The position numbers were made by a program, and so were the translations under genes. DNA of 64,000 nt from Eledone cirrhosa (Eukaryota), in the NCBI GenBank assembly GCA_964016885.1, contig OZ024743.1, forward strand, positions 309,876,001 to 309,940,000, in the 5' to 3' direction. Of this stretch, positions 1 to 64,000 are shown in pieces; position 1 is the stretch's first letter; the number at the start of each line of letters is the position of its first letter. The notes beneath the pieces were generated by a model. The model was not told the DNA's origin, made no database searches, and saw only the letters and a list, made by a program, of their open reading frames with translations.

Positions 1-559
1 CATCAATAACAAAACATGTATGGTAAATAGATAGAGAAGTTACAGATGTAAAAAGTGACAAGTAAGAATAAAGGTAAGGTACATTAAAATATAATAAAAA
101 GGAAATGAGGAAATGGAAAATACAAAGAAATAAAAGAAATGAAAGAGTGAGATAGTGTACTTAGAGTTAGATTTTAGTAGTTCTTGAGAAAGTGTTCTTT
201 GGTGCTAACATGAGAGGCCAGATTTTAGATGTAGATAAATTTGTGTGGAGGATCCGTAAAATAGTAAACAATAAAATAGAGATTAATTGATGTATATTAT
301 TTATGGGTTGACAGGTCATTTGATAAACGTTCGTTGTAGATGTTTTGTTGGTTGTTCTATCCTAATTAGATTGATGGAGAGAGGGTGGAATAAGTGTACA
401 GAGATGTATGGTCATGTGATGGGTTGGCAGTATGATAGCTAATAGCGGTGTGAAAGTGTGTATTCCATATGTTAAAGTCTAAGGGGTTCAGTACTAATTT
501 TGGGATTACTGGTTCGAATCATGGTGGTTTGAAGTTTGTAAATCTAGTAGCTATTTTAT

Positions 560-945
560 GCCTACAGAAAATGAATCTTTCTATTTTTTTTGTTAAGCAG
601 CATCTTATCGTACCTTCAAATATGTAGCAATTCTAAATTACAGAGCCCGCAGTGGGACATACCGTTGCTGTAGGCCTTTGCTGCCGATAATTTCGACCAG
701 CTAATCTTGTATTCTAGGTTTTTGTCCTTAAGCTTCCAGATTTCACTGGCCAGCGTTGTAGAATTCTCGAGTGCACGGTTTTTCATAGAGTGTGTGTGGA
801 CGTACCACCTTTTCTTAAACTCCCCAGCTGTGGAACCTATGTAGTGCCAAGTAGAATTGCCTGAATTCACAGTACACAGGTATACCATGCTCGAATCTAG
901 GCATCTATTCCGTAGTGGGCACTTATCTGGTAGGTGGCAATTAAT
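560..945 (-). pseudogene. PLE (Naiad-type) Zn-linker + GIY-YIG endonuclease fragment; its 3' UTR runs off the left edge
   Basis: ORF 616..990 reads NCHLPDKCPLRNRC..MVYLC..YIGSTAGEFKKRWYVH..TTLASEIWKLK..W..CGLCNLE, which is the CxC-CPL-C linker, VY/YIG and CxxC of PLE endonucleases. It is frameshifted near 616. Confidence 0.85.
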
Positions 946-1107
946 ACTCCAAGTATAACCCGCATAGAAATTACTGCGAACTCGCTGCATAACTATGGAA
1001 AAAATGTTGTTGAGTCAAACAAAGCCGTACGTTAAAACCATCCACGACGCGGAGTACTCTAACTGGATTACCTCTAACTGGATTACCTATAACGATAACT
1101 TGTTATC

Positions 1108-1149
<42 letters not shown>

Positions 1150-1153
<4 letters not shown>

Positions 1154-2520
1154 ATAATAATAATAAATTTGAAGACTAAAATCCAAAGAGGGCTCGATAA
1201 GGATAAATATATATAAAATATATAAGAACCGTAGAGCAAATATTTATTAAAATAACAGATTAAAGTTTAAGCAAAGAATCGCTGCTTTCACCCTTAACGG
1301 GATCTTCTGAAACAAGCAAAGTCAATCTGTGAACGCAGAAGTGAATATTTCAAAAAACGTTGCAACCGGGGGAAGACAGGAAGATGATACTTTGGTTCGT
1401 GGAAACGTTCCCTGGCAAAGAACGGGAAAAAACGAATATAATAGGTCATTATTTAGAGCGGTGAAAAACAATTACACGCAAATCAAAACCACGTTTATGG
1501 TATAAAAGAAGTCGTAGACTAATATTCTCTTAGGTGGTTCATAGAGATTTCTCTGGCAATGAACGAAAAAAACGAAGATAATACGTCATATGTGGATCGT
1601 GGAGAACAATTGCACGCAAAGACAAAACCACGTAAATGGTATAACTAAAGTCGTAGACTAAAATTCTAAGTAGGAAACCAAACGATTCTCGGCTTCAGAG
1701 TTAAGAATAAAGTAAATAAAATAGAGAGGTAACTGAAATTAAATAAATACATATACGCATAAATATACGTACATACACAAACATACGCGAAAACACTCGC
1801 CATAGGTATACAAATACACGCACATATAAATATGTGTGTGTGTGTGTGTGCGTGTATACAAATAATTAAGTAAACGTATATAAATAAATAACTACGTATA
1901 TAACAAGCGCACACACATACCTACAAGTAAATACACATATGTTCAGAGACGTACGTCAACCAAAACACGAAGTACACGTATACACACACCCTACATACGT
2001 ACGAAACCGCATACTCACATAAACGCAAAACTCACGTATACACATAACCAAAACCATATGTACCAGAATATATATAATATACGCTATAACATATACAATC
2101 AAATATACGTACGAGAAAGTATACGTACCCTCACAAAACTTACAGGTAATATATACTTACCTATGCAAATAAGTAATGGTATAAACATAACATATACTTA
2201 GCTACCGCATCAAGACGTAAAATATCCGCGTATAGATCGTACTATCCGTTAGGGTATAATGTGGGGCTGTAATACAGGAAAGTTTTGTACAATTTATGTT
2301 TACAAGCCGAAACTGCCTCAGATTTTTTGTTTAAGATGTGGTCTGTGGCGTAGAGTATTTCCAGGGCCTCAGCGGCGCAGAGGTCACATGGTCTTTTATT
2401 TCCGTTATACGATCTAGCCCTAACTAGGATCTCCCAGTGTAACTTATATTGGGTGTGGTTGTCTTTGAGACTCCAGATATAAGCTGAAAGTGACGTCATA
2501 TTCCTTCTTAGGGGGTAACG
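1150..2520 (-). mobile_element. 5'-truncated PLE: GIY-YIG C-terminus (2242-2520) plus 3' UTR ending at (TA)n
   Basis: ORF 2242..2499 reads TSLSAYIWSLKD..W..CDLC..E..ILNKKSE..CKHK. The terminal sequence recurs at 14430-14860 (+), 24912-25125 and 50270-50448. A degenerate HHR-like motif (CAGAAGA-TCCC/GGG-GAAA) lies near 1275-1312. Confidence 0.75.
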
Positions 2521-2621
2521 GAAAAGAATGGGTATGCATGTAAAATTAAGTCTGTGTCTGTGTGTCTGTGTATTACCTATAGGGGCCTACATCTTACGAC
2601 AGATTTTCATGAAATACACAC

Positions 2622-2723
<102 letters not shown>

Positions 2724-2924
2724 AACACCACAGACCCTCCATCTCAACTCTATTTTTGAAAAGCAGAACAACTGCGAAACCGCTAAAGGAACCAAATAAA
2801 TATATATATTTAAAAAAAAATAAGACTCCAGTTGCATTTTCGATTTCATCTTTGTTTCTTTATACTTTCACACGTGTAGTACACCTCGGTTATTTTCATT
2901 TTGTAAAAAAAGCCTCACTTTCTA

Positions 2925-3637
2925 ATATATATATATATATAAAATTAAGTCTGTGTGTGTATGTGCGTGTGTGTGTCTGTGTATTACCTATAGGGGCCTA
3001 CATCTTACGACAGATTTTCATGAAACTTAACAGGCTCATAGATTAGTAATCGAGGAGTATTTTCTATATATCAGCGTATCGTTTTTTTTTTTATTCCTGG
3101 GTAATTCTACAGATAAAATCGATAGAGGGGCATCTTTTTTTAGGTATCGAAAAATAAGATTTTTGGCTCTAGCTCCTACATTTTGCCACCGATTTAATTC
3201 AAATTTTAAAGCAAAATAGAATTTATCATCGCACATCCTGCAATGGCATTATACTTTGTATTTGTTGTTCGGGAATGGCGTGGTAGCCGCTTAAGTATTC
3301 AAAAATTCCACTTTTAGACTCAATTAATCAACCTACTTTGTTCAAATTTTACACTACGCTAGATCTGATTATTTCACGTCTTAATGTGGCTTTACATTTT
3401 GGATTTTTTGTTGAGGAATGGCGTGGCAGCCGCTTAAATATTCGAAAATACCACCTTTTCGCTCTAGCTCCCACATTTTTCAACCGATTTCGTTCAAATT
3501 CGAAACTTCGGCTCCACCTCACACATAAATCAATTTATTTGGTTGAAACTTTTATACTACGATAGAACCTATCATTGCACATCTTATAGATGGTCAAAGG
3601 CAAAACGATGGCCACTGACGTTGTCTGAGCTTTTAGT
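2925..3637 (+). mobile_element. Probable non-autonomous Helitron-like element
   Basis: It starts TCTA(AT)nAAAATTAAGTCTGTGTG, has repeated CCGATTT..TCAAATT sub-motifs, and ends in a weak hairpin + TTAG/T. The 5' part is duplicated at 2540-2615. Confidence 0.4.
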
Positions 3638-3825
3638 TGTGTATTTGAGAATTCATCGGTTTCCAATCAAGTAGCGTGAGGAAATTTGGCTTAGTGTTGG
3701 AGGTCATTACCTCCCTCCCCCAGCATGCACCTTCGTCAGTTTCCCGCGTTTCTCAGTGATAGAGGTCATCACTACCCTCCCCCGCATGGCCTGTGTGTGG
3801 CCATAGATGAGTCATCGAGAAGCAG

Positions 3826-6092
<2,267 letters not shown>

Positions 6093-6161
6093 ATATATAT
6101 ATATATATATATATATATGTAAATATATATATTTACATATATATATATGTATATGCATACA

Positions 6162-6244
<83 letters not shown>

Positions 6245-6245
<1 letters not shown>

Positions 6246-6432
6246 GCGCTGGCCTTGGCACCTCCCCCCACTTGTCCTTTATCCTTGTTCTGGTGACTGA
6301 GCTCGATGGAGCCTGAAACCTTTGAAATATTTTTGTTTATAGGCTCTGATGATTCCTCCCATAGGGTATGGATGAAACACTGTTAGCAAATAAAACAATG
6401 TATTTCTAAGCACTCTTTGGTTATTCCTAAAC
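6245..6432 (+). mobile_element. Solo PLE 3' end (pLTR) with hammerhead (core 6346), in (TA)n
   Basis: GCT-CTGATGA-TTCC..GGAT-GAAAC-ACT-GTT-AGC. It belongs to the same family as 8341-8499 and 12169-12327. Confidence 0.75.
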
Positions 6433-6815
6433 TTATATATATATATATATATTGGAAAATGTGTGAGATTCTTGGTACAGTTAGGTATACTTGAAAAAAG
6501 GTAGATAATGACTTCACTTGTAGTGTTAACATTTTTTTGATTTTATGTTATAATATAATATAATATAATATAATAATATTATGAGTTGGTAGATCCAGTA
6601 AGTTCTTTGTTAACTTCGGTGGGAAAAATTTTAGAGATTTTTGGTTAACTTGGGTTGGAGAACTTTCTCGCATTCGTCTGTCTGTCGCGATTGTCAAACT
6701 GAGGTCAGGTTGTGTTGAAATGTATGACTATATATAAGAGAGATTTGGATGTGTCCGGGGTGTGGCGTGTGGTGTTAATGAGTGTTTTTGATGATGAAGC
6801 TAGGAGGATTTAAAG

Positions 6816-6901
<86 letters not shown>

Positions 6902-7224
6902 CATTCAGAAAATGGTGAGGTTGTAAGATAAGGGTGATTGTCTCCTGCTGGTTTTATTTCATTAACTGACCTTTGATGAGTATATAATGGCATAGCTCTT
7001 CCAACTCCATAAAGAATATCTTCTACAGATTTCTACATCAAAGATGAATTTTGGTGGTTGTCTGGGTTTTAATGAGGTGTAAGATATGTCTTTTGATAAG
7101 AATGGGATGACAGCAAAAAGAGAAAAGAAGTGTAGTTTGGGAATATTTGTCAAAGATGAGTTGTTGGTATTGGTCTGGGAGAGGAAGTGTGGGAGGGACA
7201 CGTTGGCTTACATATTCACTTCCT

Positions 7225-7417
7225 TATATGTAAATGTATCTACAGTCCATATACACTACATACAAATACATATAAACACATATATACATACATGTATATA
7301 AATACACACACACACATATATAAATATATATATATATATACACACATACATACGCATACACACGCATATATATATATATATAAATATACACACACACATA
7401 CATATATATACACACAC

Positions 7418-7448
<31 letters not shown>

Positions 7449-7704
7449 CATATATATATATACACACATATATACACACACATATACGTACACATACCTA
7501 CACATATATAAACACACATACCTATACACCCATATATACACACACACACACACATTTTATATATATTTTTTATACACATACCATATACATATATACTACA
7601 TATATGCACATATATATATATACACACACACACATATATATATATATACACATACACACACACCACACATATATACATATTATACAAACACACATATATA
7701 CATA

Positions 7705-7768
<64 letters not shown>

Positions 7769-8232
7769 GCACACACACACACACACACACATACAAACAT
7801 ATATATGTACATATATACATACACACACACACATATATATATATATATATCTCAAACATACATACACATACACACTAAACATACATATATATTATACATG
7901 TATTGTATATACACATACATGCATATATATATATATATATAAATCCTATACATACATATACATATATTTCAAACATATACATATATTCATATATTTACAA
8001 CCACCACATCTTTTTCTACATACATATATGTACATATATACACATATATATCATATACACACCCCATATATATATATATATTTTTTTTTTACACATATAC
8101 CATACATACATGTTATATACACACCATATATATCCTATACATCCTATATATACACTATACATATCCTACATACATATTATATATATCTCCCACATATATA
8201 CACACATACATACATACACACATATATATATA
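7225..8232. repeat. Compound (TA)n/(CA)n microsatellite field; similar fields at 12590-13110, 15445-15795, 22390-23060, 27840-28440, 30910-31487, 51200-51700
   Basis: Directly visible dinucleotide and tetranucleotide repeats. Confidence 0.95.
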
Positions 8233-8340
8233 GTTTCGTTTACAAATATATCAATGTGCCCAGACACGCAGATATATTGCCCTTGGTATGACAGTGTAGT
8301 TTTAGCTCAATGTAGGATAACTGGTATACTACAGAGCCGT

Positions 8341-11300
8341 TATAGGTTTAGGAATAACCAAAGAGTGCTTAGAGATACATTGTTTTATTAGCTAACAGTG
8401 TTTCATCCGTACCCTAAGGCAGGAATCATCAGAGCCTATAAACAAGAATATATCAATAGTTGCATGCTCCATCAAGCTGCGTCACCAGAACAAGGTTAAG
8501 GGGCCAGCAGGGGATCTCGAGGCCAGCGCTAAATAGAAACAGACGCAATTCATGACGCATATAATGTCATAAAATGTCATAAAACATGTCATAAAAAATG
8601 TCATGAAAAATTACATCAAAGGTCACATCATAAATTTATCATTTACATGGTGCAATAGATGACAAGGAGGTTGGGGGGAGGGTAGCAGGGAATGGGTGAA
8701 GGTGTTACTCAGCCTGATCAAAAACAATAAAAACATAAAAAACAATAAAAAACGTAGAAGCAAAACACCAAAAGAAACAAACAAATCAAGGTATAGATAC
8801 ATCAAAGCTCAAGCAGTGTAGATACAGGTTATACAGGCAGATTAAAAGATCTTGCAAACATGAGTCTGTGAGAAGGATAGTTGATGCAGCTTTACATGTA
8901 GGATTGTCTATAGGAAGGTTATAAGGCTTGTAATAGGTCGATCTTCCGTATCTTATCAGCACACTACGGACAACATCCATTGGTTCCAGTTCCGATCGTT
9001 AGGTGAAGTAACACTATGTTTTCAAAACATATACTCCGGGGATTTATCCGGATAGGCAGTCAGCGATAAATCCCTAACTCTAAAATAAAATAAAGTACGA
9101 TGAGTTGAAGAAAGGTAGGGTATATGTACAGCCGGCATTCCAGTGAGGAAATTGAAAATACGATAGGTCCGCAATAACTGCAATCTCCCAAAGTCCTCAC
9201 GTTTGGTCAGTCAACCCAATGTCCCAAGTGAAATTCACTGTAAGGCCGAATAGGCATCGAAACAAATTGTCATACAGTATACAATTATACCGTTGTAAAT
9301 GTAAATCGTGATGGCTATTCCGTCACATACAGAAGGTGTGTACAGAGAACTCCGCTTCCAGAATTACCTATGGCAGAGTGAAGGAAAAGCAGATGTGGTT
9401 ACAATAATAAGCGGATTTATTAGAGTGGGTGCAAATTTCTGTAGAAAATATAGAAAACTCACGGCTAAAACTGTCAATGACAACTAAGTTATTTACATTC
9501 CGACACGTGGTTTTCGTGTAGATTACCGAATCCGGAGGTTGTAATCTATTCACAGTCGGGTGTGACCCCTCCTGGGTCGGCCGGAAGTCAATATCTACTG
9601 TCGCACACTGCCTTGAGTGTGGTTCTATCATTCATCATATTTGCAGCACAATTCATATTCAGCAATTTCAAAATTCCAAAGGTTAGCCTCTCACTAGTAA
9701 AACACAACGGTTGTCAGAATATAAACGCAGGTAATCGTAGTGTGCTTATGAAAAGTATGGGAGGCAATTCGTGTCATAAAGGGCGGATTCACTAGATATC
9801 CACGGGACGCTTGGGGCATATCATTTGTTCGATTCAAACCCCTCAGCGACCAACCACTCCTTCCCCCCGGGGCTTGATCGATTCTGCGGCACTCAGACCA
9901 CATCATTTTCTCTCTTATTTCACTATACTATATTAGGGTCAAGTCCATCCGGACCCCGGTTGCCCAAACCATTCGCTTTATAGCTGCGGCGGAGTTTGTT
10001 GGGCTTTCGATAGACTATTAGGCTGTGCTATCAGTTAGCGCATAATGGGTGCGTTTATAAACCGTATCATTATGGTTAGTGTGGGTAGGTGCCTGCATAG
10101 GGTCAAGCTGAGCTAGGTATAGGGAAAAGCCTTAAGCAGGTTGTACCCTATGTGTTATTGGTTAGTGGTAATAAGATGAACTAGGGAAGAGAGGAATAAA
10201 AAAAGTAAGCGAGAGGGGAAGAGAGAAATGAAATAGGAGAGTAGCCCATATACACTTGATGGGCAGTTAATGTTACAGAGAAACCAGGAACCAGGGTGGC
10301 ACGATTTTACGTAGGCCTGACAGGGGGAGGTGTGCAAGTCCTACAGCGTTAGCTAATTGGTCTAAAGTAATAGAAGGAGCTAAGATTTATGTGCGGGCAA
10401 GAAGAGAATATATCCGATTTCCTATTTAGCAGGTTCAGTTTGGAGTATATTATGGCGTGTGATTCAGAGAGACAAAGGTCACAGGTCTTGCTAGGGGGTC
10501 TGTACTGCAATGATTTAATGCTGATTCTCCAATCAAGCTTGTATTGAATATCAGTGTTCTTCAGGAGGGATATGTAACTAGCTAGGGATGTGGTATTATA
10601 AGTCTATCATGTCTAAACGTAAGCGATAGGAGTTGTATCTAGTCTTAAAGGAGGTCGATATAAGCCCTATATATGTTTTGGACGAAGTCCGAGTTGTAAC
10701 TTCACAAGCGTAGACAATATTGTTTATAAGGCATAGCCCCTTCAGGGGTCACTGAGCCTTTCGTCTGCAGTTACATTTGCGGTGTAGGTCACTCCGCGGT
10801 ACAGGAGATTTTTGGTTTTCCGTACGCTCCAGATTTGGTGACCGTACATCAGATGTGTGGATCGTACTGCTGGGTAACGCCGCATCCGGTCCGTCTAGTG
10901 GCTGCGGGTGTCCCACAGATGCAATGGTATTGAAACCCTTTCTAATTTTTTGTTGTTCGTTATGGCTAGGTGACGAGCTAGATTTGGAGTGGTGGAGAAT
11001 GATAGTTTAATTGTGTTTTTATTAATGATACTATGGTATTTACTACCGGAGGGGGGGGGGTCTTTTCCAAGATAGAAAAGAATGCCTTTGGTATATTGGA
11101 TTAAAGTAAGAATTAGATCTTTGCCTATTTCTTTTTTTCGTACAGGGGGAATAGTTTTCCCCGCGCGTAGACACCCCACCTTCTGTGGTAGAGAGAACCT
11201 GGAGTGGTAAACTAACCCGGAGGGGTTCGCTGGTTTCCCTGTCGTTCCTATTGTATCTCGGGTTTCTAGCTTTTATCCTACTGTCAGTATTATTGCTATA

Positions 11301-12327
11301 CCGATGAGGCATGTTAAATGGAGTCATTTGGGGTTGGTCGGAGCCGCCTACTGTACCCGTGTTGCTCCTATTTTTGTGTCCGCCTCCATTAAGCAAAACC
11401 ATATTGTGCGTGATTACATTATACTGTCCGGTCCTGGTGGTTTGGGGGTTGTTAGGTATATAGTATATTTTTTCTCTAAAACCGGACTTTGCTAGTGCCT
11501 TATTATAGTACCTTGCATTAGACCTAAATGCATCCTCATTATGTGATAGTCTGCTAATCCTATTAGATACCCATTTAATTATGGCATTTAGGACGGGTTT
11601 AGGGTGGTTGGAATTGGCATCTACGTAAGTTACCGTTTCATCCGGCTAGTGATAAGGTAAGAAGTATTTGTTTTCCAGATCCAGGGTCACGTCTAGAAAG
11701 TTAACCGTTTTATTATTTATGTCTATCGTTAAACTAAGGTTAATGCTTTTGAAGAATATATAGGTCTTTCTCGTCCTTTTTATATTATGTTTTTTTATAT
11801 TCAATAGTGAACAGGGCGTCGTCCCGGTACAGCCCGCCTCTGAAATGCGGGAATGTTTTATGTAGTTCATGGAGGAGGTAAAGTCCAACTAAATAAGTTT
11901 CATGTGCCGAATCGCTGGACCCCATTGTGATATCGAAGTTATTCGGCGTGTTCTTCCGGGTCCAAAGCTGCTCCTCGAAGATGATGATAGTTCTCCGGGC
12001 AGCAATGATAATGTCAATTTGGCATCTAGTCAGGTCACTATTTTGCATAGCTAATATAAGGGCCTTATTTAGAAGGATGGGCGAGATGGAAGTGTAGTAG
12101 GAATTGATATCAAATTGGATGAACTTCAGGGACTTATGGTTACTAATGCTTGAGAACCATTTAACTATTTAACCTTGTTCTGGTGACGCAGCTTGATGGA
12201 GCATGCAACTATTGATATACTCTTGTTTATAGGCTCTGATGATTCCTGCCTTAGGGTACGGATGAAACACTGTGAGCTAATAAAACAATGTATTTCTAAG
12301 CACTCTTTGGTTATTCCTAAACCTATA
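8341..12327 (-). mobile_element. 5'-truncated Naiad-type PLE with about 2 kb 3' UTR and about 158 bp terminal inverted HHR-bearing ends
   Basis: 8341-8499 is the reverse complement of 12169-12327, and both carry the hammerhead. RT and endonuclease fragments lie between them. Confidence 0.85.
10380..12165 (-). pseudogene. Decayed PLE RT + GIY-YIG ORF
   Basis: Fragments read FIQFDINSYY, FDITMGSSDSA..LVGLYLL..GGLYRDD, VNFLDVTLDL, YHSIINKNTIKLSFSTTPNL, CNCRRKAQ*PLKGLCLINNIVYAC..YIGL and CDLCLSE. There are several frameshifts. Confidence 0.9.
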
Positions 12328-12597
12328 TATTTTTTTTTTTTTCTACTAACATTTTAAAGGGTCCGTCTAGCTGCCGATAATAGAGTCGGATAAGATCGAT
12401 ACAGATCGAACCTTGAGCTGATCAGTGGCGAAACGCGCGTCACCTACAAATAAATGTAATGAAGGAGTAACCAATCGTCCTTGTTATCCTTTCAATATAT
12501 TACACTCTGTATAGCTCTACAGCTCAACACAGAAGTGAACCTAAACATCGAGTGCTCAGCCGAGTGAACCTGTAGTAACTCCAAGTTACACTCCCTA

Positions 12598-12652
<55 letters not shown>

Positions 12653-13299
12653 CATATATTTTGATTATGTGAATATCTTCATTTATTAAAATTTTGAATA
12701 ATATTATATATATATATCTCCCATATACACACATATATATTTTATGCATACACACATACATATACACACACATATATACATACACACACACACGCAACTA
12801 CATATACATACATATACACATACACACATATATATATATTTTTACATATACATATATATATACTACATATATATACATATAAATATATTATACACATATC
12901 CACACATACATATGTACAGACACATACATATATATACACACATATCTATCTCACACTTACGCACGTGTATACGTACACACATATACAAATATACACACAC
13001 ATATGCACACATACACATAAACGTGTACACATATATTTGTATACTTACAGGCACATATATAAAAAAACACATCTATACATACATATATCTATACACACAT
13101 CCACTCAAGTGTTTAAGTTCATATATACATTGCTGTGGGGAAGGGGAAATTAATGAAATGTACCTCTGAGGGTTTTTCTTCTCTTCAGCGATCGAATGTT
13201 TGAAAGTACGGGTGTCATCAACTATTTTTCTTTTTCAATATGAGATTTTTTTAAATAAAAAAGAGGAGGAGAATCCCGTTGCTTGAAAATGGAATATCA

Positions 13300-13950
13300 C
13301 TTTTTGTGTTCAGTAGTGGTTTGTATTTTCTAATAAATAATTTTTCTTTATATTTTCGGAAGTGTTCTTTGTCCGACCATATCTTAAAGAGGGGGAAAAT
13401 TGTGAAATTTCCTTTCCGCATGTTGCAAAGTGTTCACTGCATGTGGTGTTTCTGACAGAAGGGTCTCTAATTTGTTGTTTATGTACTCGAACTCTGTCAT
13501 GTAGATCCGATCCGGTTTCACCAATGTAGTATTCTTTACATTGTGGGCAGGTTGCACAGTAAATCAAGTTTTTGTTTTGCAATTCATGTTTGCATTAACT
13601 GTGAAAGACTGGTTGTTTTTAAAGGAGATTTGTCCATCCTCTTCAATGAGTTTGCAAGTTCCGCATCGAGGGTCCGCGCATGACTTAACTTGCATTGTTT
13701 TTTATTAAACGTAAATTTTGCCTTGGTAAGCAGTTTCATTAGCTTGGGTGTTTGGCGTCTACTATATATAATATGTTCCTCTTTTATGGGTGCATTCATT
13801 TTGGGACACTGCGGGAGAATCGGGAGATATTGTTTGGCGGCTTTTACAACGTTGAAGTTCCTTGGATTGTGAGTCATGACAAAAGGGGTAACTGTTTTTT
13901 CCATTCTATTTTGTTGCTTTGTTTTTCTCAGTGTTGTCACTGGGATGTTT
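13300..13950 (-). pseudogene. PLE (Neptune-like) linker + GIY-YIG fragment
   Basis: PFVMTHNP..YSRRQTPKLMKLL followed by NLIYCATCPQCKEYYIGETG..RVRVHKQQI..SEHF (CCHH-type endonuclease). It is distinct from the Naiad-type copies; the clade name is from recall. Confidence 0.8.
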
Positions 13951-14420
<470 letters not shown>

Positions 14421-14892
14421 TTATATATATATATATAATTAGAATTTTAGTCTACAACTTCTGCTATACCATTTACGTGGTTTTGTCTTTGCGTGCTATT
14501 GTTCTCCACGATCCACATATGACTTATTATCTTCGTTTTTTCGTTCATCACCAGAGAACGTCTCTATGCACCACCTAAGAGAACATTAGTGTACGACCTC
14601 TTTTATACCATAAACGTGGTTCTGTCTTTGCGCGTAATTTTTTTTCACCGCTCCTATTAATGACGTATTATTTGTTTTTTACCGTTCTTTGCCAGCGAAC
14701 GTTTCCACGAACCAAAGTATCGTCTTCCTGTCTTCCTCCGGTTGCAACGTTTTTTGAAATATCCAGTTCTGCGTTTACAGATTGACTTTGTTAGTTTCAG
14801 AAGATCCTGTTAAGGGTGAAAGTAGCGATTCTTTGCTCAAACTTTAATCTGTTATTTTAATATATATATATATATATATATATAAATATATA

Positions 14893-15262
14893 CAGTATTT
14901 ACGTATCGAGAAAGAGAAAAAAAAGGGGAGGATAGGTGATACATATAGTTATTTGCCAAGTAGCGTATGCCAAAGGTGCTCGATACTAGTGCCGGCAGTA
15001 TTAAATATTCGAAGTGTTAATATTTAGTGGGCTAGAGATTTAGCAGAGCGTAAGCACGTGGGAAAGTAAAAATTCGGAGAATAGACCGTTAAAACATGTT
15101 TATTTAAAACGGCACCTACGTACGTTTCGCCCAGTTGGGCTTCTCAAGGGCATAAATAATCAAAAGTGTTCCTTGAGAAGCCCAACTGGGCGAAACGTAC
15201 GTAGGTGCTGTTTTAAATAAACATGTTTTAACGGTCTATTCTCCGATTTTTTACTTTCCCAC

Positions 15263-15263
<1 letters not shown>
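14893..15263. mobile_element. Inverted pair of PLE 3' ends with a U3:A8-variant hammerhead (core 15173)
   Basis: TTGAGAA-GCCCA ac TGGGC-GAAAC-GTAC-GTA occurs on both arms. It is the same family as 34500-35485. Confidence 0.8.
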
Positions 15264-15304
<41 letters not shown>

Positions 15305-15508
15305 ATACACATATATATGAAACACTGTTTTGATGAGAGTCCAGAGCTCGAAATATGCATAGTCAGTTTTTCTCTACTGCTACTTCTCGAATCCACTAGA
15401 CGATGCTGGCTGTCATCCTTTAAATATTCATAGCAGGACTATTAAATATACACATATATGTATGTATGTATGTACGTATGTACGTATGTATGTATGTATG
15501 TATGTATG

Positions 15509-15539
<31 letters not shown>

Positions 15540-15548
15540 GTATGTATG

Positions 15549-15754
<206 letters not shown>

Positions 15755-15756
15755 CA

Positions 15757-15796
<40 letters not shown>

Positions 15797-16001
15797 AAAT
15801 AATTAGTGCTCGACGACTGAGCTCACGCCGTTGCGAAGGATGGATTTGTTTAGCTCAGGTAAAAACTTTGCCATACCTACACTCAACTATTAAGTATTAC
15901 ATATTTACTATTAAGTTCTTAGTTGAACAAGGGTCTTGCTAGTTAAAACTTTTATATATATATATATATAACTTTATCCCGGGTATATATATATATATAT
16001 A

Positions 16002-19000
16002 GTAACAAATATGACCCCGACGGCAGAGTTCAAGCCGTTTCGACGGCTATTTCTGGACTAAATAAGAATGTTTAACCTGGTAAATAAATACCCGATCTTC
16101 TCAGGGGTATTTATTACCTTATATGGGAAGATAGTAATTGTCAAGATGATTGGTAAAAAAAGTGTTGTAAAGACAGATCATGGTATTTGGTGGGAGGTTG
16201 GAGTGACTGAACTTGCCGGCAGAACAAAGAGGGGGTGGGGGAAACCCAGAGAAGCGTTGAAATTGAAATCTATACAGCAGATTCTAAGGATAAAAGGTCG
16301 AAAAAAATGTACTGGAGAAGAGGAGGCTGGGGTGGGGTTGAAAGAATAGGTAAATCGAAAGTAGTAAAAAAACAAAACAATAATAATCGGCAAGTGGGGT
16401 ATCAGCCCTTGTCTACCCCCCGGTCATTATGGGGTTTGACGGTGAGGTAAGTCCTACGCAATCTGTGTTTGCATGCGGTTATCAGTTCCTCTTTCTTGTT
16501 TAGGAGTTGGTCCTTCGAAAACAGCATTTGTAATGTTACACGGACGGCGACCTCCCGTGTAAGATTTAGCTCTGGACAGTAAGCTCCAAGTGAGATTGTA
16601 GGTTATATTATTATATTTGAGGTCCAACATGTGGTCCGAAAGTGTAGTGGTATGTTGCCGGACCGGGTTTCGGAAAGTATGTCGGTGTTTGTAGAGCCGG
16701 GTCTTGAAGTCACAAGCGGTTAATCCTATATAAGCTTTGTTGGGGGTGTTCGTCCTCACGTTGCACTGGTAGATAACATTACGATCTCGGCATCTGTTGT
16801 TGAGGGGGCACATTGGGTCTATCAGGACAGTTACGGCCGGCTCTCCACTGGTGTCTAGGTTATTTCTTCCATAGGGGTGAGTTTTTTGTTGTTAGAGGAG
16901 GTGATGTTTTGTGCGAAGTTAGGTGTGGTGCTGTAGGAGAGTTTGATGGTATTTTTGTTTATTATGTTGTGGTAGCGGTGGTGTAGTAGGAAGTATTTTT
17001 CGAGGAGCCTAAAGAAGATTTTCCCGATAGGTGTTGTCACCTCGGCATTGTGGGGAGGATTGAACCATGTTACGTGGCGTGAGCGGCGGTGTCGCTTGCT
17101 GGTTCCGCTAATGGAAGCTGGATAATAGGATATTTCCTCCCGGAAACCACTCCGCTTGAAGGCCTGATTGTAATAAGGCGCATGTTCGTCGAATATCTGC
17201 TCATTAGCGGACAAACGAGATATGCGGAGGGAGATGTTTCTAGGATGGTTCGTTCGGCGGTGGATGTAATGCAGGTTGTCGTTTGGTTTCCTGTATCTGT
17301 AGTATAGATCATTGTCAAGGTTAAGGGTGACGTCCAGAAAGTTTACTCGGATTAGGGACGTTTGTATGGTTATTTTAAATCCCCAGTCCCGGAAGAAGCT
17401 GATTAGTTGTTTACGGACCCGGTCTGTACTACTGGGGTTGTACCCTTTGAGGGTGAGGAGCCAATCATCGCGGTACAATCCACCGCCGAATACAGGAAAC
17501 ATTTCGGTGAGTTTAACTAGTAGGAATAATCCTATAAGATCTGTGACCTCAGCCGAATCCGTCGCGCCCATACTGACGTCGAAGGGCGAGTCAGGAGCTC
17601 TCTTTATCCATTTGGAGTTGTCGAAAAGTAGGACTATCTTCCTCGTGTGGAGGATGATATTTCTTTCCTGGTCGGTGATGGGCGTGAATGTTTCGGCAAA
17701 GTCCAAGGCGGTCGTAAGGAGCGGTAAGGTAATTGATGCATAGTAACTCTCTATGTCAAACTGGATGAATTTTGTGTCTCGTTTGTCCTCCATATTACTG
17801 AACCATGAGATTACTTCCTGGGTGTTGAATCAGGCTAAGTCTCGCGTTTTGCTTAACTTTTGGTATATCACGGTCTAGGATTTTTTTACTGATTCTCCCT
17901 ATGTCGGACTTCGTTGGGTTTATAAGCCTGATGGATGGTTTGCGGTCAAAGTCGGATTTGTGGTCCTTCAGTGTGAAGTAGGGAGTCCTTGGGTCTAGGT
18001 GTTCAGTGCGGTCGGCGACCCCGAGGCTGGAGATAATTTGTTCGTCCATCTCGATTTATGTCCTCGATACTTGAATGGTTAGCCTTTTTATAGGTGGAGT
18101 TTAGGCTGCTCCTGATCAGTGTGTGCTATCTGTCGTTGTTGACGAAGTAGAGGTTTCCAGTTTTATCCGAGTGCACCATGATGTCGTTGGTGTTTTCATA
18201 CTCTGTTAATTTGCTACGCAGTTTTTGTAGGAATCTGTTGTGTCTGAGTTTGAATTTAATTCTCTTGACCAGTTGGAAAATGTCGTTCTCGAAGGGTGAG
18301 AGAATAGGGTTCAGAGGGGGGGGGGGGTTGTAGGTATTAAATCCGAATCTCTCCTTGGTATCGAAGTCCTGATTATCGCGGTATCTGTCGTAGAAAAAAA
18401 TTCTCCATCTTAGTCTTTTCGCAAAGAGGTCGATTTTTGGCGTGTGCATCCGAAGGTAAAGTTTTCTCGGTGGAACTGGGATGTTCTTGGTGGAGAAGTC
18501 GATGAGCTAGGCGGAAAAGTCTGGATATGGCAGGGTAGGGTCGGAAAGTGCTCTACTACGGAGATAGGAGCTAGATAACGAAGGAATTGTGGTAAGGAAC
18601 CAGATGGACCATGATGCACCAAAGTACTCAATACTTAGGGTAGTAGAGTGGGTAATAGGAACAAGTAGGACCCCGACGGCAGAGCTCAAGCCGTTTCGAC
18701 GGCTATTTCTGGACTAAATAAGAATGTTTAGCCGGGTAAATAAATAGCCGAACTTCTCAGGGGGTATTACCTAATATGGGAAGATAGTAATTGTCAAGAG
18801 GATTGGTCAAAAATTTGTTGTAAAGACAGATCATGACATTTGGTGGGAGGTAGATGTGGGTGAACATTTGGTTGCTGCTCCATTTCTGTGGTTTCTAAAT
18901 TTCTTAGTGGTATTTTTGTATTAGTATTTTTGTATTAGTATTAGTATTTTTGTAGTAGTATTTTAGTATTTTTGTTCTCAACTTATTAACCTGTCATTGT

Positions 19001-19631
19001 AAGAAAGCATTGGCTGATTACTAACTATCTATAGCAGCGGTGTTAGACCCCCTGTAAAGCTGGCTTTATAAAATTCTTTCACTACAATCTCGTATTTAGT
19101 ATTTTTCCCATTCTCCACCTACTAAAAATTTTTCTATAGCTGAGCAGTACCAATGAGAAATTTGGTGATTGTAGAAATGGAGCAGTAACCAGCAATTGTT
19201 TTTATATATTTATTTCCTTATTTTTATAATGTTTCTTTTTTGTTTTTTGTTTGCTCCCTTTCGATTTACGTATTCTTTCACCCCCTCCTCCTCTTCTCCA
19301 GTACACTTTTTTCGACCTTTTATACACTATCCTTAGAATCTGCTGTATAGAGTTCAATTTCAACGCTTCACAGGTTTCCCTCGCTCCCTCTTTGTTCTAC
19401 CGGCAAGTTCAGCCACCTCTACCTCCCACCAAATGCCATGATCTGTCTTTATAACAAATTTTTGACCAATCCTCTTGACAATTACTATCTTCCCATATAA
19501 GGTAATAAATACCCCTGAGAAGTTCGGGTATTTATTTACTAGGCTAAAAATTCTTTAGTCCAGAAATAGCCGTCGAAACAGCTTGAGCTCTGCCGTCGGG
19601 GTCATATTTGTTCCTATTAGCCACTCTGCTG
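16002..19631 (-). mobile_element. Near full-length Naiad-type PLE (pLTR-ORF-pLTR, 16002-18860) followed by an inverted + copy of its 3' UTR/pLTR (18870-19631)
   Basis: The direct repeat 16002-16210 / 18655-18860 flanks the ORF. HHR-like motifs lie at 16014-16108 (-), 18670-18765 (-) and 19511-19602 (+). Confidence 0.9.
16454..18530 (-). pseudogene. PLE RT-GIY-YIG ORF, frameshifted
   Basis: FSTKNIPVP..KRLRWRIFF, HSDKTGNLY, TLKDHKSDF..RLINPTKSDIG, FIQFDIESYY, MGATDSAE..GGLYRDD, WFNPP, CPLNNRC..VIYQC..YIGLT. Confidence 0.93.
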
Positions 19632-19851
19632 CAGCAGAGTGGCTAATAGGAACAAGTATGACCCCGACGGCAGAGCTCAAGCCGTTTCGACGGCTATTTC
19701 TGGACTAAAGAATTTTTGGCCTAGTAAATAAATACCCGAACTTCTCAGGGGTATTTATTCCCTTATATGTATATATATATATAACGAAGGAATTGTGGTA
19801 AGGAACCAGATGGACCATAACGCACCAAAGTACTCAATACTTATATATATA

Positions 19852-22310
19852 TAGTTATGTAATAAACAACATAAGACAATTATTTCATTTACCAGTGGTT
19901 TCTTGAAGATACATATCTATGATATGGATTATTCAATCAAAAATATTGCTATTCCTTCCAACATCACTTAGACCAAATTATTAATTGACAAAATTGAATA
20001 AGTCATAAAAAGAATGATATGGAAGGTGATGATTTTTGATGGACAATTCTGTGCTGGTTCTAATGACTACTTTGATATTAAATCACGCAAATACCCCCCT
20101 AGAGTTAAAGATATTGCCCACTTCGAAATAGACCTAGTTAACATGATTAATGAATTAAATTTCTGTAAGTACAACAACAATTTTCAATCCAAACTCATTA
20201 ACGACATTTCTAATTTTAAATGCTCTACTTTCCTGTTTTCTGACAAAACCAAAAATCATTATGAAGTAAATAACAGATAGCATCATTGCTAAATACCAAA
20301 AAGCTAATGTTAATACTTATAATATCATTAACAATGAAGCTAAAGTCCTAGCTAGTACTTTAAAAATTGATAACCGAACTGAAAGCCTAGTCAAACCGAA
20401 AGAAAATATTACTCTTAAAGACCATAAATCAGACTTTACTAATCGACCTAGTTGTAGACTAAGCAACCCCGCTAAATCTGAAATTGGTCTTGCGAGTAAA
20501 AAAATCCTAAGAAATATAATACTTCAAATAAGAACTAAGACTGACTTATCCCAATGGTTAAATACTTCCTCTGTTATATCTTGGTTTAATAATATATACA
20601 AGGAAAAAATAAGTGTAGATTTACCCAATTTGATATTGTTTATTTTTACCCCTCTATCACAGAATCCTTATTAATTTTGCTAGACTTTTCATTAATATTT
20701 CTAAATTGGAGTAAGATGTTATCTTACACTACTTTTCGCTAAAGAAGGTACTTGGGTTAAAACATCAATCCCTGAAAACTCTTTTGATGTCTCTATGGGC
20801 TCATATGATAGCGCGATTTAGTAGGATTATTCCTCCTCCACACCCTTAAAGAGAAATGTCCTTGCCATAATATCGGTTTATACCGAGACGATGGTTTTGC
20901 AGTTTCTCATACCACCAACGGCCATAACCTTGATAAATTCCGTAAATCAATACCTTTGCTAACCTAAATCTAAAAATTACTATAGATACGATTCTTACTA
21001 ATACCAACTTACTCGATACCAATCTTGACCTATTTACTGCCTCTTTTATACCCTATCATAAATCCAATGAACATTTAAGATATATACACAAAGAGTCTTG
21101 CCATCGCTCTATAGTCTTTAGAAATCTCATTCCTAAAATTCGTCGTAGGATCTCTACCTTATCTTCATCTCTAGATATTTTTAATAAAGCTGCTCCTTAT
21201 TATAGTAAGGCCCTCAAAAACAGCGGCTTCACCGAACAAATCAAATATTTACTTACTCCCCTTTCTAACACTAAACACCATAACAGGAAAAGAAAATTTA
21301 GATGGTTTATACCACCTTTCTCTATAACTGTTAAAACTAACGTGGGAAGAAAATTTCTCGAACTCCTAGACAAACATTTTCCCCAAAATCATAGATATAA
21401 TAAGATATTTAATAGAAATTTAGTTAAATCAGCTTGAAATCTGTTGCTGCCCATCAATGAAAACTAAAATCACCAACTCAAATGTACCTAGAGGAAATCC
21501 AGGATACAGCTGCAGGAAACCTGAAGACTGCCCATTACAGGGTAAATGTAACACCAAATCTATTGTATATGAGGCCAAGTTGACACCGATTATTAATAAC
21601 CAGCTAACCAGACGCGAGCGATATGTTGGCCTGACACAGGTCAGATTTAAAACCAGGGATTATGCACACGTCGTTTCATTTAAACACCCTGAAAACATCA
21701 ACGGCGCTGGCAAATAAAGTGTGGGAGTTTAAAGACAGAAACATTCTATTGATTGGTCAATTTTAGACCACTCAAGAAAATGCCTGAGGGGCACAAATAA
21801 ATTTTCTTTGTGTAGAAGGGAAACATTTAGAATTCTTCAAAACCTGAAAACCCCTCCAACTTGCCTCAATTCTAAGACGGAGACCTCCAGAAGTTGTCGC
21901 ACCTGAAATCGCACCTCCTTTTTAGCTGGATTAATACACCAACGATCACTCAACCACCTTGCGCACCCTCTTTACATATTAACCCTTCCACTCACTACCA
22001 ATATCATCACTTTAAGAACACTACATCTTAGCCAGTCCATTATATAAACATACTTTCAACCAATATATACATTTTTCTCCCTCATGTTTATTTATTTATT
22101 TCATAGGATTTATAATTAACCCCTTTTTTGCTACCATACATCTAACTCATACACACCCACCACCTTCATTCTGTACTCTACTTTTAGCCATATCACTTTA
22201 TAACCACATACCTTTATCGAGACCTAAGTACAAACATATACTTTCCACCACAATTTATACACCTCTTTTCTCCCTTACCTGTTCATTTTATTTTATTTTA
22301 GATATACTCC
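19852..22310 (+). mobile_element. Full-length but decayed Naiad-type PLE of another family (ORF about 19924-21930), with an inverted 3'-end fragment at 19852-19921
   Basis: MDYSIKNIAIPS..KRMIWK, SDKTKNHY, TLKDHKSDF, QFDIVYFYPSI, FDVSMGSYDSA, GLYRDDG, SCRKPEDCPLQGKC..IVYEA..YVGLT. It has many stops. Confidence 0.9.
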
Positions 22311-22531
22311 CCCATGTATTTACATACCCACCATTTTTTAAAAGTATACTCACATATGGTTCTATGTGGGCTCATGTGGGTGCAGACATATCTGTACATA
22401 CATATATATGCATATATATATGTATGTTGTATATATATATATGTATATGTGTGTGTGTGTGTTTGTGTGTGTTATGTATGTATATCTATGCATAACTGTG
22501 TGTGTGTATGTACTTATATATATGTATATAT

Positions 22532-22586
<55 letters not shown>

Positions 22587-22977
22587 ATTATTTGTATATC
22601 TATAATTATATGGATCTGTGAGTATAACCTTACCCATATTAGTGTCCCCATTTGCGTATATATGCTTACCTTATATGTGCGCGCATGTGTGTCTGTGTGT
22701 GCATATATACACCTACTTGCGTGTATGAGTGTGCATATATAATATGTTTGTCTATATATATGTACACACACGCACACGCGTATATGTGTATATATGTATA
22801 TATATATATGTATATGTATGTATATATATGTGTGTGTGTGTATATATATATATGTGTGTGTGTTTAGATATATTATTGTGTGTGTTTGTGTGCGTGTGTG
22901 TGTATGTACATGTGTTATGTCCCCACACATATTTCGTGTACTTGTATTTGCGTGTGAACGCATGTACATATGTATAT

Positions 22978-23059
<82 letters not shown>

Positions 23060-23200
23060 TTTAGGTTTGTTGGTTCACCACTGGATAGTATTGGTCATTC
23101 CGTATGGTCAATCTTGGTGTAATATTGTGGAGACTACTTAACGTAGTGCAGTCCATCCGTCTTCGTTTGTGTAGTTGGTGTTGCGAATACGGAGTTAATT

Positions 23201-24849
23201 ATAAATAAAATAACAGGAGGCTGGACTGGTGTAAATCCTTGAAAGGTTTATTATACTATGATCATTTCAATGATCGGGTTCCATATGAATCCGGTGATGT
23301 CATCAGGTATTGGAATATAACAAAGTAATATGTAAAAAAAAAACCTAGGTCCGAAAAATCAGAGACAGAGACAAAGAGGGCGACTGACGAACTAGTTGCT
23401 TTCACCTCGGCCAGTCGCCCTCAAAGTGATGGCAACTCGAACTACTAATGACCATCTGGTGACGGGGGCGAAGGCTTATAATGCACTACCACCTCTCCGT
23501 CAAAGAAAAAGGGGAAGAAAGAGAGAAAGGAAGAAAGAAGAAAAGAGGAAGAAAGAAGTCAGCTTAAGGGTCACACTACAGTCATGCTAGAAAACGCCGC
23601 GAAAAATGCTAATCCAAAGAATCTATATTTAACGAAGGCATATATAATGGGTGTCTGTATGGTCTAATGTGTGAACTGAAAATTGGAACGTTAAACTTAT
23701 GTTACGAGTTATAAGATGAAATTAAATTAAAAAACATTAAATTGCAAAATGATAAATTGAAAAATAAATTATTAGAAAATTAAAGGTTAAGGTGGCGAGA
23801 TTTATATAATGAACTTACAGAGAGAGTCTTATAATGAAAAGTTAATCTCGATAAGATATCAGGATGGGATATAAAGTAAAGATTTCGATTGTGAAACCCA
23901 GCCAGCACCCCTAACCACTAGTCAGCCAGTTACGAGTGGTATCGTCCAGCGAAAGAAATGGAAATTAATTTTTCCGAGTACTCTAGGTACGTAGCTACCT
24001 TAGGCCCCGGGAGTGCTAGCGGGAAGTCTACAATTTCGACAGGCCGTAGTCTATACCAAACGTATATTATTAATTCACACATGAGGGCTTTATTTACGTG
24101 CCAGTAGAGGCATGATACAGCTAACAGTTATGCCTAAGCCTGGAGTTTATAGGTATAAGTATAATATGGCGGCCAAAACAGGTGCTGGCTGGGATTCACA
24201 ATCGAAATCTTTACTCTATATCCCATCCTGATATATTATCGAGATTAACTCTTCCATATAAGACTCTCTCTGTAAGTTCATTATATAAATCTCGCCACCT
24301 TAACGTTTAATTTTCTATATAATTTATTTTTTCAATTTATCATTTTGCAATTTAATATTTTTTAATTTAATTTCATCGTATAACTCGTAACATAAGTTTA
24401 ATGTTCCAATTTTCGTTTTCGGTTCACACATTCTTTGGATTAGCACTTTTCGCGGCGTTTTCTAGCATGACTGTAGTGTGACCCTTACGCTGACTTCTTT
24501 CTTCCTCTTTTCTTCTTTCTTTCTTTCTCTCTTTCTTCCCCTTTTTCTTTGACGGAGAGGTGGTAGTGCATTATAAGCCTTCGCCCCGTCACCAGATGGT
24601 CATTAGTAGTTCGAGTTGCCATCAATTTGAGGGCGACTGGCCGAGGTGAAAGCAGCTATATGGTCAGTCGCCCTCTTTGTATCTGTCTCTGATTTTTCGG
24701 ACCTAGGGTTTTTTTTACGTATTCCGTTGTCATATTCCAATATCTGATGATATCACCGGATTCATATGGAACCCGGTCATTGAAATGATCATAATATAAT
24801 AAACCTTTCAAGGATTTACACCAGTCCAGCCTCCTGTTATTTTATTTAT
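23201..24849. mobile_element. Long inverted pair (23201-23909 / 24181-24849) of an HHR-terminated element
   Basis: Arms are about 670-700 bp. The hammerhead ATAT-CTGATGA(24744)..ACCGG/CCGGT..GAAA-TGATCA-TA-ATAT is on +, with its mirror at about 23255-23310. Confidence 0.85.
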
Positions 24850-24860
24850 CTCTCTCTCTC

Positions 24861-24915
<55 letters not shown>

Positions 24916-25359
24916 ATAATAATAATAAATTTGAAGACTAAAATCCAAAGAGGGCTCCATAAGGCTAAATATATATCAAGTATATAAGAACCGTAGAGCA
25001 AATATTTCTTTATTAAAATAACAGATTAAAGTTTAAGCAAAGAATCGCTTATTTCACCCTTAACGGTTTCGAAAGCAGCGATTCATTGCTTAAACTTTAA
25101 TCTGTTATTTTAATAAATAAATAAAAATATATATATATATATATAAACTTATGTGCATGTACGCGCATGTATTTGTATGGGTATGTATGTATGCGGGTGT
25201 GTGTTTGTACGTATGTTATGTCCTCATCCTTTTTTTGCGTGTACATGGATGTGTGGGTATGTCTGTGGCTATTTATGTGTATGTGTATTTATATATGTAT
25301 ATGTATATATGTGCATATATATTTATGTATATGCTTGTGTATGTATATATATATATATT

Positions 25360-26520
25360 CTAGGGCGGGTAAAATTCCCGAGATCCATGGACGAGTTCTC
25401 TCCAGCGGTCTCTGTCCCTCATTATCGCTGCCATGTTCTGCGTCTCCAACAGACCAGTGTCTGTCCTTAGGGCATCAACATACGTTAACCTTGGTATTCC
25501 TCTCCCAGTGTGTCCATGTAGGGGCTCCCACAGGAGCACTGAGTGCAAAGTCAACTCTGGATTTCGGTGAGCACGTCCAGCTAACCCCAGTCACCTCTGT
25601 GTCACTCTTGAGCTGACGTTTGGGCGGCTCCCATACAGCTCTGAGTTTTTCATCCTCAGTGTATACTGATTAATGTTCAGAGCCATCCTCAGCATTCTCG
25701 TGTAGCACTCATCCACCATCTGAGTGAGTTTCTGGGTCAGTGTCCAAGTCTAAGACCCGTACAGCAGCACAGACTCCGCTACAGCAATGAAGATGCGGAT
25801 TTCCAGGTCTTTACAAAGGTCTGACTTCCACACCGATGTCAAGCTGTGGCACGCCGCCCAGGCTTTGCTCCTCCTCTCATCCACATCATCTTCCGTATTC
25901 CCAATCTTTGCTCCCAAATACAGGAAGTCCTGAACCAATTCTGAGACGGAAGATCAACCACCAGTCACATCCTGATGCTAAGGAGGATATTAGAGGGAGC
26001 TAGAGCAAAGTGCCTTCCGGCGGTCATGGTTTTCATTGACTTTAGGAAGGCCTTTGATTCTGACGACCGTCACTGCCTGATGAAGATCTTATAGACTTAT
26101 GGAATCCCCAAGAAGATAGTGGACCTGATATCACTGCTCTACACCAAAACCAAAGCCCAAGTCATTATACCTGATGGGATGACAGAGTTCTTTGAGATAC
26201 TGGCTGGAGTGCTCCAGGGAGATATATTGACTCGCTACCTTTTTATCATCGTAGTGGGCTATTGTATGCGCCTTGCACTGGAGAAACACCAGGACTCTGG
26301 CTTTACTGTAGCACCGGCTCAGAGCAGGAGAGTTAAGGCGAAAAAGATATCAGATGCTGAATTTGTCGACGACATAATTTTGGTGACCAATACAGTGAAG
26401 GAGGCAGAGGATTTGATGCAGAAGGTTGAGACTATGTCAATGAGTGTGGGGCTGAGAATGAATGACACTAAAACAAAATATCTGGTAGAGAATGTTGAGA
26501 AGCCAGAGGGGATCACTAAT
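25360..26520. mobile_element. RTE-like LINE fragment with 5' inversion: 3' part on - (25360-25945), RT core on + (25960-26520)
   Basis: The + part reads FIDFRKAFDS..YGIP..GVLQGDIL..FVDDI..GLRMNDTKTK. The - part reads VQDFLYLG..AWAACHSLTSVW..ESVLLYGS..LLWEP..GRG..TYVD. Both outer ends abut TA runs. Confidence 0.85.
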
Positions 26521-26531
26521 ATATATATATA

Positions 26532-27526
26532 CTAGCATTAAAGCCCGGCGTTGCTCGGGGTCATAAAGTTACCAAAGTTAGGTTGCACCATCCATTTTAT
26601 GGCAGCACTTTTTTGTCTTCCAGGCACTGGGTGAATGAATTGCAGACCTGGAAGCATGAGCTGCGCCAGCAGTGACAATTGTAGTTTCGCCTATGGATAT
26701 TATCTGTGCAAAAAAGTGTTGAAATGTATTGTTTCACAGTACTTGCGCAACACGCGCGTAGACGATGCCAGCCGAACAACAGATCTGCGATGGAGTTGTT
26801 CTGCATGGTTGTCTGTGTGTTTTCTAAATTTAAGACAGCAGGGAGGTTTGTGATATGAGGGAGAGTTAGCTGTTGTTTCTAGCAGGTTTAGTGACCTCAT
26901 AGAGGATATGTGTTTTCTAAATTTAAGACAGTGGGGAGTGGTGTGATATGGGGGAGAGTTAGCTGCTGTTTCTAGCAGGTTTAGTGACCTCATAGAAGAT
27001 ATGTTTTCTAAATTTAAGACAGTAGGGAGGGGTGTGATATGGGGGAGAGTTAGCTGCTGTTTCTAGCAGGTTTAGTAACCTCATAGAGGATATGTGTTTT
27101 CTAAATTTAAGACAGTAGGGAGTGGTGTGGGGAGGGGTGTGATATGGGGGAGAGTTAGCTGCTGTTTCTAGCAGGTTTAGTAACCTCATAGAGGATATGT
27201 GTTTTCTAAATTTAAGACAGTAGGGAGTGGTCTGAACGGACAGTATCACCATCAAGCTTGGAAAGAGAAAGTAGCAGTAAGTATGAAGTTGTATAGATTT
27301 TGAATGGTAGTAGAAAGAGTTGAGCAGTTTAAATGAGAGAGAAAAATCGTAAAATATTGAGTTTTATCTATTTTTTTGCGTAATTGTGGGTGAAATTGAA
27401 AAAATTATCTGCGTCAAGGCGCAATCGAAACTATTTCGAATACTGAATTGTAAATTTCAATTGAAGAAATTCTATATCGTAGATTTCTATAACAAAGGAG
27501 CATGACCACACACTGAGCTTTATAGA
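26532..27526 (-). mobile_element. Non-autonomous Helitron
   Basis: The minus-strand 3' end is a hairpin CCCGAGCAACGCCGGG, then 8 nt, then CTAG|T. A candidate A|TC 5' end lies at about 27526. Confidence 0.7.
26815..27232. repeat. Minisatellite of about 93 bp, about 4.3 copies, inside the Helitron
   Basis: TTTCTAAATTTAAGACAG occurs at 26821, 26914, 27005, 27098 and 27203. Confidence 0.9.
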
Positions 27527-28117
27527 TTATGATATACATATTGTGTGTGTGTGTGTTTGTATGTATACGTTTATGTGTGTATGTGTATTTACGTATTTTT
27601 ATATATATATTTATATTTATTTATTCCCCCCCCCCCCCCCCCCCCCCCACACACACACCTTTCGTTGTCATCACGTCCCTTTATCCTTTTATTTATATTT
27701 ATATATTTTTTATTTTTTATTTTATTTATTCATATCTGTTCCCCAACTACCTCCCAATGTACCTTGTAGTATCATGCCTCTACGTGTGATTAAGCGTAAG
27801 TGTACACGTGTGTATCTGAACTTTTGTACGTCTGTGTAAATGTGCGTACATAGGCAGATGTGCGTATGTATGTTTACACATGATTGTATGTGCTTGAGTA
27901 GATATATGTATGCGTGCATGTATGTATATATATGTACACATATATGTATTTATACATATTTATATGTATATATGTGTACGAGTATGTATAGATATTTGTG
28001 TATGTGTGTATGTATATATGTGTATATATATATATATATACTGAACAAACGAGCAACATGTGTGCATGTATGTATATATACATACTATTGTACGTCTGTA
28101 TACATATATGTATGTAC

Positions 28118-28179
<62 letters not shown>

Positions 28180-28531
28180 TTATATATATATATTTATGTA
28201 TATATGTATGGAGAGATGTGCATGTGTATATATATTTATACGTTATTTCTGAGTATCTGTGTGAATGTGCGCCTGTGTGTGCGCATATGTGAGCATAGGA
28301 TCACACGTTTATATGTGTATTTTTGCATTTCCATGTAGACGCACATATACTTATGTGTGAATGTATACGTTTACGTACTATTACGTATATGCGTATATAT
28401 TTGAGTATGTGTATGGTTATGTTTTGGATATTTATTTATATATTTTTTCCACTCAAATTTTTGCCCGTTATTTTATTTCAACCTCACTTTCATTTATCCT
28501 AAACTCTGTTTTCAAATCCATATTAAATACA

Positions 28532-28602
28532 TATTATTTTTCTGATGAATGAAAACAGACATAAATATCTGTCTTCAAGAAACCACTGGTAAATGAAATA
28601 AT
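28532..28602 (+). ncRNA. Type I hammerhead ribozyme at a PLE 3' end
   Basis: CTGATGA(28542)-aTGAAaACAGA..TCTGTcTTCAa-GAAAC-CACTG-GTA, with an AT-rich stem I. Confidence 0.7.
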
Positions 28603-28685
28603 TATCTTATCTTGTTTATTACATAACTAAAAACCTCTGTAGTCTACATAGAGGACGCTCTTTTCCTTTCCTCCGGAATTACTTC

Positions 28686-28754
<69 letters not shown>

Positions 28755-29666
28755 CATGAAAACGAAAAATCAGTGATGCATCTGGACTTAGTCTATTTCG
28801 TGTTACAAATGTTTCGCCGGCATGTAGCTGGAGTCATGGTCCTTGTATGGATCTGGGTGATTCTACTTCTGCTGGTTCTTTCAGACACGGCTGTTATGTC
28901 CGGAGCAAATTGTATCACTGGGGTGTTGTCATTAAAACAACCCCTCAAAAAACCTTCATTCCACTTTTGTCATGCCATTGGCTGTTTTTACTCCACGTCA
29001 TCACATGTTCTGGTCAGTATCTGCTGGCACACGGTTCATCAACCATTTTCCGTCCGACATATTTCAATGGAGTCATGCTGGGTTCAGTACTTCACACGTC
29101 TACTCACACTTCGGAGTAAGCACCCACACATACTAGAATAAACACATAGTAACACACTATGAACACATAGTAGCACACTGATGAATATCGAGTGCTAATT
29201 TTGGCATACCGCCTACGGAAGCACCATAGCTACCACTATACACAAATATATGTATATATATATATATATACTGACGTAAAATTTAAGTGGAAATATTCAA
29301 GAATAAGAGCACTCAGTCCATAGAACGAGTTTAGTATAAATAATTACAACAGTAATATAAACAGGTACTCATGTTTCCATCAAATGGCGTATTTTGCCGC
29401 CTTTGTAATTCCGATAAATGGTGAATACTCTCATAATTAGCTTCGGATAAGCATTGCCTCAACACAAGGCTCAATTGCTTTGGTGGTTGTTCCCATGTGA
29501 ATAATTATATTTTAGATAAATGGCTTACGCCTGACTAATAGAACTATTAGATTAGTCACAATTATAACTCCAGATAGACTTACTTTCCGAGAGTAATTCA
29601 GTGTTAAGAAACCAAATTTGGAAATATTTCAGAACTGTGGCAATACCTACCATACACACATACAGT

Positions 29667-29786
<120 letters not shown>

Positions 29787-30094
29787 AATATGCTGGTATT
29801 TATATCTTTTCTGTTGGTAGGAGAGGGTGGGGATTGGGATGGGTGGAGGTAATTGATTGATGCGTTTAAAGAAAAGGGAATTCCTTAAAAGCTAATTCCT
29901 TAAAAGCCATATTTAGAGTAACAAAGGCAGAAATAATTCTATAAACAAGTACAAATTGGGGACGCCACTCCTTATTTTTAAGGTTCTCTTAACCAAACAA
30001 TGCCTATATTTCAGGTATCTACAAGCACATTCAAAGACATATATATAAAGCCCTTACTCCCACACACTCACAAGAACACACACTCTTATACCCA

Positions 30095-30129
<35 letters not shown>

Positions 30130-30139
<10 letters not shown>

Positions 30140-30855
30140 ATGAAAACAGGGAGAAAGAGACGTTTATGAGGAAGAAAATTATATTTTTTCCCTTTTTTTG
30201 TCTATCTCTCTCTTTTTTCTGGGTTAGAAAATGATTAAAACTAAATGTTTTACTTTCTGTGAAGTGTTAAGGTATTAGTTGATTTATTTATTATTTAACA
30301 ATGGCATTTATTTATCTATTTATATATTTAATAATTGTCTATTACCGGTTTCTGCATTTATATGCATTGTCAAATGATAGTTAAATGTATTAGTGTGGTG
30401 TCGAACATGCTAAACAGAAGATGCAGAAAGAATAATGTTATATACAAACAAGGTTTAAGAAGTGAAAAGAAAAAGGAAAAAGGAAAAAAAACCGTGCATA
30501 TTGTGGCAGGTAAAAAGTCAATGTGGAGGAAAAGTTAATGTTATTTACAAGCACAGTCATTGAAGTTAAGCAGTTCAAAATGTGTTAATATCGCAAGAGT
30601 GTTTAGTTGAACCATGGTTCCGTGAAGGAGGCAAATGGTGGACTGTGGTTTGATATGATTTCCCTTTTAGAGAGTTAATATGCAGGGGGGAGCAATTCTT
30701 GGTGGATGATATTTAATTTATTTAAGAAAAAGGATTAGGTAGGGTGTGAGGGAGGTAACTCTTGTAAATGTTTGATGGTTTGTTGCAGTTTTAGAAAGGT
30801 TCGAATTTTAGGGCATTGAGTACTGGTTGAAATAATCGTCTCTTTCTCCCTGTTT
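30130..30855. repeat. Dispersed repeat; partial inverted copy at 44095-44398
   Basis: 30140-30335 and 30560-30645 match the reverse complement of 44095-44398. Confidence 0.7.
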
Positions 30856-30910
30856 TCATATATATATATATATATCCTAACTCGTGTGCCTCCGCTCCAC
30901 ATTTTATTAT

Positions 30911-30970
<60 letters not shown>

Positions 30971-31177
30971 CCATATATATATATATACACACACACACAC
31001 ATATATTTATATATATACACATACACACACACATTCACATACACATACATATTATATATATATACATATACACATATACATACATATACGCATACATAGT
31101 ATGTCTGCCTATATGTATGTACACACAAGCACACGCGTGTATGTGTATATATGTATATATATGTATATATATATATG

Positions 31178-31231
<54 letters not shown>

Positions 31232-31324
31232 AGTGTGTGTGTATGTAGATATATCATTGTGTGTGTTTGTGTGCGTGTGCTTGTATGTACGTGTGTTATG
31301 TTCCCACACATATATACACATACA

Positions 31325-31487
<163 letters not shown>

Positions 31488-32649
31488 GGGATAACAATTT
31501 ATCGTTATAGGTAATCCAGTTAGAGGTTATGAGTACTCTGTGTCGTGGATAGTTTTAACGTACGGCTTTCTTTCACTCAACAAAATGTTTCCATAGTCAG
31601 GTAGCGAGTTCGCGAGAATTCCTATGCAGGTTATACTAGGAGCAATAATAGTGAAATATTGAAGAATTACATGGTCGGCTGTACAACAAGGGGCTTTATT
31701 TCAAGTATTAATAATTGTTTCATTGATCAGGTGAGTCTAAAGGTCGCTAATCGCTCGATGTCGCGTCACTAGATCTCCAATACAGTGTTTACCTCTGATA
31801 AAATCCTCAGAATACGAAATAGCGTAGAATCAAAACAATAACAGCAATAATAAAATATAATCATAAATAGGTAAAGAAGTTACAGATGTAAAACGTAAGA
31901 AAATAAAAAAGTAAGAAAATAAAAAAATAAAAAATATATAAAGAAATAAAAATAAGTAAAAGCATATAAGTACAGAATACAGAATACAGAATACAGAATG
32001 GGTGGGCACACAGACACTTTCACACACACCGAAGCGATGTCCGAGAAAAAAACAAATATAAGAATGTACCAACACAGCACTCACCGAAAGTTAGTTATGT
32101 CGGTCAAATCTCAATTTGACGATGTAAATTGGAAATATTGGGTTAACCAACGCTACACACACACGCGCGCAAGTAAGTTCAGTTCAGTGTTCTGCTATAT
32201 GTGTATAGATCGAATTGTAACATCCATATCTTCAAGTGTGTGTTATGGTATACACACATCCGAATCTTGCAAAAATGTGAAGAGCAAGCAATCAGCTCAT
32301 GTCGAACTCCTTGTGTACCGCTGTCACGTAGAGAATCCGTGTCACCAAATCTCCCATTTGTTTGAAGAACTTTGTAACGCGAACTGGCGCGAAATTTATT
32401 ATATTTATTCACCAACCAATCAAATTACTTCTCTAAAAACCTGGCGTTTCGAGCCACTTTTTTTCCATATAAAACAAGTAACATTCAAAGACCAACCAGA
32501 TGTGAGAAAAACCACAGACCCGCCATCTAAACTCTACTTTTGAAAAGCAGAAGAACTGCGAAACCGGTAAAGGAACCAAAGAAATATATATATTTAAAAA
32601 AAATGAGACTCCAGTTGCATTTTCGATTTCATCTTTTTTCCTTATATAA

Positions 32650-32680
<31 letters not shown>

Positions 32681-32694
32681 CGTGTGTGTGTGTA

Positions 32695-34392
32695 TAACCA
32701 AATATTAATATGGTTCATTGATTATTCAATGAATATAGTTTTACAATAGATTAAAAGCACTCTACAAGAAAGTTTCTGGACTTATTATTATTCAGAATAA
32801 TAATAAATGAAAACATTCACATAATCAAAATATATGTTTTATTATATATATTTCGAAGGTACTGTGCTGTTTTTTCAGTACATTCTCGTCAGATAAAATA
32901 CATGAATTGATGTATGACATACCTTAACGGTCTTGATAGTTCAATTCCAGTATTGGCAGTGATTTATTACAACAAATCTCAACATTTATATAATAACATG
33001 ATAAACTTAAATTTAAAGAAGAAGGGGATGTGGAGCGAGATATGGGTATATGGAGGAGGTGAATATGAGGAAATGCAAGAAGAAAATAAATAAATACATA
33101 CATAAATATTTAAATGAGTAAATAGAAGTATTAGGGAAGAAATATATAAAAGGAAAAATGAAGAGAGAGAGAAGAGAGAAGAAGAAATAACGACAAAAAA
33201 GAAAGAAATGAGGTGGGTAGGTATAAAGACGTTGTTTTCAAATATTAAATCAAATTGAGGCAATCAATTAAATAACATGAACTTTTTAATATCTTTTGTA
33301 TATTTTAATATCTAAAGTATATGTAACATGATTTATACAGTTTAATAATAATATATGAAAATCTTTAAAGGGAAACTATATAAAATAATAAGTAATTACG
33401 GAAGTAAATTCTAAATAATAAAACTTTTGAGAGTAAATATAACTACAAATTAATCCTGTAATGAAATGACAATCAATGAATTGAAATGATTTTATAAAGA
33501 AAATAGAATAATTCAGATAATAAATGATCTTAATATAATATAAAATATATATAGTGATGGTGATATGTGCATATGTTTTAATAAATATCCTTATACATAT
33601 TTAATATTTATTTAAATATGCTTTAAAGATAAAAATGTTTTAAATATTGTAACAAAATATTTAATGAATATATTACTTAATTAAACTATGTATCTGATGG
33701 CTATAGAAAATATGTTTATATTGTTTAATTTTGATATAATATATAAGTATAATTAGCTTAAACATAACCAAATACAAAAGATATTAAAAATTTCATGTTA
33801 TTTAATTGGTTGCCTCTATTTGACTTAATATTTGAAAACAACGGTCTTTACCCATCACTTTTCTTTCTTTCTTTTTTGTCGTTATTTCTTCTTTCTTCTC
33901 TCTTCTCTCTCTCTTCATTTTTCATTTTATATATTTCTTCCCTAATACTTCTATTTACTCATTTAAATATTTATGTATGTATGTATTTATTTTTTTTCTT
34001 CTTACATTTGCTCATATTCACCCCCCCCCATATACCCATATCTCGCTCCACATGCTCCTCTTCTTTAAATTTAAGTTTATCATGTTATTATTTGTGGTAT
34101 ATAAATGTTGAGATTTGTTGTAATAAATCACTGCCAATACTTGAATTGAACTATCAAGACCGTTGAGGTATGTCATACATCAATTCATGTATTTTATCTG
34201 ACGAGGACGTACTGAAAAAAACAGCACAATACCTTCGAAATATATATAATAAAACATATATTTTGATTATGTGAATGTCTTCATTTATTATTATTCTGAA
34301 TAATAATAAGTCCAGAAAACCTTATTGTAGAGTTTAATCTATTATAAAACTATATTCATTGAGTAATCAATGAACCATATCAATATTTGGTT
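32695..34392. mobile_element. Long inverted pair (32695-33300 / 33775-34392) of an HHR-terminated element, flanked by (TG)n/(CA)n
   Basis: Arms are about 600 bp. The hammerhead TTTAT-CTGACGA(34198)-GGA..TTC-GAAA-TATATA-TA-ATAAA has its mirror at about 32838-32900. Confidence 0.85.
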
Positions 34393-34424
34393 ACACACAC
34401 ACACTCACACACATACACCCCCCC

Positions 34425-34498
<74 letters not shown>

Positions 34499-34499
34499 G

Positions 34500-35485
34500 G
34501 GGGAAAGTAATAAATCGGAAAATAGACCGTTAAAACATGTTTATTTAAAATATCACCTACGTACGTTTCGCCCAGTTGGGCTTCTCAAGGGCATAAATAA
34601 TCACAAGTGTTCCTTATATTGCTCGGAAAGAGTTTTGGGGGTTAAATCCACATCAAGGTTCATTGCTCTTTCACAAATAGAAAACTAAGGCACTCCACTT
34701 CGCTCGCGGACTACATCACATCACTAAAGGACTTAAACATCAGCTTCTCCACGCACTGGGAGATTTTCGGCAGGGCTGCACCGTACAACTTCAAGAGGAA
34801 ATGCGATCTTTGCCTCATGGAGCTCTACCACATCATAACTGCACCCAACGAGCTCATCAACAGCAGAGCTGAAACAGCGATAAGTTGTACACATCGCTTA
34901 AAAATATCCTTCTTCAGATGGGTTAAGGATGAAGAGTGAAATAGTACACTGGATCTCCCTGCAACAAGTCTTAACACCCCGGCGGGCAGGCGCTGCAAAA
35001 TAACACCCAGGAAACAATCCTTGCATACCAGACCCAGCCTCAGACTAACGGATGCGGCAAAAAAAAAAAAATTGTCCGGGAAAGACTGCCCTAACACCGG
35101 CCAGAGTTACCTCCCTTGACCTGCTGCAAAATCAAAACAAGATATTTTTGTGAGCAATGAACCTTGATGTGGATTTAACCCCCAAAACTCTTTCCGAGCA
35201 ATATAAGGAACACTTGTGATTATTTATGCCCTTGAGAAGCCCAACTGGGCGAAACGTACGTAGGTGATATTTTAAATAAACATGTTTTAACGGTCTATTC
35301 TCCGATTTTTTTACTTTCCCACATGCTTACGCTCTGCTAACTCTCTAGCCCACTAAATATTAACACTTCGAATATTTAATACTGCCGGCACTAGTATCGA
35401 GCACCTTTGGCATACGCCACTTGGCAAATAACTATATGTATCACCTATCCCCCCTTTTTTTCTCTTTCTCGATACGTAAATACTA
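34500..35485 (+). mobile_element. 5'-truncated PLE with an inverted 3'-end copy (34500-34678); GIY-YIG C-terminus at 34691-34939
   Basis: My translation (absent from the ORF track) is HSTSLADYITSLKDLNISFSTHWEIFGRAAPYNFKRKCDLCLMELYHII..LINSRAE..CTHR. A U3:A8 hammerhead lies at 35232, and (TA)n flanks both sides. Confidence 0.85.
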
Positions 35486-35569
35486 TATATATATATATAT
35501 AGAAAATTATGAATGCGAGAATATAATATAGCTATCTTTTCTTCATTGGCAGTGTCGGTAGAAGTTCGG

Positions 35570-35730
35570 ACGCTCTGATTTGCAGCATAGAGTTACGGCT
35601 CTTTATAGTCTGAGATCAAACGCCGTCGATGTTAACTTTGCATTTCATCGTTATGGGGTCGATAAAATAAAGTACCAGTAACGAACTGGGATAATTTCTG
35701 GCCTTGTGCAAAATGTAGAAACAATAATTC
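35570..35730 (+). mobile_element. tRNA-derived SINE, octopus-type; further copies on - at about 38680-38890, 52030-52540 (three tandem), 63560-63630 and 63860-63990
   Basis: Shared core TTTGCCTTTCATCC..GGGGTCGATAAAATAAGTACCAGT and tail GGCCTTGTGCCTAAAGTAGAAAC. Confidence 0.7.
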
Positions 35731-36519
35731 TTTATACATGTGGGTGTGTGTTTGAGTGTGTGCGTGTGTGTAAATAGAGAGAGAAGGGAACAGATACAAG
35801 CAAGGCATGAACTATATATCGGGTAGTGTATGTTGCTACTCGTCTACCATATTATTCTTCGTTTTCTGGATAGATTTGCTTTTGTTTGGTAATGCTGTGC
35901 AATGTAATTTAAATCTTGTAGACACTTCTGCTTCTATACCAAGCGTTAAACTAAGATCTTCATTGTGTTGTCCTGTCCCGTTTATTCGATTACTTTTCGC
36001 TCCCGTTTATTCGATTACTTGGTTGGTGGTAATGTGTGTGTGTGAATGTGTGTACACACATGAACACGCACACAAACACGCATGTATATGTGTACACACG
36101 CACACACCCTCTCGCCGTGCGCGCACTCCTGCATGTGTGTGCGCGTGTGTATGTTAGTGCGTGTTTTTGTCATCAGGCTTGTGCGGTTGTTGGTGTGTAT
36201 TGTGTAGTTGCATGTATTAGTGAATCTGTGCGTGGGTGTGTGTGTGTATACGGAAGGGCTTAGGTGGTTTTTCGTGTTTAGTATGGTCTGAGATGGGTTT
36301 TCGATCACAAGTTGGTAAGTCGAAATTCAGGAATGGCCGTTCGTAAAATATCTATATCTATATCTCTCTCGCTATACATATCTATATATCTATATCTATA
36401 ACTATATGTATTTCTATATCTATACATATATCTATATCTATTTCTATATCTGTATCTATACATATTTTACATTATTAATATTCTCACATTATATTTATAA
36501 TGGTTTCCTTAGTTCACAG

Positions 36520-36663
36520 ATGGATAAAGAAGACGTGTTGTTGAAATTGTGTTACATTAAATTCAAGCTGAAGAAAATGGAGGAAGCCAAACATTGTATA
36601 ATTACTATGATACACAATTACCCGTTGTCGGCGTACAAAGCATATTATGGACTTGCCGAAATT
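36520..36663 (+). CDS. Internal exon of a TPR protein (TMTC4-like)
   Basis: cacag|ATG..GAAATT|gtaagt, 144 nt, encoding MDKEDVLLKLCYIKFKLKKMEEAKHCIITMIHNYPLSAYKAYYGLAEI with a TPR pattern. An alternative acceptor at 36512 is possible. Confidence 0.7.
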
Positions 36664-36814
36664 GTAAGTAAATTAAAGTAATTGAAGCATAAATATCATT
36701 CCATGATATACCTAGCCATCTTTGTGTTTCCATATTTTATTTTGATTATCAACACTTCTGGATTAAGCTCCATCACAACTGCATCCCAATAACGAAAGTC
36801 AATATGGAAATAAA

Positions 36815-37041
36815 CTAATATAGGTGGCGGACCATTGCTGGCGCTCTAGGAACATCACATGTCTTTGTGAAAATGTATACTGCCACTTCTCGTGGTTTCC
36901 CGTTCGTGGAGGAATGCGCAAGTTTCGATATAAGGGGAAGTGGTTTTGGATGTGGATGTGGCTCTGTCCTCCATTGAACACTGGTGGAGTTTAGGATATG
37001 GTGTTTTGGTCTTGCCATACTAGTGTATGGAGGCACTACAT
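36815..37041 (-). CDS. Possible terminal exon of an antisense gene (unknown product)
   Basis: Acceptor ctctgcctctgtctatttaag|AT, 74 open codons to TAG, and AATAAA about 75 nt downstream. The sequence is non-repetitive and higher in GC. Confidence 0.3.
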
Positions 37042-37867
37042 CTTAAATAGACAGAGGCAGAGCGTGTAAATTCTGGTTGCACTCGCTAGTCTAATAGGAA
37101 TGAAGATTCAATTCATGCAAGAATAGCTCATTAGAATGAATTAAAACAAACAATACAGTCTAAATATTGTAGAGTCCCAGTGGGAGAAACGGACAAGTGA
37201 AGATGTAAAGAATAATGATTAAATATAGTAAAGAAAACTTTGAAATTATCGAAGCTTAAATAGTATGTAAAATTTATAAATGATAAAATATATATGTTCT
37301 ATGTTCAGTAACTATCGATGTATTTAACTAACTGTAATATATCGTTACAAAAGGATAACATGCACGAAAGTATATATATATATATATAAAATATTAAACA
37401 AATAATGAATAAACAATTCCTTATATTAAACAAAAAAAGTTCATTATTTAACGATCGTTTGAGTTCTTCATACGGATTGGACACTACCGTAAACTCTTGG
37501 TAGATTTATCTACATATATATATATATATATATATTAATTAGAATATGTGTTATATATATCAACATTAATTAGAATATAAGTTAGTTAATCACCGACGCT
37601 TCAGTATGCACGGTAGAGCACTCGACAAAGTACACAGGTGGGTCTGTTTACTCCGGAGTATATAAACATGAAGTACAAGTCAACAAGTTATAATTAACTC
37701 CGTTTATTCATAATCGCTGCTATATATATTTCGGTGATAACTGTTATGCAAGAGCTAGAAGATGAACAGAAAAACAAATCAATGAATCGAAACAGCAGTA
37801 AGGTTTATTTCATCTTTATGTTTTCTGTTTTTCTCTGTTGATATATATATATATATATATATATATT

Positions 37868-37924
<57 letters not shown>

Positions 37925-37926
<2 letters not shown>

Positions 37927-38119
37927 TTAATATAGATGAGATTCTACAGGACTAGAACTGTTTCATTCATTAGAAATCATCAGGAATGATTCCTGGTGAT
38001 TTCTAATGAATGAAACAGTTCTAGTCCTGTAGAATCTCATCTATATTAAAACTGTTATACTCTGCTATGTATTGAGTACCTTACTTACTGTGGTTACCTC
38101 CGATTCAACCCGGAATAAC

Positions 38120-38120
<1 letters not shown>
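37925..38120. mobile_element. Short palindromic HHR pair in (TA)n; sister copy at 60020-60258
   Basis: Centred at 37988, with CTGATGA-TTTC taat GAAT-GAAAC-AGTTCTA-GTC. The 60020 copy has CTGAAGA..GAAAC-AGTACTA-GTC and the same tail. Confidence 0.8.
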
Positions 38121-38158
<38 letters not shown>

Positions 38159-38199
38159 CGACGGATGGGTAGGATAGGGTGTGGAGGTGGGGTGTACAT

Positions 38200-38515
38200 T
38201 GAATTAAGAGGTGCCTACTGACTGTAGGTTTGTATGCAATGGTAGTAGGGTCTTCTGTACAACTGCATGGCGCCAAAAGTCTCGATCCAGTGTCATTGTC
38301 TGTAAGGTGACCGTGTAGGAGACACAGTGAAAAAGCTCCCATTCCACACTGTAAATGCGGTTGGTAGGAGGGGCAGCCATCTGTAAAAGCAAAACCTACC
38401 AGAAACGCTTCTGTGCGAGCGAGACATGGTCTCCCGACTATTCCCGCATCAAATAGAACAGAACCGTCTAACCCATGCATGCGTGGAAGATAGAAGTTAA
38501 ACGATGATGATGATA
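38200..38515 (+). mobile_element. SINE with (GAT)n tail
   Basis: GTAGGAGGGGCAGCCATCTGTAAAA..CCGTCTAACCCATGC..GTTAAACGATGATGATGAT resembles cephalopod SINE 3' ends (from recall). Confidence 0.55.
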
Positions 38516-38907
38516 ATATATATATATATATATGTATATTTTAAGCTGTAAATGTAATCAATATGGTGTGTTAACTGGCTGATCAATATATACAGTGAGG
38601 TTATTTGTCCTAGGTGTCAGGAGGACACTCGGCAAAAAACGGAAACAATACAGAAGGAAGAGGAAAATAAAACGATAATAATATTAGCACAAGGCCAGCA
38701 ATTTCGAAGGGGGGGGGGTGTTGATAAATCGATCCTAGTGCGTGACTGGTACATTATTTTATCGACCCCCGTAAGTATGAAAGGCAAAGTTAACTTCAGA
38801 GGGATTTCAACACAAAAGCTAAAGGCTCGTCACCGATATGCTGCAAAGCATGTTGTCCGATGCTTTACAAATCTGCTAACCCACCTCTCTAATGAAAATA
38901 TTAATGA

Positions 38908-39235
38908 CTAGCAGTGGTACCCGGCGTTGCACGGGATAAGGTATTTTGGAACGCGGGCCGCCAACAGACCTAATCGTGGAAAAACTGCATGCCTGGACAA
39001 TATGTAAAGAAAATAATCCGAATAATCTGATGGCTGGATAAACTTTAAGATTTCCCTCGATGAAGCAGGAAAAACGCAGCTTTTCACCTAATGTATCAAG
39101 AAAATGAATTTTTTCAGGTTTTCACCTAGGGGCTCAAGAAAATGAATTTTTTTTACGTGCCTCAAAAAAGGCCCTAAAAAGCTGAAAAAATGAAGTTTTT
39201 CACCTTATGCGGGCCCTAGACCATAAACAAGACCA
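38908..39235 (-). mobile_element. Helitron 3' portion
   Basis: Minus-strand hairpin CCCGTGCAACGCCGGG, then 8 nt, then CTAG|T. The 5' end is not resolved. Confidence 0.6.
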
Positions 39236-39716
39236 TGTAAGAGTGAGAAATGAAATTTTGTTTCATTCTTTTCCATTTATCGTTTTCGGTGCGCCCGGCC
39301 GACTAAACTCATTCGATATGCAAATTAGGATGCTCAGCCGTTAATATGCATAAGGAATGTATATACTTTGAGACGTTCAATCATCTGGCAGGAAGGTATA
39401 CGATGCTGACGATAGCTAATAAGCTTGAAACTAGTACATCGTTCCTGTGTCAGTGTTGAACAAAAAGGAGACGATGGTTGCCTGAACACTGTACGGCGTA
39501 ACTCAAGCTGTTTGTTTGTTTACAAACAAACAAACCGAACATTATAATAAATGTTCGGTAAACACATACGTACATATATATATGTGTGCATGTATGTATA
39601 TATATATACATACTACTATACGTCTGTATACATATATGTATGTACGTTTACATCCATACTTACATTTAAGTATCAGCCGTACTAAGAGTGAGAAATGAAA
39701 TCTCGTTTCATTCTTT

Positions 39717-39722
<6 letters not shown>
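39236..39722 (+). mobile_element. Retrozyme-like unit of about 445 bp with terminal redundancy; hammerhead at 39401-39441
   Basis: CGATG-CTGACGA-tAGCT aata AGCTt-GAAAC-TA-GTA-CATCG. GAGTGAGAAATGAAAT is repeated at about 39241 and about 39686. Confidence 0.8.
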
Positions 39723-39756
<34 letters not shown>

Positions 39757-40204
39757 TAATAGGAATTCCAACTTTGTCTGATTTACTCCTTTTATTTACA
39801 ATCCTTTAAAATTATAATGATATTATAATGAAATAGTATGGTAGAATATTAAATGTTAATTGAACAAGTACATTCATATTCATGCTTTCGCAATCTTCAG
39901 GTTCACATTCAGTGGTGACAGTCAAGTTTGCAATTTTCAACTATAATGAATGACTAAAATCTGTGCCTTATATACAGTAAAAAAGGGCTTCGGAATGCTA
40001 AGTTTTGCAAACTGTATTTCGACCAATCGGTGTGTGGTTTCACTATATTACTAAAGCTGATTGGATTAGGCGTCACGGTTGGCTGAGTATGTCTAACGAC
40101 TTCTATTTGACCCTATCCAAAGCATCAGTTTTTAGAAATGATGAAAATAGCATTTTCTAGGGTTTTTATAAAAAATCTTCAGTAATCATCAACATCAACA
40201 TTAC

Positions 40205-40256
<52 letters not shown>

Positions 40257-40378
40257 GTTGTTGTTGTTGTTAGTGGTTGTAGTCGGGATGGTCGTAGGCG
40301 TAGTCATAGTATAAGTAATACCCCTAAGCATTATTATTGTTCGTTTAGCTTGGGCTTGAATTTATCAATAACATTCTT

Positions 40379-40411
<33 letters not shown>

Positions 40412-40416
40412 TTGTT

Positions 40417-40501
<85 letters not shown>

Positions 40502-40667
40502 GTGTATATATACACACACACACTTGTATATCTCATATGAAATGATACACAATACAATTAGTTAGCACCCCGAACGTTTAATTAAGAATATACTCAGGTA
40601 TTTCCTAATGTTTGTTGAGTGAGTTAGAATGTGGCCGGAGTATCGCTATTAGCTTTCTCCGATTATG

Positions 40668-40741
<74 letters not shown>

Positions 40742-40779
40742 TCAAATATTTAAAATTTGGCTTCGTTTATTAAAGATGT

Positions 40780-40834
40780 ACTGCTACATATATTTCGGTG
40801 ACAGCCATCCTTGGCTGTGAACTCTTCAGGCAGT
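40780..40834 (-). ncRNA. Type I hammerhead ribozyme
   Basis: Minus strand: ACTGC-CTGAAGA-gttcACAGCCA agga TGGCTGTcacc-GAAA-TATATG-TA-GCAGT. Confidence 0.8.
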
Positions 40835-41052
40835 CCGAACTGATGTGGTAGAGACGGGTACACATGTTGTTGAAGTGTTTGACTCCGTCAATACTCCGAT
40901 ATGCCCAGTTCCTGGTTGGGTTGTTATGTCTCTGAGGAACTGGAATCATATTATTTTACATTACTCCGGAGTAACCAAACCAACCTGCGCACCTCATCGA
41001 GTGCTTCAATCTGCATACTGAGGTGTCGGTGAACAACCAAGATATACTCAAA

Positions 41053-41114
<62 letters not shown>

Positions 41115-41116
<2 letters not shown>

Positions 41117-43660
41117 AACAATATGACCTCGACGACAGAACTCAAGCCCTTTCGGCGGCTATTTCTGGACTAAATAAGATTTTTAGCCTGGTAAATAAAT
41201 AGCCGAACTTCTCAGGGGGTATTTCCTTATATAGGAAGATAGTAATTGTCAGGAGGATTGGTCAAAAATATGTTGTAAAGACAGATAAATCTATCATGGC
41301 ATTTGGTGAGAGGTAGAGGTGGCTGAACTTGCCGGTAGAACAAAGAGGGAGTGTGGGAAACCGAGTCAGGCGTTGAAAGTAAAATCTATACAGCAGATTC
41401 TAAGGATGGTGTATAAAAGTTTGAAAGAAGTGTACTGGAGAGGAGGGGGGTGAGGGGGTGGGTGAAAAAATAGGTAAATCGAAAGGGAGTAAAAAAAAAA
41501 CCATTATAAAAATAAGGAAATAAATATATAAAAACAATTTCTGGTTACTACTCCAGTTCTACAATCACCAAATTTCTCATTGGTATTGCTAAGCTATAGA
41601 AAAGTTTAATAGGTGGAGAATGGGAAAAATACTAAATATGAGATTGTAGTGCAAGAATTCTATAAAGCCGGCTTTACAGGGGTCTAACACCGCTGCTATA
41701 GAAAGTTAGTAATCAGCCAATGCTATCTTACAATGACAGTTTAATAAGGTGAGAACAAAAATACTAAAATGCTACTACAAAAATACTAATACAAAATACT
41801 AATACAAAAATACTAATACAAAAATACCACTAAGAAATTTACAAACGACCCTAACCCGAGTAAACTTCCTGGACGTTACACTTAACCTGGATAATGATCT
41901 GTACTACCCATACAGAAAACCAAAGGACAACCTGCAACACCGCTATACAACATAATCAACAAAAACACCATCAAACTCTCCTACAGCACCACACCTAATT
42001 TCGCACAAAACATCGTCTCCTCTAACAACAAAAAACTTAACCCCTATGGAAGAAATAATCTAGACACCATTGGAGATCCGAGCAGAAGGTGTAACTGTCC
42101 TGATAGATCCTCGTGCCCCCCCCAACAACAGATGCCGAGATCGTAATTTGATCTACCAATGCAACGTGAGGACAGACACCTCCAACAAAGCTTATATAGG
42201 ATTAACCGCTTGTGACTTCAAGACCCGGCTGTACCAACACCGACTTACTTTCCGAAACCCTTCCCGGCGACATGCCACTACACTTTGGGGTCACATCTGG
42301 GACCTCAAAGATAATAAAATAACCTACAATCTCACTCGGAGATTACTGTCCAGAGATAACTCTTACACGGGAGGACGCCGTCCGTGTAACTTATGCTCGG
42401 ATGAAACATTACAAATACTGTTTTCGAAGGACCAACTCCTAAACAAGAAAGACGAACTGGTAACCGCATGCAAACACAGATTGCGTAGGACTTATCTCGC
42501 TCTCTCAAAATCCATAATGACCCGGGGTGGGGTAGACAAGGGCTGATACCCCCCACTTGCCGATTTTGTAAGGGGAAACCCCTGCTTACAAAGGTAGACA
42601 TAAGGTTTTTATCTTTTCCTCTATGTTTCCTTGTTCCCCCTTCTCTTCCTAGTCCTTCCACTCCAGATCGCCTTCCTCGTCTTTTTTTCACCTTTCGCCT
42701 ATCGCGATGCAGCCCATCGATCCTCTGTAGCCTCAGTACCCCGTTCCACCTAAGTTTAAGATGGAATTGGCCGATTACAATTTTCATAGCAGATGTCTTA
42801 GACCCCAGTAACATTTTTTTCTTTCTGGTTGTTGCTCCATTTCTATGGTTTCTAAATTTCTTAGTGGTATTTTTGTATTAGTATTTTTGTATTAGTATTT
42901 GTGTATTAGTATTTTGTATTAGTATTTTTGTAGTAGTATTTTAGTATTTTTGTTCTCAACTTATTAACCTGTCATTGTAAGATAGCATTGGCTGATTACT
43001 AACTATCTATAGCAGCAGTGTTAGACCCCTTGAAAGCCGGGTTTATAAAATTCTTTTACTACAATATCGTATTTAGTATTTTCCCATTCTCCACCTATTA
43101 AACTTTTCTATAGCTTAGCAATACCAATGAGACATTTGGTGATTGTAGAAGTGTAGTAACCAGAAATTGTTTTTATATATTTATTTCCTTATTTTTATAA
43201 TGTTAATTTTTACTCCCTTTCGATTTACCTATTCTTTCACCCCCCCCCCCTCTTCTCCAGTAAACTTCTTTCAAACTTTTATACATTATCCTTAGAATCT
43301 GCTGTATAGATTTCACTTTCAACGCCTGATTCGGTTTATCCCACTCCCTCTTTGTTCTACCGGCAAGTTCAGCCACCCCTACCTGCCACCAAATGCCATG
43401 ATAGATTTATCTGTCTTTACAACAAATGTTTGACCAGCCTCTTAACAATTACTATCTTGCCTTATAAGGAAATACCACCTGAGATGTTCGGCTATTTATG
43501 TACCAGGCAAACAATTCTTATTTAGTCCAGAAATAGCCGTCGAAACGGCTTGAGCTCTGCCGTCGGCGTCATACTTGTTCCTATTACCCACTCTACTACT
43601 CTAAGTATTGAGTACTTTGGTGCGTTATGGTCAATCTGGTTCCTTACCACAATTCCTTCG

Positions 43661-43662
<2 letters not shown>
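41115..43662 (+). mobile_element. 5'-truncated Naiad-type PLE (same family as 16002-19631) with about 730 bp inverted 3'-end copy, between (TA)n tracts
   Basis: 41115-41842 is the reverse complement of about 42850-43585. RT thumb and GIY-YIG lie at 41848-42546 (NLIYQC..YIGLTACDFKTR..CNLC..CKHR). Confidence 0.9.
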
Positions 43663-43702
<40 letters not shown>

Positions 43703-44394
43703 TTTAATAATCAAGTATATGAATTAGATGTATTGCCAAACATTCAATTCTTATATCCTTCCTGCTGACATTGTCAGCTTGAAATAAAATATTGTCGTCT
43801 ATTAGCTTCCTTCAATTGGAAAGCCATGTGAATGCAACTCCATTAATTCTTAATATTTAATATGAACCACCTGCATATTAGTCCATATGTATATGTGTAC
43901 TGTATTTGTATCACAATATATTATGTCAAATATTCTCATAAGAGAGTATTATATACATTTTCACATTTTGTATGAATAATTCCTGTTTAAATAAAAAGGT
44001 AAAGAAAAGAAGCGTGCTCTTTGTATTGTATTGTACAGAGCTACTTAATTACATGTTGTTTATCATGTAATTATATATATATATATATAATTATAAAAGT
44101 CCACCATTTGCCTCCATCATGGAATCATGGATCAACTAAGCACTCTTGGTATATTAACACATTTTGATGTGCTTAACTTCAAGAACTATGCCTGTAATTG
44201 ACAGTTATTAAATATATAAATAGATAAATAAATGTCATTGTTAAATAATAAATAAATCAACTAATACCTTAACACTTCACACAAAGTAAAACATTTCGTT
44301 TTAATCATTTTCTAACCCAGAAAATAGAGACAGAGAAACAAAAAAGGAAAAAAAATATTTTTCTTCCTAACAATCGTCTCCTTCTCCCTGTTTT

Positions 44395-44460
<66 letters not shown>

Positions 44461-44464
<4 letters not shown>

Positions 44465-47400
44465 TATAGACATAGAATATTCGAAAATATTCTGTATGTT
44501 TATAATAAACATTTTGAAGACCTAATCGCTATAGAATAGAATACGTCACGTATTACAATTAGATTCTCGATAAAAGCAAGGGAAGTAATCTACGCGTTTC
44601 ATTCTCGTTAGAAATCATCAGGACTACATATCCAGTGCTTTTATCGAGAATGACACAGCTAGAGACTTATAGAATACTTAGCTGTGTACAGGAACTGGTT
44701 TGAAAGAGCGGTTGCCGGTCCGGCAGAAATTAGAAATTGGAATAAATGCTCTGAAATAGCGATATATATGTGAATATAGACATAGAATATTCGAAAATAT
44801 TCTGTATGTTTATAATAAACATTTTGAAGACCTAATCGCTATAGAATAGAATACGTCACGTATTACAATTAGATTCTCGATAAAAGCAAGGGAAGTAATC
44901 TACGCGTTTCATTCTCGTTAGAAATCATCAGGACTACATATCCAGTGCTTTTATCGAGAATGACACAGCTAGAGACTTATAGAATACTTAGCTGTGTACA
45001 GGAACTGGTTTGAAAGAGCGGTTGCCGGTCCGGCAGAAATTAGAAATTGGAATAAATGCTCTGAAATAGCGATATATATGTGAATATAGACATAGAATAT
45101 TCGAAAATATTCTGTATGTTTATAATAAACATTTTGAAGACCTAATCGCTATAGAATAGAATACGTCACGTATTACAATTAGATTCTCGATAAAAGCAAG
45201 GGAAGTAATCTACGCGTTTCATTCTCGTTAGAAATCATCAGGACTACATATCCAGTGCTTTTATCGAGAATGACACAGCTAGAGACTTATAGAATACTTA
45301 GCTGTGTACAGGAACTGGTTTGAAAGAGCGGTTGCCGGTCCGGCAGAAATTAGAAATTGGAATAAATGCTCTGAAATAGCGATATATATGTGAATATAGA
45401 CATAGAATATTCGAAAATATTCTGTATGTTTATAATAAACATTTTGAAGACCTAATAGCTATAGAATAGAATACGTCACGTATTACAATTAGATTCTCGA
45501 TAAAAGCAAGGGAAGTAATCTACGCGTTTCATTCTCGTTAGAAATCATCAGGACTACATATCCAGTGCTTTTATCGAGAATGACACAGCTAGAGACTTAT
45601 AGAATACTTAGCTGTGTACAGGAACTGGTTTGAAAGAGCGGTTGCCGGTCCGGCAGAAATTAGAAATTGGAATAAATGCTCTGAAATAGCGATATATATG
45701 TGAATATAGACATAGAATATTCGAAAATATTCTGTATGTTTATAATAAACATTTTGAAGACCTAATCGCTATAGAATAGAATACGTCACGTATTACAATT
45801 AGATTCTCGATAAAAGCAAGGGAAGTAATCTACGCGTTTCATTCTCGTTAGAAATCATCAGGACTACATATCCAGTGCTTTTATCGAGAATGACACAGCT
45901 AGAGACTTATAGAATACTTAGCTGTGTACAGGAACTGGTTTGAAAGAGCGGTTGCCGGTCCGGCAGAAATTAGAAATTGGAATAAATGCTCTGAAATAGC
46001 GATATATATGTGAATATAGACATAGAATATTCGAAAATATTCTGTATGTTTATAATAAACATTTTGAAGACCTAATCGCTATAGAATAGAATACGTCACG
46101 TATTACAATTAGATTCTCGATAAAAGCAAGGGAAGTAATCTACGCGTTTCATTCTCGTTAGAAATCATCAGGACTACATATCCAGTGCTTTTATCGAGAA
46201 TGACACAGCTAGAGACTTATAGAATACTTAGCTGTGTACAGGAACTGGTTTGAAAGAGCGGTTGCCGGTCCGGCAGAAATTAGAAATTGGAATAAATGCT
46301 CTGAAATAGCGATATATATGTGAATATAGACATAGAATATTCGAAAATATTCTGTATGTTTATAATAAACATTTTGAAGACCTAATCGCTATAGAATAGA
46401 ATACGTCACGTATTACAATTAGATTCTCGATAAAAGCAAGGGAAGTAATCTACGCGTTTCATTCTCGTTAGAAATCATCAGGACTACATATCCAGTGCTT
46501 TTATCGAGAATGACACAGCTAGAGACTTATAGAATACTTAGCTGTGTACAGGAACTGGTTTGAAAGAGCGGTTGCCGGTCCGGCAGAAATTAGAAATTGG
46601 AATAAATGCTCTGAAATAGCGATATATATGTGAATATAGACATAGAATATTCGAAAATATTCTGTATGTTTATAATAAACATTTTGAAGACCTAATCGCT
46701 ATAGAATAGAATACGTCACGTATTACAATTAGATTCTCGATAAAAGCAAGGGAAGTAATCTACGCGTTTCATTCTCGTTAGAAATCATCAGGACTACATA
46801 TCCAGTGCTTTTATCGAGAATGACACAGCTAGAGACTTATAGAATACTTAGCTGTGTACAGGAACTGGTTTGAAAGAGCGGTTGCCGGTCCGGCAGAAAT
46901 TAGAAATTGGAATAAATGCTCTGAAATAGCGATATATATGTGAATATAGACATAGAATATTCGAAAATATTCTGTATGTTTATAATAAACATTTTGAAGA
47001 CCTAATCGCTATAGAATAGAATACGTCACGTATTACAATTAGATTCTCGATAAAAGCAATCTCGATAAAAGCAATGATGATTTCTAACGAGAATGAAACG
47101 CGTAGATTACTTCCCTTGCTTTTATCGAGAATCTAATTGTAATACGTGACGTATTCTATTCTATAGCGATTAGGTCTTCAAAATGTTTATTATAAACATA
47201 CAGAATATTTTCGAATATTCTATGTCTATATTCACATATATATCGCTATTTCAGAGCATTTATTCCAATTTCTAATTTCTGCCGGACCGGCAACCGCTCT
47301 TTCAAACCAGTTCCTGTACACAGCTAAGTATTCTATAAGTCTCTAGCTGTGTCATTCTCGATAAAAGCACTGGATATGTAGTCCTGATGATTTCTAACGA

Positions 47401-50053
47401 GAATGAAACGCGTAGATTACTTCCCTTGCTTTTATCGAGAATCTAATTGTAATACGTGACGTATTCTATTCTATAGCGATTAGGTCTTCAAAATGTTTAT
47501 TATAAACATACAGAATATTTTCGAATATTCTATGTCTATATTCACATATATATCGCTATTTCAGAGCATTTATTCCAATTTCTAATTTCTGCCGGACCGG
47601 CAACCGCTCTTTCAAACCAGTTCCTGTACACAGCTAAGTATTCTATAAGTCTCTAGCTGTGTCATTCTCGATAAAAGCACTGGATATGTAGTCCTGATGA
47701 TTTCTAACGAGAATGAAACGCGTAGATTACTTCCCTTGCTTTTATCGAGAATCTAATTGTAATACGTGACGTATTCTATTCTATAGCGATTAGGTCTTCA
47801 AAATGTTTATTATAAACATACAGAATATTTTCGAATATTCTATGTCTATATTCACATATATATCGCTATTTCAGAGCATTTATTCCAATTTCTAATTTCT
47901 GCCGGACCGGCAACCGCTCTTTCAAACCAGTTCCTGTACACAGCTAAGTATTCTATAAGTCTCTAGCTGTGTCATTCTCGATAAAAGCACTGGATATGTA
48001 GTCCTGATGATTTCTAACGAGAATGAAACGCGTAGATTACTTCCCTTGCTTTTATCGAGAATCTAATTGTAATACGTGACGTATTCTATTCTATAGCGAT
48101 TAGGTCTTCAAAATGTTTATTATAAACATACAGAATATTTTCGAATATTCTATGTCTATATTCACATATATATCGCTATTTCAGAGCATTTATTCCAATT
48201 TCTAATTTCTGCCGGACCGGCAACCGCTCTTTCAAACCAGTTCCTGTACACAGCTAAGTATTCTATAAGTCTCTAGCTGTGTCATTCTCGATAAAAGCAC
48301 TGGATATGTAGTCCTGATGATTTCTAACGAGAATGAAACGCGTAGATTACTTCCCTTGCTTTTATCGAGAATCTAATTGTAATACGTGACGTATTCTATT
48401 CTATAGCGATTAGGTCTTCAAAATGTTTATTATAAACATACAGAATATTTTCGAATATTCTATGTCTATATTCACATATATATCGCTATTTCAGAGCATT
48501 TATTCCAATTTCTAATTGCTGCCGGACCGGCAACCGCTCTTTCAAACCAGTTCCTGTACACAGCTAAGTATTCTATAAGTCTCTAGCTGTGTCATTCTCG
48601 ATAAAAGCACTGGATATGTAGTCCTGATGATTTCTAACGAGAATGAAACGCGTAGATTACTTCCCTTGCTTTTATCGAGAATCTAATTGTAATACGTGAC
48701 GTATTCTATTCTATAGCGATTAGGTCTTCAAAATGTTTATTATAAACATACAGAATATTTTCGAATATTCTATGTCTATATTCACATATATATCGCTATT
48801 TCAGAGCATTTATTCCAATTTCTAATTTCTGCCGGACCGGCAACCGCTCTTTCAAACCAGTTCCTGTACACAGCTAAGTATTCTATAAGTCTCTAGCTGT
48901 GTCATTCTCGATAAAAGCACTGGATATGTAGTCCTGATGATTTCTAACGAGAATGAAACGCGTAGATTACTTCCCTTGCTTTTATCGAGAATCTAATTGT
49001 AATACGTGACGTATTCTATTCTATAGCGATTAGGTCTTCAAAATGTTTATTATAAACATACAGAATATTTTCGAATATTCTATGTCTATATTCACATATA
49101 TATCGCTATTTCAGAGCATTTATTCCAATTTCTAATTTCTGCCGGACCGGCAACCGCTCTTTCAAACCAGTTCCTGTACACAGCTAAGTATTCTATAAGT
49201 CTCTAGCTGTGTCATTCTCGATAAAAGCACTGGATATGTAGTCCTGATGATTTCTAACGAGAATGAAACGCGTAGATTACTTCCCTTGCTTTTATCGAGA
49301 ATCTAATTGTAATACGTGACGTATTCTATTCTATAGCGATTAGGTCTTCAAAATGTTTATTATAAACATACAGAATATTTTCGAATATTCTATGTCTATA
49401 TTCACATATATATCGCTATTTCAGAGCATTTATTCCAATTTCTAATTTCTGCCGGACCGGCAACCGCTCTTTCAAACCAGTTCCTGTACACAGCTAAGTA
49501 TTCTATAAGTCTCTAGCTGTGTCATTCTCGATAAAAGCACTGGATATGTAGTCCTGATGATTTCTAACGAGAATGAAACGCGTAGATTACTTCCCTTGCT
49601 TTTATCGAGAATCTAATTGTAATACGTGACGTATTCTATTCTATAGCGATTAGGTCTTCAAAATGTTTATTATAAACATACAGAATATTTTCGAATATTC
49701 TATGTCTATATTCACATATATATCGCTATTTCAGAGCATTTATTCCAATTTCTAATTTCTGCCGGACCGGCAACCGCTCTTTCAAACCAGTTCCTGTACA
49801 CAGCTAAGTATTCTATAAGTCTCTAGCTGTGTCATTCTCGATAAAAGCACTGGATATGTAGTCCTGATGATTTCTAACGAGAATGAAACGCGTAGATTAC
49901 TTCCCTTGCTTTTATCGAGAATCTAATTGTAATACGTGACGTATTCTATTCTATAGCGATTAGGTCTTCAAAATGTTTATTATAAACATACAGAATATTT
50001 TCGAATATTCTATGTCTATATTCACATATATATCGCTATTTCAGAGCATTTAT

Positions 50054-50059
<6 letters not shown>
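44461..50059. repeat. Inverted tandem array of a 310 bp hammerhead-containing unit (non-LTR retrozyme-like)
   Basis: Units start at 44461+310n up to 46941 (minus sense), and the strand switches at about 47060-47075. Plus-sense cores lie at 47384+310n up to 49864. There are 17 intact cores, and (TA)n flanks both sides. Confidence 0.97.
47378..47420 (+). ncRNA. Minimal type I hammerhead (representative of 17 copies)
   Basis: GTAGTC-CTGATGA-tTTCT aacg AGAAt-GAAAC-GC-GTA-GATTAC. Stem III is palindromic (ACGCGT), and stem I is extended by the 16 bp pair ATTCTCGATAAAAGCA/TGCTTTTATCGAGAAT. Confidence 0.92.
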
Positions 50060-50105
<46 letters not shown>

Positions 50106-50742
50106 GTCAATACTCATCTTTTTCCATTTATCTGAGGGTTCTAAACCTCATTATAGGGCTAAAATTCCTTTAGTCAAAAATACGGTGAAAGCTATTATAT
50201 TTTCTAATTTCAAACCTGCTTACTGTTTCAAAACATACTTACTTATATATATATATATATATATATATAGTAATAATAATAAGTTTGAAGACTAAAATCC
50301 AAAGAGGGCTCGATAAGGATAAATATATATCAAATATATAAGAACCGGAGAGCAAATATTTATTAAAATAACAGATTAAATTTAAGCAAAGAATCGCTGA
50401 GGGATCTTCAGTAGATCCTGTTAAGGGTGAAAGCAGCGATTCTTTGCGCGGGCCGGTGTTTGGATTATGTCGATCGATTGGTTATTGATTAGGCGATACC
50501 CGCTGATGAAGCAGCATAAGCCGATTGAGCATTGTTGCATAATATATGCAGACAGATGGGGCAGTGCACCTTACTGCTGTAGAAACTCGAGTCCGGGAAC
50601 CCTATAGGCACCCGATCTACGTGTGTTGTGTTGAGGCAAATAACTATGTGTATACTCTGGTAATGTATCTTCAATTGCCCATTGAGTGCGCTGAGATACA
50701 GCCGGTACTGGCAGTGATAAATATGCTGGGTCCGTCAACCCT

Positions 50743-50839
<97 letters not shown>

Positions 50840-51199
50840 GAGAGAGAATGGAAAACGAAAAATTAGTAATGCATCGGAACTCAATATATTGAGTGTTACA
50901 ATTGTTTCCCCGGCGAACTACTTCCGGTGTGATCTGTGTGTGGATCTACCTGATTCTAGGCTCGCAGCTTTCTCGGACACGTCTATTAATTTCGGATCAT
51001 ATCCTCTTTCTGGGGTTTTCTGGCTCTACAAGCCTATATCGTCCACCTTCATCCGCTTTGCGCGTCTTTGGGTTGGTCACTGGTTAGTGACGTCATCATT
51101 ATTCTGACCACTTGTATCAGCCCGCTGACCGTCAGGGCGTGAACTGTAACTCACCTAATGCCCCGTCGGCAAAATTACTGCTGTTTGTCAACTCCCACT

Positions 51200-51265
<66 letters not shown>

Positions 51266-52945
51266 TTCTGACAGATACACAGATTCTGACAGATACATAC
51301 AGAGTTATTTGTGTGCTTACGTTCACACACTGAAATAGACACACAAATATACGCATACATGCACACTTAGAGGCAAACACGCACACGCGCGTGTATATAC
51401 GTACGTATATACACAGACACACACATATTTACGCACCCGTATATATACATGCACACACACACACACACGTACGCATCCGTACATATACATACACATACAC
51501 TCACAGATATATATATATATATATATATACACATACATACATTTATAACACACATATGCACATCTGCACATACATATGCATACATACACACATATACATA
51601 CATATACATACATATATATATATACACACCCACCACACGCCCACACACACGTATACACACATACGTCTACACACACACACATACACACACACACATACAC
51701 GGGTGCGAAGAGGAAGCGGCCGGGTAAACCCCGGTATTTGTTTAATTTATGTTCTTCCACGAGGCGGGCCGCAATGCCGGGTTTTTTGGCCGAAGCGACT
51801 AAGTTGGAGTCGGAGAACGTGTCACAGCAGGTGGCGTCTCAGATGAGAGATATACTTCCTTAGAATGGTAAGTGGGTGATTCCGTCTGGGCGTTTGCCAT
51901 CTCCGTGGTCTAGGCCTGCCGGATCCTAGAATTGAACAAGAAAATAACTCTCCTTTATATAATTACAATAAATGTTCCGCCATTAAAACAATCCTATTTG
52001 CTGAACAATTCCAGGTAACGGCTTCTGATTACATCGACCCCTGTGTGTTACTGCTAATATGTTTTATCGATCCCATAAAGACGAAAGGCAAAATTAACCA
52101 TGGCGTGATTTGAATTCAAAATGTAAAGGGACGTAACTATATGCCGCAAATCATACTATTCGACGCTCTACCGATACTGTCAATCGACCGACGCTCTAAT
52201 GACTTAATCATTGTTTCTACTTTAGGCACAAGGCCAGCAATTACCCAGTACATTACTGGTACCTTATTTTATCGACCCCGTAAGGATGAAAGGCAAAGTT
52301 AACCTCGCGGGATTTGAACTCAAACTGTAAAGGGACGTAACTATGCTAGAAAGCATGGCGTCCAACCCTCTACCAATACTGCCAATTCAATAATGGTTTA
52401 TAATTGAGGAACGAGACCAATAATTTGTCGGAGGGGAAGTCGATTAAATATACTCCAGTGCATTACTGGCGCTTCATCTTATCGACCCGTAAGGACGATA
52501 TGCCAAGCTAACCTCAATGGGATTTTAACTCAGAATAATTTTAATGTAAGTGTATTGTAAAGAAAGCATTCTTCCTCTTTTTAAGTTATCGCTCCATCGA
52601 ACTGAAGCTTATGCTTTTGCTGAAGACTAGAATATTTACGACTCGCTACGCCGACAATGGTTTGGACCAAATGCTCTGCAAACTGGAGGATTTGGTTCAA
52701 CCGATTGTCGAATTAATAGTCTATCATTTTCGAAGTCACAGGTGTTCACGACGTCGAGGTCATCTAATTAAACTGATGGTCACCGCATGAACTACTGCTT
52801 ATTATGAAACAAGAGCAGGTTTTTAAGGACATACTCCTATAGATCCGACAATTTCTGCTAGACTAACCAAGATAGCCATATCAGAAGCACCTTTTGTAGG
52901 ATTGGGCTCTTCACAACGCAGGTCGGTCTTCGAAACTATATATAA

Positions 52946-54645
52946 CACCGTGTAACAAAAAAAAATGTTTCTCTGTTCCTGGCTTGTAATCACTTTTTTG
53001 TGTTGCTTAGGTCCCAAATAAATAAAAAAATGTGCTATTAAACAGTTAAAAGTTCGGGTTTGTAAAAATTCTAAGCTATTCACTAGAATTATTTGTATGC
53101 TGGATTTTACGTTGAATGTAAGTTTAATTTGCTTATGTTAAATGATTTTTTTTATATATGTTTCAGGTTAAATTAAAATTATAAAAGTGCAATAAAGTAT
53201 AAAATTGTTCAAAAGTGGATTAAAGAGATACTGCATTTTCGCACCTTGAATAAAGGGTAAGTTGTGTTTTAAGCATTCGTCTCCAGGATGAAGCAGTGGA
53301 ACTTGGTCAAGGAGGAAGTGCAGGTGACATGTCAGAGCAGCCGACACGAACCTTTCTCAGGCTTTTACACTCTGAGGGATGGCCTCTGCTTCTGCCATGA
53401 CGTGTCTGGGCTGTTTGACGTTATTGGGGTGCCGTTTGTGGCCAAGGAGTGGCGGATATTATAGACAGCTCCACCACAAGTTTGAAGGCTGTCCTCCTCC
53501 ACAATGGAAACAAGTTCCCGACACTGCCCCTAGCTCATTCAGTCTGCCTGAAGGAAGATTACTACAGTGTGAAAGACCTATTGGAAGCTCTGCAATACAA
53601 CCAGTACAATTGGGAAATAATTGGAGACTTCAAGATGGTGGCTTTCCTGCTTGGACTCCAAGGAGGTTTTATCAAATTCCAATGCTTCCTCTTCCTTTGG
53701 GACAGCAGAGCCACCTCTGACCACTACAAAAGAAAGAACTAGGAGCAGCGAACAGAATTTGTAGTTGGAACCCGGAACGTCATGTGGGAGCCACTGGTTG
53801 ATCCCAGGATTGTGCTCAAGCCACCACTCCACATTAAGTTGGGGTTGATGAAGCAGTTTGTGAAGGCTCTCAACCAAGAATCAGCCGCTTTTAAATACCT
53901 TCTTGAGTTCTTCCCCAAGTTATCTGACGCCAAAATCAAAGGTGGAATTTTTGGACCTCAGATAAAGAAGGTGTTTCAGTCTACGGAGTTCTCCAATAAG
54001 CTCATTAGGATTGAGAGAACAGCATGGAACTGTTTCAAGCCTGTTGTGAAGGGCTTCCTGGGCAACTAGAGAGCTAAAAATTACCAGCAACTGGTGCAGG
54101 ATCTGATAAAGGCTTTTGACGCCATGGGATACAGAATGTCGCTTAAACTCCATATGCTGGACGCTCAACTGGAAAAATTCAAGGACATTATGAGCGCCTA
54201 CTCATAAGAACAAGGCGAACGATCCACCAAGATGTGAAAGAGATAGAGCGGAGGTACCAGGGCCACTACAATGAAAAAATGATGAGGAAATATATATGGG
54301 GTCTAGTGCGGGAATGCGACCTGGACTACAACTGAAAATCCTGGAAATCCAGTCATTTCTGACGTGTATAAGTTGCTTTATAAGTGTTATTTGTTTTTAC
54401 TTGTTTGCTTTTGATAAGCTTGTGTAATAAAATAAATATATACTCTGTTGATTTAATTATATGAACTGATAAATTAAAAAAAAAATGTGTTTTTTCTTGA
54501 AAAATATGAAACTTTCGAAATATCAAACTCCTCACCACAAACCCAAACTTCTGATTAAATAATAGTGTTTTTTTTATAATAATGGGATATACCAAACCAT
54601 GAAATGGCACTTAGAACCGGGGAATAAAAAATATGTTACACGGTG
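52946..54645 (+). mobile_element. Chapaev3-like (CMC) DNA transposon, internally deleted
   Basis: TIR CACCGTGTAACA/TGTTACACGGTG with a TAA 3 bp TSD on both sides (52943-52945, 54646-54648). The family assignment is from recalled motifs. Confidence 0.8.
53290..54360 (+). pseudogene. DDE transposase remnant
   Basis: IDSSTTSLKAVLLHNGN, WEIIGDFK..LLGLQGG..CFLFLWDSR, PPLHIKLGLMKQFVKA, MSLKLHML. It has stops and frameshifts. Confidence 0.88.
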
Positions 54646-56780
54646 TAATTTATACTACTCAACTTTAAGCTTTGATTGCTACGAATGTGTATAGTTCAGA
54701 TTGCTTCTTTCAAATTTAGGGTACGTACCATAGCGCACTGCTGTAATGTTTTCCTAGCATGTAAAATTAGATTGAAATGTTGCCTGATTCTGGTCTATGT
54801 TACCTTATATGTTAACAGTATTTTTGTTATATAGTTGGTATGTATTTTCTTCTATGTTTAAGTTCATATTTAGCTGCCATCCAGTTTTTCCAGATGGGCA
54901 TAATAAAGTATATGTTATTGAGTCTCTTTGGATTAATATATTTAAAGTAACCACAGGAATATTATTATGAAGAAACATAAAAATTATTTTTCAAATAAAT
55001 GCTCTATTTTTATACGTAAACATTTTTCTTTCTTCAACCCCCTGCATTTCTGTATTTCACAAATTCTATATTTACTATAAATGTCTAACTGCTATTGTAG
55101 CTTTCACTTCTGACTTACGTTAGACGTCTCTTAATAATGTATACGCTGGTGCATATAAATGATTTTCTCTCATAATATTGTGCAGATTTAGAATAATTTT
55201 ATTGAAACGGTATTGATTTGGCATCTGACGTGACGATGAATCTACCCTTTCCACTTAAAAATAGTCAGTTATCGTTGATATTATACTTTGTAAATACTGT
55301 ACAAAATCATCAGGGTTCGAGTTATAGACAGTTATATGTAACTCTAAGTACATGTTGAAAACACAAAGCGCAGATCAATTAACAGATTTTACTTCGCATG
55401 GAAAAAGAAGCATCTCTTAAACAATGATCATGTTTTCACAAAATGTGCGCGTGGAAACTCCATCGGTTCCGATCCTGAGTATTCCATGTGTTTGATCAAC
55501 GGAGCATCCTGTTTGTAAAATTGAAATGTGAATGTCTGAGAATTCCTTAGACATGTCTAGCATTAAAGTAGTTCTCATGGAAATAGTATGTGACGTAATA
55601 TTTGACATGGCTGGCCCTTTGAAGAACAGGCAAAACAAATATTTTACCAGGTCTGTGGAATGGCGTTATGTGAAATATGTGTTTAATTCTGGGACACAAT
55701 GAACCACCAAAAATCGAACACACAACTTTTCGATGGTGAGCCGAACACCCTAACTACTAAATTATATATGTGTCTTACCTTTTGAAACAATTATTGTGGA
55801 TCTAAATAAAATTCTTAGGTTTTTATCACACAAATTCTATGGATATAGATTGTGATGATTTTATAGTTAAGTAATATATTGATAATGTATTCTGAGGTAA
55901 AATCTATAGATTAAGAAGTCTCTTATGCAAATATGAACATTGTAATGGTAAATTAAAATATGCATATAACGCAGGTAAACGAACTGTAAGAAATTCAAGA
56001 AAATAACTTTTGTATCGACATAAATAGTTTTATCGGTTTATTGTGAAGTTATAAGATCGAAATAGACAGTTTTACATAAACACAATAAATTAGTAATATG
56101 TAAGTTTGAATCTGTAATTTCCTAATCAATTTTACAAAGAAATAGAGATATATGAATGAATAATTATAGATATATCGCCGGTAAGAATATTTGGAAGCTA
56201 CATCGATATAGAAGATTTCATGTTTACAAAGTTCAAGTATTTAACTTATATCATGAAAATATTACCGAATTGAGTCGTACATTATTATTGTAATTCGTAT
56301 CTAAACAGTATTAGTATCATTGATAAACAGATGTATCACATATTGCATTTATACATATGAACATTTTGTTATAATTAATGTTAATTTGATTGATAAATAT
56401 ATTTAGTATAGAAATTAGAATTCATCAGATTATTCTTATATATGAATTTTGAAAACAGAAATCATAAAAGTTTATCAATGTAACATTATCAGATATCCAT
56501 AGTGCTTAACATGTTTTCCGAATATTACCTATCCTAGAACAAATAATATTCTAGACAATTGTTGTCACAGTGGTGAATGGGGTACGTCTCTGATGGCATC
56601 TAAATATCCAGAAATAGCTGTCAGGCATTTACATTGCAACAGAAATAGCTGACATTATCACAGCTACTAATCAATTCATAGCAAGATTCTCATATGTTTA
56701 CTTTATATAAGCATATCGTAAATGCTTCCATATAGACCCCTGAGGTGGGCTACGTAGAGTTGGTGCCACTTCTGGTTACC

Positions 56781-56847
<67 letters not shown>

Positions 56848-56898
56848 TTCCTCTCTCTCCTCTCTACCTCTCTCCTCTTTGTCTCCCCCCCCCTCTCT

Positions 56899-56965
<67 letters not shown>

Positions 56966-57505
56966 GATATAACCGTAAGTTGTTGACGGCTGAGAGAAAG
57001 ACTATTCAATACCGAAGGATTTTAATATTCATGTTTTTTAATGATAAATGATGACCCCGTAATAAACAGGTGAAGTTCCAGAGTAACAAGTCTCGCTACT
57101 TAGCCTTAATAAAATGAATATATATATATAAGCATACACACATATGAAGAATATGTGTGGGTTTTTTGGGGGGTCGAGGCGTGTGTCTATGTGTAGGAAA
57201 TTATACGCCTGTATCTCAACATTAATACCTTTAAGTCATATATCATATTTTTTTCATATCTCTCGTTCTGTGTTGAATCTCTCAGTATGACCCTTCCATT
57301 AAGCCACATTTTATTTGTTTCTCTTTTCTATATCGCCCATTATAACTCATCAATAAGCGACTAACACTCACTGGGTATCATCTATCTATCTAAATATTTA
57401 TCTCCCCCTCGCACTCTTTCTTTCTTTCTATCTATCTCTCCCTTATATATATATATGTGTGTGTGTGTCTGATGTGTGTGTGTGTGTGTGTTTGTGTGTG
57501 TGTGT

Positions 57506-57825
57506 GAAGGCACATGGCTTAGTCATTAGAGCGTGGGCTTGCAATTAAGAGGTTTTGAGTTTGATTCTCGGAATAGGTTATGCATTTTATCATTGAGCAA
57601 AATACTTTATTTCACGTTGCTCCAGTTCACTCAGCTGTATGAGTTGCGACGTCACTGATGCCAAGCTGTATCGGCCATTGCCTTTCCCTTGGACAACATC
57701 AGTAACATGGAGGAGAAGACTGATATGCATGGGCGACTACTGGTTTTCCACAAACAAACGTTGCCTAGGCTTGTGTCTCGGAGGGTAACTTTCTAGGTGC
57801 AAAACCATGGTCATTAGTGAAGGAT
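57506..57825 (+). mobile_element. tRNA-derived SINE (second family)
   Basis: A-box-like TGGCTTAGTC, B-box-like GAGTTTGATTC, and core TTGAGCAA..CTTTATTTCACGTTGCTCCAGTTCACTCAGCTG. Confidence 0.65.
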
Positions 57826-58093
57826 GAAGTACTCAAATATACATACATATAGTGTACGTGATTCAATGAATTACTGCTGGTCGTACCAAATAAATAATTC
57901 GATGCACAGGTAGTGTGTATATATTAAGAAAAACGATGAAGTTTCTTTTACATCTAGTTAGTTTTTATATTGCATAGGATTAGCTTAGATCACACGTAGT
58001 TATGGACAACAATAATAATAATGAGAGTGTGTACACATATAAATATACACACATACAAATACATGTCTACACTCACATACATGTGTTTATAAA

Positions 58094-59328
<1,235 letters not shown>

Positions 59329-59620
59329 GACATAGCATTGAAAATACATTTAAGGGTCTGCTTTCACTTTTTACCCTTTCATTGATTCGTCAAATTGGCA
59401 TTATTGAAAAAATGAGAGGAACAATTCTTTTAAAAAAAAATGTTTATAATGTATATAATGTATATTCCGATGTGAATATTACAATTAAAAAGAATTAATA
59501 AGGATTAAAAACTAAAAATTAAAGATTTAAAATTAAGTGTTAAGGTAAGTTTTTGTATCTTCCTTGTTGAGAAGGAAACTGTAAAATTAACTCTTGTGTG
59601 TATATAGAGAGGTGGTAGTA

Positions 59621-59713
<93 letters not shown>

Positions 59714-59859
59714 AAAGTTCTATATAAAATTGTTGGGATACAACAAGTAAATATTTTATAACTGATATAAAGCACTCTCTATCCAGACAGCTTCCAAAAA
59801 TAATGGTTGCATCTAATAGGGTACGTCAAAATTATTTATAAAACTGTTTATATATTGGA

Positions 59860-59920
59860 TTTTGTCTGATGAAGGCATACCATATTTTAATTTGGTATCC
59901 CTGAAATATGTATAATGAAA
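59860..59920 (+). ncRNA. Type I hammerhead ribozyme
   Basis: TTTTGT-CTGATGA(59866)-AGGcATACCA..TGGTATcCCT-GAAA-TATGTA-TA-ATGAAA. Confidence 0.75.
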
Positions 59921-59962
59921 TAAATATGGTTTTATAAATATAGTTTCCATTTATTTAATATC

Positions 59963-60018
<56 letters not shown>

Positions 60019-60257
60019 TTATTTTATAGAAGGAGCTTCTACAGGACTAGTACTGTTTCGTTCAGATGAAATCTTCAGGAAGCTGGGTGTCATATTAAGT
60101 TCTGGTATAATATGACACCCAGCTTCCTGAAGATTTCATCTGAACGAAACAGTACTAGTCCTGTAGAAGCTCCTTCTATAAAATAAAAAAATTTTACTCT
60201 GCCATGTATTGAGTACCTTACTTACTGTGGTTATCCCCGACTCAACCCGGGACCTAC

Positions 60258-60299
<42 letters not shown>

Positions 60300-60710
60300 G
60301 TATGTGTAGTATATTTGGCAATATACCGTATGTTTAATTAAACATATTTTAAAGGCTTTGCGCTATCATTTTTAAAGTAGTGACTTTGACTTACTTCTTT
60401 TTTCGGCAAAAAAAGGGAGTGAAACTGACAGATTCTGTTTCACGCTGTTTGCGATCCTCAGAGCATAATTCGCGGAAAATTATAGAGGCTGGATTCTTAT
60501 AGAATTCCAGTAATAATCAGGAACTGATTATACAGAGCAATTGCCGGTCCAGCAAAGATTAAAAATTAGCATTGTTGCTCTGAAATAGCGATGTATACAT
60601 GAATGTACGTACAGTATATTTGGCAATATACCGTATGTTTAATTAAAAACATTTTGAAGAACTTGCGCTATCATTTTTAAAGTAGTGACTATGTCACTTA
60701 CTTCTTTTTA
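60300..60710 (-). mobile_element. Retrozyme-like unit of about 305 bp (1.3 copies), diverged relative of the 310 bp unit; hammerhead at 60425-60463
   Basis: AGTATATTTGGCAATATACCG occurs at 60308 and 60613. The minus strand reads CT-CTGAGGA-tCGC aaaca GCGt-GAAAC-AGAATCT-GTC-AG. Confidence 0.8.
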
Positions 60711-60737
60711 GTGATCTATGGATGGGAATAACTAAGT

Positions 60738-60911
60738 GGACCATAACGCACCAAAGTAGTCAATAATTAGGGTAGTAGAGTGGGTAATAGGAACGAGTAG
60801 GACCCCGACGGCTGAGCTCAAGCCGTTTCGACGGCTAATTCTGGACTAAAATTAGTCCAGAATTAGCCGTCGAAACGGCTTGAGCTCAGCCGTCGGGGTC
60901 CTACTCGTTCC

Positions 60912-60913
<2 letters not shown>
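60738..60913. mobile_element. Palindromic pLTR fragment of the 16002 PLE family
   Basis: Perfect arms of about 62 bp at 60788-60849 and 60852-60913. Confidence 0.85.
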
Positions 60914-60944
<31 letters not shown>

Positions 60945-60955
60945 ATTCAAATATG

Positions 60956-61049
<94 letters not shown>

Positions 61050-61054
<5 letters not shown>

Positions 61055-62125
61055 AATTAATTAAATTAAATTAATTTAAGGGAGTCATGTCCGAGACATG
61101 CGCCATATCCACCGTAGAATAAGTTCAAAGATTCCAATGAATAGATCCGAACCTTTTATATCAACTAGAAATTAATTGACATATATATATATTTAAAATA
61201 AACACATGAAACAATCACAGGGGATAATTTGTAAATTGTGTAATCACACATAGCTAGGTAGGTAACTAATTAATGTTTAACTAGAGCTTCAAAAATTACC
61301 TTTTTAAAAAATGATTAATCCTCCTTGTATATATTCCATTAAAGAAATGTATTTCACCATTAATCTGTAAAGTCACAGTAGTCAAATCATGGATCTTCAG
61401 CAAGGGGGGAAGATTTAACTATCTGTGCTTACACATCAAATGCAAATCTGCGAGTGTCCCATCGCACGTGTTGCAATTCTAAAACTACTAATAACATGCT
61501 AGCGTCACGTAGTTTTAGAATTGCAACACGTGATTTGACTACTGCGACTTTACGGATTAATGGTGAAATATATTTCTTTAATGGAATATATACAAGGAGG
61601 ATTAATTATTTTTTAAAAAGCTAATATTTGAAGCTCTAGTTAAACTTTAATTAGTTACCTACCTAGCTATGTGTGATTACACACTTTACAAATTATCCCC
61701 TGTGATTGTTTCATGTGTTTATTTTAAATATATATATAAATGTCAATCAATTTCTAGTTCATATAAAATGCTTGGATCTATTCATTGGAATCTTTGAGCT
61801 TATTCTACGGTGAATATGGCGCATGTCTCGGACATGACTCCTTTAATTTAATTTAATTTAATTAATTTTGAATATATACACGGCTCCTTAATTGTAGAGC
61901 TAAATCAATTGAAAGGACTCGGCTGCTATTTATAGCTGTCAATCATCCTATTCACGCCACTGGCGTGGCGCTAGCATGATATTAGTAATTTTAGAATTGC
62001 AACACATGAGATGGGACACTCGCAGATTTGCATTTGATGTGTAAACACAGGTAGTTAAGTCTTCCCCCCTTGCTGAAGATTCGAGATTTGACTACTGTGA
62101 CTTTACAGATTAATGGTGAATATTA
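61050..62125. mobile_element. Inverted/tandem repeat with an HHR-like motif (unit of about 480-530 bp)
   Basis: 61050-61500 mirrors 61530-61875 and 61975-62120. The motif is CTGAAGA-tCCATGATTTG..CAGATTaATGGt-GAAA, but stem I is not evident. Confidence 0.65.
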
Positions 62126-62928
62126 ATACTGAATAATTTAATGTAGAGATACGAAATGTTAACTTTTATTTCCCCATCCGAAATACATCACTTGTCTTCT
62201 TTCCCAGAGAATAATATATACATCACAGTTTTAAAAGTGTGTATATGTTATTTGTCGAGTCTGAAAGTAGCTACAGATTTTACAGCTTATTGTTTTATAA
62301 TATTTGACTGATACATATCAATATTCATATCTTGTCCATAATCAATCAGCGAACGGAATCGTGTCGCAAATTTGATTCTAGTTTTTCGTTAGTGTTGTCT
62401 TTCGCAAATTATGCAACTGGAAATATGTATGAAAGTTGTCGTCTATCTTTATAAATTATCTCTTGTTCTAGACAATATTTTTCTGAAATCGATATCAGTT
62501 TTTATAATGTTAATGCAGAAACTTGTAATTGATTGTATAAGTCGTCACTTCTGCTGCACAGAGCTAGAAGATTATGAATCTTGTAACATTTAGGTAAAAT
62601 ATCATCGATTAATTGAAGAGGAAAAGAACACAGCTTATAACATTATCAAGTGCACGATTTGTGTAAACGAGCTGAATTAATTTTATACCTAAATTCAATT
62701 TGTTCTCGACACAGGAGACAGCTCGTATTTTACATATTAAACTTATTAAAACTATTGCTCTTCATGGAAAAAATATTTATATCTTATGAATTTAAAGAAA
62801 CCATATATTAAATAAAATGTTGTTTACACAATCTCAAACTACAACGCCTTTCTAAATATATTAAGGCCTCGATACATATGTTGTCATTTATTTAATTTAC
62901 TGTCTTTTTATTGTATTTTCGTAAACAG

Positions 62929-63043
62929 TATTATTACAATGGAGAAAAACGAATGGCTCTACAAGCATGGATGAAAGCAATTGAATTAAATTCTACAGAT
63001 TCTGCAGCTTGGGAGAGCGTAATTGTTTACCTACATCACTTAG
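62929..63043 (+). CDS. Internal exon of a TPR protein (TMTC4-like)
   Basis: aaacag|TAT..TTAG|gtgagt, encoding YYYNGEKRMALQAWMKAIELNSTDSAAWESVIVYLHHL(G). It joins in phase 0 to exon 36520-36663 and resembles the TMTC4 segment ALNAW..A..L.P....AW..I..L...G (from recall). Confidence 0.75.
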
Positions 63044-64000
63044 GTGAGTGATCATGTCATGAGCAATATCTTTGTCAAAGTATTTCAGTTATTACAAATA
63101 TTATAGTATCATTGCCATTGTTAACAATCTTAATGCTGTTAAAGGTAAAACTATTTTCAAACTCAGAATTTTACTCACGAACTCATAAGCATCAATATCA
63201 AATTCGTATTACACGCATACTTTGAGAGATTGATCAATATCTTCCTCATATTGTTATGTCATTTAACTGAATTTTATCGAAGACAAATTTGATTTTTTTC
63301 CTTGCAAATTTCTTAAATACAACATCTATGACATTTAAAATAACATAATGAAAGACTGTAATGAAAAAAACCCATTCCTATTAGAAACAGCACCAACATT
63401 CAAGAATAAGAATAAGAATAAGAAGATGAATGCTTTCTTTATTATACACTTATATCTAAAATATTCCTATATAAAATACATGGTGATTGCTATATATGGG
63501 AATTTGGTGTAGCCTTAAAATAATTAAATAAAACCTCTTTATTGGAAGTACTGCAAAATAATTGTTTCTACTTTAGGCACAAGGCCAGCAATTATCCAGT
63601 GCATTACTGGTACTTTATTTTATCGACCCCTGGAAAATAATGCAATATATATGCTTATATATTATAAAATGGTAAAATGAGTGAATTGTAAGATTGAACC
63701 AATGAAACTATGTTTAAGAAGCTCTTTCTATTGCTGAAACTAGCTACCCTTTTCAAATTATAGTAGAGGCGTCACCACGTTGAGAGGAGGCAGGATTTAA
63801 ACTCAGACTGCACTGAGCCAGAACAGATACCACAAAAGTTCCCCCAACCCACCACGCTTTTATATTGGGACTTTATTTATCGGCCCCGAAAGAATGAGAG
63901 GTTCAATTTCCCTTCATTGAGTTTGAACTCAGAGCACTGAATGTCGAAACAAATGCGGAGACATTTATTCCGACGCCCTTACGACTTCTATATTCACAAT

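What the first reader, a model, noticed from the sequence alone, without database searches (positions are those of the whole stretch)
44461..50059. 5.6 kb palindromic array of a 310 bp hammerhead retrozyme: footprint of two-ended rolling-circle reverse transcription?
Seen: about 8.4 minus-sense and 9.6 plus-sense copies of a non-coding 310 bp unit, with 17 intact minimal hammerheads. I spotted only two substitutions (45457, 48518), and both outer ends are fused to (TA)n. The two arms end at different registers (about 130 and 165 nt 3' of the GUA cleavage site), neither at the cleavage site. Known: tandem 170-400 nt type I HHR repeats in animals (non-LTR retrozymes) yield circular RNAs and are thought to use PLE RT. 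Inference: both 3'-OH ends of a cut (TA)n primed internally on a circular or multimeric RNA and each copied it many times. That would give one very young back-to-back insertion. I do not know this architecture as described for retrozymes.
Basis: partly seen in the sequence, partly recalled or inferred. Interest (0 to 1): 0.9.

Follow-up and report, generated by a model that had tools for sequence, protein, structure and literature searches.

The report
Two-armed Penelope-type retrozyme insertions, clonal arrays
This 5.6 kb palindrome is one of an estimated 1,500-2,000 young insertions of a 310-base non-coding repeat with a hammerhead-ribozyme motif, each built of two back-to-back arms of near-identical copies with two fixed outer ends, a pattern that likely records a Penelope-type reverse transcriptase copying one small RNA circle round and round from both ends of a chromosome cut.

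Summary
Observation confirmed: 8.4 minus-sense and 9.6 plus-sense 310-bp units, 17 intact hammerhead motifs, two substitutions, (TA)n at both ends. It is no artefact and no one-off: the genome holds 16,564 exact hits of a mid-unit pattern. Of 114 insertions examined, 100 are back-to-back, and all 100 pair one 'short' end (about 130-139 nt after the cleavage site) with one 'tail' end (159-172); 14 are single-armed. This is the known Penelope-like-element (PLE) footprint (inverted 5'-truncated copy, tail at one end, two internal priming sites), here on a non-coding retrozyme; a coding PLE of this genome shows it too. The new part is clonality: 65 of 66 loci carry one haplotype through every unit of both arms (chance 0.16), with 37 haplotypes in 95 loci, private variants fixed across both arms in 16 loci, and no pile-up of 5' ends at the cleavage site. 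This favours a monomer-length, circular or nicked-circular RNA template, long proposed for retrozymes. Not shown: cleavage, a circular RNA, the enzyme donor. A few loci fit multimer templates or conversion. Verdict: new variant of a known kind.

The parts
44397..44461 (.). (TA)n target tract, left half
   Evidence: fused to the short end of the left arm
44461..47059 (-). Left arm: 8.4 tandem 310-bp units, RNA-sense register 12 (centre) to 130 (outer 'short' end, at the unit's internal TA-rich motif); 8 hammerhead motifs; one substitution at 45457
47060..47074 (+). Centre junction: 15-bp direct duplication of the last 15 bp of the left arm, joining the two 5'-truncated ends
47075..50059 (+). 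Right arm: 9.6 tandem units, register 281 (centre) to 165 (outer 'tail' end); 9 intact hammerhead motifs plus one cut at the junction; one substitution at 48518
47378..47420 (+). One type I hammerhead motif (helix I 5' strand, CUGAUGA core, helix II, GAAAC, weak palindromic helix III, GUA triplet; predicted cleavage between 47414 and 47415)
   Evidence: sequence inspection; no Rfam match
47415..47724 (+). One monomer in cleavage register; predicted highly self-paired (-72.5 kcal/mol, z -3.9, 1 of 100 shuffles as stable)
50025..50059 (+). PLE-type 'tail': the 35 nt (register 131-165) present at this outer end and absent from the other
50058..50101 (.). (TA)n target tract, right half

Best explanation
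The array is one insertion of a genome-wide, non-coding 310-bp hammerhead repeat family (a non-LTR retrozyme) with two back-to-back clonal arms and two fixed outer ends, likely made when a borrowed Penelope-type endonuclease/reverse transcriptase nicked both strands of a (TA)n tract and likely copied one monomer-length circular (or nicked, self-paired) RNA many times from each end. Steps: (1, inferred) arrays are transcribed, cut to 310-nt monomers by the hammerhead and closed or held shut by the long terminal stem; (2, inferred from ends, shown in vitro for another PLE) the enzyme nicks both strands, one 3' end primes at the short site and the other 26-35 nt downstream at the tail site; (3, inferred from clonality) both run round the same template and drop off at near-random points after a median of 3-5 turns; (4, inferred) the two cDNA ends are joined at the centre by microhomology or short templated patches and the second strands are filled in. 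Shown: architecture, end pairing, clonality, target preference, one target duplication. Confidence about 0.9 for two-ended PLE-type insertion, about 0.72 for the monomer-circle template.
For: 100 of 114 insertions two-armed, all 100 short+tail, none short+short or tail+tail. Samples not chosen as pairs: 40 consecutive short-end hits gave 36 short+tail and 4 single; 18 loci found with a mid-unit pattern gave 14 short+tail, 3 single, 1 gap. Both flanks TA-rich in 88 of 96. L235 lies in non-microsatellite DNA with a 12-15 bp duplication round the whole unit. Same haplotype in both arms in 65 of 66 loci with both arms of 2 units or more (chance 0.16); 37 haplotypes in 95 loci; 19 variants fixed in one locus only, seen in both arms in 16 loci, e.g. 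11/11 and 13/13 units (L199); loci differ by 2.66 fixed changes per unit but units within an arm by 0.18. Non-fixed variants shared by both arms at the same unit index: 2, against 90 unshared calls. 5' ends within 5 nt of the cleavage site: 4 of 190, 6.1 expected. Fixed variants spare the hammerhead core (0 of 28) and keep predicted pairs more often than one-off variants (9 of 15 vs 7 of 38, Fisher p 0.006), as expected of variants filtered as RNA. Centre microhomology mean 2.0 nt vs 0.75 simulated (43 junctions). A young coding PLE here has the same layout with its own two ends. PMC11167929; rolling-circle model proposed in PMC7229834 and PMC7761336.
Against: No cleavage, RNA or circle was observed. 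The coding partner was not found: none of the PLE ends inspected resembles the unit. In vitro the PAc element used uncleaved RNA and did not need its hammerhead. Four loci share a non-fixed variant between arms (L087, L093 at the same index; L228, L050x at other indices), L050x has two variants recurring 7 units apart, L069 (45 units) is a mosaic, L060 switches haplotype within an arm, L051 and L062 repeat variants within an arm: multimer templates, template switches or later gene conversion occur. Sequence cannot tell a covalent circle from a nicked monomer with template jumping or from clonal multimer RNA. 19 loci were chosen as pairs and inflate the pooled pairing count. All loci but the window's come from one contig of one assembly. 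The structure test uses a predicted fold that misfolds the ribozyme core.
Confidence: 0.68

Rival explanations
1. Same two-ended PLE priming, but the template is a long uncleaved read-through transcript of an existing array; both ends prime internally and copy toward its 5' end.
For: Hammerhead cleavage was dispensable and unprocessed RNA the main substrate in vitro (PMC11167929). Coding PLE arms of about 2 periods exist here. L087 and L093 share a one-off variant at the same unit index in both arms; L050x shows period-7 variants. 5' ends ignore the cleavage site.
Against: It gives new mutations no way to become fixed in all units, yet fixed differences between loci (2.66 per unit) exceed within-arm differences (0.18) about 15-fold, private variants fill both arms in 16 loci, and only 2 of 92 testable non-fixed calls are shared. 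Arrays could only shrink with each round.
Confidence: 0.11
2. The template is clonal multimer RNA made beforehand by rolling-circle transcription of an RNA or DNA monomer circle; the PLE enzyme itself copies a linear RNA once.
For: Explains clonality and the rare arm-shared variants equally well; RNA-RNA replication was raised for animal retrozymes in PMC7229834.
Against: Needs an extra, unshown activity; no data here point to it over the simpler model.
Confidence: 0.08
3. One end primes, the cDNA folds back and self-primes to make the inverted arm, and the endonuclease resolves the intermediate at the tail (self-priming model of PMC3846280; endonuclease resolution in PMC8557442).
For: Proposed in print for head-to-head PLE junctions; centre microhomology fits; arm lengths correlate weakly (rho 0.26).
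Against: Centres are mirror-like in only 5 of 95 loci and register differences are uniform (p 0.59, 82 junctions); either arm can be far longer; in L060 neither arm can be a copy of the other; both strands are extended on RNA in vitro. It would still need a repeated template for the first arm.
Confidence: 0.07
4. Short two-armed PLE-type insertions were later expanded and homogenised as DNA (unequal exchange, conversion), like ordinary satellites; this is the route favoured in the discussion of bioRxiv 10.64898/2026.07.22.740005.
For: L069 (45 units) is a mosaic with partial higher-order periodicity; L062 and L051 repeat variants; proposed in print.
Against: 83 of 96 loci have more than one unit in both arms, arm lengths fall off smoothly, partial end units carry the same private variants, and arrays under 1% diverged would need both arms expanded independently at most loci.
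Confidence: 0.05
5. Fold-back reads or mis-assembly created the palindrome.
For: Long inverted repeats are error-prone; no independent read spans this junction.
Against: Flanks differ on the two sides; centres are asymmetric and unique; the short/tail pairing holds in 100 of 100 loci; three other repeat families show the same layout with their own end pairs.
Confidence: 0.01

Closest known systems
Animal non-LTR retrozymes (Cervera and de la Pena 2020, PMC7229834; review PMC7761336; Li et al. 2026, bioRxiv 10.64898/2026.07.22.740005)
   Same: Tandem, low-GC, non-coding 310-bp unit with one type I hammerhead motif per unit, self-paired monomer, coexisting PLEs; weak helix III and U.U at helix II as in the axolotl motifs.
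   Different: Those papers, in the parts read, describe head-to-tail repeats, say no motif reveals the mobilising element, and offer rolling-circle reverse transcription as a hypothesis. Here insertions are two-armed, have two fixed PLE-type ends and are clonal per locus. Circular RNA was shown there and is untested here.
Endonuclease-bearing Penelope-like elements (Penelope/Poseidon, Neptune, Hydra, Naiad; PMC8557442, PMC3846280)
   Same: Inverted 5'-truncated copy joined at the 5' end, 30-40 nt tail at one end only, partial tandems, (TA)n targets, target duplication of about 10 bp or more when visible, hammerhead upstream of the end.
   Different: No reading frame; up to 14-45 units per arm instead of 1-2; the pairing of one short and one tail end is here a strict rule over 100 loci, whereas the papers call the tail optional; no coding relative identified.
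PAc (Poseidon of the green anole) in vitro system, Frangieh et al. 2024, PMC11167929
   Same: Both target strands nicked and extended, AT-rich target, two adjacent internal initiation sites that bound the tail, roughly 90-130 nt downstream of a hammerhead.
   Different: Linear RNA, no multi-turn synthesis tested, no preference of a strand for a site seen there; here every two-armed insertion uses each site once.
L1 twin priming and bacterial DRT2 rolling-circle cDNA (both recalled; DRT2 seen only as a search listing, PMC12039810)
   Same: Two target ends priming on one RNA give an inversion (L1); repeated copying of one RNA segment gives clonal tandem cDNA (DRT2).
   Different: Different enzymes; L1 arms cover different parts of one linear RNA, DRT2 products are not target-primed insertions.

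Membership tests
Non-LTR retrozyme | Tandem 150-450 bp repeats, GC under 50%, one type I hammerhead motif per unit | tested here: met
   310 bp, 32-34% GC, 17 motifs; motif by inspection, no Rfam match
Non-LTR retrozyme | No coding capacity | tested here: met
   No stop-free frame of 150 codons or more over the array
Non-LTR retrozyme | Hammerhead self-cleavage (monomer or dimer) | not testable with these tools
   Indirect only: 0 of 28 fixed variants in the core
Non-LTR retrozyme | Accumulates as circular RNA | not testable with these tools
   No run on record as RNA was available; clonality is indirect support
Non-LTR retrozyme | Coexists with coding PLEs; target duplications longer than 4 bp when present | tested here: met
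   Young coding PLE, 110 scored copies at 99-100%; one clear 12-15 bp duplication
PLE-type insertion | Inverted 5'-truncated copy joined at the 5' end | tested here: met
   100 of 114 insertions
PLE-type insertion | 30-40 nt tail at one end only | tested here: met
   Short end 126-139, tail end 159-172 (mode 165), one of each in 100 of 100
PLE-type insertion | AT-rich or microsatellite target | tested here: met
   88 of 96 with TA-rich flanks on both sides
Autonomous PLE | RT plus GIY-YIG frame between pseudo-LTRs | tested here: not met
   None in the array; it is not filed as an autonomous PLE
Non-autonomous derivative of a named PLE family | Homology of the unit to the pseudo-LTR of a coding PLE | tested here: inconclusive
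   No match among the PLE ends met in about 200 fetched loci and two protein searches; no exhaustive search was possible
Classical satellite DNA | Long unidirectional arrays with free ends, homogenised as DNA | tested here: not met
   Short dispersed two-armed arrays with fixed ends; L069 is a partial exception

The most novel reading that the evidence does not exclude
A PLE reverse transcriptase dimer loads both halves on the same 310-nt circular RNA, one at each of two adjacent sites, and each half performs strand-displacing rolling-circle synthesis from one end of the target cut. These arrays would then be the in vivo record of rolling-circle retrotransposition of an animal circular RNA, and the PLE 'tail at one end' and inverted copy would be the fixed product of an asymmetric two-site dimer, likely general to PLEs and to animal hammerhead 'satellites'.
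Probability: 0.45. Interest if true: 0.8.

Novelty: new variant of a known kind. Interest (0 to 1): 0.62.

Why it matters
How animal retrozymes get back into the genome, and why PLE insertions have inverted copies and a one-sided tail, are stated as open in the papers read (PMC7761336, PMC8557442, PMC11167929). This family links the two: its ends name a PLE-type enzyme, the strict short+tail pairing predicts one priming site per target end, and clonal arms predict a monomer-circle template. Each prediction can be tested with an existing in vitro PLE assay and with standard circular-RNA assays. It also shows a route by which short palindromic 'satellite' arrays (about 5 Mb here) arise in a single step.

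Tried and rejected
Rfam at gathering and at E-value 10: no hammerhead family. BLAST of the unit on the own genome returned nothing because common words are skipped; exact patterns were used instead. Search for the coding partner: the young Neptune-like family (ends 164 and 224 after its own hammerhead, 60-nt tail), a second Neptune-like copy, a second PLE family searched by protein and several PLE fragments have unrelated ends; 30 loci of the older sister family had no PLE frame upstream within 1.5 kb. Two PLE/retrozyme joins (L146, L170) were considered as co-insertion chimeras and set aside: deletion between neighbours explains L146, and L170 is old and ambiguous. Pfam did not recognise the PLE frames. 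Sequencing runs: no RNA holder listed. Three other runs each gave one 280-340 nt contig that closes on itself at depth 5-34, which a collapsed tandem repeat also gives; a raw Hi-C run gave 0 of 12.8 million reads, so it was no test of the junction. A systematic search for target duplications in imperfect TA flanks was weak (7 of 20 vs 59 of 380 mismatched pairs); only L235 is taken as clear. No exact match in viral or metagenome contigs. The count of templated centre insertions is confounded by haplotype variants and is not used as a number; 13 junctions were skipped there. L049 (assembly gap) and L146 were left out of the census. Two look-ups of earlier findings returned nothing.
Full report
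OBSERVATION. The window holds a minus-sense arm (44461-47059, 8.4 units) and a plus-sense arm (47075-50059, 9.6 units) of a 310-bp unit, joined by a 15-bp direct duplication and fused to (TA)n at both outer ends. The two substitutions (45457, 48518) and 17 intact hammerhead motifs are as reported. I number the unit from the first base after the GTA triplet. The monomer is predicted to fold stably (z -3.9), with a 16-bp stem continuing helix I. Rfam has no match; the motif resembles the weak-helix-III and U.U-helix-II forms described for axolotl (PMC7229834), not the strictly minimal form.

A FAMILY, NOT A ONE-OFF. In the own genome (3.0 Gb) a mid-unit 27-mer has 16,564 exact hits, the window's hammerhead haplotype 4,225, the short-end junction 1,092 and the tail junction 709 on the forward strand (reverse hits are counted several times). 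At about 9-10 units per locus I estimate 1,500-2,000 insertions. I fetched loci from contig C1 in list order. Of 114 insertions (window included; L049 and L146 left out), 100 are back-to-back with both 5' ends at the centre, 12 are single arms with a short end and 2 single arms with a tail end. In all 100 two-armed cases one arm ends at the short site (126-139; last unique base usually 130, followed by an internal TA-rich motif) and the other at the tail site (159-172, mode 165). Nineteen loci were chosen as pairs; two samples not so chosen agree: 36 of 40 consecutive short-end hits and 14 of 18 loci found by the mid-unit pattern, with 3 single and 1 gap. Single arms may have partners too short to see (L063 has 7 tail bases). 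L235 sits in non-microsatellite DNA and is framed by a 12-15 bp duplication, so both arms came in one event at staggered nicks. Centres are rarely mirror-symmetric (5 of 95), register differences are uniform, and microhomology is enriched, which excludes a fold-back artefact and argues against hairpin self-priming.

THIS IS THE PLE FOOTPRINT. Coding PLEs often carry an inverted 5'-truncated copy at the 5' end and a 30-40 bp tail at one end, and target microsatellites (PMC8557442; PMC3846280). A purified PLE protein nicks and extends both strands and starts at two adjacent internal sites that bound the tail (PMC11167929). A very young coding PLE in this genome (1,278 codons, RT then GIY-YIG, Neptune-like by my recall of the linker motif; 110 scored copies at 99-100%) has the same layout with ends 164 and 224 after its own hammerhead: of 11 loci examined, 8 pair the two ends, 1 has two short ends, 2 lack a second readable end. 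A 484-nt hammerhead family (window 58153-59227, L045, L037) and an older sister of the 310 family show it too. I did not find a coding PLE whose end resembles the 310 unit, so the donor enzyme is inferred by kind, not named.

TEMPLATE. If arms were copied from long read-through RNAs, a source array's unit-specific mutations would reappear at the same unit in both arms and could not become fixed. Instead each locus is clonal: 65 of 66 loci with both arms of 2 units or more share one haplotype (chance 0.16; 44 of 45 among non-reference haplotypes); 95 loci hold 37 haplotypes; 19 variants are fixed in a single locus, in both arms in 16 loci; loci differ by 2.66 fixed changes per unit against 0.18 non-fixed per unit; 2 non-fixed variants are shared at the same index against 90 unshared calls (multi-base indels count several times). 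5' ends do not gather at the cleavage site (4 of 190, 6.1 expected), and only 2 of 80 one-off variants lie within 5 nt of it, so the enzyme passes that point cleanly. Fixed variants avoid the core and tend to keep pairs. Arm lengths fall off smoothly (median 3.7 units, maximum 45). The simplest reading is a monomer bottleneck at each insertion, with both ends copying the same circular or nicked-circular RNA. Against: L087, L093, L228, L050x, L060, L051, L062 and L069 show shared, periodic or mosaic variants, so multimer templates, switches or conversion occur in a minority; the PAc hammerhead was dispensable in vitro; and no RNA data exist here.

NOVELTY. Each ingredient is in print: retrozyme circles and the rolling-circle hypothesis (PMC7229834, PMC7761336), retrozyme descent from PLE pseudo-LTRs (bioRxiv 10.64898/2026.07.22.740005, which leans to local DNA amplification), PLE architecture and two-site initiation. 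I found no description of two-armed, short+tail, clonal retrozyme arrays in six full-text searches; the word 'inverted' does not occur in the main text of PMC7229834. The library lacks most subscription papers, and supplements, which may show such loci, were not seen. What I saw: Li 2026 parts 1-3 of 5 (abstract to end of discussion); Frangieh 2024 parts 1-2 of 4 (main text, start of methods); Craig 2021, Arkhipova 2013 and the 2020 Cells review as passages; Cervera 2020 as passages plus one section.

VERDICT. Real; works like a PLE-driven, two-ended insertion of a retrozyme; meets the sequence criteria of non-LTR retrozymes, with cleavage and circular RNA untested. New variant of a known kind; interest 0.62, because it turns two open mechanistic questions into direct tests, although the layout itself is known from coding PLEs.

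Noticed in passing
window 58153-59227; also 39238-39725; L045 3405-7034; L037 1282-2641: A second hammerhead repeat family (about 484 nt) with the same back-to-back layout in (TA)n and its own end pair (about 260-274 and 319-328; tail about 60 nt).
   Followed up: partly
L132-L146 (e.g. G000:C1526:109000-130552): Very young coding PLE family (1,278 codons, asparagine-rich insert, hammerhead in the pseudo-LTR), at least 110 near-identical copies, tandem and back-to-back; a good candidate protein for in vitro work.
   Followed up: partly
L147-L176; L172 1081-1526: Older sister family of about 320 nt, 4,544 hits of a tail 20-mer, same two ends, hammerhead core often decayed.
   Followed up: partly
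sequencing runs X1-X24, laid on window 47385-47694: The unit is held by 20 runs of 17 studies under 18 organism labels; three laid runs show one flankless self-closing contig at low depth with 0-2 differences, and a Hi-C run under the label of the best holder has no read of it. Trace carry-over, RNA or spread between hosts cannot be told apart.
   Followed up: partly
L069+L070 510-15481; L050+L101 6407-12287; L060: Exceptions to clonality: a 45-unit mosaic arm with partial 27-unit periodicity, a 19-unit arm with 7-unit periodicity, and a haplotype switch inside an arm.
   Followed up: partly
L146 4700-9414; L170 345-1844: Coding PLE arms joined directly to retrozyme fragments near the hammerhead; deletion between neighbours or template switch.
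   Followed up: partly
L051 4599-4870: About 270 bp of unrelated, GC-richer DNA captured between the two arms at the centre.
   Followed up: no
window 11046-12168, 16532-17829, 20946-21852, 42064-42543, 628-942, 2278-2523: Decayed PLE RT/endonuclease fragments of several families; a further hammerhead-like motif near 8438 on the minus strand.
   Followed up: no
window 26816-27235 and 1408-1667: Short tandem repeats of 93 bp (4.4 copies) and 139 bp (1.9 copies).
   Followed up: no
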